Source of the DNA: Nitrospirota bacterium
Lineage (GTDB): Bacteria; Nitrospirota; Nitrospiria; Nitrospirales; Nitrospiraceae
Length of the DNA stretch: 64,000 nt
Reading direction: 5' to 3'
NCBI GenBank assembly: GCA_016207025.1
Contig: JACQQM010000014.1
Coordinates: 2,815 to 66,814 of the forward strand
A program made the translations under genes and the position numbers. Positions 1-64,000 of this stretch are shown here, one piece after another. Below the pieces are notes generated by a model. It did no database searches. It had not been told where the DNA came from and saw only the letters and a program-made list of their open reading frames with translations. Each line of letters opens with the position of its first letter. Position 1 is the stretch's first letter.

Positions 1-2
1 TG

Positions 3-299
3 AGACCGAATGAGAAACTGGTCGGTTTCGGCGGCCTCGGGCAGCGCCCTGATCCCAAGACCGAGCGCGGCATTGTGACGGAGAACTTCTCCAGCCATGG
101 CGGCATTGTCGGCCAGGTTCTTCCTGGAGACATCAACAAAGCTCTAGGATTCACGAGCAATTTAGGGGAGGTCACTGGTACCGCGCCGTGCTGGCAGTGT
201 GATCCGCAGCCGGGCTGGGGAAACACGGCGGCAAACAAGAGCGACTGGGGCTCTTCCGACAAGCCGAACTACGAGAAAGGGCTTGGCCCTGCAAAATAA
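3..299 (+). CDS. 3' end of a CDS entering from the left edge; hypothetical protein
   Basis: The frame is open from nt 3 to TAA 297-299 (the track ORF starts at GTG 75). No motif recognised. An intrinsic-terminator hairpin follows at 363-396. Confidence 0.3.
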   Translation, partial: RPNEKLVGFGGLGQRPDPKTERGIVTENFSSHGGIVGQVLPGDINKALGFTSNLGEVTGTAPCWQCDPQPGWGNTAANKSDWGSSDKPNYEKGLGPAK

Positions 300-362
300 G
301 CCTGACAAGCCTGTCAGCTTAGTGCTCTTGTCCGACTAGAACTTGAAGTGAGGCTGGAATAC

Positions 363-396
363 GGTGGCGGCTTATTGTGCCGCCACCGCTGTTTTC
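363..396 (+). terminator. Rho-independent terminator candidate
   Basis: Perfect 9-bp GC stem GGTGGCGGC / GCCGCCACC with loop TTATTGT, followed by GCTGTTTTC. Confidence 0.6.
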
Positions 397-493
397 GGCG
401 GCATCCTGCCACTGCATTCGAATTCAACAAGCTGACTTGAGAGCGATCGTTTGCCCCTGTTAAGATTGAGGGGCAATCAATGGAGCCTCTCGT

Positions 494-763
494 ATGAAGA
501 CCAGTGTTGAAAAAGCCCCGTCCGAACTGCGGGCAGACGCGGAACTGGACCTGCGGGGTGTCATTTGCCCCTATAATTTCGTCAAGACGAAACTGAAACT
601 GGAGACCATGAGGGCCGGCCAGGTGCTTGCCGTGATCCTGGACGAAGGCGATCCCATCCGCAACGTTCCCCGCAGCGTCACTGACGACGGGCACCAGGTC
701 CTCAGTCAAGAGCCGGTCGCGCAGGCGTACCGAGTCATGATCCGGAAGCGCGCCGACGTGTAG
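494..763 (+). CDS. TusA/SirA-family sulfur-carrier-like protein
   Basis: 89 aa, the typical family size. It has the conserved Cys context LDLRGVICPYNFVKTK (cf. the CPxP motif). SD GGAG lies at 484-487. Confidence 0.7.
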   Translation: MKTSVEKAPSELRADAELDLRGVICPYNFVKTKLKLETMRAGQVLAVILDEGDPIRNVPRSVTDDGHQVLSQEPVAQAYRVMIRKRADV

Positions 764-1475
764 GGTTTTTCCGTCCTCCTGTTCTACCCTGCCGTCTCCT
801 TCCCTGGACTCCTTCAACCAGCAGCGTAATGTCGCCGCTCAAGGGCCTGACGGCAGTCGTCTTCAACACCTCGATAGGAATCCCACGGATGAACTCCTCG
901 CCCGGTTTCGTCAGTTCCCGCGCCAACACGATCTGACGATGACCCAACACGGCGTGCAGCTCTTTCAGCGTGGATGGCAATCGTCCAGGAGATTCAAACA
1001 GAACCAGAGTACGCGGCTCTGAGCGCACAGTCTCTAACAGCCGACGTCGTGAGTCTCCTGTTCGTGGAAGCATTCCGAGAAACACAAACGCGTCACACGG
1101 TAGCCCCGACGCCGGGAGCGCAGCCAGGACAGCGGAGGGTCCGGGGACCGGGACGACCCGGATGCCGGATGCCAGAGCCCGTCTGACAAGAAAATATCCG
1201 GGATCGGAAATCACCGGCGTCCCGGCATCGGAGACCAGCGCCACACTGTGCCCTTCCTGCAACCGCCTGATCAGCACCGGCGCTTTCTCCTCCTTATTCA
1301 GGGTGTGATAGCTCGTTAATGGAGTGTCGATGGCGTGGTGTTCAAATAGGGCTTTGGTCCGCTGCGTGTCTTCCGCCGCGACGACCGTGACTTCCTTCAG
1401 GATCCGCAGCGCCCGGAGCGTGATATCCTCCGCGTTCCCGATCGGGACACTCACGATGTAGAGGAGGCCGGCCAT
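735..1475 (-). CDS. rsmI: 16S rRNA (cytidine1402-2'-O)-methyltransferase RsmI
   Basis: The N-terminus LYIVSVPIGNAEDITLRALRIL and the motifs VSDAGTPVISDPG and ELTKPGEEF are typical of RsmI / tetrapyrrole-methylase-fold proteins. This is the only minus-strand gene. Its 3' end overlaps the TusA-like gene by 29 nt. Confidence 0.85.
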   Translation of the reverse strand: MAGLLYIVSVPIGNAEDITLRALRILKEVTVVAAEDTQRTKALFEHHAIDTPLTSYHTLNKEEKAPVLIRRLQEGHSVALVSDAGTPVISDPGYFLVRRALASGIRVVPVPGPSAVLAALPASGLPCDAFVFLGMLPRTGDSRRRLLETVRSEPRTLVLFESPGRLPSTLKELHAVLGHRQIVLARELTKPGEEFIRGIPIEVLKTTAVRPLSGDITLLVEGVQGRRRQGRTGGRKNPTRRRASGS

Positions 1476-1668
1476 GTGTCCTCAGGGACTCTGAATCAGA
1501 AGTTGAATGCCCTCACGCGAGCCTGGATCAGGCACGTGTCTCAGAATCTTTCCTCACGTTCCTGCACAGTCGCTCACTGTACTCCTGAAAAGGCTTCTCG
1601 TCGACCGCCTTGACCTCCCAGAGGACTGTGCTAAGATTCGGCGGCGAAGAGCCCGAGAAGGATGCTGA

Positions 1669-2226
1669 ATGGACGCGAAGCCCATCCTCGAAACGTACGA
1701 AGAGTGGAAGAGGGCGGACTACGCATTCTGTCCGAAATGTGGCGGTCCGTTGGGCCGGCGTTCCATCAAGGCGTCCGAGCCGGACAGGCTCGTGTGCCAG
1801 GGCTGCGGATTTGTCTTCTTTCTGGATCCGAAAGTGGCTGTGGGCACCATCATCTCGCTGGATGGCCGGATCCTGCTCCTGAAGCGAGCCATCGAACCCG
1901 CGTACGGCAAATGGGTGTTTCCGGGCGGGTTTGTCGACAGGGGAGAGCGGGTTGAAGAAGCCGCCATTCGCGAGACACGCGAAGAAAGCAACCTGGACGT
2001 TCGCCTGGTCCGGCTTCTGAATATCTATTCGTATTCCAACAATCCTGTCATCATCATTGTCTACGTGGGGGAGGCAGTCGGCGGGGACGCGTCGGCCGGC
2101 GACGAGACCCTCGAGGCGCGAACGTTCGAACCGGATGCGATTCCCTGGCACGATCTGGCCTTCCCTAGCACGGCCCAGGCGCTTCGGGATTTTCTCGCAA
2201 GGGGCGATCGAAGCTTCCGCCCTTAA
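1669..2226 (+). CDS. NUDIX hydrolase with N-terminal zinc ribbon
   Basis: CPKCGG...CQGCGF Cys4 ribbon, then the Nudix box GGFVDRGERVEEAAIRETREESNL. Confidence 0.85.
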   Translation: MDAKPILETYEEWKRADYAFCPKCGGPLGRRSIKASEPDRLVCQGCGFVFFLDPKVAVGTIISLDGRILLLKRAIEPAYGKWVFPGGFVDRGERVEEAAIRETREESNLDVRLVRLLNIYSYSNNPVIIIVYVGEAVGGDASAGDETLEARTFEPDAIPWHDLAFPSTAQALRDFLARGDRSFRP

Positions 2227-2254
2227 TTTGAACTGTTCCCCCCCGTAACTTTCC

Positions 2255-2284
2255 TTGACTGCTCTGTTATTCTGCAGCTATAAT
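2255..2284 (+). promoter_or_regulatory. sigma70-type promoter candidate for the heme operon
   Basis: TTGACT (2255-2260), 18-nt spacer, TATAAT (2279-2284). It sits in an AT-rich gap 55 nt upstream of the ccsA/hemX-like start. Confidence 0.6.
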
Positions 2285-2338
2285 TTTAAATTCCGCAAAG
2301 GATGTTTTTCCGCTGAAAAGTTGCGAGGATAGGAGAGG

Positions 2339-3142
2339 ATGCCGGTCATGTTCTTTATGACCACGATGGTACTGTACCTTGCTGGCACCGCTTTTTCCCT
2401 GGCCTATCTGCTGCGGCGGTCCGAAGCGCTCTCAAAGGTTTCGCTGGGCGTCACGGGAATTGGGTTCATCTCGCACACCCTCGCGTTGATTACCCGTGTG
2501 ATGGCGGCCGATCACGTGCCACTCGCCAGCTTCCACGAAGCACTGTCGTTCTTCTCATGGGCCTTGGTACTCGTGTTCCTGGGCGTGGAACTCCGGCATC
2601 GCATCCATGTTCTCGGATCCTTTATTCTCCCCCTTGCCTTAATCTCTCTTCTATCGGCCGCCGCGTTACCCAAGGAGGTCCCCACCTTGGAACCGGTGCT
2701 GAGAACCGTCTGGGTACACGTCACGTTGAGCATCTTGGGCACAGTCGGCTTTGCCGTGGCCTTCGTGGCCGGCATCATGTATCTGATCCAGGACGGTCTA
2801 CTGAAGTCGAAACGATTCAACATCTTGTACACCAAGTTGCCCCCCCTGGATTATCTGGACTATTTGAACCAGCAATCCATCGTGCTGGGATTTCCGCTTC
2901 TGACACTGGGAATCATCACGGGAGCGCTCTCCGCCGAGTTTGCGCGGGGATCTTATCTGAACTGGAATCCCGAGCAGACCTGGGCTCTGGTGACGTGGGT
3001 GTTTTACTTCGTGGTCCTGATGGGCCGCCTCACGGTCGGGTGGCGCGCCAAGAGGGCGGCCTATCTGACCATCATCGGGTTTGCCGGAGTCGTGCTGACG
3101 TTTATCGGAGTCGTCTTGAAAGGCCACGGACCGGTCGCCTAA
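2339..3142 (+). CDS. CcsA/ResC-family cytochrome c assembly-like membrane protein (HemX-like, upstream of hemA)
   Basis: 267 aa and polytopic. It has the W-rich motif YLNWNPEQTWALVTWVFY and occupies the classical hemX position directly before hemA. Confidence 0.75.
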   Translation: MPVMFFMTTMVLYLAGTAFSLAYLLRRSEALSKVSLGVTGIGFISHTLALITRVMAADHVPLASFHEALSFFSWALVLVFLGVELRHRIHVLGSFILPLALISLLSAAALPKEVPTLEPVLRTVWVHVTLSILGTVGFAVAFVAGIMYLIQDGLLKSKRFNILYTKLPPLDYLDYLNQQSIVLGFPLLTLGIITGALSAEFARGSYLNWNPEQTWALVTWVFYFVVLMGRLTVGWRAKRAAYLTIIGFAGVVLTFIGVVLKGHGPVA

Positions 3143-3161
3143 GCGCACGCCGTACCATGCG

Positions 3162-4571
3162 ATGAATATCATCGTCGTCGGTCTCAGTCACAAAACCGCC
3201 CCGGTCGAGGTGCGGGAGATGCTGGCCGTACCGGAGAGCCGGTTGGGCGAGGCTCTGAATCGGCTCTGCGCCTACCCCGGCATCAAAGAAGGCGTCCTGC
3301 TGTCCACCTGCAATCGGGTGGAGGTCTACGCGGTCGTGGACGAGATGGAGTCGGGCTATACCCGCGTGCAAGAGTTTCTGGCGGACACGCATCTCTCGCT
3401 GTCCTCCGAGCAACTCACCCCGCACCTCTATTGGCATGGAGGGGATCATGCCATCAGCCATCTGTTCCGCGTGGCGGCCAGCCTGGACTCGATGATCGTT
3501 GGCGAGCCGCAGATCCTCGGCCAACTGAAGGACGCGTTTGAAGTGGCCCTGGCCCACAAGGCCAGCGGCGTGATCCTGAACAAGCTGGTGAAGAAAGCCA
3601 TCTCGGTGGCCAAGCGGGTTCGGACCGAGACCAAGATCGCCGAAATGGCCGTCTCGGTGAGCTACGCGGCGGTCGAGTTGGCCAAAAAAATCTTTTCCAA
3701 TCTCAGCGAGAAGACCGTGCTGCTGGTCGGCGCAGGAGAAATGGCCAAGCTGGCGGCGCGGCATCTGATCAATAACGGCGTGCGGCACATCATGATCACC
3801 ACGCGCGACCCGCATGGGGCGCTGGAACTGTCAAGGCGGTTTAACGGCGTGCCGGTTCCGTTCGACGAGTTTCGTCGCGAAATGGCCGAGGCCGACATCG
3901 TGTTGTGCTCAACCGGTGCCGCGCACTATCTGATCCGGGCGGAGGACGTGCAGCGAGCGATTCGCCTTCGGATGAACCGTCCGATCTTCCTGATCGATAT
4001 GTCGGTGCCGCGCAATATTGATCCCACGGTTGGCACCATCGCCAACGCGTTCCGCTTCGACATCGACGACCTCGAGATGCGCGTGGAGCAGAACCGGGAA
4101 GAGCGGCTGCGGGAAGCCGCAAAAGCCGAACGCATGGTCGAGGAGGAGGTCGGCGTCGTCCGCCAGTGGTTAAAATCCTTGGAGGTCACGCCGACGATCG
4201 TGGCCCTGCGCAAGCGGGCTGAGGAGATCAAGCAGGCCGAACTCGAAAAAAGCTTGAGCCGGCTCGGGAATCTGTCCCCCCAGGAACGCGGCCTCATTGA
4301 AGGGATGGCTTCGGCCATCGTGAACAAGCTGTTGCACGGCTCCTTGGTGACGTTGAAGACGGAAGCCAATTCAGCAAGCGGCTCACTGTTCATTGAAGCG
4401 GCGAAGAGATTTTTCAACCTGGATGACGAGACGACCTCAGGGCGGACGGAGCAGCTACCGAACACCGGCGGTCAGAGTGACGCGCACCAGCCCGACCGCC
4501 CTGTGCCGGTGGCTGGGCGCTCTGGACCGGAACGCGCGTCGGCCCAGGATATGCCGGACGAAGAAACCTGA
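3162..4571 (+). CDS. hemA: Glutamyl-tRNA reductase
   Basis: MNIIVVGLSHKTAPVEVRE start, catalytic Cys context LLSTCNRVEVY, and NADPH-binding VLLVGAGEMA. Confidence 0.95.
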   Translation: MNIIVVGLSHKTAPVEVREMLAVPESRLGEALNRLCAYPGIKEGVLLSTCNRVEVYAVVDEMESGYTRVQEFLADTHLSLSSEQLTPHLYWHGGDHAISHLFRVAASLDSMIVGEPQILGQLKDAFEVALAHKASGVILNKLVKKAISVAKRVRTETKIAEMAVSVSYAAVELAKKIFSNLSEKTVLLVGAGEMAKLAARHLINNGVRHIMITTRDPHGALELSRRFNGVPVPFDEFRREMAEADIVLCSTGAAHYLIRAEDVQRAIRLRMNRPIFLIDMSVPRNIDPTVGTIANAFRFDIDDLEMRVEQNREERLREAAKAERMVEEEVGVVRQWLKSLEVTPTIVALRKRAEEIKQAELEKSLSRLGNLSPQERGLIEGMASAIVNKLLHGSLVTLKTEANSASGSLFIEAAKRFFNLDDETTSGRTEQLPNTGGQSDAHQPDRPVPVAGRSGPERASAQDMPDEET

Positions 4572-4586
4572 ACGCCTCACGGCTGG

Positions 4587-4940
4587 ATGCCCGGCCGATT
4601 CGCAGGGGAGCGGCGACCACGCATGACGAAGAGGCCCAAGCTCTTTACCTGTCCGAAGTGCCGGCATACCTATCTCGGCCACGACCCGCTGCCAGATTGC
4701 CCCCGGTGCGGGTACGACTACCGAGAGAAGGAGGGGTTCCGGTGGGATGTGCTCGTCTATCTACTGGTCATCATCAGTTTGATGAGTTTCCTTCTGGTGG
4801 CCTCGTACTACCGAGGGAATATGGGGGGCGTCCCGAGAACCTCGGCGGCACACCAAGACGAGGCGCAAGAGAAATTGCCGGGTTCGGACTCCCCTAAGAC
4901 GATGCCTTTTCAAAGTCCCTATCACGAGCCGGGACGATGA
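4587..4940 (+). CDS. Small zinc-ribbon membrane protein, function unknown
   Basis: CPKCRH..x13..CPRCGYDY followed by one TM helix (VLVYLLVIISLMSFLLVASYY). The stop overlaps the hemC start (ATGA at 4937-4940). The start is uncertain (ATG 4587 or 4623). Confidence 0.5.
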   Translation: MPGRFAGERRPRMTKRPKLFTCPKCRHTYLGHDPLPDCPRCGYDYREKEGFRWDVLVYLLVIISLMSFLLVASYYRGNMGGVPRTSAAHQDEAQEKLPGSDSPKTMPFQSPYHEPGR

Positions 4941-5896
4941 GGTCGGCGATGCCTGGAACACACGTGGGACGCTCGTCGCTGGTGGTCGGGACGCGCGGAA
5001 GCCGTTTGGCGGTCTGGCAGGCCGAATGGGTTCAGGCCCGGCTCCAAGAGATTGCCCCGGAGATCGCCGTGACGCTCCGGCGGATCAAGACTTCCGGCGA
5101 TAAAATATTGGATGTCCCCCTGGCCGCGATCGGCGGGAAAGGACTCTTCGTCAAAGAAATCGAAGAAGCCCTCATCGGAGGAGAGATTGACGTCGCGGTG
5201 CACAGCATGAAAGATGTGCCAACGGTCCTGCCTGAGGGGCTGGAAATTCTCTGCGTTCCGGCTCGCGAAGATCCCCGCGATGTGCTGATCAGCCGGAAAG
5301 CCCAGCCACTTGACCAGTTGCAGAAGGGAGCGCGGATCGGGACCAGCAGTCTGCGCCGGCAAGCCCAGCTCCTGCACTACAGGCCGGACCTGCACATCCA
5401 GATGCTGCGGGGAAATCTGGACACCCGGCTCAAAAAACTACAGGCCGGCGAGTACGACGCCATCGTCCTGGCCGCGGCCGGGCTACGGCGCATGGGGTGG
5501 ATCAACGAGGTCACGGAGTACTTGCCGACTGAGGTGAGCTTGCCGGCAATCGGGCAAGGCGCGTTGGGGCTGGAAGGTCGCCGGGATGATCAGTTTGCCC
5601 GTGATTTGGTCGGACGCCTGGACCATGGTCCCACACGGACGGCGGTCATGGCCGAACGGGCTTTGTTGCAACGGCTGGAAGGAGGATGCCAGGTACCGAT
5701 CGCGGCCCACGCGACCATCAAGGAATCAACCCTGATCATGGACGGGCTGATCGCGAGCGTGGACGGTCGCCGCCTGATCCGGGATACGATCCAAGGGCCG
5801 ACATTAGAGGCGCGCATCTTAGGCGTGCAGTTGGCCGAAAAGCTCTTGGCCCGGGGCGGGGATGCCATCCTCAACGAAATTTACGGAAAAGCGTGA
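4937..5896 (+). CDS. hemC: Hydroxymethylbilane synthase (porphobilinogen deaminase)
   Basis: VVGTRGSRLAVWQAEWV, KTSGDK, HSMKDVP and GNLDTRL motifs. Confidence 0.95.
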   Translation: MRSAMPGTHVGRSSLVVGTRGSRLAVWQAEWVQARLQEIAPEIAVTLRRIKTSGDKILDVPLAAIGGKGLFVKEIEEALIGGEIDVAVHSMKDVPTVLPEGLEILCVPAREDPRDVLISRKAQPLDQLQKGARIGTSSLRRQAQLLHYRPDLHIQMLRGNLDTRLKKLQAGEYDAIVLAAAGLRRMGWINEVTEYLPTEVSLPAIGQGALGLEGRRDDQFARDLVGRLDHGPTRTAVMAERALLQRLEGGCQVPIAAHATIKESTLIMDGLIASVDGRRLIRDTIQGPTLEARILGVQLAEKLLARGGDAILNEIYGKA

Positions 5897-7443
5897 ACGC
5901 CGTGGCGAGCAAGAGAGGAAAAGTTTATTTGGTCGGTGCAGGGCCGGGCGACCCCAAGCTGCTGACCCTCCGCGGCAAGGAGTGCCTGGGACAGGCCGAT
6001 GTCGTGCTGTACGACTATCTGGCCAACCCGGTTCTCCTGGACTATGTTCCTGCTCACGCCGAACGGATCTACGTCGGCCGACGAGGGCGGGGGACGTACC
6101 AGGATCAGCACGTAGTCAATCGTCTGATCATTGAGAAGGCCCGCGAAGGCAAAGTGGTGGTGCGACTGAAAGGGGGCGACCCATTCGTGTTCGGACGGGG
6201 CGGCGAGGAGGCCGAAGCGGTGGCTGGCGCCGGCCTGCCCTTTGAGGTGGTGCCGGGCGTCACGTCGGCCGTTGCAGTACCGGCCTATGCCGGCATTCCG
6301 GTGACCCACCGCACGCTGGCCTCGACCGTCGCGTTTGTCACCGGGCACGAGGATCCGGCCAAAGGAGGGGCGACGCTGGAATGGCCACGCCTGGCGACCG
6401 CGAACGGAACCTTGGTGTTCCTGATGGGCATGAAAAACCTGCCGGCCATCGTCGAACATCTCCTGGCCGAAGGCAAATCGGCCGACACCCCAGTGGCGTT
6501 GATTCGGTGGGGCACGCGCTCCAGCCAGCGGACGGTGGTGGGAACCTTGCGCGACATTGTGGAGAAGGCTGAACAGGCGGAACTGGAACCGCCGACGGTC
6601 ATCGTGGTCGGGGACGTCGTTCGCCTGAGAGAACAATTGAACTGGTTCGAAACCCGTCCGTTGTTCGGGAAACGCATTCTGGTGACGCGCGCGCGGGAGC
6701 AGGCCGGCGAACTGTCGCAATTACTCGCGGGATATGGGGGAGACCCCATTGAGTGCCCTACCATTCACGTCGTGGCTCCGGAGAGTTGGAAGGAACTGGA
6801 TGAGGCCATTGCCGACCTGCGCCGGTATCAATGGCTGGTGTTCACCAGCGTCAACGGCGTTCGCCCCTTCATGGAGCGGCTCCAGCGGCAGGGGCTGGAT
6901 GCACGAGCCCTGTCGGGCCTCCGGCTCTGCTGCATCGGCCCCCGAACCGCGGAGGAACTGGCCACACACGGTCTTCGGGCCGATCTGATCCCGTCAGAAT
7001 ACCAGGCGGAAGGGTTGATCGCCGCGATGACGGCGGCCGGCGTCGCCGGGCAGCGCGTGCTGGTTCCGCGCGCGGCGGTCGCGCGGGAGATTTTGCCGGA
7101 GCAACTCCGAGCCCTGGGCGCGGACGTGCGGGTGGTCCCCGCGTACCAGACGGTCCTCCCTTCGATCGATACCGAGCGGCTCAAGGAATTACTCCGGCGG
7201 AACGAGATCCACGTCCTCACGTTCACCAGTTCGTCGACGGTTCAAAACTTCAGCCGGCTGTTCGACAGCCGCGAAGAAATGCTCAAGTTGACGGGGAGCG
7301 TGGCCGTCGCCTGCATCGGGCCGATTACCGCGGGGACAGCGGCGGAGCAAGGATTGTCGGTCACCATCACGGCTTCGGAAAATACGATCCCGGCATTGGT
7401 GGAAGCGATCGTCCACTATTACGCAGGGCGCAGGCAGGCATGA
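5893..7443 (+). CDS. cobA-hemD: Uroporphyrinogen-III C-methyltransferase / uroporphyrinogen-III synthase fusion
   Basis: [20 protein letters not shown]... is the SUMT domain, and the C-terminal ~250 aa are HemD-like ([16 protein letters not shown]...). I place the start at GTG 5893, overlapping the hemC stop (GTGA). The track ORF's earlier start at 5686 would lie inside hemC. Confidence 0.9.
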
Positions 7444-7499
7444 AGAGGGGCAACGGAAGCAGTGTGCGTTTACTCTTATTCTGAACGGAGGAGACCAGC

Positions 7500-7892
7500 A
7501 TGGTTCCTGTGAAGTCATTCATGGTTCCAGTAGAAAAGTTTGTAACCGTGGACCGCGACACGAATGTCCGGAAAGCGGCCGAAATCATGCGCGATCGCAA
7601 TATCGGAAGCGTATTCATTACTCGCGGCAAGGACATCATCGGCATCGTGACCGACACCGACATGGTCAGGCGATCCGTCGCTGTGGGAGCGGACCCCGCG
7701 AAGACCCCTGTTGAGCAGATCATGTCGGCTCCGATCGTCACCATCGAGGAAAACAAAACCCTGCTCGACGCCAATGATCTGATGGCACGCGAGCACCTGC
7801 GACATCTGGGCGTCACACGGGATGGCAAGCTGATCGGGATGATTTCGGTGCGGGACTTGGTGGTCTTTCTCACCAATCTCCCGAGGAAGTGA
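7500..7892 (+). CDS. CBS-pair domain protein
   Basis: 130 aa with two CBS repeats (IMRDRNIGSVFI..., LMAREHLRHLGVTRDGKLIGMISVRDL). Confidence 0.8.
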   Translation: MVPVKSFMVPVEKFVTVDRDTNVRKAAEIMRDRNIGSVFITRGKDIIGIVTDTDMVRRSVAVGADPAKTPVEQIMSAPIVTIEENKTLLDANDLMAREHLRHLGVTRDGKLIGMISVRDLVVFLTNLPRK

Positions 7893-7895
7893 CGG

Positions 7896-8888
7896 TTGAA
7901 CAATATGGCCTTTCCGCGTCAGCGCATGCGGCGTCTTCGGGAGTCCGAAACCCTGCGACGGATGGTCAGGGAAACGAGGCTGTCGCCCGCCGATCTCGTC
8001 TATCCGATCTTCGTGACCGGCGGGCGGGACCGCCGACAGGAGATCAGTTCGATGCCGGGACAATACCGTTTGTCGGTGGATCTCCTGGTCAAGGAGGCGG
8101 GGGAGGTCAAGCTGCTCGGCATCCCGGCCGTGATCCTGTTTGGAATCCCGGACCGGAAAGACGAGCGCGGGACGGCGGCGTACGATCCGGACGGCGTTGT
8201 CCCGCGGGCTGTGCGAACCCTGAAAGATCAGGTGCCGGATCTGCTCGTGATCACGGATGTCTGCATCGACGAGTACACGACCCACGGTCACTGCGGGTTG
8301 GTGAAGGACGGCCGCGTCCTCAACGACGAAACCCTGGAATGCCTGCGGGCCATGGCGCTGATACACGCGCAGGCGGGCGCCGACATGCTGGCGCCGTCCG
8401 ATATGATGGATGGCCGGGTGGGAGCCATCCGCGACGAGCTGGACCGTCACGGATTCAGCGCTCTCCCCATCATGGCCTACGCGGCGAAGTTCGCATCGTG
8501 CTTCTATGCCCCGTTTCGCGACGCCGCGGACTCGAGCCCGAAGTTCGGCGATCGCCAGTCCTATCAGATGGATCCCGCGAACGCACGCGAGGCGCTGCGG
8601 GAGATTGACTTGGACATCGAGGAGGGGGCAGATATCGTCATGGTCAAACCGGCGTTGCCCTTCCTGGACGTGATCGCGGCGGCGCGTACCCGGACCACGC
8701 TCCCGATCGCGGCGTATCAAGTGAGCGGCGAGTACAGCATGATCAAGGCTGCGGCTCGCGCCGGCTGGTTGGATGAATCGCGGGCCATGATGGAATCCTT
8801 GCTCTCGATCAAGCGGGCAGGGGCGGATGTGATCCTGACGTACTTCGCCAATGAGGCGGCCAGGCTCTTGAACGAGTCACGCACATGA
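7896..8888 (+). CDS. hemB: Porphobilinogen synthase (delta-aminolevulinate dehydratase)
   Basis: RPRRLR-type N-terminus ([20 protein letters not shown]), plus [14 protein letters not shown] and the [11 protein letters not shown] / YQVSGEY motifs. Confidence 0.95.
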
Positions 8889-8898
8889 CGGTGCCCGC

Positions 8899-9846
8899 AT
8901 GAAGATCACGCGAGGTCTGGCCGACCACAAGCGGGCGCCTCACCCGGTGCTGACGATCGGCAACTTCGACGGACAGCACCGTGGCCACCTCGCGCTGCTG
9001 CGGGCTGTTGTCGAAACCGCGGCCGCACGGAGCGGCACGCCGATGGCCCTCACGTTCGACCCTCATCCGATCACGGTCCTTGCACCCAGCGTTGACCTCC
9101 GTCTCCTCACGTCGATGGAAGACAAGCTGGCGCGTTTCCAGGAGGCCGGGATTGAGGAGGTCCTGTTTCTGGGATTCAATACGCAGTTTGCCGCATTGGC
9201 TCCTGAAGAGTTCGTGTTTCAGATCCTGCGGGATGGCGTGGGCGTCAAGGATCTGTTTGTGGGCGAGCACTTCGCATTCGGAAAGGGCCGAGCGGGACGG
9301 ATGGCGGATCTTCTTCGGCTAGGGGCAGAAGCCGGGTTTCAGGTCCATCCGGTGCCGCCCGTGCGGGTGGACGGGGAGATCGTCAGCTCGACTCGAATCC
9401 GCCAGTTGGTGCAGGCCGGCGAGATGGGCCGAGCGGCCCGGTTCCTGGGACGTCCCTACGCCCTCAGCGGGCAGGTCGTGGGAGGGGAGCGGCGTGGACA
9501 TGCGCTGGGCTGGCCGACCGCAAATCTTCGCTTGCCGCCGAATCGAGTCATCCCGGCCGACGGCGTCTATGCGACCATGGCACTGTGGAAGACGCGCTCG
9601 TTCGACTCGGTCTCGTACATCGGCACGCGCCCGACATTCGGACCGGGTGAACGCCTGCTCGAAGTGTATCTCCTGGATACGCAACTCGATCTGTACGGCG
9701 AGGAACTTCGCGTGCACTTCGTCGAGCGGCTACGCGGGGACCTGGCATTTCACACCGCGGAAGAGCTCTCAGCCCGTATTGATCGCGACGTCACGCTCGC
9801 GCGCGAGATGCTCAGAGCCGCCTCCCAAACTGTGACGGATGCGTGA
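8899..9846 (+). CDS. ribF: Bifunctional riboflavin kinase / FMN adenylyltransferase
   Basis: LTIGNFDGQHRGH, ISSTRIR, and GHALGWPTANL kinase-domain motifs. Confidence 0.95.
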   Translation: MKITRGLADHKRAPHPVLTIGNFDGQHRGHLALLRAVVETAAARSGTPMALTFDPHPITVLAPSVDLRLLTSMEDKLARFQEAGIEEVLFLGFNTQFAALAPEEFVFQILRDGVGVKDLFVGEHFAFGKGRAGRMADLLRLGAEAGFQVHPVPPVRVDGEIVSSTRIRQLVQAGEMGRAARFLGRPYALSGQVVGGERRGHALGWPTANLRLPPNRVIPADGVYATMALWKTRSFDSVSYIGTRPTFGPGERLLEVYLLDTQLDLYGEELRVHFVERLRGDLAFHTAEELSARIDRDVTLAREMLRAASQTVTDA

Positions 9847-11362
9847 GACGGCCGCCAGCATGATGCGTCCCGGGTCTTTCATGAGTCGTTCTCTTCAGCG
9901 TCGGGCACACTTTTCGGAGGTCGCGAGCCGCGTGGCCGCCACGGCGCGGACCAAGCGTTTATTTGCGCCAGGAGAACGGCTCTTGGTGGCTGTTTCGGGT
10001 GGTCCCGATTCGGTCGCGCTCCTTTCCATCCTTGCGGAGTTAGCCATTTCCTGGGACTTGGCTCTCCAGGCGGTGCACATCAATCACGGCTTACGCGGGA
10101 CGGAGTCTGAAACGGATGCTCGCTTTGTGGCCAACCTGTGCGGTCGGATGGGGATCCCGTTGACTTGCGAGCGGGTCAGCCTCGCCGTCTCCTCCGGGCG
10201 GCTCAAAGGACGTTCGCTCCAGGAAGTCGCGCGCGAGGCCCGGTATACGGCCATGCACCGGGTCGGGGAGGCTCTTGGCGTCGACAAGATTGCAGTGGGA
10301 CATACAGCCGATGACCAGGCTGAAACACTCGTGATGTGGATGCTCCGCGGGGCGGGGACAGCCGGGCTTGCAGGAATTCCGCCTTCCCGGGAGCCATTAT
10401 TTATTCGCCCTCTTCTGGAGATCAGCCGTGCCGACATTCTCAGTTATCTCCGGTCCCGCGAGCTGGAATTTCGCGAGGACTCGAGCAACACAAAACCGCT
10501 CTATTTAAGAAACCGCATTCGCCAAGAGTTGCTGCCGGTCCTGAAACGGTTTAATCCGGCCATCCTGGACGTGCTGAAACGGCAGGCCGAGATCCTCCGC
10601 GAAGAGGACCTCTGCCTGGAACAATTGGTGTCCATGCATTTGGCCAGGATGACGCACGAGGGCGCCGACGGGGAGATGGTACTGGACCGTAAGGCGATGC
10701 TAACCTTGCCCGTGGCCCTCCAGCGTAGAATGATCCGATCCTTGCTGCGTCGGACGAGCGGGGTCATGAAAGGGCCTACGTTCGGGGCCGTCAGGACGGT
10801 CTTGGAACGGATCGTTCACGGTCGGTCAGGTTCCGCCCTCACCGTGCATGGAGCGTTCGTCGCGCGCGAGTACGAGAAGGTCCGATTCCGATCTTCTCAG
10901 CTTGTGCCGCACGCAACCCAATCGCTCGGAGCGGCCGGAGAAGATGTTGAGAAAGGACTGGTCTTGCCTGTCCCGTCAACCATCCGCTGGCCTCTCACCG
11001 GCCAGACAATCCGGGTGTGCCTGGGAAGCGCGCATCCCACGGATACGCCTCCGCGCATGGGGCGAAACGTGGCCATCTTCGACGCAGACCGGCTGACCAT
11101 GAAGCTGGTGGTTCGACCGTGGTTGCCTGGCGATGCGTTTTATCCGTTCGGCATGCACGGTCAACGGAAGAAGTTGCAGGATTATTTCGCCGACATCAAG
11201 CTGCCCCGTGAAGAGCGGAGACGGATCCCGCTGCTGGTCGCCCCAGAAGGCATCCTGTGGATCGGGGGGCTTCGGTCCGATGAACGCTTTCGCCCAAGCT
11301 CTTCAACCACGCGCACCTTGATCGCAGAGCTCCTGGACGGAACCTCACACAGGGGAGAGTGA
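9839..11362 (+). CDS. tilS: tRNA(Ile)-lysidine synthetase
   Basis: PP-loop LVAVSGGPDSVAL, GHTADDQAET, and a TilS C-terminal domain. The start is uncertain (ATG 9839, 9860 or 9881). Confidence 0.9.
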   Translation: MRETAASMMRPGSFMSRSLQRRAHFSEVASRVAATARTKRLFAPGERLLVAVSGGPDSVALLSILAELAISWDLALQAVHINHGLRGTESETDARFVANLCGRMGIPLTCERVSLAVSSGRLKGRSLQEVAREARYTAMHRVGEALGVDKIAVGHTADDQAETLVMWMLRGAGTAGLAGIPPSREPLFIRPLLEISRADILSYLRSRELEFREDSSNTKPLYLRNRIRQELLPVLKRFNPAILDVLKRQAEILREEDLCLEQLVSMHLARMTHEGADGEMVLDRKAMLTLPVALQRRMIRSLLRRTSGVMKGPTFGAVRTVLERIVHGRSGSALTVHGAFVAREYEKVRFRSSQLVPHATQSLGAAGEDVEKGLVLPVPSTIRWPLTGQTIRVCLGSAHPTDTPPRMGRNVAIFDADRLTMKLVVRPWLPGDAFYPFGMHGQRKKLQDYFADIKLPREERRRIPLLVAPEGILWIGGLRSDERFRPSSSTTRTLIAELLDGTSHRGE

Positions 11363-11916
11363 ACAGCATGGAGCGAATTTTTGGACGGCCGATCGTGACC
11401 CAGGAAGAGATGCGCGCGCGCATCAAAGAACTCGGGCGGCAAATCACCGCGGACTACGAGGAGAAGGACCTGATCCTGGTCGGAGTCCTCAAAGGCGCGT
11501 ACGCGTTTTATGCCGACCTGGCCCGCGCGATCCGGAGTCCCCTGCGCGTGGACTTCCTGGTCGTCACCAGCTATGGCTCGAAAGCCAAGCCGTCCGGCAA
11601 GGTCAAGATGGTGACCGACTTGACGGAAGACATCGCCGGGCGGGATGTCCTGCTCGTGGAAGATATCGTCGATTCGGGGCTGACGGTGAAGTACTTGGTC
11701 AACACATTGTCCAAGCGAAAACCGAAATCCATCAGGGTCTGCACTCTGTTGAGCAAGCCGGAACGCCGCAAGGTGGATGTGGCCATTCACTACGTCGGAT
11801 TTCAAATTCCCAACAAGTATGTGGTCGGGTACGGACTGGACTATCAACAGAAGTACCGAAACCTTCCTTACCTGGCGGTGCTGGACACCGTGGATGATGA
11901 GGGCCAGGGGTTCTAG
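11359..11916 (+). CDS. hpt: Hypoxanthine phosphoribosyltransferase
   Basis: PRPP motif VLLVEDIVDSGLT plus VVGYGLDY. It overlaps the tilS stop (alternative ATG at 11368). Confidence 0.95.
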   Translation: MNSMERIFGRPIVTQEEMRARIKELGRQITADYEEKDLILVGVLKGAYAFYADLARAIRSPLRVDFLVVTSYGSKAKPSGKVKMVTDLTEDIAGRDVLLVEDIVDSGLTVKYLVNTLSKRKPKSIRVCTLLSKPERRKVDVAIHYVGFQIPNKYVVGYGLDYQQKYRNLPYLAVLDTVDDEGQGF

Positions 11917-12006
11917 CGCAGTGTTGTCAGTCCGTACACACCTGTGATAGAATTCGCCGGATAAATAATGTTTCCCCGTCTTCAGTGAGAACTGAGAAGG
12001 AGTTGG

Positions 12007-13821
<1,815 letters not shown>

Positions 13822-13961
13822 GAGCGATGGAGGCCCGCAAGGAGATCGCGCAGCCGGTCCCAGGCGGGCCATGAGCGCGAAACAGGGCGGGTTGCTTTTT
13901 CCTTCCACGATCGCCCCATCCTTCACCGTGTGCCTCGTCCTCCATCGCGGAGAGGCCGGCT

Positions 13962-14834
13962 ATGCCGACTTCCAACACAGCGCAGAGTCCTGAAGCGTTA
14001 CGGGCACGTGGCCGGGCGATCCCTCTTGATGCCGGCCCCTTGCTCATGGGCATCCTCAACGTCACGCCCGATTCGTTTTCGGACGGGGGGCTGTATCTCG
14101 ACCCTGAGGCCGCCGTGGCGCACGCGATGGCCATGGTCGAACAGGGGGCAGACCTCATTGACATCGGGGCCGAATCATCTCGGCCTGGCTCAGACCCGGT
14201 GGGCGAGGAAGAAGAGATTCGCCGGTTGATCCCGGTCGTGAGCGAGGTGTGCCGCCGGGCCTCGGTTCCGGTTTCGGTCGATACCACCAAGGCTGGCGTC
14301 GCCCGACGGGCACTTGACGCCGGCGCGGCCATCATCAACGACATCAGCGCGCTTCGCTCCGACCCTCGCATGGGGCAGGTCGTCGCCGAGGCAGGGGCCG
14401 GCCTCGTGCTCATGCATATGCAGGGGACCCCCAAGACCATGCACCTGGCGCCGAGCTACAGGGATGTCGTCGCAGAGGTCCGGCAATTCCTTGCCGAACG
14501 CATGCGGGCGGCACAGGATGTCGGCGTGTGTCAAGAACAAATCTTGCTTGACCCAGGAATCGGTTTTGGGAAGAATCTGGAACACAACCTGTCCTTGCTG
14601 GAAGGGCTTGAATCGTTTGCCTCCTTGGGGCGCCCGATCCTGGTCGGAGTGTCGCGCAAGGCCTTCATCGGACAGGTCCTAGACCGGCCGATCGGTGAAC
14701 GGCTCATGGGGACAGCAGCCGCGGTGGCGATAGCGATTCTCGGGGGCGCACGGGTGCTGCGAGTGCACGACGTCGCACAGATGCGGGATGTGGTTAAAGT
14801 CGCGCACGCTTTCATGCGTCGCCGAGCACAATAA
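13962..14834 (+). CDS. folP: Dihydropteroate synthase
   Basis: LMGILNVTPDSFSDGG, DIGAESSRPG and LLDPGIGFGK motifs. Confidence 0.95.
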   Translation: MPTSNTAQSPEALRARGRAIPLDAGPLLMGILNVTPDSFSDGGLYLDPEAAVAHAMAMVEQGADLIDIGAESSRPGSDPVGEEEEIRRLIPVVSEVCRRASVPVSVDTTKAGVARRALDAGAAIINDISALRSDPRMGQVVAEAGAGLVLMHMQGTPKTMHLAPSYRDVVAEVRQFLAERMRAAQDVGVCQEQILLDPGIGFGKNLEHNLSLLEGLESFASLGRPILVGVSRKAFIGQVLDRPIGERLMGTAAAVAIAILGGARVLRVHDVAQMRDVVKVAHAFMRRRAQ

Positions 14835-14852
14835 GTCAGAGAAAGGTGCAAC

Positions 14853-16202
14853 ATGCGCAAGCTGTTTGGCACAGACGGAATTCGGGGCATCGCGAATCTC
14901 GAACCGATGACCAGCGAGACCGCCATGAAGGTCGGGCGGGCCGCTTCGTACCTGTTCAAGCGGCGGGCGGGTCGCCATCAAATCGTGATCGGCAAAGACA
15001 CGCGCCTGTCGGGTTACATGCTGGAATCGGCTCTGACGTCGGGAATTTGCTCGATGGGCGTGGACGTTCTCTTAGTTGGCCCCATGCCGACCCCGGCCAT
15101 CGCATTCCTGGCCAGAAGCCTCCGAGCGGATGCGGGGATCATGATTTCGGCCTCGCACAACCCGTACCAGGACAATGGTATCAAGTTTTTCTCGAACGAT
15201 GGGTTCAAACTCCCCGATGAATTCGAAGCCCGTATGGAAGAGATCATGACCTCCGATGAAATCGAGCACTTGCGCCCGACGGCGGACGCGGTGGGCAAAG
15301 CGTACCGGATCGACGACGCAGAAGGCCGGTATATCGAGTTTGTCAAACGCTCCCTGCCTAAGGACCTGGACTTTCAAGGCTTGAAGGTCGTCGTGGATTG
15401 CGCCAACGGCGCGGCGTACAAAGTGTCTCCGAAAGTCTTGCGGGAGCTGGGCGCCACCGTGTGGGTGATTGGTGACCATCCGGACGGCACCAACATCAAT
15501 GCCGGTTGCGGCGCTGTGCATCCTGAACAGCTCCAGCAAGCGGTGCAGGACCACCAGGCCGACATCGGGATCGCCCACGATGGCGATGCGGACCGGGCTG
15601 TCTTTGTGTGCGAACAGGGGCAGATCGTGGATGGTGACCACGCGATGGCTGCCCTCGCGCTCGATCTACACGAACGCGGCCAACTGAAGCAGCGCACGGT
15701 GGTCGGCACGGTGATGAGCAATTTCGGCCTCGAGCAGGCGCTGGCAAAGGCCGGCATTGCGCTGGTCAGAACGCCGGTTGGAGATCGGTATCTGCTGGAA
15801 CGGATGGTTGCGGATGGCTACAACTTCGGCGGGGAGCAGTCCGGCCATCTTATTTTCTTGGATCATAATACGACGGGCGACGGGCTCATATCAGGGCTTC
15901 AGATTCTGGCCCTCATGAAGCGGACCGGTCGGCGGTTGTCGGAGTTGGCCCGCTGCATGACCGCCGTACCGCAGGTGCTGCTCAACATACGGGTGAAGGC
16001 CAAGCCGGATCTCGCTGGGCTGCCGGACATCCAGCAAGCCATTCAGAAAGGAGAAGCCAGTTTAAACGGGACCGGACGGGTGCTCGTCCGATATTCGGGC
16101 ACGGAGCCGCTGATCCGGATCATGGTTGAAGGAGAACAGGACTCGCTCATCCGCTCGGTTGCCGACGAGTTGGCCAGCGCGCTCCGCGCACGTCTCGGAT
16201 AG
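14853..16202 (+). CDS. glmM: Phosphoglucosamine mutase
   Basis: [12 protein letters not shown] start, phosphoserine loop [20 protein letters not shown], and GGEQSGH. Confidence 0.95.
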
Positions 16203-16264
16203 CATCCACGGGACCCATGACGCCGCGGACCGACAGAGCACTGAATCACATCTGAGCATGTCAG

Positions 16265-19045
16265 ATGGACTCTCCCGCCTCTGAACATCGCACAGTCTTC
16301 ATCAGCTATGTCCGATATCCACCCGAGCATGCAGCCCGCGTACAGGACCTCGCGAACCGCCTGCGCGCCAAGGGGATCGATTGTCGCATCCCCGAGGACA
16401 CACACTCTCCTTCGCAAGAACAATCGTCGTGGCTAGCCGATCAGATACACGACGCTGATGTCGTGCTGGTGGTCTGCACCGAAGCTTTCACTGTTCGTTT
16501 TCATGGCAAGCGAGGGAACAGAAGCAGCGGGGGTGCCACCCCGGAGGGGGTTGTTCTCACCGAGGAACTCTACGAAGCCGAACCCAATAAAGCCAAATTC
16601 ATTCCGGTGCTCTTGTCTTCGCAAGATTGGTCCCATGTTCCCCCCGTGCTTCGGAAGGGCCCACGGTACAACCTCGACACGCCCGAGGGCTGCGAGGCTC
16701 TGATCCTCCGTCTTTCCCAGCCACTCCACCCTCCAACGCCAGAACGAATCACCGTGGCCACGACGCCTGGACCGGAAGACCCGGGGGATCCTGAGGCCGT
16801 TCCGTGGAATGTGCCGTACTGTCGAAACCGGTTTTTTACCGGCCGGGAGGAGGTTCTCGATCAAATGCAGAAGAACCTGGCATCGGCCGGGGCAGCGGCG
16901 TTAACGCAACCTCGTGAGATCGGCCGGTTCGGCGGCATCGGCAAGACGCAGACCGCCGTTGAGTACGCCTATCTCCATCGAGGGCAGTACCGGGCCGTGC
17001 TCTGGGCAAGGGCCCATTCGCGCGACGCGCTTGTGGCCGATACGGTCGCTACCGCGAGACTGGTGGGCCTGCCGGAGAAGCCGTCCCAGGCTTCCGGTTC
17101 CTCGGTCGCCGCCGTCAGGCGTTGGCTCGAACGCACCGCCGGCTGGTTGCTCATTCTCGACAGCGCCGACGATCCCGCACTGGTCGAGGACCTCGTCCCC
17201 CGAGGCCACCGGGGACATCTCTTGCTCATCTCGGGACCACAGGGCTGGGACGGAGTGGGTGTTGCGAATCCGATCGTGGTGGATGCGTGGCTTCCCGTCG
17301 AGGCGGGGCAATTCCTCCTGAAACGCACGGGGCGACAGGACCTTCAAGGGGCTGAGTCTAACGCCGTCGACCAACTGGCTCAAGAACTCGACGGGTTGCC
17401 GCTGGCCCTTGAACAGGCCGGCGCCTATATCGCCAAGTCGCAGTGCGACTTCCAGGAGTATCTCTTCCTCTATCGCAGGCACGGTCTCGATCTAATGGAA
17501 AGGCCCGGTTCAGTGACAGGAAAGTATCCGCCGCCGGTGGCCACCGCCTGCTCCTTGACGATCGAACATGTGACCCAACAGTTCCCCGCGTCGGCGGATC
17601 TCCTGCGGGCGAGCGCCTTTCTCGATCCAGACGCAATCCCGCTTGAACTCATCGCTCGCGGGTGTGAGGCGCTCGGCCCCTCGTTTGTCGCCTCCCTGTC
17701 CTCAACCTCTGTCGGCCAGCCTGCCTTGGAAGAAGTTCTCGAGCCGCTGGTTGACTACTCCCTCGTCAGCCGTACCTCCGATCCTCGCACCTACTGCATT
17801 CACCGCTTCATCCAGGCCGTGGTCAGGGACAGCCTGAGCAAAGCCGTGCAACGGCAATGGGCCGAACGAGCCGTGCGAGCCATGGAGCGCGCATTTCCTG
17901 AGGTCGCGCTTTCAACGTGGGACCTCTGTGAACGGTTCCTGCCCCACGCGGAAGCTTGTGTGACCCTCATCCAGGCCTGGGATGTGAAATGCGAAGAGGC
18001 CGAGAAATTGTTGACTCGGCTCTGGGAATATGCGCGTCAACGTTCAGGGGAGGCTCATGCTGCCCCGATCGAGGGCCCTGTGCCCGCCGGCGAGGAGGCG
18101 GCGCTCCTTACACCTGATCCATGTGAGGCTATGCTGGGCCCTGCGGACGCACCAGGGCCGGCTCCCGCCATAGAGCCAGCGCCGCCGAGTGACCACGCAC
18201 CGGCAGCCCCCCAGAACCTGGCGGGGGAAGCGGAGCCCCTTGTCGAGCAGACTCAACAACTCGAGACGCCGCTCCCGGTCCCGGACGCCCCGGTACCTGT
18301 GGATCCCGTCCCGCCGGGCTCGCCAGCGATTGTTCCGGTGGAGGGGAGTCAATCACCCGCCATGGCTACCATGGCTACAGCCGAGCCAGCACCGGAACCA
18401 AGAGCAGAAGACATGGCGGCCTTCCTCGAGAAACAGGCCGCTGACCACATAAAGGAAAACCGTAGCGCCGAGGCCATGAAGCTCTACAGGCGTTCGCTCG
18501 CGATCCGCGAGGAGGCCTTGGGACCGGACCATCCGGTTGTGGCATCCAGCCTGGACAAGCTGGCGGCGCTTTGCCTTGCCGAAGGTCGTTCCACCGAGGC
18601 CAAACAACTCTACAAGCGAGCACTGGCGATCCGAGAGAAAGTTCTTGGATCGGAACACCTGGACATAGCAGCTAACTTGGATAGCTTGGCGGCGCTGTGT
18701 CAAACTGCGGGGCGTGCCGCCGAAGCCAAGCAACTCTATACGCGAGCACTGGCGATCCGGGAGAAAACCCTGGGGCCAGACCACCCGGTCTTGGCAACCA
18801 ACCTAGACTGCCTGGCAGCTCTGTACAACCGGCAGGGCCGCTATGCAGAGGCCGAACGCCTCTACAAGCGGTCGCTGGCGATCCGGGAAAAAAACCTAGG
18901 ACCGAACCACCCGGACGTGGCGATTACCCTCAATCACTACATCACCCTTCTGAGGAAATGGAACAGGGATGCCGAAGCCTGCGTACTGGAGACCCGCGTT
19001 AAAAAAATCAGGCAAATGACTTCATCAGCACTTCTGAAGCAGTGA
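16265..19045 (+). CDS. TIR/SEFIR-like + NB-ARC (STAND NTPase) + TPR protein, candidate immune/abortive-infection sensor
   Basis: The N-terminus TVFISYVRY...WLADQIHDADVVLVVCTEAF is a TIR/SEFIR-type signature. NB-ARC hallmarks are the P-loop GRFGGIGKTQTA (~16931), Walker B LLILDSADD, and the GLPL motif LDGLPLALEQAG (~17393). A ~115-aa Pro-rich linker follows. The C-terminus carries 4.5 KLC-type 42-aa TPRs (LYKRALAIREKxLGxxHP). Confidence 0.8.
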   Translation: MDSPASEHRTVFISYVRYPPEHAARVQDLANRLRAKGIDCRIPEDTHSPSQEQSSWLADQIHDADVVLVVCTEAFTVRFHGKRGNRSSGGATPEGVVLTEELYEAEPNKAKFIPVLLSSQDWSHVPPVLRKGPRYNLDTPEGCEALILRLSQPLHPPTPERITVATTPGPEDPGDPEAVPWNVPYCRNRFFTGREEVLDQMQKNLASAGAAALTQPREIGRFGGIGKTQTAVEYAYLHRGQYRAVLWARAHSRDALVADTVATARLVGLPEKPSQASGSSVAAVRRWLERTAGWLLILDSADDPALVEDLVPRGHRGHLLLISGPQGWDGVGVANPIVVDAWLPVEAGQFLLKRTGRQDLQGAESNAVDQLAQELDGLPLALEQAGAYIAKSQCDFQEYLFLYRRHGLDLMERPGSVTGKYPPPVATACSLTIEHVTQQFPASADLLRASAFLDPDAIPLELIARGCEALGPSFVASLSSTSVGQPALEEVLEPLVDYSLVSRTSDPRTYCIHRFIQAVVRDSLSKAVQRQWAERAVRAMERAFPEVALSTWDLCERFLPHAEACVTLIQAWDVKCEEAEKLLTRLWEYARQRSGEAHAAPIEGPVPAGEEAALLTPDPCEAMLGPADAPGPAPAIEPAPPSDHAPAAPQNLAGEAEPLVEQTQQLETPLPVPDAPVPVDPVPPGSPAIVPVEGSQSPAMATMATAEPAPEPRAEDMAAFLEKQAADHIKENRSAEAMKLYRRSLAIREEALGPDHPVVASSLDKLAALCLAEGRSTEAKQLYKRALAIREKVLGSEHLDIAANLDSLAALCQTAGRAAEAKQLYTRALAIREKTLGPDHPVLATNLDCLAALYNRQGRYAEAERLYKRSLAIREKNLGPNHPDVAITLNHYITLLRKWNRDAEACVLETRVKKIRQMTSSALLKQ
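18467..18970 (+). repeat. Four tandem 126-bp coding repeats (TPR units) inside the STAND gene
   Basis: Units start at 18467, 18593, 18719 and 18845 (exact 126-nt phase), with a partial fifth from 18971. Long identical stretches include CTCTACAAGCGAGCACTGGCGATCCG. Confidence 0.9.
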
Positions 19046-19189
19046 CAGTCTTAATCCTTGCGGATCAATCCAAGCGGTCAGGAAAGTCTTCCATTCCGTC
19101 GGTCACTCTGCGATCCAACCGGCCAGGCTGCCCCACAGAACTCACAGTTCGCTCCGGGGTGCCCTACCATTTGTTGAGTAATTTAATAG

Positions 19190-19218
19190 TTGATTCCTAC
19201 AACATATTGTGGTATCGT
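19190..19218 (+). promoter_or_regulatory. Possible extended -10 promoter upstream of the first ExeA-like gene
   Basis: TTGATT (19190-19195), 17-nt spacer ending in TGg, then TATCGT (19213-19218). It lies in the AT-rich gap. Confidence 0.3.
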
Positions 19219-19352
19219 CCAGCCCGTTCTTCTCTTCAACCAGGCAGCATGCAGTCCTGTTTCCTGAATTTTTCATGGTGTCCGGTTAGGGAGATGGCCC
19301 TTCGCTCAAGAACAGAATAGGAGCACCACATCTTATCACCCTGACAAGTGAG

Positions 19353-20903
19353 GTGATGAGAATCGTGTCAGATTGTGAAACCCACGTAGTCATGCCCGAG
19401 GCAAAGTGGGCTCCGTATATGCGTATCATCGGGCACGGCTTTGTAACCGGCAGCATCCTCGCCGTCGTAATGGGTTCCTGCCTCATCTACCACCAGATCT
19501 CTCCCGGCACGTTTGGGCTATGGGTCAAGTATCAGTTGGCAAAAAGTCTCCACGCCGCCGGGTTTCAGCAGTATCTGCTGACGTGGCCGTCAGGGTCTGG
19601 CCACATCACCGTGTCAACTGAAGCGATTGCCTTGGCGCAGAGTCTTCAGGCTTGGTCGCGGGAAGTGCTCAACGATGTGTATGCCGTGAGCCTGTTCACG
19701 TTCGCCAATGCCGTGTTGGCCTCGGTGATTGGAGCCATCGCAGCGGCCCTATGCAGCCAAGCCCAGCAGGGGGCTCATCCCTGTCCCGCGTCTAGGCCGA
19801 TCACGGATCAGCGAAACCGATCCGTGCGCCCGCACGCCTCGAGCGCCAAGCGGGACGATCAGAGCGAGAGCCTCCTCGCGCAGCAGAACCAGCACTACGA
19901 CACTCCGCCCGTCAATCAATCCGACTGCGCGGTCCCTGTTTCTATCGACGATGCCAGCGCCATTGGACAAAGCCAACCACGCGAGGAACCGGCTGAGCGC
20001 CAGAGGACCGATCTCGACCGACTCTCCGCTCTCCCGAAGCTCAGCGACTATTATGAGAAGTACTGGGAACTCCAAGAACTGCCGTTTGAAAACACCCCTG
20101 ACCCGAAATATTACTTTCCCTCGCCCAATCACGAAGAAGCTCTGCATCGCCTGTTGTACGGCATACAGACTCGAAAAGGGGCCGTGATGCTGACCGGCGA
20201 AATCGGCTGTGGCAAAACGTTGCTGAGTCGAACCGTGATCCAGCATCTGGTGACTCAAGACTATGACACCGCCGTCATCGCCGATCCGTCGTTTGGAAGC
20301 ATGCAATTGCTCAGGGAGGTGTTGTACCAACTGGGCATTGATGCGACCGGGAACAACGTGGACCTTCGCCACCGGTTGAACGATCGCTTGCTGGAAAATC
20401 TGAAGAGGGGGCAGGACACCGTTCTGATCATTGACGAGGCCCAGGCGATTCGGGATGACGATATGTTCGAGAGGCTTCGGCTCCTGCTCAATTTTCAGTT
20501 GAACGAGCGGTTTTTATTGACATTGCTGCTGCTGGGGCAGCCAGAACTGAAAAACCGGGTCAAGACAATTCCGCAATTCTACCAGCGGATCGCGATTCAC
20601 TATCACCTTGGCCCGTTCTCAGCGACCGACGTGGCTGACTATATCCAGTTTCGTTTGAAGGTCGCCGGAAGCAGTCGGCGAATTTTCCGGCCGGACACCT
20701 ATCCCCTTATTTACCGATTGAGCGGAGGGGTGCCCCGCAAGATCAATACCTTGTGCGATCTCTGCTTGCTGGTCGGCCGCCTCGATCACGCAAAAACCAT
20801 CGATCGCGCCATCGTTGAGCGGGTTGCCGTGAAAGTCACCCATGGAGTGGGCCTGCATCATAGGATGACAGAGTCCCGACCCGTTCCGGTGGAAACACAG
20901 TGA
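19353..20903 (+). CDS. Membrane-anchored GspA/ExeA-like AAA ATPase (secretion/EPS-locus type)
   Basis: The N-terminal ~240 aa have 2 TM helices and a disordered linker. The C-terminal domain has P-loop GEIGCGKTLLSR, DEAQ box LIIDEAQAI, and LLGQPEL. The start is uncertain (19353, 19392 or 19419). Confidence 0.75.
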   Translation: MMRIVSDCETHVVMPEAKWAPYMRIIGHGFVTGSILAVVMGSCLIYHQISPGTFGLWVKYQLAKSLHAAGFQQYLLTWPSGSGHITVSTEAIALAQSLQAWSREVLNDVYAVSLFTFANAVLASVIGAIAAALCSQAQQGAHPCPASRPITDQRNRSVRPHASSAKRDDQSESLLAQQNQHYDTPPVNQSDCAVPVSIDDASAIGQSQPREEPAERQRTDLDRLSALPKLSDYYEKYWELQELPFENTPDPKYYFPSPNHEEALHRLLYGIQTRKGAVMLTGEIGCGKTLLSRTVIQHLVTQDYDTAVIADPSFGSMQLLREVLYQLGIDATGNNVDLRHRLNDRLLENLKRGQDTVLIIDEAQAIRDDDMFERLRLLLNFQLNERFLLTLLLLGQPELKNRVKTIPQFYQRIAIHYHLGPFSATDVADYIQFRLKVAGSSRRIFRPDTYPLIYRLSGGVPRKINTLCDLCLLVGRLDHAKTIDRAIVERVAVKVTHGVGLHHRMTESRPVPVETQ

Positions 20904-20997
20904 TATCGTTCCTTCCAAAACCCCTGCTTGACAGCTCCTGAAACCTTTCATCGTGAGGTTTCCCCTTTCTCCAGGGGTGCTTGCGTTGTGAGTTCCC

Positions 20998-23550
20998 ATG
21001 CTCCTTCCTCTCGCGATTGCCTTTCTTGCCGGCTTGGTCCTCGGCTCCTACCTTCCCTATCTTCCTTCTGTTGCTCTCTTGATCCTCGCGCTGACCGCCG
21101 CTGTCCTCACTCGCCTTGAATATCTAGGGCGGATGACGGTGCGCCAGAGCACCGTCGTCTACGGCGCCCTCTCGGCCGGCCTGATTTACTGGACAGTATT
21201 TAGCTGGGCGACGTCGGGTTCGAACCTCATGGACCGGGCTGGCAGCAATCCGATCAAGTGTATGGGCGTCATCGTGGAGCCTGTGCAGCGCGCTCCGGGG
21301 CGTACGGTCATGGCGCTGTCGATGGTCCAACTCGGCGAAGGGCATGCGGCCGTTCCGGTTCGGGGCAAACTCCGCCTGACCTGGCGAGAGCCGGATCGAA
21401 CGTTCAGACAAGGCGATCAAGTTGCGTTTCTCGCTCGGGTGCGTGCTCCGTCCGGAACCATGAACCCCGGGGGATTCGATTTCGGGGCCTATCTGAACCG
21501 GCACGGGATTGACGCGGTTGCATCTGTATCCGGTCCGGGTCAGGTCACCTTGCTCAGCTCGGCCACGCTACCGTCGCGGTGGGTATTCTGGGGAGCGATT
21601 GACGAGTGGCGTGCGCGCATCCACCAGGCTGCCGTGTCGACACTGGACGGTCCGGCGCTTGGCATCTACTTGGGCATCATCCTGGGAGAGCCAGGGTATC
21701 TTGCCCCTGAGGTCCGGGACGCCTTCATGACGACCGGCACCATTCACATCCTTTCGATCTCGGGGTCACACCTGGGTTTGATCGCGTTGCTCTCGTTCTT
21801 CCTCGTCAAGTGGACCTGCCTCCATCTGCCAGCAACCTGGTTGCAAACACTCTCACGCAGGACGACGCCCACGCGGCTCGCGGCTCTCATCACGATCGCC
21901 CCGGTCACGTTTTACGCCCTGCTTGCAGGAGCCGAAGTCGCAACGGTCCGGTCTCTGGTCATGATTTATTTCTTCCTGCTGGCAGTCTGGTTGGGACGGG
22001 AGGGAAAGCTGGTGCTCAGCTTAGCTGGCGCTGCGCTTGTCATTCTGGTTCATGATCCGCGTGCCCTGTATGATATCTCGTTTCAACTTTCCTACCTCTC
22101 TGTGCTCGCAATCGCGCTCGTGGCTCACTGGCGGAGTCACAGTGATCCGGATGGCTCCCTCGTCCCGAACTCAGGCACCCGACGATTCCTGCCTTGGATA
22201 CGCGACTACATCTGGATCTCGGTCGGAATCACGCTCACCACGCTTCCGCTCGTCGCCTATCACTTCAATCAGATGGCTTGGTTGGGACTCGGCGCGAACC
22301 CGATCGTCGTTCCGCTTGCGGGATTCGCGGTCGTACCGGTCGGGCTGGGATCGGCCATCTGGCTGCTGCTGACCGGAGGCGACACGCTACCGGCCGGCCC
22401 GGTCAACCAGTTCCTGCTCGATCTCATGGCCGGCGCGGTGAGACAGATGGCTCGTTTCCCGGGGGCCGAGTGGCATGTGGCCTCGCCCGCGATCCCCGCC
22501 ATCGCAGGCTTCTACGGCATGCTCTACGCCGCCAGCCGTCTCACCGGGAGCGCGCGAGTACGGTGGGGATGCACGTTCGGTACGCTGGCGGTGATCGGCT
22601 GGTGGGCATGGTCACCGCGCGGGCTAGATAACGAGACCCTGCGAGTGACCTTTCTCGATGTGGGGCAGGGCGACGCCTGCGTGGTCGAGCTGCCCGACGG
22701 CCAGACGATCTTGCTCGATGCAGGCGCGTCCTATGACACGCTGGATATGGGCCGCGTCGTGGTCGGACCGTACCTCTGGGATCGGGGCATCAGGCGCCTC
22801 GATCATGTCATAGGGACACATCCGCAGCTTGACCATGTCGGTGGCCTGCCGTGGATTCTTCGCACGTTTGAAATCGGCCGCTACTGGGGTAATGGAATTG
22901 AGCGGGACGAGGAGTTTTTTCGCCGGATCCGCAATGCGGTGCATGAGCGGAATATGACGGAATCCCGGGCGGAAGAGGGGCAGCTGATCATCTCGTCAGG
23001 CCCATGCCGACTGCACGTGCTGAATCCGCTCGCCATGAAACCTCTTTCCGGGGGCCCTGTCGCAAACCTGAACGCCAAGAGCGGAACAGCGTTGAATAAT
23101 CTCTCGGTGGTCACAAAGTTGGATTGCGGACCGCACTCGTTTCTGTTCACCGCCGACATTGAAACCGCAACCTTATCGCGCCTGAGCGACGCCAAACACC
23201 CTATTGAGGCTCATGTGTTGAAGGTGCCGCATCACGGGGCACGGAGCTCTCTCGATATTGGTTGGATTGGGCGGGTGCACCCAGACGTGGCCGTCATTTC
23301 TGTAGGACGCCATAACTCATACGGCCACCCGTCAGCGGCGGTCTTGAATGCGTATCAAAAAGACGGGGTGAAGCTCTTCCGAACAGACCGGCACGGAGCC
23401 GTCTGGGTGACGGCCAAGGTATCTTCGCCGCATCTCGAGATCCATGTGGCGCGGGAAGATCTGCCCCGGCCTGTCCACGTCGGTCCCTCCTTGGTCACAG
23501 CCGAACGCCAAAATCTGGCCAAACTGTGGAGCCAGTGGATGGGTCCCTAA
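20998..23550 (+). CDS. comEC: DNA internalisation-related competence protein ComEC/Rec2
   Basis: 850 aa with a polytopic competence domain and a C-terminal metallo-beta-lactamase domain (FLDVGQGDACVVELPDGQTILLDAG, GTHPQLDHVGG, LKVPHHG). Confidence 0.9.
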   Translation: MLLPLAIAFLAGLVLGSYLPYLPSVALLILALTAAVLTRLEYLGRMTVRQSTVVYGALSAGLIYWTVFSWATSGSNLMDRAGSNPIKCMGVIVEPVQRAPGRTVMALSMVQLGEGHAAVPVRGKLRLTWREPDRTFRQGDQVAFLARVRAPSGTMNPGGFDFGAYLNRHGIDAVASVSGPGQVTLLSSATLPSRWVFWGAIDEWRARIHQAAVSTLDGPALGIYLGIILGEPGYLAPEVRDAFMTTGTIHILSISGSHLGLIALLSFFLVKWTCLHLPATWLQTLSRRTTPTRLAALITIAPVTFYALLAGAEVATVRSLVMIYFFLLAVWLGREGKLVLSLAGAALVILVHDPRALYDISFQLSYLSVLAIALVAHWRSHSDPDGSLVPNSGTRRFLPWIRDYIWISVGITLTTLPLVAYHFNQMAWLGLGANPIVVPLAGFAVVPVGLGSAIWLLLTGGDTLPAGPVNQFLLDLMAGAVRQMARFPGAEWHVASPAIPAIAGFYGMLYAASRLTGSARVRWGCTFGTLAVIGWWAWSPRGLDNETLRVTFLDVGQGDACVVELPDGQTILLDAGASYDTLDMGRVVVGPYLWDRGIRRLDHVIGTHPQLDHVGGLPWILRTFEIGRYWGNGIERDEEFFRRIRNAVHERNMTESRAEEGQLIISSGPCRLHVLNPLAMKPLSGGPVANLNAKSGTALNNLSVVTKLDCGPHSFLFTADIETATLSRLSDAKHPIEAHVLKVPHHGARSSLDIGWIGRVHPDVAVISVGRHNSYGHPSAAVLNAYQKDGVKLFRTDRHGAVWVTAKVSSPHLEIHVAREDLPRPVHVGPSLVTAERQNLAKLWSQWMGP

Positions 23551-23572
23551 TACCTTAAAAGTTCAAAAGACA

Positions 23573-23601
23573 TTGACAAAACAATAAGTTATTTATATAT
23601 A
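23573..23601 (+). promoter_or_regulatory. Strong sigma70-type promoter candidate
   Basis: TTGACA (23573-23578), 17-nt spacer, TATATA (23596-23601), in a very AT-rich stretch. It is followed by a ~220-nt leader before GTG 23821. Confidence 0.55.
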
Positions 23602-23820
23602 CAGGCATATTCTCCATCATCCGAAGCCTCATGTTGGTCACGTTCTTGCTGGCCTTGCCATATCCCGTATCCAGGGAAGAAGGAGGTGTGTGTCTAGTTG
23701 TGGATAGTTGCTAAAAAGGAGCGGTCAGGATTGAATGCGATGCTTCTTGACTGGTGCCAGAAAAAGGATGGTCGCGCGGCAAAGACCGTCTGATACAACG
23801 TTCCTCTGCTGACGGCAAGC

Positions 23821-24648
23821 GTGCACTACGAAGACTACTGGGGGCTCAAACTGCCCCCCTTTGAAAATGTTCCCGATCCAAAATTTTATTTTCCCTCACC
23901 AAAGCACGAGGAGGGACTGGCAAGGCTGGTCTATGCCATTCAGGGGCATAAGGGAGCCGCCATGCTCACCGGCGAGATCGGATGCGGGAAAACAACGCTA
24001 TCCCGAAGGCTCCTTACCTACCTCACGCGGGGCCGATACGACACCGCTTTGATTGCCAACCCCTCGCTCGAGGCAACCGATTTCGTCAGGGAAATCTTAA
24101 ATCAGTTTGGGCTCAGCCAGAACAGCACAACAAAAGTGGAAATGTTGAACATTTTGAACGAACATCTCCTTGGCAACGGCAAGCGCGGCATCGACACCGT
24201 GATCGTCATTGATGAAGCCCAGGCCATTAAAGATGATACGGTGTTCGAAGAGTTGCGGCTCTTGTTAAATTTTCAACTGAACGAGCGCTTCCTGCTGACT
24301 TTGATCCTGGTTGGCCAGCCGGAACTGAACGAGCGGATTGCGGCGCTTCAGCAATTTTTGCAGCGAATCGCAATCCGTTACCATTTGCCGGCTTTCGATA
24401 TTCAAGAAACGACCAACTACATTGAATTTCGGCTTGAAACCGCCGGGAGCGATAAGCGCCCGATCTTTTCCGCCGAAGCGATAGCGACGGTCTTCCGGAA
24501 TTCCGGCGGTATTCCCAGGAGGATCAACACGGTATCCGACCTCTGCCTGCTGACCGGCTACCTGGAACGTAAGGCACAGATCGATGACGAGCTTGTGGAG
24601 CGCGTCGTCGCAGAATTTCACCTGGGAGATCAAAGTGGTACGGCTTAG
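23821..24648 (+). CDS. GspA/ExeA-like AAA ATPase, stand-alone paralogue (EPS-locus type)
   Basis: P-loop GEIGCGKTTLSR, DEAQ box VVIDEAQAI, and LVGQPEL. It is roughly half identical by eye to residues ~243-516 of the 19353 gene. It has a GTG start with no SD. Confidence 0.75.
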   Translation: MHYEDYWGLKLPPFENVPDPKFYFPSPKHEEGLARLVYAIQGHKGAAMLTGEIGCGKTTLSRRLLTYLTRGRYDTALIANPSLEATDFVREILNQFGLSQNSTTKVEMLNILNEHLLGNGKRGIDTVIVIDEAQAIKDDTVFEELRLLLNFQLNERFLLTLILVGQPELNERIAALQQFLQRIAIRYHLPAFDIQETTNYIEFRLETAGSDKRPIFSAEAIATVFRNSGGIPRRINTVSDLCLLTGYLERKAQIDDELVERVVAEFHLGDQSGTA

Positions 24649-25780
24649 TGACCTCATTCGGAAAGGGAAGGATTCCCTTGACGAAGAGGCCAAGGACAAG
24701 AAGCCCGCGGAGAAGCCCTCCCAGCCAGCCCCACCGCCGCTGCAGACGAAAGCCGCGCCGATCAAGCTCAGCGCGCTGACGAAATCAATGCCGCAAGAGA
24801 CCGCAGCGCCTCCGCCACCCCCGGTGCAACGCGAGGCGCCGCCGACTCCTCGTACGGCCGTACCGGAGCCAGCGCCGCCGGCGCCTCCTGCCCCGATGCC
24901 GGCGGTCGTTGACTGGTACGCCGTGGCGGAGACATCGCTCCAAGCCCTCTCCACGGCCATCCGCAACCAGCAGACCGTTTCCATCGCCGACCTTCCTGAC
25001 ATCGCCCGCGGATTTATTACATCCTTGGAAAAAGATGAGCTCTTGTTCATCCGCGCAATCTCTCCCCAGGAAAGCGGTCCCTCTCAAGTAGCCAATATGG
25101 TCCGGACCGCAATTTTCTCGCTCAAAATCGGGAAAGGCCTGGGTTACCTGCAGGAGAAACTCGAGCAATTGGTGCTGGCAGCGCTCCTCCACGACGTGGG
25201 GATGTTTCGGCTGCCGGAGGAATTGCTCAACAAAGCGGGTCGCTGGTCACCCCAGCAGAGAACATCCCTCCATCGCCATCCGACACTGGGAGCAGAGTTG
25301 CTGCGTTCCGTGGCGACCGACTTCCCGTGGCTCCCGGATATCATCGCGCAGGAACATGAACGGGCTGACGGGACCGGTTATCCGAGAGGGCTGCAAGGCC
25401 AAGACATTCATGAACTGGCACAGGTCATTGGGATCGCGGATGTCCTGGACGCCATGTTACGGTCCCGCCTGTCCCGGCAAGCCCTGCTTCCTCATGATGC
25501 GATGCGGTTGCTCCTGGCTCGAGAGAAAACGGCGTTCCCAACCAAGTTGATCAAAAGCGTGCTCGAGCAGTTCTCACTGTTTCCGGTAAGGACCCAAGTC
25601 AAACTGACGTCGGGCGAGATCGGATTCGTCGCCCGCGCCAACTCGCGGTTTCCTCTGCGGCCAGTGGTCACGATCACTGTTGATCAGGGCGGACAGCAGC
25701 TGCGCGAGCCGAGGGAGCTTGATCTCAGCCGGAATCCGCTGGTGCACATCAGCGAAATTGTCGAGACGATGCACGCGTAA
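24635..25780 (+). CDS. HD-GYP domain protein (c-di-GMP phosphodiesterase-type regulator) with Pro-rich N-terminus
   Basis: ALLHDVGM (HD) and HERADGTGYPRGL (GYP). I place the start at GTG 24635, preceded by GGGAGA (24624-24629), overlapping the ATPase stop by 14 nt. Confidence 0.8.
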   Translation: MVRLSDLIRKGKDSLDEEAKDKKPAEKPSQPAPPPLQTKAAPIKLSALTKSMPQETAAPPPPPVQREAPPTPRTAVPEPAPPAPPAPMPAVVDWYAVAETSLQALSTAIRNQQTVSIADLPDIARGFITSLEKDELLFIRAISPQESGPSQVANMVRTAIFSLKIGKGLGYLQEKLEQLVLAALLHDVGMFRLPEELLNKAGRWSPQQRTSLHRHPTLGAELLRSVATDFPWLPDIIAQEHERADGTGYPRGLQGQDIHELAQVIGIADVLDAMLRSRLSRQALLPHDAMRLLLAREKTAFPTKLIKSVLEQFSLFPVRTQVKLTSGEIGFVARANSRFPLRPVVTITVDQGGQQLREPRELDLSRNPLVHISEIVETMHA

Positions 25781-25783
25781 GTT

Positions 25784-25803
25784 CACCCCTTTGTTAAGGG
25801 GTG
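25784..25803 (+). terminator. Hairpin after the HD-GYP gene (weak terminator candidate)
   Basis: CACCCCTT-TGTT-AAGGGGTG, a perfect 8-bp stem with no U-tract. Confidence 0.3.
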
Positions 25804-25890
25804 GGGTGGTCCGGATGTGCGTCAGACTGGGCCAGGTGACGCATGCGGAGTCCCGTGGCTAAGGCAGTGAGCATCCACCAGGAGTCCCCG

Positions 25891-26967
25891 ATGCGACATT
25901 CGTGGTTGGCGATCCTGGTCCTGTCGGGATGGGTCGGTTGCGCGAGTTCCACCCCCATGCTTCCTCCCCCGACAGGCGAGAATGAACGGGCAGGCGGCCC
26001 CGCGCAAGCCGCGCTCAAGCAGGTGCCAGCCGCCGAGCCGGCAGAGCTACTTGAACCAGGCGACACGCTGGAAGTCATCGTCCGTCGCGGCGCTGGCGAG
26101 GAGAAATATACGGCCTCGATCAGTGCCAACGGGATCGTGACGGTCGCGCTCATGGACATTAACGTGAAAGGGCTCACCGAGGCCGAGGCGGAGGCCCGTA
26201 TCACCGAGCAGCTCATGTCCGTCATTCGGAACCCGCGCGTCCAGGTTCGGCTCATTCAGAAAGGCGTCACACGCGCGAAGAATTTTTACATCCTTGGTGA
26301 GGTGAAGGGACCTGGGAAATATCCGCTTGGTCGTCGGACAACCATTCTGCAAGCCATCGGGCAAGGGGGAGGGTACACGGATGTGGCGGATCTGGAGAAG
26401 ATCATCGTCATCTCCAGGCAAGTGGATCCTCCCCAGATTCGAGTCGCCAATATTCAACAAGTCTTGGTCAATGGAGAGGTGAGCGCCGACCTCCAGCTTG
26501 CCGACGACGATGTGGTGTTCGTGCCACGCAGCGGGATCGGCGATTTCAACCACTACTATACGAAGGTGGCTCAACCGATCCTGAACAGCATCCTTGGGGT
26601 GGTCAACGCGGTGTTCATCGGCAAGGCGTTGGAAGTTCTGTTCCGGACCCCGGTCAGCCCAGCGGTCGCAGTCCCCTGCTGGGTCGCGCGCGTCCTGTAT
26701 GGCGATCATGCATGGCAGACTCATCTGCTGCGGTGGTATATCGGGGGGCCTCTTGCCGAGCACTGGCAGGGTCGTGTGTTTGCGAACCTCTATGTGCGGT
26801 ATGGGCAAGAGGTGGCACAACTCCTGCGAGACCACCCGAGCCTACAAATTCTTATCAGACCGCTGTTCAACTATCTGCTTCAACAAGCCCTGCTCGAAGT
26901 TGACAGACAAATCGTGCCGAAGACTCCGGTGCAGCCGGCGCGACAGCCACTCCTAGGGACTGGATAG
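25891..26967 (+). CDS. Outer-membrane polysaccharide export lipoprotein (Wza/EpsE-like: Poly_export + SLBB) with ~130-aa C-terminal extension
   Basis: Lipobox LSGWVGC after ATG 25891 (SD AGGAG 25880-25884). PGDTLEVIV is the Poly_export motif and YILGEVKGPGKYPL...TILQAIGQGGG the SLBB. The extension begins around residue SILGVVNAVF. Confidence 0.8.
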   Translation: MRHSWLAILVLSGWVGCASSTPMLPPPTGENERAGGPAQAALKQVPAAEPAELLEPGDTLEVIVRRGAGEEKYTASISANGIVTVALMDINVKGLTEAEAEARITEQLMSVIRNPRVQVRLIQKGVTRAKNFYILGEVKGPGKYPLGRRTTILQAIGQGGGYTDVADLEKIIVISRQVDPPQIRVANIQQVLVNGEVSADLQLADDDVVFVPRSGIGDFNHYYTKVAQPILNSILGVVNAVFIGKALEVLFRTPVSPAVAVPCWVARVLYGDHAWQTHLLRWYIGGPLAEHWQGRVFANLYVRYGQEVAQLLRDHPSLQILIRPLFNYLLQQALLEVDRQIVPKTPVQPARQPLLGTG

Positions 26968-26990
26968 GGCAGAAGTCAGGAACCAGGAAC

Positions 26991-29132
26991 ATGGCGCAGT
27001 ACGATTTAAACCTCGTCGATTTTTGGCTGATTATCCGACGCCGGAAGGCTATTATCTTTTTCACCATCATCCTGGTCGGAACACTCACGGCCCTCATGCC
27101 GGCTCTGTTCGGGCCGGAGCCGATCTATAAAGCCTCGTCACGCGTCCGCTATCAACGGTCCACAACAGTCACTGGCCTGCTCCAAGAGCGGGTCTCCTTC
27201 TCGGAAGGGAGCGACATTTCCACCCAGGCCGAAGTGATCCGCAGTTTTCCGGTCATGGAACGCGTGGCGAAGTCTCTCGGACTGATGGACAACACCGTCG
27301 ACTCGAGAACCATTCGCCAAATGCCCGAATTGCTGGCGATCATCTATGACATCCAGGGGCACATTGAAGCGGCCCAGGAAGGAAGCACCAATATCATCAG
27401 GATTACGGCGACCGCCGAAGATCCCAAGCTGGTCGAGCGATACGCCACGCTCACCGGCGAAGCCTACCGTGAAGAAAATATTTACAACCTCAACCGGCAG
27501 GTCATCGAAGCCAAACAATTCGTGGAAGGACAGCTCAAGACGCTGGAGAGCAACTTGAACCAAGCCGAAGAGGCCCTGCGTGCGTTCAAGGAACGAGAGG
27601 GCCAGGTGTTCGTGACCGAGGAAGCCAAACAAGCGCTTGAGCAATACCAGAAACTGGAAGCGGAACTTGAAAAATTGCAGCGGGTGAAACTTGAGGTCGC
27701 CATCCAGTTGGAGTCGCTCAAAAAGAGCGCAGCGATGCCGGATCACGCGCACACCCGCGTGTACTCCGATGAGGTAGAAGCCCTGATCAGCACGTTGAAC
27801 AAACGGATGGTTGACCTGACTCAGGAACGAGACAACTTGCTGATCAATTACACGCCGCAACATCCGCTGGTGCGTGAACTGGACCGCAAGATCCAAAACG
27901 TCCGAGAGGAAATGATTCGGGAGCTCGAAGCCAAGATCGGGACGTTCTCGGAACGGCAACGAGCGATCCGCGAGTCGATCGAACGCTACAAGGAACGGTA
28001 CCTGAGCCTCCCACAAGCCGCGATCCAGCTTGCCAAGTTGGAACGTGAAGTCACGGTCACCAGCACGCTCTACGCCTCACTCAAAGCCAAGCACCAGGAG
28101 TTTATGATTCGGGGGGCCGAGCAGGTCGAAGAGGTCACGATCATCGAGCCGGCGATCGTCCCGACCAGGCCCACGAATGCGCCCAATCTGCCGATGAGCG
28201 CGCTCTTGGGCGTGTTGATGGGGGCCATGGTAGGGCTCGTCGCGGCCTTCCTGAAAGAATCGTTTGATACCTCCATCGGCACGATCGAAGAAGTCGAATC
28301 GTATTTAAAGGTGCCGGTTCTGGGCGTGATCCCAAGGGTGGATCGGAAAGAGGTCGAGCGGGAAATCCAGGAAGGGTTCAAGGAGAAACTGGACCGGGCG
28401 ACCATGGATTTGTACTTTCACCTCGTCTCCCTGTTCGATCCCCGCTCTCCGCTGGCGGAAGGCTACCGGTCGTTGCGCACCAATGTCCTCTTTGCCGGTG
28501 GCACGAAGGGGCTCAAGATGCTCGCTTTGGTGAGCGCCGGTGCCATGGAGGGTAAAACCACTACGGCCATCAACCTGGCGATCGCCCTCGCTGAGGACGG
28601 CAAGCGTGTGCTCTTGGTGGATTGTGACCTCAGAAAACCGACCGTGCACTCGAGGCTGGGGCTGGAACAGTCACCCGGTTTGAGCGAGGTGATCCTCGGC
28701 ACCGTCGAGCATCCCCAAGCGATCCGTACCGTGGCGGACCTGATGCTCGGGAAATTAGGCGTGGATCAGGTCATCAACACGCCGGGGATCGACAACCTCA
28801 ATGTTCTCACTGCCGGTACTCTTCCCGCCAATCCCTCGGAATTTCTCAGCTCCCCACGCCTTAGCGACCTGATCGCGGCGGTCAAAAAAGAGTATGACAT
28901 GGTCCTCTTCGATTGCCCACCGATCTTGCCGGTCACGGACGGCGTCACGGTCGGGGCGAAGATGGACGGCGTGGTGATGGTCTATCAAGTCGGTAAAGTG
29001 GGACGAAACGCACTCCGCCGGGCCAAGGCGCTCTTGGAAAACGCCCAGGCATCCCTCCTCGGAATTGTCTTGAGCAACGTCAGTGCCGAGGTGACACCCG
29101 ATTATGAGATGTATCGCTACCACTACAAATAG
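26991..29132 (+). CDS. Polysaccharide co-polymerase / BY-kinase (Wzc/GumC-like)
   Basis: N-terminal Wzz-type TM, a long coiled-coil periplasmic region and a second TM. The kinase has Walker A SAGAMEGKTTTA, A' VLLVDCDLRKP, Walker B YDMVLFDCPP, and a Tyr-rich tail PDYEMYRYHYK. Confidence 0.85.
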   Translation: MAQYDLNLVDFWLIIRRRKAIIFFTIILVGTLTALMPALFGPEPIYKASSRVRYQRSTTVTGLLQERVSFSEGSDISTQAEVIRSFPVMERVAKSLGLMDNTVDSRTIRQMPELLAIIYDIQGHIEAAQEGSTNIIRITATAEDPKLVERYATLTGEAYREENIYNLNRQVIEAKQFVEGQLKTLESNLNQAEEALRAFKEREGQVFVTEEAKQALEQYQKLEAELEKLQRVKLEVAIQLESLKKSAAMPDHAHTRVYSDEVEALISTLNKRMVDLTQERDNLLINYTPQHPLVRELDRKIQNVREEMIRELEAKIGTFSERQRAIRESIERYKERYLSLPQAAIQLAKLEREVTVTSTLYASLKAKHQEFMIRGAEQVEEVTIIEPAIVPTRPTNAPNLPMSALLGVLMGAMVGLVAAFLKESFDTSIGTIEEVESYLKVPVLGVIPRVDRKEVEREIQEGFKEKLDRATMDLYFHLVSLFDPRSPLAEGYRSLRTNVLFAGGTKGLKMLALVSAGAMEGKTTTAINLAIALAEDGKRVLLVDCDLRKPTVHSRLGLEQSPGLSEVILGTVEHPQAIRTVADLMLGKLGVDQVINTPGIDNLNVLTAGTLPANPSEFLSSPRLSDLIAAVKKEYDMVLFDCPPILPVTDGVTVGAKMDGVVMVYQVGKVGRNALRRAKALLENAQASLLGIVLSNVSAEVTPDYEMYRYHYK

Positions 29133-29157
29133 CCGGGTCCACGATAGGTAGCTGAGC

Positions 29158-30588
29158 ATGAACAACCTGCGCATCGGACCTCTCGAAGCGCTCGCGCTCA
29201 CCGCGGTCGCTGTCGGGATAAGTCTCGCAATGAATACCGGGCAATCCGTGCTCCTGCTCGGCCTCGTCGCCGGGTGCGCGCTGCTGATCGCCGCCTTCCT
29301 TTCCACCCCCCTCAGCCTTTACATCCTGGTGTATTCCATGTTGCTCAGCCCCGAGCTGATTGTCGGCGGGATGGGAGGCGGGGCGACAGCGGGGCGGGGA
29401 GTCACGCTCCGCTTTGATGATTTCCTGCTCGTGATGATCGGCTTTGTCTGGCTGGTCAAAGCCGCCATCCACAAATCAGAGGCGCCGATCAAACGAACTC
29501 CGCTGAATGGCCCGATCATGTTCTATGCCGTCGCCTCCCTGTTTGCCACGTTGATGGGGGTGCTGCAGGGGCACGTGCGACCTCTGACCGGCTTTTTCTT
29601 CAACCTCAAGTATCTGGAGTATTTTTTCCTCTACTTCATGGTGGTGAATGCGGTCACGAGCCTGGACGATGCCAAGAAGCTGGCCACCGCTGCCATGTTC
29701 ACCTGCTTCCTGGTGTCGCTGTTTGCCATTGGACAGATCCCCAGCGGGGAGCGCGCCTCCGCTCCGTTCGAGGGGGAAACCGGCGAACCGAACACCCTGG
29801 GCGGGTATATGGTGTTCATGCTGGCGATCATCACCGGCCTCCTGATCACGCCCGAGGCAGCGCCCAAGAAGCTCCCGCTCCTGATCCTCATGGGAGCCGG
29901 CAGCCTCGCGCTGTTGGCGACGCTGTCGCGTGCCTCGTTTCTGGGAGCCGCTGTGATCATCTTGATCGTCGTGTTGTTCGTGAGTTATCGGAAGCCGGTG
30001 CTCTTCATGGTGGTGCTGGTCGGGATCATCGCCTCACCGTGGTGGACTCCCGATGCCGTGAAAAAGCGGATCATGTTCACATTCACGCAGGCGCCGGAAC
30101 AGGGTCAGGTCCGCCTGGGCGGCATCCGCGTGGACACCTCCACGTCGGATCGGCTTCGCTCGTGGCAGCAGTCATTTGATGTCTGGAAGAAATCGCCGGT
30201 GTGGGGAAACGGGGTGACGGGTGGGCCGTTCATGGACGCCATGTATCCCAGAGTCCTGACCGAGATGGGTCTATTGGGAATCGTGGCGTTCCTGGTCCTT
30301 CTCTGGTCGCTCTTCCGCCTTGGGTGGACGACGTACCAGTCGGGTCCTGACCCCCCGACGCGCGGATTTGCGCTGGGGTTCCTGCTTGGGTTGGTCGGCT
30401 TACTCGTCCATGCCCTCGGTTCCAACACCTTTATCATCGTCAGGATCATGGAGCCGTTTTGGCTCTTTGCGGCGCTGATAACCAGGGCGTTCATCATGTG
30501 CGAGGCAAGCCAGGTCCAGGAAGCAGGACCGATCTTCCACCGGAGGCTCGACGAGAGAGAAGCGCAGAGAGGGCTCAGGCCTGCCTGA
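29158..30588 (+). CDS. O-antigen ligase/polymerase-like membrane protein (Wzy_C family)
   Basis: ~12 TM helices, a Wzy_C-type segment LLATLSRASFLGAAV, and a periplasmic loop. Confidence 0.7.
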   Translation: MNNLRIGPLEALALTAVAVGISLAMNTGQSVLLLGLVAGCALLIAAFLSTPLSLYILVYSMLLSPELIVGGMGGGATAGRGVTLRFDDFLLVMIGFVWLVKAAIHKSEAPIKRTPLNGPIMFYAVASLFATLMGVLQGHVRPLTGFFFNLKYLEYFFLYFMVVNAVTSLDDAKKLATAAMFTCFLVSLFAIGQIPSGERASAPFEGETGEPNTLGGYMVFMLAIITGLLITPEAAPKKLPLLILMGAGSLALLATLSRASFLGAAVIILIVVLFVSYRKPVLFMVVLVGIIASPWWTPDAVKKRIMFTFTQAPEQGQVRLGGIRVDTSTSDRLRSWQQSFDVWKKSPVWGNGVTGGPFMDAMYPRVLTEMGLLGIVAFLVLLWSLFRLGWTTYQSGPDPPTRGFALGFLLGLVGLLVHALGSNTFIIVRIMEPFWLFAALITRAFIMCEASQVQEAGPIFHRRLDEREAQRGLRPA

Positions 30589-30644
30589 AACGTGAGCTGG
30601 TCTCGTTTCTCTTGCGTATTCTCCGCGAATCCCCTCGCACGGTG

Positions 30645-32069
30645 ATGGGCCCAATGCGCCGAGGCAGCTTATTCGTCAACGTCACTTCCCTCGTCTCCGC
30701 CCAGGCGGTCGTCAAGCTCGTCAATGTCGCCGTCTCAATCGCCCTCGTCCGCCATCTCGGAACGCAGGAACTGGGACGGTACGCCTATATCTTGGCGTTC
30801 GCGTATCCGTTCGGAGCTCTGGCGGACTTCGGGTTGGCCACTTACGCGATCAGGGAAATCAGCCGTGACCGCGCTCGCGAGTTGGACGTCGTGGCCATCC
30901 TCCGGCGCGCGCTGCTCTTGCTCGCCGGCCTAGGCTGGGCGGCCATGATGGGATTGGCGATCCTCACCCGTCATGATGCCTACACACTGTCCTGTCTTGC
31001 TCTGGCCGGGTTTTCGAGCCTGCTCTCGGCTATCACCACACCGTATCTGGTGACCCTCACGGCGCGCGAAGATCTCCACTTATTGTCCCTCTATCAAGTC
31101 GTCGGATCATTGCTGGGATCCGCGGCGATCGTGATCGTTCTGTATCTGAAGGGGGCTTCCTTGGCTCTCTTGCTCGCGGCGACCCTGGCCAATGGAGTCA
31201 TCTTGATCCTGGCGCAAGCTCTGGCAGGGCGGATGCCCTCGTTGCCCCACGTGCAGTTCTCCGCCGCGACAATGATGATGCGCCAGGCGCTGCCGTTTGG
31301 GCTTTTGTTAATCGGCTTTGCGCTCTATTACCGCGTGGACATGATTATGCTGCAGTGGCTCCGTACGCCACGAGAGGTCGGCGTCTATGCGGCGGCGTAT
31401 CGGTTCCTCGATGCCGTCATCCCCTTGGCGGCCTCGATCGGAAGGCCGTTCTACCCGCGCCTGTCGAGCCTTTCGGAACGGGATCCCCAAGGGGCGCGGG
31501 CCCTCCTCGAGACGACCTGGCGGCCTCTGCTCGCCCTCGGCCTCCCGCTCTCGCTCGGGACGTACTTTATCGCGGAGCCGTTGACCCTCCTTCTGTTTGG
31601 CCAGGACTTCGTCGACGCTGGGCCCCTGCTGCAGATTCTAATCTGGGGGGGGCTCCCTCTGCTTTTGATCAATATTCCGGCCCAAGCGCTGATGGCCACC
31701 AACCTCGTCCTACCCCTTGCCGGAGTCTACGGTGTCAGCGTGGCGGTGAACATCCTGGCCAACTTCCTCTTCATTCCCCCGTGGGGCGCGGGTGGCGCCG
31801 CGATCGCGACCGTCCTGTGCGAGTGGCTCAATCTTGCGCTGGTGGTCCGGCTGGTTCGTCGACAGTTTGCGGTCACGATTGCCTGTGAGGGCCTTTGGCG
31901 GTACGGGCTCGCCGCTGTGGGGATGGCCTGCGCCTTGTGGTTGGTTCGGGACTACGGCCTGGCTGCAGCAATCCTGGTGGGAGCGCTGGCGTATGCTGGC
32001 GGCTTAATGGCCCTCGGGTATCTGCGGAGCTCGGACATGCTGGCATTCAAGCGGCTACTGGCCCAGTGA
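30645..32069 (+). CDS. MOP-superfamily polysaccharide flippase (Wzx-like)
   Basis: Polytopic with ~14 TM helices and a typical N-terminus (LFVNVTSLVSAQAVVKLVNVAVSIALVRHLG). I place the start at ATG 30645, since the track start at 30459 would overlap the previous gene by 130 nt. Confidence 0.75.
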   Translation: MGPMRRGSLFVNVTSLVSAQAVVKLVNVAVSIALVRHLGTQELGRYAYILAFAYPFGALADFGLATYAIREISRDRARELDVVAILRRALLLLAGLGWAAMMGLAILTRHDAYTLSCLALAGFSSLLSAITTPYLVTLTAREDLHLLSLYQVVGSLLGSAAIVIVLYLKGASLALLLAATLANGVILILAQALAGRMPSLPHVQFSAATMMMRQALPFGLLLIGFALYYRVDMIMLQWLRTPREVGVYAAAYRFLDAVIPLAASIGRPFYPRLSSLSERDPQGARALLETTWRPLLALGLPLSLGTYFIAEPLTLLLFGQDFVDAGPLLQILIWGGLPLLLINIPAQALMATNLVLPLAGVYGVSVAVNILANFLFIPPWGAGGAAIATVLCEWLNLALVVRLVRRQFAVTIACEGLWRYGLAAVGMACALWLVRDYGLAAAILVGALAYAGGLMALGYLRSSDMLAFKRLLAQ

Positions 32070-32075
32070 GGTCTG

Positions 32076-32789
32076 GTGACGACGACGTCGGCTATGTTCC
32101 ATTCGTTCTGGCGCACTGCCCATGGGTTTTTGAAACGTCACCAAGATCAACTCAGCAGGCGGCGCCGGGATCATCCGGGGCGTCAACTGGCTGAAATCGT
32201 CGCGCGCGCGCGAACACTCGGGATCCCTCGTGGGCCTCGATTGGACATCGGGGGCGGGGAGGGGAACTATCGAGGCCTCCTATCCGACGGAGATGGCGAC
32301 GTGCTCGAACTCGATCGCTTCCCAGGACCACAGGTGGACCTTGTAGCGGATGCCCATCATCTGCCGATCCGTGACGGTGTCGCCGGTCTCACCCTGCTTG
32401 CGGAAGTGTTGGAGCATCTCGCGGAACCCGCTCTCGCCATCAACGAATGCTATCGGGCGTTGCAGCCCGGCGGCATGCTGGTCATCACGACGCCTCAGTA
32501 CTGGCACGTACACGGGCACCCTTCGGATTTCTACCGGTTTACCGATGCAGGGCTTCGGCACCTCTGCGCAAGCGCCGGCTTTACCGTCATTGACTGCTGG
32601 TCGAGAGGAGGTCCCGTCCTGATCCTGTTCCACGTCATTCGAGTCAATCTCTCGGAACGATGGCGGCCGCTCTTCGTGCTCCCTTTTTATGCGCTGGCGG
32701 AATGGATCGACCGGTTGACGTATGACCGCCGCCCGACCGGCACGCACTACGACGCCTTGGGATGGAGTCTGCTTGCGCGCAAACCATGA
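32076..32789 (+). CDS. Class I SAM-dependent methyltransferase
   Basis: Motif I LDIGGGEG, plus the post-I/II motifs ALQPGGMLVITTP. Confidence 0.7.
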   Translation: MTTTSAMFHSFWRTAHGFLKRHQDQLSRRRRDHPGRQLAEIVARARTLGIPRGPRLDIGGGEGNYRGLLSDGDGDVLELDRFPGPQVDLVADAHHLPIRDGVAGLTLLAEVLEHLAEPALAINECYRALQPGGMLVITTPQYWHVHGHPSDFYRFTDAGLRHLCASAGFTVIDCWSRGGPVLILFHVIRVNLSERWRPLFVLPFYALAEWIDRLTYDRRPTGTHYDALGWSLLARKP

Positions 32790-32837
32790 CCGACGGCGTC
32801 AGGCACGCCTACGTCAGGACAAAGGAGGAGAGACGTT

Positions 32838-33965
32838 GTGAAGCCTCACCTGGTTCTTATTACCGGAGGCGCCGGATTTATTGGATCCCATCTGGCCGAC
32901 GCGCTGCTGGCGGAAGGATACGGAGTGCGAATCCTTGACGCACTGGTTCCTCAAGTGCATGGCCTGAACCGGGAGCGACCGGCGTACCTGGCCCCTGCCG
33001 CCGAACTGCGCGTGGGAGACGTCAGGGATACCGCGATAGTCCGACAGGCGCTCGAACAGGTCGAGACGGTCATCCACTTTGCGGCGGTGGTGGGGGTGGG
33101 CCAGTCGATGTACGAGATTGCCTCCTACGTGGCAGCCAATACCCAGGCCACCGCCAATCTCCTCCAGATCCTAAGCGAGAGAGCGCACGGTGTGCGGAAA
33201 CTGGTGGTGGCTTCCTCCATGTCCCTCTTCGGAGAGGGCGCCTATCGCTGCGTGCGCTGCGGACCCTGTACGCCGCCTCCGCGCAGTCCTCAGCAGCTTG
33301 AGTCAAAACAGTGGGAGATGGCCTGTCCCATCTGCGGGGGGACCGCCGAGCCGGTTCCCACACCCGAGGGGAAGCCCCTGGCGCCAACCTCAATTTACGC
33401 CCTTACCAAGCGTGACCAGGAGGAGATGTGCCTGTGCGTGGGCCAGGCCTACGGGATCCCATCGGTGGCCTTGCGTTTCTTTAACGTGTACGGCGAGCGG
33501 CAGGCCTTGTCCAACCCCTATACCGGCGTGGCTGCCATCTTTTCGTCCCGCCTGCTCAATGATCAACCGCCGTTGATCTACGAGGACGGGCGACAGAGCC
33601 GCGACTTTATTCATGTGAGTGACATCGTCCAGGCTACCCTCCTGGCCATGCGACGTCCGGAGGCGGACTACCAGGTCTTCAACGTAGGCACAGGCCGGGC
33701 CACGACGGTGGCCGAGGTGGCCGAGGTGCTGGCAGCCAGCTTGGGGAAAAAGATCGTCCCCCAGTTCCTGCAAAGCTTTCGGGCCGGCGATATTCGACAC
33801 TGTGTGGCGGATATCACGAAGATCAGCAAGACCCTGGGATTCCAGCCCAAAATCTCCTTCGCTGATGGGATGGGCCGGCTCAGTGCCTGGATCCGGAACC
33901 AGCGGCCGCATGACGGGGTAGTGGAGGCCAACGTTCGACTGCGGGAACGAGGATTGGTGGGATGA
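32838..33965 (+). CDS. NAD-dependent sugar epimerase/dehydratase (extended SDR) with inserted Cys4 zinc ribbon
   Basis: VLITGGAGFIGSHL Rossmann motif, SSMSLFG and YALTKRDQE (YxxxK). The insert CVRC...CPICGG lies between the catalytic Ser and Tyr. GTG start after SD AAGGAGG. Confidence 0.8.
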   Translation: MKPHLVLITGGAGFIGSHLADALLAEGYGVRILDALVPQVHGLNRERPAYLAPAAELRVGDVRDTAIVRQALEQVETVIHFAAVVGVGQSMYEIASYVAANTQATANLLQILSERAHGVRKLVVASSMSLFGEGAYRCVRCGPCTPPPRSPQQLESKQWEMACPICGGTAEPVPTPEGKPLAPTSIYALTKRDQEEMCLCVGQAYGIPSVALRFFNVYGERQALSNPYTGVAAIFSSRLLNDQPPLIYEDGRQSRDFIHVSDIVQATLLAMRRPEADYQVFNVGTGRATTVAEVAEVLAASLGKKIVPQFLQSFRAGDIRHCVADITKISKTLGFQPKISFADGMGRLSAWIRNQRPHDGVVEANVRLRERGLVG

Positions 33966-34900
33966 CCAGAGACTCTCCGGTCGTGGCCGTGGTAATCCTG
34001 AACTGGAACCAGGAGAAGGATACGTCCGACTGCCTCACTTCGCTCCGAGCCGTCAACGGCGTGTCCTTTCGGGTGATCCTGGTGGACAACGGGTCATCCC
34101 GAGAGTCGGTGGATCGACTGGTGCACAACTTTCCCGAGGCAGCCGTGATCCGTCTTCCGGAAAACCGGGGCTTCGCAGCCGGCAACAATGTCGGCATCCT
34201 GCGGGCGCTCCAGGACGGGGCCAGTCACATCCTGCTCCTCAACAACGATACGCTTGTCGATCCTGCGTTCCTTCCACCGCTGCTGGACGGTCTCACCGTA
34301 CCCGAGGTCGGCGTGGTCGGGCCGAAGATCTATTCCCACCCGGAGATCACCCGGCTCTGGTTTGCCGGCGGCAGGATTGACTGGCGCACAGGCCGTCAAT
34401 GGCATCTGGGAGCCGGGGAGGTGGACGAGGGACAATGGGACAGCCCGAGCGAGGTGCATTACATCACCGCCTGCTGTCTCCTGGCGCCGGCCAAGGTGTT
34501 CCATGAAATTGGGGGCCTGGATGAACGGTACTTTATCTACTTTGAAGAGACAGACTGGAACCTCCGAGCTCGGCGCCGAGGCTATAGGTGCCGGTATGTT
34601 CCGGGGTCTCGCATTTATCACAAAGTCTCCCAGGCCATGAAAACCGGCTCTCCCACCTCCGACTATTACTATGCGCGGAACCGCCTCCTGCTGTTCAGGA
34701 ACCATGCCCCGACACGGTACCGGCTTTGGCTGATCGCCCTCTACACGGCGCGGTCCCTCCGGTATGCCTACACGCTTCGCACGCAAGGGCGTATTCAGAA
34801 CGCAGCAGCCGTGGTCCGCGGCATCCACGATTTTTATCGCGCCCGGTTCGGCAAATGCCCGCTTCGCTTCACCCCGGACATCTCCATCCAGCCAGCATGA
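33962..34900 (+). CDS. Family 2 glycosyltransferase (rhamnosyltransferase-like)
   Basis: VAVVILNWNQEKDTSDCLTSL, VDNGSS, NRGFAAGNN. ATGA overlap with the upstream gene. Confidence 0.8.
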   Translation: MTRDSPVVAVVILNWNQEKDTSDCLTSLRAVNGVSFRVILVDNGSSRESVDRLVHNFPEAAVIRLPENRGFAAGNNVGILRALQDGASHILLLNNDTLVDPAFLPPLLDGLTVPEVGVVGPKIYSHPEITRLWFAGGRIDWRTGRQWHLGAGEVDEGQWDSPSEVHYITACCLLAPAKVFHEIGGLDERYFIYFEETDWNLRARRRGYRCRYVPGSRIYHKVSQAMKTGSPTSDYYYARNRLLLFRNHAPTRYRLWLIALYTARSLRYAYTLRTQGRIQNAAAVVRGIHDFYRARFGKCPLRFTPDISIQPA

Positions 34901-36282
34901 CCAACGGCATCCCGACAGCACAGCCGCCGACAACGTCGCAAATGACGAAGCAAAGAACAAAGGACCTGCGCGCACCGAACAGCCTAGCGCATCCGGTCAT
35001 GACCGTCCTCCTGCTGATCGTTGCCGCGGCCTCGGTCCGATTCGGCATGGAGCTACTCCTGCTGGCCAAGAAAGGCGAGATGCGGGACTTTGCCGCCTAC
35101 TATACGGCGGCCGTGATGGCCAGGTCCGGGGCCATGTTCTACGATCCTCAACCGGGCAAGCCGTGGTTTTTTGAAAATGAAAATCCGGAGTTAATTGCCA
35201 CCGCCAGCCGACTGGGAACACTCCACCGACACGAGACGGTCGAACACGTGCACATTTTCTCTTATCCTCCGGCCATGATGTTGCTGTTTCTGCCTCTCGC
35301 CTTTTTCCCCTTGCCTATCGCCAAGCTCGTCTGGCTGGGCTTCTCGCTCCTCGTATTGGGCGGAGGAATGTGGCTCATCGGGCAGACGATCTCCAGCCGA
35401 CCGCTGACCATTCTTTTCATGGTCTTTTTAGCCCTTACCTTCCATCCCGTCCGCAACACGCTCAACCTGGGCCAGGTGAATGCCGTCATGTTGATGCTCC
35501 TGACCGCTTTTTTCGCGTTCTACCGCCGCGGGCACGACACCGCAGCAGGCGTGGTGTTAGGCGTGGCCGCCGCCGTGCGGTTTCATCCCGTCTTTCTGAT
35601 TCTCTATCTGCTCTGGCGGCGAGAATTTCGCCCGGCGACGGTGGCTCTGGCCACCGCCGGCGTCGTGAGCGTGCTGGCCATCTTTGCCTTCGGGACAGAC
35701 CAGAGCGCGATCTACTTTTCGCAAGTTGCGCCCAAATTCTTATCGGCCCTGATTTCAGTGGAGAACCATTCCCTCGCAGGGTTCCTTGCGACCGTCGGTC
35801 ATAGCCTTGGTTGGACAGCCCCGGACGTCCAGACCGGTTCGCCCTGGACCGCTCGGATTGCGGCCGGCCTGATGGTCGCGCTCTCGGCTCTGCTCTTGGC
35901 ACGACCGGCGGCGCCGCGCGGCTCACGGACAGCCGATCTTGAATTTGCGCTCCTGTTGGTCATGTTTCCCCTGGCGACGCCGAACGCCACGGTCAATCAT
36001 CTCGTGACGGTCCTCCCAAGCGTATGGATTCTCTTCGAACATCTGTTGGACGAGGGGAGCCCTTGCAAGGGCCTCAGGTCTTGTCTTGCCGGCGCCGCCG
36101 TGATCATGATCGGGGTGGTGGATGATTTCTACTTGCATCCAGCCCTGGCTCACGGAGTCTGGATCCTGGCCGCGGAAATCAAATTTTACGGGCTCGTCTT
36201 ATTGTTTTTGTCGATCGGATGGCTGCTTCGTGACGACCGGCCGGAGACCGCCGTGGCGCCGGCGCAGGCAACCTGGCCCTGA
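34897..36282 (+). CDS. GT-C fold membrane glycosyltransferase, GT87/DUF2029-like
   Basis: Polytopic. DFAAYYTAA, FSYPPAMMLLFLPL and NLGQVNAVMLMLL are typical of DUF2029 as I recall it. Start at ATG 34897 (ATGA overlap). Confidence 0.6.
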   Translation: MTNGIPTAQPPTTSQMTKQRTKDLRAPNSLAHPVMTVLLLIVAAASVRFGMELLLLAKKGEMRDFAAYYTAAVMARSGAMFYDPQPGKPWFFENENPELIATASRLGTLHRHETVEHVHIFSYPPAMMLLFLPLAFFPLPIAKLVWLGFSLLVLGGGMWLIGQTISSRPLTILFMVFLALTFHPVRNTLNLGQVNAVMLMLLTAFFAFYRRGHDTAAGVVLGVAAAVRFHPVFLILYLLWRREFRPATVALATAGVVSVLAIFAFGTDQSAIYFSQVAPKFLSALISVENHSLAGFLATVGHSLGWTAPDVQTGSPWTARIAAGLMVALSALLLARPAAPRGSRTADLEFALLLVMFPLATPNATVNHLVTVLPSVWILFEHLLDEGSPCKGLRSCLAGAAVIMIGVVDDFYLHPALAHGVWILAAEIKFYGLVLLFLSIGWLLRDDRPETAVAPAQATWP

Positions 36283-36302
36283 GCAGGATGTAAAAGGCGA
36301 CG

Positions 36303-37451
36303 ATGCGGATTTACATGGTGTGCCCTTCCTATCCCCCACAGGATGTGACCTGTGGCGTCGGTGATTACACACGTTGCCTGACGGAGGAGTTAGTCCGGCA
36401 GGGCGAAGAGGTGCTCGTGCTGACTGCCGATCGCTACCGCGGCAGGACGGACGGCGCGGTCCCGGTACAACCCACGGTCCAGGCCTGGACGCTCCGCACC
36501 GCCTGGTGGCTGGCAGGGTCCCGGGCGCGCCCCCCTGTAGACCTCGTCCATCTGCAGTACACTCCCGACCTCTATGGCCCTGGGCTAGGGTTCAAGCTGG
36601 CGCCGCTGCTTGCCAGGCTTCGACGTGCGGGGCTGCCGACCATCGTCACCTTTCACACGTTGATCGGAGGCCCGCTGTGGACGAAGGTTGCGGCGCTGAT
36701 TCTCCTGATGACGGCCCATCGGAGCATCAGCGCGAACGAAGAAGTGAGCGCCTTGCTCCGCCGACATGTGCCGACGTATACCGGCCGCTGGACCGAAATC
36801 CCGATTGGCACGAACATTCACGTGGCTCCCGCTTCTGCGACTCTGGACAAACGAAAGGAACGGGCGCGGCTTGGCCTCCCCGAAGACGCACCGTTGCTCG
36901 CTCATTTCGGCATGGTCTATCCGGGCAAGGGCCTCGAGACGATGATTGCCGCGCTGCCCAAGATCCTGAGCCATGAGCGACGCGCCCGGCTCGTGATCGT
37001 GGGGGACACCCGTCCCGAGAATCACGCATACCGACCGACCCTCGAAGCCCTCGCGGATCGCCTGGGCGTCGCGTCGGCGATCATCTGGTCGGGACGGCGG
37101 ACCAACGAAGAGGTGTCACGCATCCTCCAGGTGTCCGACTTGTTTGTCGTCCCCTACGACGATGGGGTCTCGATCCGACGGGGGAGCCTGATGGCCGGGC
37201 TGGCGCATAGCCTGCCGGTCATCAGCACTCACTCCCCCGTCTCATCGACCTACATCAAGGACGGCGTGAACATGGCGCTGGTGCCGCCGAAAGATGCCGA
37301 CGCGCTGGCCACGCGAGTCGCGGCCCTCCTGGCCACACCGGGGGAGGCTGCCCATCTGGCCAAGGCTGCCGGGATGCTGGCCGAGCAGTTTTCCTGGCCT
37401 GCGATCGCCCGTGCAACGCGGGCACTGTATGCCGAGGTCGTGCGACGATGA
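36303..37451 (+). CDS. Family 4 (GT-B) glycosyltransferase
   Basis: MRIYMVCPSYPP...GVGDY N-terminal domain and a C-terminal Glycos_transf_1-type domain. Confidence 0.8.
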   Translation: MRIYMVCPSYPPQDVTCGVGDYTRCLTEELVRQGEEVLVLTADRYRGRTDGAVPVQPTVQAWTLRTAWWLAGSRARPPVDLVHLQYTPDLYGPGLGFKLAPLLARLRRAGLPTIVTFHTLIGGPLWTKVAALILLMTAHRSISANEEVSALLRRHVPTYTGRWTEIPIGTNIHVAPASATLDKRKERARLGLPEDAPLLAHFGMVYPGKGLETMIAALPKILSHERRARLVIVGDTRPENHAYRPTLEALADRLGVASAIIWSGRRTNEEVSRILQVSDLFVVPYDDGVSIRRGSLMAGLAHSLPVISTHSPVSSTYIKDGVNMALVPPKDADALATRVAALLATPGEAAHLAKAAGMLAEQFSWPAIARATRALYAEVVRR

Positions 37452-38629
37452 GAATCCTGGTCCTGACACCCGCGTTTCTGCCGGTGGTGGGGGGAGCCGA
37501 ACTGGCCCTCTTTGAGGTCTACCGCCGGTTGGCCAAGCGGCACGAGGTCTGCCTGGTGACCCCGGTCCCGTCTCCCGCCTTGTTGCGCGACCAGGCCACG
37601 AAAGACTATGACGGCTTGGTCCCGTTCTCGGTCGAGCGGTACAAGGACAGAATCTCGTTCATGGGTATCCCTGGTCACCGGTGGACGGGTGGAATGATCC
37701 CTCCCTTCTCACTGTCCGCGGTGGCAGCTATCCGTCAGGCCGCCCGGCGTTTTGACCCCGATGTGCTCAATGTCCATTATCTGATGCCCACCGGGTTAGC
37801 TGGGGTGGTCGCGGAGTGGGGTCTGGGAGTTCCAACGGTCGTCACGATGAACGGCCGGGACGTGCCGGGCCCCGGCGTACCGGTTCTATGGCGATGGTGG
37901 CAGCGGGCCCTCCTCAGACTGGTTACGGATGTCACGTTCGGATCCCGCTACTGCCAGACGGCGCTCTTTGGGGAGGCCCGCCCACGCGGCCAGGTGGTGT
38001 ACAACGGCGTGGAGATTCCTCCCCCTTCAGGTGACGGAGCATCGGTCCGCCAGGTCTTAGGCATTCCGGCGGGGGAGCCTCTGATCTTTGCTCTCCAGAG
38101 GCTGGGCCCGGAAAAGCGGGTGGATGTCCTGCTCTACGCCTTGCGCCACTGCCGCGACCGCGCCGGAGCCGGGATACTGGTCATCGGAGGGCAGGGACCC
38201 GAGGAGGGCAGGCTTCGCAGCCTGGCGAAGAAACTGGAGATCGACGAACAAGTCCGGTTCGTCGGATACATCCCCCAGGATCGGCTTGCATCCTATTTCC
38301 TGGCCTGCGACTTGTTCGCCTTCCATTCCACCTTTGAAACCTTCGGGATCGTTGTCGCCCAGGCCATGAGCTACGGTCGGGCCGTGGTCACCGTGCGCAA
38401 TACGGCTCTTCCCGAGGTGCTCGGCGATGGAGGAGTCCTGGTGGAGACGGGAGATGGGCCAGCCTTTGGGGATGCGTTGGTCAGGTTGATCCACGATGAA
38501 GCGCTACGACGTCGTCTGGGGGAGGCGGGTCGCGCCCGCGCTGAAGCGTTGTTCAACTGGGATCGGATCGCAGCGCAGTATGAAGCGGTCTTGACCCGAG
38601 CGGCCGACTGGAGACAGCATGCCCATTAG
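37448..38629 (+). CDS. Family 4 (GT-B) glycosyltransferase
   Basis: MRILVLTPAFLPVVGGAE, and the C-terminal E-x7-E-like region FETFGIVVAQAMSYGRAVV. ATGA overlap. Confidence 0.8.
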   Translation: MRILVLTPAFLPVVGGAELALFEVYRRLAKRHEVCLVTPVPSPALLRDQATKDYDGLVPFSVERYKDRISFMGIPGHRWTGGMIPPFSLSAVAAIRQAARRFDPDVLNVHYLMPTGLAGVVAEWGLGVPTVVTMNGRDVPGPGVPVLWRWWQRALLRLVTDVTFGSRYCQTALFGEARPRGQVVYNGVEIPPPSGDGASVRQVLGIPAGEPLIFALQRLGPEKRVDVLLYALRHCRDRAGAGILVIGGQGPEEGRLRSLAKKLEIDEQVRFVGYIPQDRLASYFLACDLFAFHSTFETFGIVVAQAMSYGRAVVTVRNTALPEVLGDGGVLVETGDGPAFGDALVRLIHDEALRRRLGEAGRARAEALFNWDRIAAQYEAVLTRAADWRQHAH

Positions 38630-39740
38630 AGCGCTCTATCTCCATCATGTCGAGCAGATCAGCGGCGCGGAAAACAGCCTCCGGCTCCTGTTCCGCTATC
38701 TGGACCGTGAGCGGGTCCTCCCCCTCCTGGCAGGACCTGCGACCGGGCCGTTCCCGAGCGCCGTAGCCCAGGAAGGGATTCCGGTCTTTCCGGTCGCCTT
38801 CGGCCCTCTGCGGGATCTCGGCGGCCTCATCAGGTCCGTGCGCCGATTGCTCCACTTGATTCGCGAACACCGTGTAACCCTGTTGCACGCCAACGGCCCC
38901 CAGACGAATATCTGTGCCGGGCTGGCCGGTCGGTTGGCCCGCATTCCTGTCGTGTGGCATGAACGGAACCTCCTGTACGGCACTATGCGGGATGTGGACC
39001 GCGTGGGGGCCGGACTCGCGACCAAGATCATCTGTAATTCGGAGGCGATCCGCGAGCGCTTTCGGGGAAGCCGGGCGTGGCCCAAGACAGTGACGATTCT
39101 GAACGCGGTTGATACCCGCGAATTCAACCCGCAGATTCCCCGCGACCCGTTTCGTCGCGAACTAGGCATCGCCCCCGAAGACACAGCCGTCGGCATCGTA
39201 GGGCGCATCGGCCTGGGGAAAGGGCATGGCTATTTCGTTGAGGCGGCCATCCAGCTCCTCCGAGCCGGCTCGCCAGCGCAGTTCCTCATCGTTGGGGATC
39301 CCCTCTTTCCGGAAGATGCCTGGCGCGCCGACACGCTCCGCCGCCAAGTCAAGGAGGCCGGGCTGGAGGACCGCATCCGGTTGACGGGCTTCCGTCCCGA
39401 TGCGCCCTCGGTCATGCGCGGGCTGGACATTCTGGTCCTGGCTTCGGATGCCGAACCATGCGGCCGAGTTCTGTTCGAGGCGATGGCCTCGGGGACGGCG
39501 ATCGTCGCGACGAACAGCGGGGGCACCCCGGAGATTGTCCGAGACGGACAAGAGGGCATTCTGGTTCCGCCGCGTGATTCTCACGCGCTGGCCGGTGCAA
39601 TCGGTCGGCTCACCAGCGATCCACCCCTGCGGACAAGGTTGGGCCGCGCCGGGGTCGCAAGAATCCGGGCGGAATTCACGATCGAGCGGTACATCGCTCG
39701 CACACTGGACGTGTATGCCGACGCCTTGCACCGAGCTTGA
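38619..39740 (+). CDS. Family 4 (GT-B) glycosyltransferase
   Basis: ISGAENSL N-terminal domain, and C-terminal EPCGRVLFEAMASGTAIVATNSGGTPEIV. Confidence 0.8.
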   Translation: MPIRALYLHHVEQISGAENSLRLLFRYLDRERVLPLLAGPATGPFPSAVAQEGIPVFPVAFGPLRDLGGLIRSVRRLLHLIREHRVTLLHANGPQTNICAGLAGRLARIPVVWHERNLLYGTMRDVDRVGAGLATKIICNSEAIRERFRGSRAWPKTVTILNAVDTREFNPQIPRDPFRRELGIAPEDTAVGIVGRIGLGKGHGYFVEAAIQLLRAGSPAQFLIVGDPLFPEDAWRADTLRRQVKEAGLEDRIRLTGFRPDAPSVMRGLDILVLASDAEPCGRVLFEAMASGTAIVATNSGGTPEIVRDGQEGILVPPRDSHALAGAIGRLTSDPPLRTRLGRAGVARIRAEFTIERYIARTLDVYADALHRA

Positions 39741-39747
39741 GCCCAGC

Positions 39748-40755
39748 ATGCTATCGCCAGCGCAGAACGCAGTCTGTTTGCTGTGCGGAGGCCAGGATGT
39801 CGATCGCCTGTGGGGAGGGTCCGACAAGAAGTTTCGCGGACCGGGCCGGTTCATCTATGTCCGATGCCGAGGGTGCGGACTCGTGTTTCTCCACCCCCGC
39901 CCGTCCGACCAGGAGATGGCTCAGTATTATCCGGATCATGTGACGGCCGTCCAGGGGGAAGGACAAGGCACTGGGCTCGAGAACGCTCGGCTGTGGCTGA
40001 AGCGGGTCCTCGCCGAGGAATGGTACGGGTATGCCACCAGGCATCAGACCAGCCCAGTTCGGTTGCTGCGGAAAGCGCTCGCGTTACCCTTTTGTCCGCT
40101 CCTGAGCCAGGTGCCCCGACAGTGCCCAGGCGGGCGAGTCTTGGACATCGGGTGCGGCAGCGGCGGCTATCTCGCGTTTCTTGCAAAGCTGGGCTGGACC
40201 TGTCACGGCATTGAACCTGGACCGAAAAGCAGAGCGTATGCTCAGGAGGTCTTGGGATTGACGGTTCACCAAGGCCCACTCGAATCCTGCCGGTTTCCTG
40301 AGGCGTTTTTTGACGTGGTGACGATGTGGCACGTCATCGAACACCTGCCGGATCCCTTGGGCACTCTCCGTGAGGTTCGACGGATCCTGAAACCTGACGG
40401 ACTCGTCATGCTCAGAACCCCGAACGTGGCGAGTTGGGAGGCGCGGGTGTTCCGAGGCAATTGGTACGGTCTCGACCCGCCGCGCCATCTGTTCGTCTGC
40501 TCGCCGGACACGCTCAGGGCCATGCTCGAACGAAGCGGGTTCGTGGTGACCCGGTTGCGCTATCAGTACCATTCCGTTGACTGCTCGCGAAGCCTCCTGT
40601 ACGTTTTGGAAGATCGGGGATCACCTGGTTCACGCCAATTCGCGGCGCGAGGCATCCAGTACCTCGAACTCGCGCTGATGGCGTGCGCGCCGTTGCGCAG
40701 GGTTTTGGGGCAGGGGGGAGCCATGCACGTTGACGCGCGAAAGGCGGTCTCGTGA
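39748..40755 (+). CDS. Class I SAM-dependent methyltransferase with N-terminal zinc ribbon
   Basis: CLLCGG...CRGCGL, then VLDIGCGSGGYL and HVIEHLPDP. Start at ATG 39748 (the track start at 39400 lies inside the previous GT). Confidence 0.75.
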   Translation: MLSPAQNAVCLLCGGQDVDRLWGGSDKKFRGPGRFIYVRCRGCGLVFLHPRPSDQEMAQYYPDHVTAVQGEGQGTGLENARLWLKRVLAEEWYGYATRHQTSPVRLLRKALALPFCPLLSQVPRQCPGGRVLDIGCGSGGYLAFLAKLGWTCHGIEPGPKSRAYAQEVLGLTVHQGPLESCRFPEAFFDVVTMWHVIEHLPDPLGTLREVRRILKPDGLVMLRTPNVASWEARVFRGNWYGLDPPRHLFVCSPDTLRAMLERSGFVVTRLRYQYHSVDCSRSLLYVLEDRGSPGSRQFAARGIQYLELALMACAPLRRVLGQGGAMHVDARKAVS

Positions 40756-41552
40756 CCGAGACACCGAACTTATGGGACTCCGGCGAACGGGTTCCTGCTG
40801 AGCCACACAACACGCTCTACCTGGAATTGCTGTCCGCCTACGACGCCGCGCGGAGATTGCTCCAGAACGGCATCGTGTTGGACATCGGCTGCGGCGCAGG
40901 CTACGGGTCCGACCATCTGGCGCATGGCGACCGGCACGTGCTCGGAATCGATTACGCGCCGGCCGTCGCCCGGGCGGCGGCACGTGGCTATCAACGCAGA
41001 GGCGTGTCGTTCGCCTGTATGGACGGGATGCGGCTCGGCGTGCGGAGCGCAAGCGTGGACCTCGCCTGCGCGTTTCAGGTTCTGGAGCACTTCCCCGACC
41101 AGGAGCGATTCCTCGGCGAGCTCGCACGAGTCCTGAAGCCGACCGGCCTCGCGCTCCTCTCCACGCCGAACGCCTTAACCCATGTCGGCCCCCGCAATCC
41201 GTTCCATACGCACGAGTTCAAGCCGGACGAACTCCGAACGTTCCTCGGCCGTCACTTCGCCTTCGTCAGGCTCGCCGGGCAACGTCGTCCCGAGGATATC
41301 TATGTCCTGGAGCACGCGTGCCAGCAGGTTCGGCAGTGGGATGTGCTGGACCTCAAGCGGCTCGTGCCGCGCCGGCTGATTTCGCTCGTGGTCTATACGC
41401 TTGCCCGTTGGAATCGGGTGACGCCGCCCCAGCGGATGTCGTTCGGCAGTTTTCCCCTGTCCCCGCAAACGGACAACGCCTACAGCCTGTTCGCCCTCTG
41501 CGGACACGCTCCCCTGCCTGAACAAGGGTTCGAGCCGGTTGGCGATTCATGA
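40752..41552 (+). CDS. Class I SAM-dependent methyltransferase
   Basis: VLDIGCGAGYGSDHLA, FQVLEHFPD. GTGA overlap. Confidence 0.75.
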   Translation: MTETPNLWDSGERVPAEPHNTLYLELLSAYDAARRLLQNGIVLDIGCGAGYGSDHLAHGDRHVLGIDYAPAVARAAARGYQRRGVSFACMDGMRLGVRSASVDLACAFQVLEHFPDQERFLGELARVLKPTGLALLSTPNALTHVGPRNPFHTHEFKPDELRTFLGRHFAFVRLAGQRRPEDIYVLEHACQQVRQWDVLDLKRLVPRRLISLVVYTLARWNRVTPPQRMSFGSFPLSPQTDNAYSLFALCGHAPLPEQGFEPVGDS

Positions 41553-43732
41553 ATCGTCCGGACGTCTCCATCATCATCGTCAGTTGGAACACGAAAGCCC
41601 ACCTGGCGCAGTGTCTGTCGGCCATCGCCCCGGCAGCGGGGGGCGTGACTGTCGAGGTCATCGTGGTGGACAACGGGTCCAGCGACGGAACCCAGACAAT
41701 GCTGGCCCAGCAGTTTCCCCACGTCCGGTTGATCCAGAACCAGGAGAACCTCGGCTTTGGGCGTGCCAACAATATCGGGGCACGGGAGAGTAGGGGCAGG
41801 ACCCTCCTGTTGCTCAACAGCGATTGCGACCTCGCGCCCGGTGCCCTCAAGACCATGATCGACGCGCTCGAGCAGGATCCCGCCCTCGGTGGACTGTTCT
41901 GCCGGTTGCTGAACCCTGATGGGTCATTGCAACCCTCCGTCCACCGGTCCTTTCCATCACCCTGGAGCCTGCTCGGTGACCTGTGCTTTCTCCCGTCCCT
42001 CCGGTACGCGGTGTACCGTCGGCCGACCCTCCACCGGTGGCTACTCCGTTCGACCATCAGGACACACCAGTACGCCCAGGACGTGGCATGGGGCGGTGGG
42101 GCGTGCATGCTCATCAGGCGAACTGCCTTCGAGGCGGTCGGCGGCTTCGATGAACGGTTCTTCCTCTACTGCGAAGACATGGATCTCTGCAAACGACTTC
42201 GTGACGCAGGCTACCGACTGCGCTATTTACCCGAATCGTCCGCCGTTCACCATTGGGGCGCTTCCACCGTTCAGACCCCGGCGGCCGTGCTCCGAGAAGC
42301 GTACCGGAGCCGGGGCTATTATTTCGAGAAACATTTCCCAGGCTGGGGCGGGACCGTTGCCCGGTGGATGGCGGTCGGAGAACTGGGAATCCGACGCGCT
42401 GTGTTCACCCTCCTGGCCCTCGTCTCGACACAACATCGGCAAGCCTATCGTGATCGGGCGTGGGCAAGCGCAGCCTGCATGCAGGACATCAGGAGGTTCC
42501 AGGGGCATCCAGCCGAACGTCAGGCACACAGCAGGCCAGATAGCCTCTATCTTTTTCTTATTCTCGTAGTATTATTAAGTCTTTTCAGGTACTTTCACGA
42601 TGTACTTAAATATTTAGTTGAATCACCATTTATTGATTTCGCCCATTACTACACTTATGCAACCCTGGTGTCGCTCGGCCAGGATCCTTTCGATCCCACC
42701 GTCGTCGCGCGCGTAGATGACTTGCTCCAGATCCGCCGGGCAGGGGCTGCGGCGAACTATCCACCGCTGTTTTACCTGTTCATGCAGCCCTGGGTGTGGC
42801 TTCCGTTTCGCCCGGCAACAATCCTCTGGTTCACGGTCAATCAACTGTGCCTGCTCGGCGCGCTTGTCCTCTGCTTCCGGCACGGCCCTCCACCGTCGCC
42901 GGTGCGGGTCGGAGCGGTGCTGTTCGTCGCGCTGAACTACCAACCCCTCATGGAAAGCCTCGCTCTGGGGCAGACCAACGTGGTCCTGTTATTCCTCGTC
43001 ACACTCGCATGGTGGGGTCTGCATGAAGGACATCCCTGGCTCGCGGCTGGTGCTGCAGCGGCAACCGTCCATATGAAGCCGCAGTACGGCCTTTTGCTCC
43101 CGCTGCTGTGGTGGATCGGAGAGCGGCGCGTTGCCGCCCGCGCCCTCCTGGTTGCCGGCCTGGGGTTGGGGGCGAGCCTCGTCATGCTGGGGCCGACTCA
43201 TCACCTCCAGTACCTCCGCTACGTGCTCTCGATGCCGGATTACCTGGTGACCTGGACCGCGAACCTGTCCCCGCGGGCCACGCTGCACCGTCTGCTTGAC
43301 GCCCCCGGGCAAAGCCGCCTTCTCGCCGACGGCCTGACACTGGCCTTTGACGGAGGAATCCTGGCCTTGTTCGCACGGGCTCTCCCGCGCACCATACCGG
43401 CCGGCTCCTCCGCTCTAGACTGGTCGTGGGGCCTTGGTTTGGCCGCTATGCTGTTGCTGTCCCCGTTGACGGAGGAACACCACCTGGTGGTGCTCCTCCT
43501 GCCCTTGGCGCTTCTCATCTTGGGCGGGCCTGTGAATCTCATGCGGCCGAGTGACTCGATCTTACTTGTCGGCGCCATTCTTCTGCTGGGAAGCCGCTAC
43601 TCGCTGGAGCAATTTCCAATGTTTCATCAGGGCTGGCTCTCCCTTCTCGCAACGGGCAAACTGTTGGGCGTCATGGCTGTGGCCTGGATCCTTCTCCGCT
43701 GCCTCCGGGACTCAGGAAGGCCCCCGTCATGA
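41549..43732 (+). CDS. Fusion: N-terminal GT2 glycosyltransferase + C-terminal GT87/DUF2029-like GT-C membrane domain
   Basis: The N-terminus has VSIIIVSWNTKAHLAQCLSAI, VDNGSSDGT, NLGFGRANN and CEDMDLC. The C-terminal ~400 aa are polytopic, with DFAHYYTYA, NYPPLFYLFMQPW and LGQTNVVLLFLV paralleling the 34897 gene. Confidence 0.7.
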   Translation: MNRPDVSIIIVSWNTKAHLAQCLSAIAPAAGGVTVEVIVVDNGSSDGTQTMLAQQFPHVRLIQNQENLGFGRANNIGARESRGRTLLLLNSDCDLAPGALKTMIDALEQDPALGGLFCRLLNPDGSLQPSVHRSFPSPWSLLGDLCFLPSLRYAVYRRPTLHRWLLRSTIRTHQYAQDVAWGGGACMLIRRTAFEAVGGFDERFFLYCEDMDLCKRLRDAGYRLRYLPESSAVHHWGASTVQTPAAVLREAYRSRGYYFEKHFPGWGGTVARWMAVGELGIRRAVFTLLALVSTQHRQAYRDRAWASAACMQDIRRFQGHPAERQAHSRPDSLYLFLILVVLLSLFRYFHDVLKYLVESPFIDFAHYYTYATLVSLGQDPFDPTVVARVDDLLQIRRAGAAANYPPLFYLFMQPWVWLPFRPATILWFTVNQLCLLGALVLCFRHGPPPSPVRVGAVLFVALNYQPLMESLALGQTNVVLLFLVTLAWWGLHEGHPWLAAGAAAATVHMKPQYGLLLPLLWWIGERRVAARALLVAGLGLGASLVMLGPTHHLQYLRYVLSMPDYLVTWTANLSPRATLHRLLDAPGQSRLLADGLTLAFDGGILALFARALPRTIPAGSSALDWSWGLGLAAMLLLSPLTEEHHLVVLLLPLALLILGGPVNLMRPSDSILLVGAILLLGSRYSLEQFPMFHQGWLSLLATGKLLGVMAVAWILLRCLRDSGRPPS

Positions 43733-45042
43733 CCTCGCTGGCCGCCCCCCCCGCCACCCCTCCAGATTTAGCGATCGTCATTCCGGCATGGAACGAGCGG
43801 GAGAATCTCGAACTGCTCCTTCCGGCCCTGAAGGAGATGATCACCGGGTTGAACCTGACGGCAGAAATCCTGGTGGCCGACGGCGGGTCTCACGATGGGA
43901 CGCGCGAAGCCGCGGAACGACGAGGAGCCCGCGTGGTGCTCCAGCAAGAACGGGGGTACGGCGGGGCGCTGCTGGCCGGGTTTGCGGCCACCTCGGCCCC
44001 CTACATCGTGACCATGGACGCCGACCTGTCCCACCGACCGGTTTTCTTGGAGGAGCTTTGGCGACGGCGCCATGAGGCTGAGCTGCTGATCGCCTCACGC
44101 TATGTAGCCGGCGGCCGAGCGGACATGGGAACGATCCGGAAGCTGTTCAGCCATGTGTTGAACCGTACCTACCGCCGGATGCTGTCCCTGCCGCTTCATG
44201 ATCTCTCCAGCGGGTTCCGGATGTACCGCCGCGATGTCGTGGCGATATTGCGCTTGACCGCCCGTGACTTCGACGTGCTGGAAGAAATCCTGGTCCGAGT
44301 CCACGCCGAAGGCTGGCGGATCCGAGAAATCCCGTTCCACTACATGTCCCGTGGTTCCGGCAGCTCGCACGTGCGGTTTATCAAGTTCGCGTGGGCGTTT
44401 CTGAAAACGCTGGGGCGGATGTGGAGGCTTCGCAATTCGGTCGCCTCCGCCGACTACGACTATCGGGCGTTTGACAGCCCGATTTGGCTGCAACGGTATT
44501 GGCAGCGGACTCGCCACCGGCTCGTCCTGGAGTTCCTCGAAGGGCAGAAAGAAGTCTTGGACATCGGGTGCGGGTCCAGCCGCATCATCGTCGATCTGCC
44601 GGCCGCCATCGGAATGGACATCCTTCAGAACAAGCTCCGGTGGCTTCGGTCTTGCCATCACCGCCTGGTCAGAGGGAGCTGCGACCGGTTGCCGTTTCGA
44701 ACCGGGAGCTTTGCCGCTGTCATCAATTCCGAGGTGATCGAGCACGTGCCGGATGTGCCGGACATTCTGACGGAGATGTGGCGGGTCCTTCGGCCCGGAG
44801 GGATTCTGATTCTGGGGACGCCGGACTATGGTCGCTGGCTCTGGTGGATCCTGGAGTGGATCTACGGGAAAGTGCATCCGGGGGGCTATGCCGAGGAACA
44901 CATCACCCACTTCACCCGTGAGGAGTTGGCCGAACGGCTTCGGGCTGCCGGTTACGAGATTCTGGACTGCCGGTACGTGGGATTCTGCGAGATGATTTTC
45001 AAAGCGCGCAAACCCGGCGCGGCGAAAACGGGGCTCGCGTGA
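43729..45042 (+). CDS. Fusion: polyprenyl-phosphate sugar synthase-like GT2 (DPM1/GtrB type) + class I SAM methyltransferase
   Basis: LAIVIPAWNERENL, VADGGSHDGT, VTMDADLSH and SGFRMYRR form the GT2 part. VLDIGCGSSRI...VIEHVPD...LRPGGILILGTP is the MTase part. Confidence 0.75.
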   Translation: MTSLAAPPATPPDLAIVIPAWNERENLELLLPALKEMITGLNLTAEILVADGGSHDGTREAAERRGARVVLQQERGYGGALLAGFAATSAPYIVTMDADLSHRPVFLEELWRRRHEAELLIASRYVAGGRADMGTIRKLFSHVLNRTYRRMLSLPLHDLSSGFRMYRRDVVAILRLTARDFDVLEEILVRVHAEGWRIREIPFHYMSRGSGSSHVRFIKFAWAFLKTLGRMWRLRNSVASADYDYRAFDSPIWLQRYWQRTRHRLVLEFLEGQKEVLDIGCGSSRIIVDLPAAIGMDILQNKLRWLRSCHHRLVRGSCDRLPFRTGSFAAVINSEVIEHVPDVPDILTEMWRVLRPGGILILGTPDYGRWLWWILEWIYGKVHPGGYAEEHITHFTREELAERLRAAGYEILDCRYVGFCEMIFKARKPGAAKTGLA

Positions 45043-46142
45043 TCCAGCTTGGCATGGATGGCCGTGAGCTGGCAGCCGGGGCCCGCACCGGAATCGGCCG
45101 GTACGTCCTCGAAGTCTTGCGCGCTGCCTCTCAGGACGGGTGGCACTGCATGGTGTACGGTGATGACTCAACACGCCTCGACGTCACACTGCCGAACGCC
45201 ACTTTCCGCGTATTGAACAGACGCTGGACGCCATGGTGGGATCAGGTGACCTTGCCTCGCCATCTTGCCCGGGACCGAGTCTCGGTGTTCCTTTCCCCGT
45301 ACTACAAAGGTCCGCTGTTTGCCCCCTGCCCGGTCGTCCTCACGATCCATGATCTTTTTTTCATTACCTATCTGGGAAAACGGCGGCTGGTTTATGATGC
45401 CGTCATGACCCGGCTCGCGCGGCTCTATGCCAACCGCGCGGCTGCCATTCTCGCGGACTCTGAGTATTCGAAGCGAGCCATCGTGGAACGGCTTGGCATC
45501 AACCCTGCGAAGGTGACCGTGATCCCCATCCCCCTCAGCGCGGAGTTTCAGGAGACGCCCTTGAGCGACGACGTGCGGCACAGGTACGGGATCACCGCCC
45601 CCTACATTCTCTATGTCGGGAACTTCAAGCCCCACAAAAATCTGCCCCGCTTGCTGCACGCGTTCGCAGGACTCAGCGAGCCACTCCGGAAATCGCACCA
45701 ATTGATTTTGGCGGGAGGCGATCAGGACTATCGGCCGGCTCTCCAGAAGCTGGCCCAGCAACTCGGACTGGCCGACCGCGTCCTGTTTCCTGGACTGATC
45801 GAAGATCGGGATCTCCCGCTTCTCTATAGCGGATGCGCGCTGTTCGTCCTGCCTTCTCTCGAAGAAGGGTTTGGATTGCCGGCGCTGGAAGCGATGGCGT
45901 GCGGAGCCCCGGTGGTGGCGGCCAATCGAGCGGCGATTCCCGAGGTGGTCGGAGAGGCGGCGACCTTGTTCGATCCGGAAGACATTGCCGCCATCACCTC
46001 GGCCATGGCCACCGTTCTGACTGAGGCCGAGATCAACAAGAGCCTCAGGTGCCGGGGACGTCTCCGGGCGAAGGAGTTTTCCATGGACCGCAGCACGGGG
46101 CGCCTCTTGGCGCTGCTCCGCGAAATCAGTGCAGGGCGATGA
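45039..46142 (+). CDS. Family 4 (GT-B) glycosyltransferase
   Basis: GIGRYVLEVL, and C-terminal EEGFGLPALEAMACGAPVVAANRAAIPEV. GTGA overlap. Confidence 0.8.
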   Translation: MIQLGMDGRELAAGARTGIGRYVLEVLRAASQDGWHCMVYGDDSTRLDVTLPNATFRVLNRRWTPWWDQVTLPRHLARDRVSVFLSPYYKGPLFAPCPVVLTIHDLFFITYLGKRRLVYDAVMTRLARLYANRAAAILADSEYSKRAIVERLGINPAKVTVIPIPLSAEFQETPLSDDVRHRYGITAPYILYVGNFKPHKNLPRLLHAFAGLSEPLRKSHQLILAGGDQDYRPALQKLAQQLGLADRVLFPGLIEDRDLPLLYSGCALFVLPSLEEGFGLPALEAMACGAPVVAANRAAIPEVVGEAATLFDPEDIAAITSAMATVLTEAEINKSLRCRGRLRAKEFSMDRSTGRLLALLREISAGR

Positions 46143-47014
46143 CCAGCAGACCCGGCGAGCTGCTCCTATGTCCATGCGGGCACGCACCTGCGACCGTAAC
46201 CACGTGTGGCAAGAGCCCGTCGCTGCTTCGATGTCGGCACTGCGGCCTCCTGGCAAGGGTCCAGATGCCGTCTGAGCAGGAGCTGCGGCGATGGTATCAG
46301 GAGCAGTACTGGACGTTGTACCAAACAGAACAGTTAGGACCTGGGCGCGGGAATGTGTTTGCCCATGCGCTCGAATGGCTGCACCACCTCACTCCGCATC
46401 CGGGAACTCTGGTGGACGTCGGATGTGGGGCGGGACAGTTGCTCGCGCTCTGTCGAGAACGACTGTGGAGAGGCATTGGCTTCGATCCCTCCAGTGCGGC
46501 CGTGGCGCGTGCCCAACGCCTAGGCCTCGAGGTGTACGCGCAGCTTTGGCCACCGTGTCCGCTTGACGACGAGACTGCGGATGCAGTCACTTTCATTAAT
46601 GTTTTAGATCACTTGCACGACCCATTTCAAGCGCTCCAGGAGGCCTGGCGAATCCTCAAGCCGGGAGGGCTCCTGTATATCCGAGTTCCGAATGGACCGG
46701 TCCATGTCAGGCTGATGCGCCTTTTGTCGGCTGCACGGTTGGATCACCTGACCGTCTTCCATCTGTACGGTTTTGGCCGCGGCGCCTTTCTTTACCATCT
46801 GCCTCGTCTCGGATTCACCGTCGTAGCCGTGCAGACGGCTCCTCCTACGCAGGGAGACGCCTATAAAGATACAGCGCGGTGGACGACCGTGCTGAAGCGT
46901 TTTCTCAAGGTGGCAGACCGTCTTGCCTACCGAGTCTTAGCCAGTCTCGGCCTGGATCGGCGAGCCTGGGGCCTCTCCATCGAGGTGATGGCCCGGAAAG
47001 TGCATTTGGCATGA
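46139..47014 (+). CDS. Class I SAM-dependent methyltransferase with N-terminal zinc ribbon
   Basis: CPCGH...CRHCGL, then LVDVGCGAGQLL and LKPGGLLYIRVPN. Start at ATG 46139 (ATGA overlap). Confidence 0.75.
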   Translation: MTSRPGELLLCPCGHAPATVTTCGKSPSLLRCRHCGLLARVQMPSEQELRRWYQEQYWTLYQTEQLGPGRGNVFAHALEWLHHLTPHPGTLVDVGCGAGQLLALCRERLWRGIGFDPSSAAVARAQRLGLEVYAQLWPPCPLDDETADAVTFINVLDHLHDPFQALQEAWRILKPGGLLYIRVPNGPVHVRLMRLLSAARLDHLTVFHLYGFGRGAFLYHLPRLGFTVVAVQTAPPTQGDAYKDTARWTTVLKRFLKVADRLAYRVLASLGLDRRAWGLSIEVMARKVHLA

Positions 47015-47060
47015 ACGCGATCGGTCGAATCCCTAACGGCAGCGGAGTGTAGCAGAACCG

Positions 47061-48959
47061 ATGTGCGGAATCTGCGGATTTACCGGCGACGGCGACCAAG
47101 CGCGGCTGGCCCGCATGCTCCGTCGGCTTGAACATCGCGGCCCGGATGAAGAGGGACTGCATCACGAACCGGGCATCACGCTTGGCGCCAGACGACTGCG
47201 CATCATCGACCCCGAAGGCGGCCATCAACCAATTGCAAACGAAACCGGCACGATCTGGGTGGTCCTGAACGGGGAGATCTACAACTACAGAGAGCTGCGC
47301 GACGAATTGACCCAAAAGGGCCACCGCTTCGTCTCGCAGTGCGACACTGAGGTTCTGGTCCATCTGTATGAGCAGGAAGGAGAAGAAGGCATCCACCGGC
47401 TGCGCGGCATGTTTGCGTTCGCGCTCTGGGACCGTGAGCGGCAGACGCTGCTGCTCGTTCGGGACCGGATGGGCATTAAGCCGCTCTACTATGCGATCCA
47501 GCCGGAAGAAGCGGGCGGAACAAGCACCGTGGTCTTTGCGTCGGAATTGCCAGCTCTCCTCTCCGCCGTATCGCCTCGCTCCATTGATCCACGGGCGTTG
47601 GCCCAGTACCTGTCCCTGTTGTATGTGCCGGCTCCTCGAACGGTCTTCGAGGGCGTGCAGCAACTGCTCCCCGGCGAACTGCTCAAAACCGTGAATGGCC
47701 GGGTCGAGACACGGCGGTATTATCATCCGGCGCGCGCCGTCGCACGATCACCCAGCACGTCACCGTCTGATGCGGTGGAGCCCTTTCTGGAGCGCCTGCG
47801 GGGTTCGGTTCGCGCGCATCTGGTGAGCGACGTGCCGCTCGGGCTGTTCCTGTCGGGAGGACTCGACTCAGGCGCCATCCTGGCCATGATGCGCGCCGTG
47901 ACGAACGGGACGATCCGCAGTTTCTCGATCGGGTACGACGAGGCCGCCGACCAAGCCTTTGACGAACTCGATGCAGCCCGCGCGCTGGCACGCCATTTCG
48001 GCACCCACCATACAGAGGAGCGGCTTCGCCCGGACGCCGTCACACTCCTGCCCAAGATGGTCGCAGCCATGGGCGAGCCGTTTGCCGACTCCTCCGCGAT
48101 CCCGACCTACCTGGTGTCAGAAGTGGCCCGGCGATCTGTCGAAGTGGCGCTCTCGGGAATCGGAGGGGATGAGTTGTTCGGCGGGTATCCGCGCTATCTG
48201 GGTATGCGCCTGGCGGAGCCCTACGCGCGCCTGCCGGTCGCGGCGCGCGCCTGGGTCTCGGCGCATATCGCCCCGTGGCTCCCTGAGGGTCACGGCAATC
48301 GAGACCAAGTCGGTCGGCTGAAACGATTCCTTCGAGAGGGGCATCAGCCGGCCGCTATCCAGTACCTCCGATGGATCACGTTTCTTCCGCCGGAGTGGGG
48401 ATCGTCGGCCTTCTCCCCCGAGTTCCTGGAGCAGGCCGAGTGGGGTGCCGTGGACCGCGCGTACAGCGCGGCCTTCGACAGTTGGCCGTCCCAGGATCTC
48501 GCCGATCGGGCAATGGGGCTTGATCTCCAGACCTACCTTCCCGATGACCTGCTCCGGATGGGCGACCGGCTCAGTATGGCCCATTCGCTTGAGTTGCGCG
48601 TGCCGTTTTGCGACCATGAGTTACTGTCCTTTGCACTTATGCTCCCGACGTCGGTCCGGTTCACAGGGTGGAGATTGAAGGGATTCATGCGCGAGGCGTT
48701 GCGTCATGTGCTCCCGCGCACGACGCTGGCCCAGCCGAAATTCGGGTTCCAAGTGCCGCTGGCACGGTGGCTCCGAGAAGACCTGCGGGAGATGCTCCAT
48801 GACCTCCTGTCGAACGACGCGGTCCGCCGCCGCGGATGGCTCAGACCGGAGTATGTCCGCTGGCTGCTGCATGAGCACGAGACCGGCGCACGCAATTTTG
48901 CCGATCAACTGTACTCGTTGCTAGTTCTGGAGCTCTGGCACCGGACCTGTGAAGCGTGA
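47061..48959 (+). CDS. asnB: Asparagine synthase (glutamine-hydrolysing)-family amidotransferase, EPS-locus type
   Basis: MCGICGF N-terminal nucleophile, and the PP-loop LFLSGGLDSGAI. Confidence 0.85.
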   Translation: MCGICGFTGDGDQARLARMLRRLEHRGPDEEGLHHEPGITLGARRLRIIDPEGGHQPIANETGTIWVVLNGEIYNYRELRDELTQKGHRFVSQCDTEVLVHLYEQEGEEGIHRLRGMFAFALWDRERQTLLLVRDRMGIKPLYYAIQPEEAGGTSTVVFASELPALLSAVSPRSIDPRALAQYLSLLYVPAPRTVFEGVQQLLPGELLKTVNGRVETRRYYHPARAVARSPSTSPSDAVEPFLERLRGSVRAHLVSDVPLGLFLSGGLDSGAILAMMRAVTNGTIRSFSIGYDEAADQAFDELDAARALARHFGTHHTEERLRPDAVTLLPKMVAAMGEPFADSSAIPTYLVSEVARRSVEVALSGIGGDELFGGYPRYLGMRLAEPYARLPVAARAWVSAHIAPWLPEGHGNRDQVGRLKRFLREGHQPAAIQYLRWITFLPPEWGSSAFSPEFLEQAEWGAVDRAYSAAFDSWPSQDLADRAMGLDLQTYLPDDLLRMGDRLSMAHSLELRVPFCDHELLSFALMLPTSVRFTGWRLKGFMREALRHVLPRTTLAQPKFGFQVPLARWLREDLREMLHDLLSNDAVRRRGWLRPEYVRWLLHEHETGARNFADQLYSLLVLELWHRTCEA

Positions 48960-48982
48960 AGCGTCAGGCGCGAAGCGTGAGG

Positions 48983-49035
48983 CCCCTCCCCGAGACCCTC
49001 CCCCTGGAAGGGGGAGGGGAGGGTGGGGGGGGAGG
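48983..49035 (+). other. C-rich/G-rich inverted repeat with G-quadruplex motif (intergenic)
   Basis: CCCTCCCCC (48996-49004), loop TGGAA, GGGGGAGGG (49010-49018) form a perfect 9-bp hairpin. The G tract GGGGG-A-GGGG-A-GGG-T-GGGGGGGG (49010-49032) fits G3+N1-7 x4. It is preceded by three copies of a GAAGCGTGA-like unit (48951-48980). Confidence 0.7.
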
Positions 49036-49062
49036 CTGACGGCTGATCGCTTTCTTGCGACC

Positions 49063-50280
49063 ATGAACATTCTAATGCTGGCTGAAGTATCGGCCGCCAC
49101 GGTTATCGGGGGAGCTGAGCGGGTGCTACGGGAGCAGGCACTCGGCTTGCATCGGCAGGGGCACAAGGTCAGCGTGTTGGCGCGCGCGCCGATCGGAGAC
49201 CTGAGATCCCAGGCATCGGTCGAAGACGTCGTGGAGTATCGCTATCCCGTATCCCGGCGAAACGAGTCGGCGTTCGTGCTGTCGTCGGTCGCCCGCTCGG
49301 TCCACGCATTCGACCACGCGTCGCGCCAGGGCATGCCGGATGTGGTGATCGTCCATCAATCCCTGGCCGGCTTGGGGCCTATCCTGCGGCACCGCCGGCG
49401 CGCCCGCGCATGGGTCTATGTGTGCCTTTCCCTGGCCCATGAGGAATACCTGTCACGGACATCCGCCGGGGCCACCGTGCTGCAACGGATTCGCCACGGG
49501 CTCAACGCGCGGGTGCGCCGGTGGTGTGAACACGCTGTCATGCGTCGTTGCGAACGAGTCGTGGTGTTGAGTGAGTTCATGAAGCGACGTGTCCTGACCG
49601 TCCATGGCATACCAGAACCCAGACTGTTGGTCATTCCGGGGGCTGCCGATCCGGTCAGGTTCCGGCCGGCTGAAGATCCCAAAGAGGTCCGGCGTCGGCT
49701 CGCGCTGCCGTTGAACCGGCTGGTGCTCTTCACGGTGCGCAATTTAGTTCCGCGCATGGGGCTGGAGAATCTGCTGCGCGCGCTGGCGTCGCTCCGCGAA
49801 GATCTTCACGGCGCGCTGGTGCTCATTGGAGGGGAGGGGCCGTTGCAGACCGGGCTGGAACGACTCATCCAGTCGCTCGGCCTGGGTGAGCAGGTCAGGC
49901 TGCTCGGGTTCGTCCCTGAATCGGAACTGCCGCGCTATTACCAGGCGGCCGATCTCGTTCTGATGCCCACGCACCAACTGGAAGGGTTCGGGTTGGTGAC
50001 GGTCGAAGCGCTGGCTTGCGGCACGCCAGTCCTGGGCACGCCGGTCGGCGCGATCCCCGAAGTGCTGGCTCGTGTGGATCCGGAACTGGTCACGGATGGG
50101 ACGGACGCCGCCGCCCTCGCGGCGGCGCTGCGCCGGATCCTGCGCCGGTTCCGTGATCAGCCGGGCGAGCGGGCGCGGCTGTCCGCCAAAGGACGAGCCT
50201 TAGTCGAGAAGGACTATACCTGGACTCGGCACAGCGAACAGCTCGAACAGATTCTGCGTGACGTCTGCGGAGGCCCTTGA
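49063..50280 (+). CDS. Family 4 (GT-B) glycosyltransferase
   Basis: MNILMLAEVSAATVIGGAERV, and C-terminal EGFGLVTVEALACGTPVLGTPVGAIPEV. Start at ATG 49063, because the track's 5' extension is the G-rich non-coding element. Confidence 0.8.
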   Translation: MNILMLAEVSAATVIGGAERVLREQALGLHRQGHKVSVLARAPIGDLRSQASVEDVVEYRYPVSRRNESAFVLSSVARSVHAFDHASRQGMPDVVIVHQSLAGLGPILRHRRRARAWVYVCLSLAHEEYLSRTSAGATVLQRIRHGLNARVRRWCEHAVMRRCERVVVLSEFMKRRVLTVHGIPEPRLLVIPGAADPVRFRPAEDPKEVRRRLALPLNRLVLFTVRNLVPRMGLENLLRALASLREDLHGALVLIGGEGPLQTGLERLIQSLGLGEQVRLLGFVPESELPRYYQAADLVLMPTHQLEGFGLVTVEALACGTPVLGTPVGAIPEVLARVDPELVTDGTDAAALAAALRRILRRFRDQPGERARLSAKGRALVEKDYTWTRHSEQLEQILRDVCGGP

Positions 50281-51494
50281 TCATCTGTGCGGTGGTTGAC
50301 GTGGCGCCTCATAAAGTCATCCATGTGATCACGCGGCTTGATTGGGGAGGCTCGGCGCAGAATACCCTGCTTACAGCCGCCGGACACGATCGGTCTCGCT
50401 TCGACCCGATGGTGGTAGCCGGTCTGCCGGGTCCCTGGGACGCCCAGGGCGGAAACCGGGCGACCGACGAGAATCGCCGGCGGCTGGAGGCCATAGGAGT
50501 GCGGGCGGAAGTGATTCCAACCCTGACGCGTGAAGTCAATCCGCTCAAGGATCTCCGGACGCTGCGGCGACTCACGAGGTTGTTCCGCCATGAGCGGCCG
50601 GCGATCGTACATACCCATACCTCCAAAGCCGGTGTCTTGGGCCGACTGGCGGCATGGTTCGCGAAAGTGCCGGTTGTGGTGCACACCCCGCACGGCCATG
50701 TCTTTTACGGGCATTTTAACCGGATCCTGTCATGGATGTTTTTGCAGGTCGAACGCCTCCTGGCTACCGGCACCACCCGCATGATTGCCCTCACGGCGGC
50801 GGAGCGGGACGAACATCTGGATCGCAGAGTGGGAACACCGGAGCGTTTTGCGGTGGTGCCCAGCGGGATCGATGTGGACCGGCTCAAGTGCGTGGCCGGA
50901 GTGTATGGCCGGCATCCGGAGGGTTTCCGCTGTCCGCCCGATGCGGTCGTGGTCGGGTCGGTGGGGTGGCTTACCCCTGTCAAGGGACACCGATTCTTGA
51001 TCGAGGCCGTCGCCAGATTGAAACCATCGCACCCCAAGCTGTACACCGTAATTGTGGGAAGCGGGGACATGCGAACCGACTTGGCGGCCCTGGCTGAACA
51101 GCGGGGTGTGGGAGATTCGGTGCGGTTCTTGGGGGAACGGAACGATGTGCCGGAGTGCCTGGCGGCGATGGATCTGTTCGTGCTCCCCTCGCTCAACGAA
51201 GGCATGGGTCGGGCGCTGGTCGAAGCAATGGCGGCGGGACGTCCCGTCATTGCAACACGGGTGGGCGGCATCCCGGCGATCGTCGAAGACCGGCGCACCG
51301 GCTTGCTGGTGCCGCCCGGCGATCCCGCAGCGCTGGCGACGGCGATCGCCGAGCTGCTGCGCCGTCCTGACTGGGCAAAGGAGCTCGGGGCCGCTGCCAG
51401 CGTACACATCGATGCGCGATTTGGATGGGTGGCGATGGTCCGGGCGTTAGAAGCCGTCTACGAAGACGCCCTGCGCGAAGCACGTCTCACATGA
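50277..51494 (+). CDS. Family 4 (GT-B) glycosyltransferase
   Basis: VIHVITRLDWGGSAQN, and C-terminal EGMGRALVEAMAAGRPVIATRVGGIPAIV. The start is uncertain (TTG 50277 or GTG 50301). Confidence 0.8.
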   Translation: MIICAVVDVAPHKVIHVITRLDWGGSAQNTLLTAAGHDRSRFDPMVVAGLPGPWDAQGGNRATDENRRRLEAIGVRAEVIPTLTREVNPLKDLRTLRRLTRLFRHERPAIVHTHTSKAGVLGRLAAWFAKVPVVVHTPHGHVFYGHFNRILSWMFLQVERLLATGTTRMIALTAAERDEHLDRRVGTPERFAVVPSGIDVDRLKCVAGVYGRHPEGFRCPPDAVVVGSVGWLTPVKGHRFLIEAVARLKPSHPKLYTVIVGSGDMRTDLAALAEQRGVGDSVRFLGERNDVPECLAAMDLFVLPSLNEGMGRALVEAMAAGRPVIATRVGGIPAIVEDRRTGLLVPPGDPAALATAIAELLRRPDWAKELGAAASVHIDARFGWVAMVRALEAVYEDALREARLT

Positions 51495-53026
51495 ACCGAT
51501 CATTCCACCTCGGACTGTTCCTGGCATCCATGACACTCACCCTCGTCCCGGCATGGATCGGTCCGGCCCATAGCGCGGACGACCAGGGGGCTCCCCGCCG
51601 GCCTGTGGTCGCTGCGTTTCACGTTCACAGCACCATCAGCACCGGCAGTCTCAGCCTCGACCAGTTGGCCGAACGAGCCGAGCGGTTGGGGCTTGATGCG
51701 GTCATCCTGTCGGAAAATTTCGTCCTGCGCTACGAGTATGGACAGCTTCCGCTACGCGGAGTCCTCCGGAAAACCGTCACGCTCCCGTCAGTGCTCGATT
51801 ACGGAGTGGATCGGTTCCTGGCCGATGTCGCCGACGCACAAGCCCGCCATCCTCGGGTCCTGCTGATACCCGGGATGGAAGCGACGCCGCACTACTACTG
51901 GACCGGCTCTCTGCTCAACGGCGACTTAACCATGCACAATTCCCAAAAGAATGTGCTCGTCCTGGGGCTGTCTCGCGCCAACGATTTCGCGGCCCTGCCG
52001 GTCAACGGCAATCATGTCTCCTATCAATACGGGTGGGAAACGGCGCTGAACCTGACCCCAGGGCTCCTGTTTGCACCCGCCGCATGGCTCTGGCGGCGGC
52101 GGACCCATCGCACGATACAGGTTGGGGTGGCGCAGTATTCGAGTACGAGACGGTACCGGACTCCGGCGGTGGTGCTGGGCAGCGTCGGGAGCCTCCTGCT
52201 GCTGAACGCGTGGCCATTTGGCCAGCCGGTCTTTAGCATCTACAATGACCACCTCGGCTATCGGCCCTATCAACACTTCATCGATGCGGTGGCGCAGCGT
52301 GGCGGAATCGTCGTCTGGTCGATGCCCGAGGCGCGCGACTTCACTGTCCACTCATTCGGACCGATCGGATCGGTGACGATCAAGACCGACCCGTACCCCG
52401 AGGCTTTGCTGCTCACCGCCGGCTACACCGGGTTCGGCGGCGTCTACCAGGACACCCGCACCGTGACCCGGCCGGGCGGGGTGTGGGATGAGGTGATGCG
52501 GCGCCACCTCACCGGACAAAGGACCAGACCTCCTTTTGTATTCGGCGAAATCGCGTTCCACACGCCCGGCCAGGCCGGCATCGAATTGAACCAAGTGCTG
52601 ACCGTCTTCTGGGTCCGGGAACGGACCGCTGCCGGGATTGTTGAGGCCATGCGAAGCGGTCGTCTGTACGCCCTCGGCCAGTACCACAAGGAGTTCGGTC
52701 TGCGGCTGGATGCCTTCCAGGTAGAGTGCGAGGGCGGCGCGCGGTGGGCGGAGTCCGGTGAGACGCTGGATCCAAAACACGCCCGAGACCTGGCGGTGCG
52801 GGTCTCTGTCTCGGCCACTGACAAGGGCGCTCATCCAATCTCCGTGACGATCATCAGGACCGGCCAGGTGATCGCGCGTCTCACCGGTGAGACCCCGTTT
52901 GAGCATCGATTCTCGGATCAGCATGTGCCCGTGGGAGAGTGGAGCGCCTATCGGCTGGAAATTACCACCGGAGGCGGGGAGATCGTGAGCAACCCGATTT
53001 TTGTCAAACCAGTCCAGACGGGATAA
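51491..53026 (+). CDS. Secreted/membrane PHP-like metallophosphoesterase-fold protein, function unknown
   Basis: Signal peptide MNRSFHLGLFLASMTLTLVPAWIGPAHS-AD. PHP-type N-terminal motif AAFHVHSTISTGSLSLDQLAERAERLGLDAVIL. Two central TM helices. A C-terminal half ending RSGRLYAL. Start at ATG 51491 (ATGA overlap). Confidence 0.5.
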   Translation: MNRSFHLGLFLASMTLTLVPAWIGPAHSADDQGAPRRPVVAAFHVHSTISTGSLSLDQLAERAERLGLDAVILSENFVLRYEYGQLPLRGVLRKTVTLPSVLDYGVDRFLADVADAQARHPRVLLIPGMEATPHYYWTGSLLNGDLTMHNSQKNVLVLGLSRANDFAALPVNGNHVSYQYGWETALNLTPGLLFAPAAWLWRRRTHRTIQVGVAQYSSTRRYRTPAVVLGSVGSLLLLNAWPFGQPVFSIYNDHLGYRPYQHFIDAVAQRGGIVVWSMPEARDFTVHSFGPIGSVTIKTDPYPEALLLTAGYTGFGGVYQDTRTVTRPGGVWDEVMRRHLTGQRTRPPFVFGEIAFHTPGQAGIELNQVLTVFWVRERTAAGIVEAMRSGRLYALGQYHKEFGLRLDAFQVECEGGARWAESGETLDPKHARDLAVRVSVSATDKGAHPISVTIIRTGQVIARLTGETPFEHRFSDQHVPVGEWSAYRLEITTGGGEIVSNPIFVKPVQTG

Positions 53027-53028
53027 GA

Positions 53029-53090
53029 AGGTTTTTCTGGTTTGTTTCGTTTGTTTGGTTCAACCAGATAAACCAGACAAACTGAAAAAC
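53029..53090. repeat. AT-rich imperfect palindrome built of ~9-nt direct repeats
   Basis: The outer arms GGTTTTTC / GAAAAACC are perfect and the centre is TTGGTT-C-AACCAG. The right arm is AACCAGATA-AACCAGACA-AACTGAAAA. The left arm is GGTTTGTTT-CGTTTGTTT-GGTT. Confidence 0.6.
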
Positions 53091-53101
53091 CAACTAACGC
53101 A

Positions 53102-53815
53102 ATGATGCGTGTGGCCATTCACCAGCCCCAGTTTCTGCCGTGGCTCGGGTACCTCGACAAGATTGATCAGGCCGATCTGTTCGTCGTGCTCGACACAGTC
53201 CAGTACAAAAAGAACGAATGGCAGAATCGGAATCGTATTCGAACAGCCCAAGGCTGGCAGTGGGTGACCGTCCCGGTGCTTCACAAATTCGGGCAGCGGC
53301 TCAACGAGGTCCGGGTTAACCAGCACACGGACTGGCGGGCGAAACATCTCCGGGCCTTTGACATGCACTACGGACGGGCCGCCTGTCGCGATCAATTTTT
53401 CAAAGGACTGTGGAACCTTTACCAGCAGCCGTGGGAGCAGCTCGCGGCGCTCAATCTGGCCGTGCTCCGCTGGCTGCTGGACGCTTTTGGCATTACCACG
53501 CCTCTACGCTTGGCCTCGGAGATGCCGCTCAGGAACGACCCGACCGACCGCCTCATTGATATCTGCCGAACAGTCGACGCCACCCAGTACTTAGCCGGAG
53601 CAGGCGCGCAGAGATACATGGACAGAAACCGATTCGAAGCCTCCGGGGTCCGGCTTGAGATGCAAGACTTCCGGCACCCCATTTATACCCAGTGCTACGA
53701 ACCCTTCGTGCCCGGCATGGCAGCCATTGACATGCTGTTCACGTGCGGGGATGATGCGCTCCGGCGCCTGCGAAGCGCGCGCCGGCGAGAGAACGAGACG
53801 GCCGGTTTTTCTTGA
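53102..53815 (+). CDS. WbqC-family protein
   Basis: MRVAIHQPQFLPWLGYLDKIDQADLFVVLDTVQYKKNEWQNRNRI is the characteristic WbqC N-terminus. Confidence 0.75.
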   Translation: MMRVAIHQPQFLPWLGYLDKIDQADLFVVLDTVQYKKNEWQNRNRIRTAQGWQWVTVPVLHKFGQRLNEVRVNQHTDWRAKHLRAFDMHYGRAACRDQFFKGLWNLYQQPWEQLAALNLAVLRWLLDAFGITTPLRLASEMPLRNDPTDRLIDICRTVDATQYLAGAGAQRYMDRNRFEASGVRLEMQDFRHPIYTQCYEPFVPGMAAIDMLFTCGDDALRRLRSARRRENETAGFS

Positions 53816-53846
53816 CCAGGCTCACCATCGTGATCGGGAGATGACC

Positions 53847-54491
53847 ATGCACGCAGAAGACTCTCAGCGGATCCGTCTTCTGGCGCTCGGCGCCCACCCT
53901 GATGACATCGAAGCCGGATGCGGCGGAACGCTCATCAAGTACGCCCGGAACGGCCATCAGATCTTTCTGATGGTGATGACAGAAGGGGAGCGCGGGGCGA
54001 AGGCCGGCATTCGCAAGCGCGAACAACAGAAAGCCGCGAAAAGTCTTTGCGCTGAAAAGATCTACTGGGGCGGCTACCCCGACGCGGAGCTGCCGATGGA
54101 CCAGGGTCTGATCCAGCAAATCGAACAGGTGGTGCGGGAGGTAGCCCCGCATTTTATTTTTGTCCATTTTCACGACGATACGCACCAGGATCACCGGAAC
54201 TTGGCGCTCAGCACCGTCACGGCGACTCGCTACACCAAGAATGTGCTGTTCTACGAGGGGCCCACCACGCAAAATTTCTCTCCCACGGTGTTCGTGGATA
54301 TTGATTCGGTGCTGGAAGATAAGATCGACGCGTTGCGGGCGCACGCGTCGCAGGTGAAGAAGACCAACATCGAAGGGCTCTCGATCGTGGACATTATCCG
54401 TTCCTCGGCGCACTTCCGCGGAATTCAAGGGCGCGTCAAGAACGCGGAAGGATTCGTGCCGCTTCGATTGTTTATCAATATCAAGCCGTGA
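53847..54491 (+). CDS. PIG-L/LmbE-family N-acetyl-sugar deacetylase
   Basis: LLALGAHPDDIEAGCGGT and HQDHRN motifs. GGGAG SD lies 6 nt before ATG 53847 (alternative ATG 53841). Confidence 0.8.
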   Translation: MHAEDSQRIRLLALGAHPDDIEAGCGGTLIKYARNGHQIFLMVMTEGERGAKAGIRKREQQKAAKSLCAEKIYWGGYPDAELPMDQGLIQQIEQVVREVAPHFIFVHFHDDTHQDHRNLALSTVTATRYTKNVLFYEGPTTQNFSPTVFVDIDSVLEDKIDALRAHASQVKKTNIEGLSIVDIIRSSAHFRGIQGRVKNAEGFVPLRLFINIKP

Positions 54492-55564
54492 CGTCATCGC
54501 CCATCATCCCGCACTCGAAGCCGACGCTCGGCAGCGAAGAAGCCCGCGCCCTGGCGGCGGTCGTCGAAAGCGGGCACCTGTCGCAGGGACCCCGCGTCGA
54601 GGAGTTTGAACGGGGAGTCGCGGCGTTCGTGGGCACGCGCGGAGGAGTCGCCGTCAGCTCCGGGACCGCGGCAGTAGAGCTGGCGCTGGTAGCCTTGGGA
54701 ATCGGCGCCGGCGACGAAGTGGTCCTGCCGAGCTATGTCTGCGCGGCGCTCTGGCTGGCCACTGTCCGGGTCGGTGCACGGCCGCGGATCGTGGATATTG
54801 ATCTCGACACATTCGCCATCGATCCAGTGGAAACCGAGAAGGCGCTCTCGCCTCGCACGCGGGCGATCATCGTGCCGCACCTGTTCGGATTGCCGGCCGA
54901 CCTGTCCACACTGCAGCGGCTCGGGGTCCCCCTGATCGAGGATTGCGCGCAAACACTGGGGGCCATCGAAAGGGGACGACAGGCTGGCAGCGTCGGGACA
55001 GCGACGATCTGCTCGTTCTATGCCACCAAGCTCCTGTGCACGGGGGAAGGAGGGATGCTGCTGTCGAACGATCCGGCAATCCTCGACAAGGGCCGTGCGT
55101 TACGCGAATATGATCAGGTGCCGGCGCTGGAGGCGGCCACTTACAATCGCAAGATGACCGATGTGCAAGCGGCATTAGGGATCAGTCAATTGGGACGGCT
55201 CCGTTCTTTCCTGGAACGGCGGGCCGCCATCGCAGCGTACTACCATGACGCGCTCCGGCACACCGGTCTCCTGCTTCCCGCAACCCCTGAAGGCCGGACG
55301 CATATTTATTACCGGTACGTCGTGAGACTCCCTCGGTCACGCGAGGAAGGCACATCCCTTGACACGCTGATCACGCGTTTAGAAGGGCGCGGCGTGCAGT
55401 GCCGCCATCCAGTCTTTCGTCCGCTGCACCGCTACCTGAGTCTGGACGGATACCCGGCCAGCGAGGAAGCGGCTCAGACGGCCCTGTCCATCCCGATCTA
55501 CCCTTCGATGGCGGACGAGGAGGTCAGCCGCACCGCCCAAACCCTCTGCGAGGAACTGGCATGA
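54488..55564 (+). CDS. DegT/DnrJ/EryC1/StrS-family PLP-dependent sugar aminotransferase
   Basis: HSKPTLGSEEARAL...GHLSQGPRVEEFE, and the PLP-Lys context SFYATKLLCTGEGGML. GTGA overlap. Confidence 0.85.
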   Translation: MTSSPIIPHSKPTLGSEEARALAAVVESGHLSQGPRVEEFERGVAAFVGTRGGVAVSSGTAAVELALVALGIGAGDEVVLPSYVCAALWLATVRVGARPRIVDIDLDTFAIDPVETEKALSPRTRAIIVPHLFGLPADLSTLQRLGVPLIEDCAQTLGAIERGRQAGSVGTATICSFYATKLLCTGEGGMLLSNDPAILDKGRALREYDQVPALEAATYNRKMTDVQAALGISQLGRLRSFLERRAAIAAYYHDALRHTGLLLPATPEGRTHIYYRYVVRLPRSREEGTSLDTLITRLEGRGVQCRHPVFRPLHRYLSLDGYPASEEAAQTALSIPIYPSMADEEVSRTAQTLCEELA

Positions 55565-56727
55565 AACCGCTCAGTCATGACGACGCCCGGTGGCTGACCC
55601 CGGCAGCCGGCGGCGGATTGGCCGGGCTGCTCGTCTTAGCGATGCCCTGGGTCCACGAGTGGTTCGTGACCGAAGGCGTGCGGTGGCTGTACATCCTGCT
55701 CTTTTCCTTCACCTCGGCGTTCGCGTTGACCCCGATTCTGATCCGGCAAGGGGTGCGATGGGGGCTGGTCGATCAACCGAACGAACGGAAGATCCACCGC
55801 TCGCCGATTCCGCGAATCGGCGGGCTCGCAGTGTATCTTGGCTTCGTGGGCTCGGTCTTGATCAACTCGATCCTGGCCGATTGGATGGTGGCGATCCTGT
55901 TCGCAGGGTCGCTGCTCTTGGCCGTGGGAATGGTGGACGACGCGCGCGACCTGCCGGCATGGTTCAAGTTGACGGCGCAGGTCATCGCCGCCGGTCTGGT
56001 GATTTACACCGGGAAAATGCTCACCCTGTTCCCGCCGGGCCCGGTCGGCACCACCGTCAACGTGTTGCTGACCCTACTCTGGATCGTCGGGATCACCAAC
56101 GCGTTTAATTTCATCGACGGGATGGACGGCTTGGCGTCAGGGATCGCGATCCTCATGGCCTTCTTTATGGGCATCGTGGCGTTCGAGACGAATCAACCCG
56201 GGCTGGGCTGGCTGGCCGTGGCGATCATCGGCGCCGGAATGGGATTCTTCCCATACAATTTCAGGATGACAGGCCAGGCCCGCATCTTTCTGGGCGACGG
56301 CGGCTCGACGTTTCTCGGGTTCACCCTGGCCTGCCTGGCCGTCAAAGGCAACTGGGCCGACAACAATCCGATTGTGTCGTTCAGCAACCCGCTCCTTATT
56401 TTCGGCGTGCTCATCTACGACATGATTCATATCACGATGGAACGGGTGCTGACCGGCAAGGTGAGCACGATCAAAGGATGGATCGATTACGTCGGGAAGG
56501 ATCATTTGCACCACCGGCTGGAGCGCGCGCTGGGCAGCCAACGGGCCAGCGTGGCGATGATTTTCGCGCTGACCATCTGCCTCGGGCTCGCGGCCATCGT
56601 GCTGCGTAAGGCGGACACCGCGGAGGCGATCATGCTGCTGGCCCAGGCCACCCTGATTGTGGTAATGATCACGATACTGGAGCACCGTGGCCGGTACGAA
56701 AAAAAACCAACAGCCAGCAGCGAGTAG
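55561..56727 (+). CDS. MraY/WecA-family polyprenyl-phosphate N-acetylhexosamine-1-phosphate transferase (initiating enzyme)
   Basis: Polytopic. PIPRIGGLAVY, VDDARDL and ITNAFNFIDGMDGLASG motifs. Start at ATG 55561 (ATGA overlap). Confidence 0.85.
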   Translation: MKPLSHDDARWLTPAAGGGLAGLLVLAMPWVHEWFVTEGVRWLYILLFSFTSAFALTPILIRQGVRWGLVDQPNERKIHRSPIPRIGGLAVYLGFVGSVLINSILADWMVAILFAGSLLLAVGMVDDARDLPAWFKLTAQVIAAGLVIYTGKMLTLFPPGPVGTTVNVLLTLLWIVGITNAFNFIDGMDGLASGIAILMAFFMGIVAFETNQPGLGWLAVAIIGAGMGFFPYNFRMTGQARIFLGDGGSTFLGFTLACLAVKGNWADNNPIVSFSNPLLIFGVLIYDMIHITMERVLTGKVSTIKGWIDYVGKDHLHHRLERALGSQRASVAMIFALTICLGLAAIVLRKADTAEAIMLLAQATLIVVMITILEHRGRYEKKPTASSE

Positions 56728-56788
56728 CTTATAGTCAGAAGCTGCTAGCTATTCGCAATGAGCTATTTGCGCATGGGGCATTGACGAG

Positions 56789-57820
<1,032 letters not shown>

Positions 57821-57962
57821 GCGATCCTCTCCGCACTATCCCTTCGCCCTTCGCCCCTCGACAACGGCGCCGTCTCCTTGAAACGGCGCAGACCTTCCAC
57901 TAGAATAACGGCGCCGATGCGCCGATCGGCTCTTAACCTTTCGCGGAGAAAGTCACGACGTC

Positions 57963-58385
57963 ATGACGGAGCGGACGCTTGCGATCATTAAGCCGGATGC
58001 AGTGAAGAAGAACGCGATCGGGGATATTATCCGACGATATGAGGCCGCTAGCTTGAGGCCAATCGCAATCCGGATGACGCGGATCTCGAAAGCCCAGGCG
58101 GAAGGGTTCTACGCCGTTCATCGGCAACGCCCGTTCTTCGAAAGCCTGACCACCTTCATGGCCTCCGGGCTGGTTGTGGTCCTGGTGCTCGAAGGTGACG
58201 ACGCCATCAAGCGCCACCGAGATCTGATGGGCGCGACCGATCCGGCCAAGGCTGATCCCGGCACCATCCGCGCGGTCTACGGAACGAATATCGAATACAA
58301 CGCCGTTCACGGCTCTGACTCTCCGGACACCGCCAAGTTCGAGATCGGCTTTTTCTTCTCCGAGATGGAGCTGGGTGTGCGGTGA
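57963..58385 (+). CDS. ndk: Nucleoside-diphosphate kinase
   Basis: [12 protein letters not shown], and the catalytic His context NAVHGSDS. Confidence 0.95.
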
Positions 58386-58441
58386 CTGACCGGAGCCGCG
58401 GCCATGAACACCCGGCTGTCCATCCTCAGGTCGCGCACAGC

Positions 58442-59938
58442 ATGATGGCCGGCTCAGCGCTCGGCCGGCCCTCAGCAAAGGCGTTTCAGTTCGCGCTCGC
58501 CCTACTAGCCGCCGTGCTGTTGTGGAGCGGCTGCGCTTCCCCGCGCGCCCCCTCCGCCCGCCTCCCGTCGTACAGCGATCCGAACGTCGAAGCCCAAGCC
58601 CGACTGCTCCAGCATGCACGCGCGTATCACACGCAAGGCCGGTACGAGCAGGCAGCCAAGCTGCTCCGAAACTTCATTCACACTTACCCGCGGTCTCCGT
58701 TTCTGACGGATTCGCGGTGGTGGCTCGCCCGCGTGTATGAACGGACGGGCGATCTGAAGGCGGCCCTCGCCCAGTATCGCATGGTGGAGCAAGCGGCCAC
58801 GGAGGCAACCACCCTGCGACAGGTGCGCAGCCGCATCGCTGAACTGGAGACGCTGCTGGGAGCGTCGAGCCTGAAATCCAACGGGCTCACCGGGCTTATG
58901 ATCCCATCGCACCGCCTGCCGGCAGTCCCGGATCTGGAAGAATGGCTGCGCACCCTGGCTCGCGCTGGCGTGACCACGCTGGTCCTGGATGCCTGGACGC
59001 GGCACGGCGTCACCCCCGCCGGGGTCTATTTCCGGACGGACCGAGCACCTGTCAATTGGGACATCCTCGGCCGACTGGTGCCGCTCGCGCACCAGCACGG
59101 CCTGGCGGTCTTTGCGGCCGTGACGCTGCGGCGGATGAACTGGCTGGAGCCCCCGCTCCAATGGAACGATTCTGCCTACGATCCAAGTAGCCGCCAACTC
59201 CGGCCAACGCCATACCTGGACATCTTCAATCCGGCCTTTCAGGACCATCTCATCAGCCTGCTCACAGATCTTGCCGCCTCGGGGGTGGACGGCATGCTGT
59301 TCCGCAGTGACGCCCCGCTGGGTCCGACCGAGGGATTCAGCGCCTTCGGGTTGCAGGGGTTCGAGCGGGACTTTCACATTCAGCTTGATCCCCTCAGGCT
59401 CTCCTGGCTCCCGGAACAGGAGGACCCTGCAAGCCGGTCCCCAAAGGCGTTGACCGCTCCCAAGCCGCTTCCGGAGTCGGCGCCGGAGTTCTGGCGTTGG
59501 TCGGGTTGGAAGGCCCGGGAGACGTTGAAAGTCATGGACCGGCTCAGACGCGCGTTGCGCGGGGCCTCACCCAAGCTGCAATTCGCGTTGGAAATCCATC
59601 CGGAAGCCGTCACTGATCCGGTCGAAGCGCTGGTGCGGTACGGAGAAGATTTGCTGGAGGCCAAACGCGGCCGGTTCGATTGTTACGTCGCGGGCTCGGG
59701 ACTGTCGAACACCCCGTCCGTACCCGGATCACTCGGCCAGGCGCGTGAGAATGGGCCGGCGATCGCGGCGCGCATGCTCGAATTACTCGGCGAACCGGAG
59801 CGAATTTGGGTGGAGGTTCCGCTGCCGGCAGGCGACCTCGAACGGGTAGGGGAACGGCTAAACCCGGCATCGGATCAAGCCGCCATGACCAAAGGGATCG
59901 GCTTGATTTACCTAGGAAATTCGGTTTCGCTTCCTTGA
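58442..59938 (+). CDS. Lipoprotein with TPR region and glycoside-hydrolase-like (PgaB C-terminal/GHL-type) domain, function unknown
   Basis: Lipobox LLWSGC after ATG 58442 (alternative GTG 58382 overlaps the ndk stop). YbgF-like TPR (YHTQGRYEQAAKLL...). A TIM-barrel-like segment LVLDAWTRHG...GLAVFAAV...GVDGMLF. Confidence 0.45.
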   Translation: MMAGSALGRPSAKAFQFALALLAAVLLWSGCASPRAPSARLPSYSDPNVEAQARLLQHARAYHTQGRYEQAAKLLRNFIHTYPRSPFLTDSRWWLARVYERTGDLKAALAQYRMVEQAATEATTLRQVRSRIAELETLLGASSLKSNGLTGLMIPSHRLPAVPDLEEWLRTLARAGVTTLVLDAWTRHGVTPAGVYFRTDRAPVNWDILGRLVPLAHQHGLAVFAAVTLRRMNWLEPPLQWNDSAYDPSSRQLRPTPYLDIFNPAFQDHLISLLTDLAASGVDGMLFRSDAPLGPTEGFSAFGLQGFERDFHIQLDPLRLSWLPEQEDPASRSPKALTAPKPLPESAPEFWRWSGWKARETLKVMDRLRRALRGASPKLQFALEIHPEAVTDPVEALVRYGEDLLEAKRGRFDCYVAGSGLSNTPSVPGSLGQARENGPAIAARMLELLGEPERIWVEVPLPAGDLERVGERLNPASDQAAMTKGIGLIYLGNSVSLP

Positions 59939-60029
59939 CAAACAGGGTGCGCTGCACTACGATCCCGCACTGTTTAAGCACGACTTAAGCACGACCGCGG
60001 CGTACGTGAGTCATATTGACGAGGCGCAC

Positions 60030-60416
60030 ATGGAGCCAAAGGATCTCCGGTATCATCAGGAACACGAGTGGATTCGCGTGGAGGGCACGCAGGCCACCCT
60101 TGGCATCAGCAATTTCGCCCAGGAGGCGCTCGGCGACATCGTCTACATCGAGATGCCGAAGGTCGGCGTCACGGTCACAGCCGGGCAAGAGATTGGTGAG
60201 GTCGAATCCACGAAGACCACGTCCAGCATCTACACGCCCGTGAGCGGCACGATTGTTAAGGTCAATACCGATCTGAAAGACCATCCGGAAGTGGTCAATG
60301 CGGACCCCTATGGCCGGGGCTGGATCGCGCTCATCGAACTGTCCGAGCCGGCCCAGGTGGCCTCCTTGATGACTGCCGCGCAGTACGAAGCGTTTCTCGC
60401 GTCGCAGAAGAAATGA
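60030..60416 (+). CDS. gcvH: Glycine cleavage system H protein (lipoyl carrier)
   Basis: YHQEHEWIRVEG, and the lipoyl-Lys context GEVESTKTTSSIYTPVSG. Start at ATG 60030 after GAGG (the track's GTG 60006 is possible). Confidence 0.9.
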   Translation: MEPKDLRYHQEHEWIRVEGTQATLGISNFAQEALGDIVYIEMPKVGVTVTAGQEIGEVESTKTTSSIYTPVSGTIVKVNTDLKDHPEVVNADPYGRGWIALIELSEPAQVASLMTAAQYEAFLASQKK

Positions 60417-60483
60417 CGCGAGAATCTGTCGATTTGACGATCTGATGATCTGTTGATTGACTAAAAAATCCACAAATCAACAA

Positions 60484-61923
60484 ATGAACAAATCATCAAA
60501 TTCCCCGAGAATCGCCATTCTCGGCGCCGGTCCAGGCGGGTACGTGGCGGCCATCCGCGCGGCCCAGCTCGGCGCCCGCGTGACGGTCGTGGAGAACCAG
60601 GCGCTGGGCGGCGTCTGCCTGAACTGGGGCTGCATCCCTAGCAAAGCGCTGCTGGCCGTCGTGGAGCTCGGGGACAAGGCGAAGAAAGCGGCGGAGTTCG
60701 GGTTGAGGCTGGACGGCCCGATCGGCTACGACCTGGCGAGGATGGTGGGCCGGAAAAACAAGGTGGTAGAGGGCCTGGTCAAAGGCATTGCGACGCTGTT
60801 CAAAACCTGGGGGATCGAGCATCTGGACGGGACCGGCGAGCTGCTGGACGCGCGGACACTCCGTGTGGCCAGGCGAGACGGCACCGAGACCCGGGTTCAG
60901 GCCGATGCCCTCATCGTGGCCACCGGCTCCTCGTGGCCCAACCTGCCGCTGTTCCCGATCGACGGACAACAGATCATCACGAGCAAGGAGGCTCTCGACC
61001 TGACGGAGATTCCGGCCCGGCTCCTGATCATCGGCGCCGGTGTCGAGGGCTGCGAATTCGCCTCACTCTATAGCGGGCTCGGCACGCAGGTGACTATGGT
61101 CGAGCTGCTGCCCCGCATCCTGCCCCTTGAAGACGAAGAGATCGCAGCCTTCATGGACCGCGAGTTGAAGAAGCGGGGCGTCACGGTGCAGACCGGCACC
61201 ACCGTCGAGAAGCTGGAGCGCCAGATTGGGACGGTCACGGCCACGTTGAAAGACGGAACCGCGGTCGTGGCCGACAAGCTCCTGGTGTCGGTCGGCCGGG
61301 GCTTCAATTCCAAGGGGATCGGGCTCGAGAAGGCCGGGATTCGACTGGGCCCGCGAGAGGAGATCACGGTCAACGAGCGCCTGGAGACCAATGTGCCGGG
61401 GATCTACGCGATCGGGGATGTGGTCGGGAAGGCGATGCTCGCGCATGTCGCATCGGCGCAAGGGAAAGTGGCGGTCGCCAACATCATGGGGCATCCCCGC
61501 GAGATCAACTACGATGTGGTCCCGGCCGGCATCTTTACCCTGCCGGAGATCGGCCGAGTGGGCTTGACGGAGCAACAGGCGCGCGAGCGAAGCGCCAAGT
61601 TGGGCCGAAAGCCGGAGACTGCCATCAAGATCGGCCGGTTCCGGTACATGGGGTTGGGGAAAGCCCAGGGAGCCGGCGACACCACCGGCATGTTTAAGAT
61701 CATCGCGGAGGCCGGGACCGGTTCCATTTTAGGCGTCCACATCGTCGGCGCGCATGCGGCCGACCTGATCCACGAGGCCGCCCTGGCCATGCAACTGGGG
61801 GCGACAGCGGCCGCGGTGGCCGAGATGATTCACGCCCACCCGACGCTGTCCGAAGGCATCATGGAAGCGGCCGAGGACGTGGACGGGATGGCGATCCACC
61901 TCGCGCGCAAGCGGCAGGGGTAA
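60484..61923 (+). CDS. lpdA: Dihydrolipoyl dehydrogenase
   Basis: ILGAGPGGYVAAIRAAQLG, redox disulfide GGVCLNWGCIPSK, and C-terminal HAHPTLSE. The start is ATG 60484 or TTG 60457. Confidence 0.92.
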   Translation: MNKSSNSPRIAILGAGPGGYVAAIRAAQLGARVTVVENQALGGVCLNWGCIPSKALLAVVELGDKAKKAAEFGLRLDGPIGYDLARMVGRKNKVVEGLVKGIATLFKTWGIEHLDGTGELLDARTLRVARRDGTETRVQADALIVATGSSWPNLPLFPIDGQQIITSKEALDLTEIPARLLIIGAGVEGCEFASLYSGLGTQVTMVELLPRILPLEDEEIAAFMDRELKKRGVTVQTGTTVEKLERQIGTVTATLKDGTAVVADKLLVSVGRGFNSKGIGLEKAGIRLGPREEITVNERLETNVPGIYAIGDVVGKAMLAHVASAQGKVAVANIMGHPREINYDVVPAGIFTLPEIGRVGLTEQQARERSAKLGRKPETAIKIGRFRYMGLGKAQGAGDTTGMFKIIAEAGTGSILGVHIVGAHAADLIHEAALAMQLGATAAAVAEMIHAHPTLSEGIMEAAEDVDGMAIHLARKRQG

Positions 61924-61927
61924 TTCG

Positions 61928-62416
61928 ATGCTGCGGTCGCTGTGGATGAAGGCGGCCATGCTAGCGGCGACCGTCGCTGTCGTCATGTGGTTCGGCTGGC
62001 CGACACAGGACGCCTCTGACCCTGATTCCCCATCACAGGTTCCACAGGCGCAGGCTCAGCCGGAGTCCTCGGCCATCCCGGAGGACGAGTCTCTTTCGAC
62101 CGAGACTGTCTCCGGCGAGCAATCCACCCGGTCCCAGCAACCCGGTCGGGCAAGAGCTCTGTCCAGACTGGATCTCAACCGTGCGACGGTCGAGCAACTC
62201 CAGGCTCTGCCGGGCATCGGGGAAGTCCTGGCGCAACGGATTGTTGAACGGCGGCAGGCACGAGGTTCCTTCCGGACGGTGGATGAATTGCGGGATGTGA
62301 AGGGGATCGGTGCGAAAAAACTGGAGCGACTCCGGCCTCTGGTGACGGTCAGCACTCCGGCAAAGGCTTCGGGCGCATCTTCCAAAGATAAAGGCAAAGA
62401 TAAAGAGGTATTGTGA
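61928..62416 (+). CDS. comEA: ComEA-like helix-hairpin-helix DNA-binding protein
   Basis: N-terminal TM anchor, then [26 protein letters not shown]...[16 protein letters not shown] (tandem HhH). Confidence 0.8.
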
Positions 62417-63633
62417 GCGAAGTGACTCGCCAGATAGAGTTGATCCTCCGCGGAGCCGTGGAGGTCATCCAGCCCAGCGAACTGGAGGCCAAGCTCGCCC
62501 GGTCCCTGAAAGAGAAACACCCCTTGCGCGTGAAGGCCGGGTTTGATCCGACCGCCCCGGACCTGCACCTCGGCCACACCGTCCTGATCCACAAGCTGAA
62601 ACATTTTCAGGACCTAGGCCACCAGGTCATCTTTCTGATCGGCGATTTCACCGGCATGATCGGGGACCCCTCCGGCGTGTCCGAGACCCGGGCCGCGCTG
62701 ACGAAAGCCCAGGTGGAGGAAAACGCCAAGACCTACGAGCGGCAAATCTTCAAAATTCTGGATCGGAAGAAAACGACGGTGGAGTTCAACAGCCGGTGGA
62801 TGAACCCGATGAAGGCCGAGGCGATGATCCAGCTCAGCGCCCACTACAATGTGGCGCGCATGCTGGAGCGGGAGGACTTCCACAAACGCTACCACGAGGG
62901 GAAGCCGATCAGCATCCACGAGTTCCTGTATCCCTTGATCCAGGGCTATGATTCAGTCGCGCTCAAGGCCGATGTGGAGCTGGGCGGGACCGACCAGAAA
63001 TTCAATCTCCTAGTCGGCCGCGACTTGCAGCGGGACTTCGGGCAGGAGGCCCAGGTGGTGCTCACGACGCCCTTGCTGGAAGGGACCGACGGGGTCAAGA
63101 AGATGAGCAAAAGCCTCGGCAACTACATCGCGCTCGAGGACCGGCCGGAGGACATGTTCGGGAAGCTCATGTCCATCAGTGACACGCTCATGCTCCGGTA
63201 TTACGAACTCCTCACGACTGAGGATCTCACCCGGGTGAAGGCGATGCACCCAATGGAGGCCAAGCTGGCGCTCGCGGAGCAGATCGTCACGCGCTATCAT
63301 GGGACCAAGGCCGCCAATCAGGCGAAGGCCGGATTTCAGCAGAAGTTCCGCGAGCGCGAGTTTCCGGCTGAGCCTGATGCGCGTGTGACGCTGACGCAAG
63401 CCGATGTGAAGAATCCCGCTGCACCGGCGACGCTATTAGTAGACCTCGTGGCCCGAACGGGGCTCGTGCCCAGCAAAAGCGAAGCGCGGCGGCTGATCGC
63501 CCAGGGAGGGGTCGAGGTGGATGAGGAGAAGCGGACCGATCCCAACGCCAGCCTCATGTTGACGCCCGGGCATCAATACCGGTTGCGAATCGGTCGCAGA
63601 AAATTCGCGATCGTCGAGTTTCAACAGAAATGA
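62413..63633 (+). CDS. tyrS: Tyrosine--tRNA ligase
   Basis: HIGH-type motif PDLHLGH, KMSKS (KKMSKSLGN), and a C-terminal S4-like domain. GTGA overlap with comEA. Confidence 0.93.
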
Positions 63634-63861
63634 GGCAGGATGGCCGGACCTGTTCTGCTCAGACGCTCCGGCTCGACCGTACTAAGCCTCCATCTGCTCG
63701 GCTGCGGAACTCGCCCCGTCAACAGGCTCGCCTAGACGGGGCTCAGACAGTCCTCGCCGTCCGCCTGCAGCGGACCGCATCTGTTCGGCAAGTGCGGTGA
63801 CCCGAGCCTCCACGATTCGCGATACAGGTCTCGGCCATCCCGCCAAGAGAAATTGTCATCC

Positions 63862-63890
63862 TTGACTTGGTGGGAGGCGGAGGGTAGGAT
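63862..63890 (+). promoter_or_regulatory. Promoter candidate for tRNA-Gly
   Basis: TTGACT (63862-63867), 17-nt spacer, TAGGAT (63885-63890). The -10 element ends 30 nt before the tRNA 5' end. Confidence 0.4.
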
Positions 63891-63920
63891 TCGAAGCATC
63901 CACATCAAAATTTAATAGGG

Positions 63921-63995
63921 GCGGGCGTAGCTCAGTGGTAGAGTCCTAGCTTCCCAAGCTAGTTGTCGCGGGTTCAACTCCCGTCGCCCGCTCCA
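63921..63995 (+). tRNA. tRNA-Gly (anticodon CCC), CCA encoded
   Basis: Hand-folded cloverleaf. Acceptor GCGGGCG/CGCCCGC, D arm GCTC-AGTGGTA-GAGT, anticodon arm CTAGC-TTCCCAA-GCTAG, T arm GCGGG-TTCAACT-CCCGT, discriminator T, then CCA. Confidence 0.9.
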
Positions 63996-64000
63996 ATAAA

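Follow-up and report, generated by a model that had tools for sequence, protein, structure and literature searches.

Within the 64,000-nucleotide stretch of a Nitrospirota contig analysed here (the window), positions 16265..19045 hold a STAND gene with SEFIR, NB-ARC and TPR modules. The gene, its subfeatures and the insertion that contains it all lie on the + strand. Its 926-aa open reading frame has an ATG start, and an NCBI entry with the identical protein is named 'MAG: tetratricopeptide repeat protein [Nitrospirae bacterium]'. An exact search of the contig index for the window protein gave no record. The initial annotation described a single gene of four parts; both the reading frame and this domain layout hold, with the motifs TVFISY, VVLVVCTEAF, GGIGKT, LLILDSADD and GLPLAL starting at residues 10, 66, 223, 295 and 377, and we consider the SEFIR-NB-ARC-TPR architecture virtually certain. 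The gene stands alone, as annotated, between glmM (ending at 16202) and an AAA_22 gene (starting at 19353), and PADLOC found no defence genes adjoining it. The AT-rich 307-bp spacer that follows (19046..19352, no strand) was likewise confirmed, having a GC fraction of 0.50 versus 0.615 for the window; a promoter and terminator scan detected no such site in the spacer and an Rfam scan of 15900-21100 gave zero matches. The gene had also been described as slightly lower in GC than its neighbours, which is not the case: its GC fraction of 0.622 falls within theirs (0.575-0.638) and only GC3 (0.681) is slightly lower. We rejected lower GC as an argument for foreign origin because the gene's GC equals that of its neighbours. 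No SD of at least 4 nt was found, as reported, but this is not distinctive because the SDs of ComEC and the ExeA-like gene are equally weak.

The STAND gene is one of two genes in a 4.8-kb lineage-specific insertion between glmM and ComEC (16203..20997, +), the other being an ExeA-like ATPase paralogue. In ~65 related Nitrospirales genomes (species representatives), glmM is followed directly by ComEC with a gap of roughly 10-120 bp, the tilS-hpt-ftsH-folP-glmM-ComEC order is conserved and no such STAND gene occurs within 10 kb. Based on this presence/absence comparison, the gene is not a universal core gene at the site, and a single orthologue was found on only one other contig, at the same site as in the window. 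A repeat search found no border repeats of the insertion. The proposal that the gene is an accessory insertion was borne out and is almost certainly correct; we conclude that the STAND gene was horizontally acquired and is stand-alone. Its companion, an AAA_22 ATPase by Pfam (19353..20903, +), carries an N-terminal extension of ~230 aa with hydrophobic segments, scores 215 bits against TIGR03015 (under the cut-off) and is paralogous to the PEP-CTERM-associated ATPase encoded at 23821-24648. Its C-terminal half shares 57-65% identity with the ATPase gene placed after ComEC in relatives, and the EPS genes lie downstream, after the ExeA-like ATPase and ComEC. As a defence partner the ATPase was rejected, with PADLOC support absent and no such neighbour in four STAND homologue contexts; the two inserted genes probably do not function as partners.

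The N-terminal module, described earlier as a TIR/SEFIR-type module of ~140 aa, is a SEFIR domain (residues 9-150; 16289..16714) on which profile and fold evidence agree. Pfam SEFIR (PF08357, STIR clan) matched residues 9-137 at 44.6 bits (cut-off 23), TIR_2 matched at 37.5 bits (cut-off 28), the PADLOC bSEFIR profile matched with an E value of 6.9e-23 and phmmer against PDB sequences recovered the BcSEFIR entry 5y8f (E 5e-7). The structure model of this region is of moderate confidence (pLDDT 71.8). Its best Foldseek match was the helical IL-17RA/RB/ACT1 SEFIR assembly (E 6e-7), accompanied by BcSEFIR 5y8e (E 1.4e-6, TMt 0.71), with TIR NADases ranking next.

The central module was annotated as an NB-ARC NTPase, and its P-loop, Walker B and GLPLAL motifs and Apaf-1-type fold stand, although Pfam NB-ARC (PF00931) gave no match to the window protein at E<=1. 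We assigned it because of the fold matches and because PF00931 is recorded for many homologues. The nucleotide-binding domain (residues 186-330; 16820..17254), delimited by the model, Foldseek and motifs, contains Walker A GGIGKT (residues 223-228; 16931-16948) and Walker B LLILDSADD (LLILD at 295-299 followed by DD; 17147-17173). The ARC part (HD1, winged helix and HD2; residues 331-597; 17255..18055), recognised from Pfam DUF7779, fold and motifs, includes GLPLAL (residues 377-382; 17393-17410), the DUF7779 match itself (17585-17842) and an MHD-like His513 in the motif IHR (17801-17803). A fold search was used because phmmer of the region against PDB sequences gave no match. The model (pLDDT 90.5) matched Apaf-1 3sfz (E 4.8e-11, TMq 0.74) and further NRC2, the NRC1 NB-ARC, CED-4 and ZAR1, all of the NBD-HD1-WHD(-HD2) fold. 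At the sensor-I (RNBS-B) position, the family T-S/T-R motif is replaced by 'ISG' (17228-17236): T322 is conserved in 99% and R324 in 83% of the family, and both the window protein and its orthologue read I-S-G. The sensor-I Arg is also missing in 17% of family members.

A lineage-specific Pro/Ala-rich linker (residues 598-716; 18056..18412) joins the NB-ARC region to the TPR array and, at 119 aa with 24% Pro and 20% Ala, agrees with the proline-rich linker of ~115 aa noted earlier. It differs from the only orthologue by indels of 10 and 44 aa, and its combined Pro and Ala fraction is 0.41 in the orthologue compared with a median of 0.18 and a maximum of 0.27 in homologues; the linker is fast-evolving and disordered. 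The C terminus comprises five 42-aa KLC/NPHP3-type TPR units (18413..19042), placed by unit register and by Pfam TPR_12 (170.9 bits, E 6e-51), TPR_10 (120.9 bits) and TPR_NPHP3 (138.6 bits). The initial annotation counted 4.5 near-identical KLC-type repeats; the type is right, but units at the 126-bp spacing share 73-76% nucleotide identity and TRF over the TPR and linker region reported no array. The array, which we presume to be the ligand sensor, is shorter than that of homologues (median about 8.5 units).

The combination is not novel. We found >3,000 full-length homologues, spread over bacteria and archaea and lying in unrelated contexts, and the window protein shares 35-48% identity over ~98% of its length with >100 homologues among the matches listed. 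Four contexts examined, in Acidobacteria, Ktedonobacteria and Methanoperedens, had unrelated neighbours, and the family is single-gene, mobile and stand-alone. Its TIR-AP-ATPase-TPR layout has already been described (Kaur 2020, eLife; Dyrka 2020; Johanndrees 2022), and the gene is a member of this large prokaryotic family of SEFIR-NB-ARC(AP-ATPase)-TPR NLR-like STANDs. Many homologues are named 'FxSxx-COOH system tetratricopeptide repeat protein' by NCBI (NF040586). Our literature search found no characterised close relative of the window protein.

We next compared the SEFIR head with the rest of the family. The candidate catalytic glutamate, Glu94 (codon 16544..16546), is conserved in 70/70 sequences of the family alignment, is aligned to the 'GTET' Glu of BcSEFIR and sits at the N terminus of helix 93-104 in the structure model; L33, W56, P114 and P126 are also retained. 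Of 36 near-invariant SEFIR positions (>=90% conserved), however, 25 are kept and 11 lost, compared with at least 26 kept (median 35) in other sampled family members. The SHDS (16-19), DQY (43-45) and EGW (51-53) motifs now read VRYP, PED and QEQ, and Y75, G88 and W93 are replaced by F, S and P, respectively. These changes fall at positions that are 90-100% conserved family-wide and in the closest 46 SEFIR domains, which belong to other architectures; the closest SEFIR domains in a search of 1.8 billion representatives retain the canonical motifs. The former SHDS motif also differs between the two orthologues (VRYP versus LSQL), and the ratio of SEFIR to NB-ARC identity deviates from the family with z = -2.7. 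Among the altered residues is D43, which is 100% conserved in the family and present in BcSEFIR and is Pro in the window protein. It aligns with the SARM1 BB-loop Asp D594 in a weak hhalign alignment (probability 27%), and may correspond to D40 of bSEFIR, for which the mutation D40A abolishes defence (Millman 2022, preprint). The same weak alignment (probability 27%) places SARM1 E642 on column 101, and E101 was rejected as its equivalent, this column being variable in the family.

To describe selection on this copy, we used dN/dS from one orthologue pair with few substitutions per domain, in which relaxed and diversifying selection are inseparable, and obtained 0.85 for the SEFIR domain, 0.34 for the TPRs and 0.47 for the whole gene; the same pair gave 0.10 for glmM and 0.15 for folP among the flanking genes. 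The estimates rest on one pair because metagenome scans with the single protein and with the two-orthologue alignment found no further relatives. A neutral pseudogene was rejected: under neutrality ~15 nonsense changes would be expected in the reading frame and none were observed (P ~3e-7). The whole reading frame is clearly kept open by selection. The effector head and sensor-I motif are eroded and evolving almost neutrally in the window lineage. The search for a catalytic residue in the head therefore had a mixed outcome, with the family-invariant Glu94 present but 11 of 36 near-invariant positions lost, including the Asp aligned with the SARM1 BB-loop Asp, and dN/dS of 0.85 in that single pair. 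NADase output is doubtful because of these losses and this ratio, and from its residues the window copy appears somewhat less likely to retain an intact NADase than to have lost it.

Avs proteins, Apaf-1, plant NLRs and bSEFIR provide the analogies from which we inferred how such a protein would work. In the family, the C-terminal TPR array would bind a trigger, for example a protein or peptide from a phage or another non-self source, and thereby release a closed, ADP-type NB-ARC conformation; nucleotide exchange would then lead to oligomerisation, and the clustered N-terminal SEFIR domains would cleave NAD+ and arrest growth. The family is likely to act in conflict or defence, and the window protein is probably a conflict sensor. 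In the window lineage, the eroded head and sensor-I motif, the short TPR array after a disordered linker and the open reading frame suggest that the protein may still be used as a sensor or switch, its NAD+-cleaving output having been weakened or altered. An acquired family member with an eroded effector and a retained sensor/switch is the best explanation of the locus, to which we assign a probability of roughly 55%.

A fully functional, Avs-like antiphage sensor, in which the derived SEFIR has kept the ability to cleave NAD+ or to produce a signalling nucleotide and has evolved fast in an arms race, is a tentative alternative that we regard as unlikely. It would account for the retention of Glu94, L33, W56, P114 and P126, for the maintained frame and for the intact Walker A, Walker B, GLPL and MHD-like His, and the absence of the sensor-I Arg from 17% of the family also fits it. 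Rapid evolution is typical of immune genes; however, arms races usually diversify the sensor and not the effector core, and here the TPR dN/dS lies below that of the SEFIR (0.34 versus 0.85 in the one pair), the opposite of the usual pattern. The disagreement of the two orthologues at the former SHDS motif, and the near-complete conservation of the lost positions both in the family and in the 46 closest SEFIR domains from proteins with a different layout, also argue against it. Less probable by a wide step is a repurposed, non-enzymatic SEFIR that works in the manner of Act1/IL-17R as a scaffold for oligomerisation or as an adaptor, signals to another protein or acts as a regulator. The IL-17RA/RB/ACT1 assembly being the best fold match, and presumed pocket motifs being lost while the fold core and frame are kept, are both consistent with this; yet no partner gene is conserved beside the window gene or its homologues, Pfam shows no DNA-binding domain and a SEFIR dN/dS near 1 in the single pair speaks against a newly constrained interface. 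Its more specific form, a naturally NADase-dead scaffold that signals by SEFIR-SEFIR assembly upon NB-ARC oligomerisation, as Act1/IL-17R does in animals, is slightly more improbable still; if true, it would make this the first prokaryotic NLR with adaptor-type SEFIR signalling and would capture an enzyme-to-adaptor transition in progress.

Genomic context bears on two further readings. A role for the STAND and its co-inserted ExeA-like ATPase as paired regulators of the EPS/PEP-CTERM locus is suggested by the position of both extra genes in one insertion directly upstream of that locus, but is very unlikely: an AAA_22 or EPS neighbour occurs in 0/4 homologue contexts, the 307-bp spacer suggests separate units and the orthologue contig stops short of the expected ATPase position. 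Membership of an FxSxx-COOH peptide-processing or VMAP ternary conflict system would agree with the NF040586 match over residues 187-595 and with the TIR-AP-ATPase-TPR gene found downstream of FxSxx systems in actinobacteria (Kaur 2020). We rejected it as extremely improbable based on the score of 288.1 bits, under the curated cut-off of 300, and on the neighbouring genes: those adjacent are glmM, the ExeA-like ATPase and ComEC, and radical-SAM, metallopeptidase, vWA and MoxR genes were found neither among the neighbours and sampled downstream genes nor in the four homologue contexts.

The preferred reading, an acquired STAND with an eroded effector, involves no new kind of system, the architecture, family and likely logic having already been described. 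Because many family-conserved residues are lost from the presumed NAD-cleaving head of this copy, we view it as an ordinary family member whose output is possibly weakened or repurposed. The locus nonetheless clearly illustrates how an immune-type, NLR-like gene has entered a run of housekeeping genes whose order is otherwise rigid in the Nitrospirales, for which, to our knowledge, few defence systems have been characterised. It also offers a natural contrast between canonical SEFIR heads and a head lacking the conserved, presumed pocket residues, from which the residues required by SEFIR NADases might be learned.

Among known systems, the closest are the all-in-one TIR/SEFIR-AP-ATPase(NB-ARC)-TPR proteins (Kaur 2020, Dyrka 2020), which have the same three modules and the same conserved NB-ARC motifs. 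The window copy differs from them in its derived SEFIR, 'ISG' for T-S-R, unique Pro/Ala linker and shorter TPRs; it scores just under the NCBIfam cut-off of this family (NF040586), and neither its adjacent genes nor the sampled downstream ones are of FxSxx, VMAP or peptide-processing type. With bSEFIR of Bacillus sp. NIO-1130, a single-gene antiphage defence whose SEFIR domain is reported to deplete NAD+ (Millman 2022), it shares the N-terminal SEFIR domain and single-gene organisation; outside that domain the two proteins are unrelated, only positions 38-178 of 412 of the PADLOC bSEFIR profile (PDLC03957) being matched, and the family-conserved Asp also seen in BcSEFIR is replaced by Pro. Avs (AVAST) proteins, with SIR2, TIR or NIR heads and C-terminal TPR-like sensors, share the single-gene effector-STAND-repeat logic, and NAD+-depleting heads are documented among these STAND-TPR proteins. 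The likeness to Avs-type STANDs drawn at first was not borne out by profile: PADLOC matched none of the Avs1-5 models to the window protein and reported just bSEFIR, over its SEFIR portion, plus a weak hit to ThsB. The NTPase of the window protein is of NB-ARC/Apaf-1 type by fold. The likeness to the effector-switch-sensor layout of plant NLRs was upheld, with SEFIR, NB-ARC-type fold and TPRs all supported. Sequence identity to Apaf-1, CED-4 and plant NLRs is ~15%, the window head is a SEFIR and not a plant-type TIR, and the RNBS-B TTR motif is absent; nevertheless, the TIR-NB-TPR order is shared with plant TNPs (TIR-NBARC-TPR; Johanndrees 2022), and the NBD-HD1-WHD-HD2 fold, P-loop, Walker B, GLPL and MHD-like His with Apaf-1, CED-4 and plant NLRs.

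The gene at 16265–19045 (+) encodes a 926-aa protein with an ATG start, in which all of the quoted motifs were recovered (TVFISY at residue 10, VVLVVCTEAF at 66, GGIGKT at 223, LLILDSADD at 295 and GLPLAL at 377). The TIR/SEFIR–NB-ARC–TPR architecture proposed in the initial annotation was correct. Using Pfam, the N-terminal module was identified as SEFIR (residues 9–137, 44.6 bits, cut-off 23), with TIR_2 also above its cut-off (37.5 bits versus 28), DUF7779 at residues 441–526 and strong TPR_12, TPR_10 and TPR_NPHP3 matches over residues ~736–884. The Pfam NB-ARC model PF00931 was not reported, even at E ≤ 1, and a sequence search of this region against the PDB returned no match. Its confident model (residues 180–600, pLDDT 90.5) best matched full-length ADP-bound Apaf-1 (3sfz, E 4.8e-11, TMq 0.74), followed by NRC2, the NRC1 NB-ARC, CED-4 and ZAR1; the predicted fold therefore identifies the middle module as an NB-ARC/AP-ATPase. 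The N-terminal model (residues 1–185, pLDDT 71.8) best matched SEFIR structures, namely the IL-17RA/RB/ACT1 assembly (9ot1, E 6e-7) and Bacillus cereus SEFIR (5y8e, E 1.4e-6), ahead of the TIR NADases TIR-STING, SPARTA TIR-APAZ and AbTir, and its sequence matched 5y8e/5y8f (E 5e-7). A Pro/Ala linker (residues 598–716, +; 24% Pro, 20% Ala) precedes a C-terminal array (+) of five 42-aa TPR units, which are only 73–76% identical in DNA (126-bp spacing) and thus not near-identical, contrary to the initial description.

The gene had also been called an accessory insertion, and synteny bears this out. Upstream lie tilS, hpt, ftsH, folP and glmM, and downstream an AAA_22 ExeA-like gene (19353–20903, 516 aa), ComEC (20998–23550), a second ExeA-like gene, an HD-domain protein and a polysaccharide export/synthesis locus. 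Using glmM as query across GTDB species representatives (78 loci returned), we found the order tilS-hpt-ftsH-folP-glmM-ComEC in ~65 Nitrospirales genomes (glmM 74–88% identical), with just ~10–120 bp between glmM and ComEC and nothing matching SEFIR, NB-ARC or TPR within 10 kb in any of them. The window therefore carries a two-gene, 4.8-kb insertion (16203–20997), for which we found no border repeat, tRNA-like element or Rfam match. The GC content of the 926-aa gene (0.622) equals that of neighboring genes, rather than lying slightly below it as first judged, and a slightly lower GC3 is the gene's sole compositional departure. No Shine–Dalgarno sequence of ≥4 nt is present, as noted initially, but several neighboring genes are equally weak, so this is not a distinctive trait.

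The second inserted gene, missing at this position in all relatives, is paralogous to the XrtA/PEP-CTERM-associated ATPase that they carry after ComEC. Its C-terminal half resembles that ATPase (TIGR03015 below cut-off), while in an N-terminal extension of ~230 aa a low-complexity stretch accompanies two hydrophobic segments. The AT-rich 307-bp spacer before it was confirmed (19046–19352, GC 0.50); neither a promoter- or terminator-like site nor an Rfam match was found in it. The metallo-beta-lactamase part of ComEC cross-matches PADLOC PDC-M48B, LmuA and RTasMBL (E 1e-8 to 1e-12), most likely reflecting the common fold and not a defence function. From 23821 to ~59000 runs a long same-strand exopolysaccharide (EPS) locus of PEP-CTERM/XrtA flavour, including an ATPase, HD-domain protein, Poly_export, Wzc-like tyrosine kinase, Wzy, flippase, epimerase, two GT87 glycosyltransferases and an AsnB-like amidotransferase; two ORFs in or beside it (51425–53026, 533 aa; 58382–59938, 518 aa) had no Pfam family at E ≤ 1e-8.

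An identical 'tetratricopeptide repeat protein' from a Nitrospirae MAG is recorded in NCBI. An orthologue was found on one Logan contig (L001, 3219–5897), at the same site after folP-glmM, and no others in JGI metagenomes. Similarity to this contig fades out within the spacer. Across 13000–16200, identity was ~85% in the 3' part of ftsH (dS 0.96) and 93–98% from ~13750 on, in folP and glmM (dS 0.11–0.15); this jump looks like a recombination breakpoint and suggests that diverged Nitrospirales lineages exchanged the block from folP to the STAND gene through homologous recombination.

Compared with 68 full-length homologues, SEFIR motifs that are 84–100% conserved in the family were replaced in both the window protein and its orthologue: S-H-D-S (16–19) by VRYP and LSQL, respectively, D-Q-Y (43–45) by PED and PEN, respectively, and E-G-W (51–53) by QEQ, together with Y75 to F, G88 to S and W93 to P. 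L33, W56, E94, P114 and P126, invariant in the family, are kept. With these motifs lost and only 25 of the 36 SEFIR columns conserved at ≥90% retained in the window protein (other members at least 26, median 35), a confident NADase reading did not hold up. Glu94, which aligns with a Glu of BcSEFIR, is the best catalytic candidate from the alignment; residue 101 was rejected, its column being variable. Family D43 and W93 may correspond to D594 of the SARM1 TIR BB loop and W638, with which hhalign pairs them at a probability of only 27%. Scanning all 1.8 billion representatives with the SEFIR domain turned up no closer subfamily (next best 36–50% identity), and the 46 closest SEFIR domains, from many architectures, still had canonical motifs; the window state is therefore a lineage-specific derivation and not a domain swap.

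The NB-ARC has an intact Walker A, Walker B, GLPL and MHD-like His, and keeps 64 of 72 conserved columns, inside the range of other members. I-S-G stands in place of the sensor-I T-S/T-R motif (T 99%, R 83%), R in place of G221 (99%) and S in place of N300 (98%). The orthologue has its own changes at family-invariant positions (GLPLAL-EQ to GLPLAF-EE, with loss of the 100%-conserved Q384, and DSADD to DSVDD in Walker B), in keeping with a lower constraint on both lineages. After HD2, the TPR region of homologues has a median length of 355 aa, compared to ~210 aa plus the linker here, a linker without counterpart in any sampled homologue.

From the single window–L001 pair, dN/dS was 0.10 for glmM, 0.15 for folP and 0.47 for the whole STAND gene (SEFIR 0.85, NBD 0.49, ARC 0.31, linker 0.43, TPR 0.34); indels of 10 and 44 aa further set the two linkers apart. 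No nonsense hits were seen versus ~15 expected neutrally at the observed dS (P ~3e-7), and the protein is therefore still under selection. The effector head evolves nearly neutrally, and one pair cannot part relaxed from diversifying selection.

By family logic, the TPR array would sense a trigger, the NB-ARC would then oligomerise and the clustered SEFIR domains would cleave NAD+. This logic comes from Avs proteins and NLR/apoptosome structures, from bSEFIR and from earlier TIR-AP-ATPase-TPR comparative genomics. With effector and sensor-I positions eroded and the frame maintained, the gene is best read as a still-used sensor/switch whose output is probably weakened or altered. A fully active, fast-evolving defence gene is a possible but clearly less probable explanation: the maintained frame would suit it, the replaced family motifs and a SEFIR dN/dS above that of the TPR array would not. 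An adaptor-type SEFIR is improbable, although the IL-17RA/RB/ACT1 assembly heads the fold matches. We consider a link to the neighboring EPS locus very unlikely; four homologue neighborhoods had nothing in common, either among themselves or with the window, which fits a mobile single-gene unit. Least credible is membership in an FxSxx system, as NCBIfam FxSxx_TPR covers residues 187–595 but reaches 288 bits against a cut-off of 300, and the adjoining genes are not those of such a system.

NADase heads of Avs proteins are documented, but none of PADLOC's Avs models matched the window protein; the only PADLOC matches were bSEFIR (E 6.9e-23) and, marginally, ThsB. bSEFIR provides single-gene defence with NAD+ depletion, and shares with the window protein only profile positions 38–178 of 412. 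The claim of novelty was too strong: >3,000 proteins matched at E ≤ 1e-6, and the best 120 of these (33–48% identity, mostly across ~98% of length), from Acidobacteria, Ktedonobacteria, Binatia, Methanoperedens and ANME archaea, are annotated alike with SEFIR/TIR_2, NB-ARC, DUF7779 and TPR. The STAND gene thus belongs to a family of known architecture, TIR-AP-ATPase-TPR genes having already been described in conflict systems by comparative genomics (Kaur 2020, Dyrka 2020, Johanndrees 2022).
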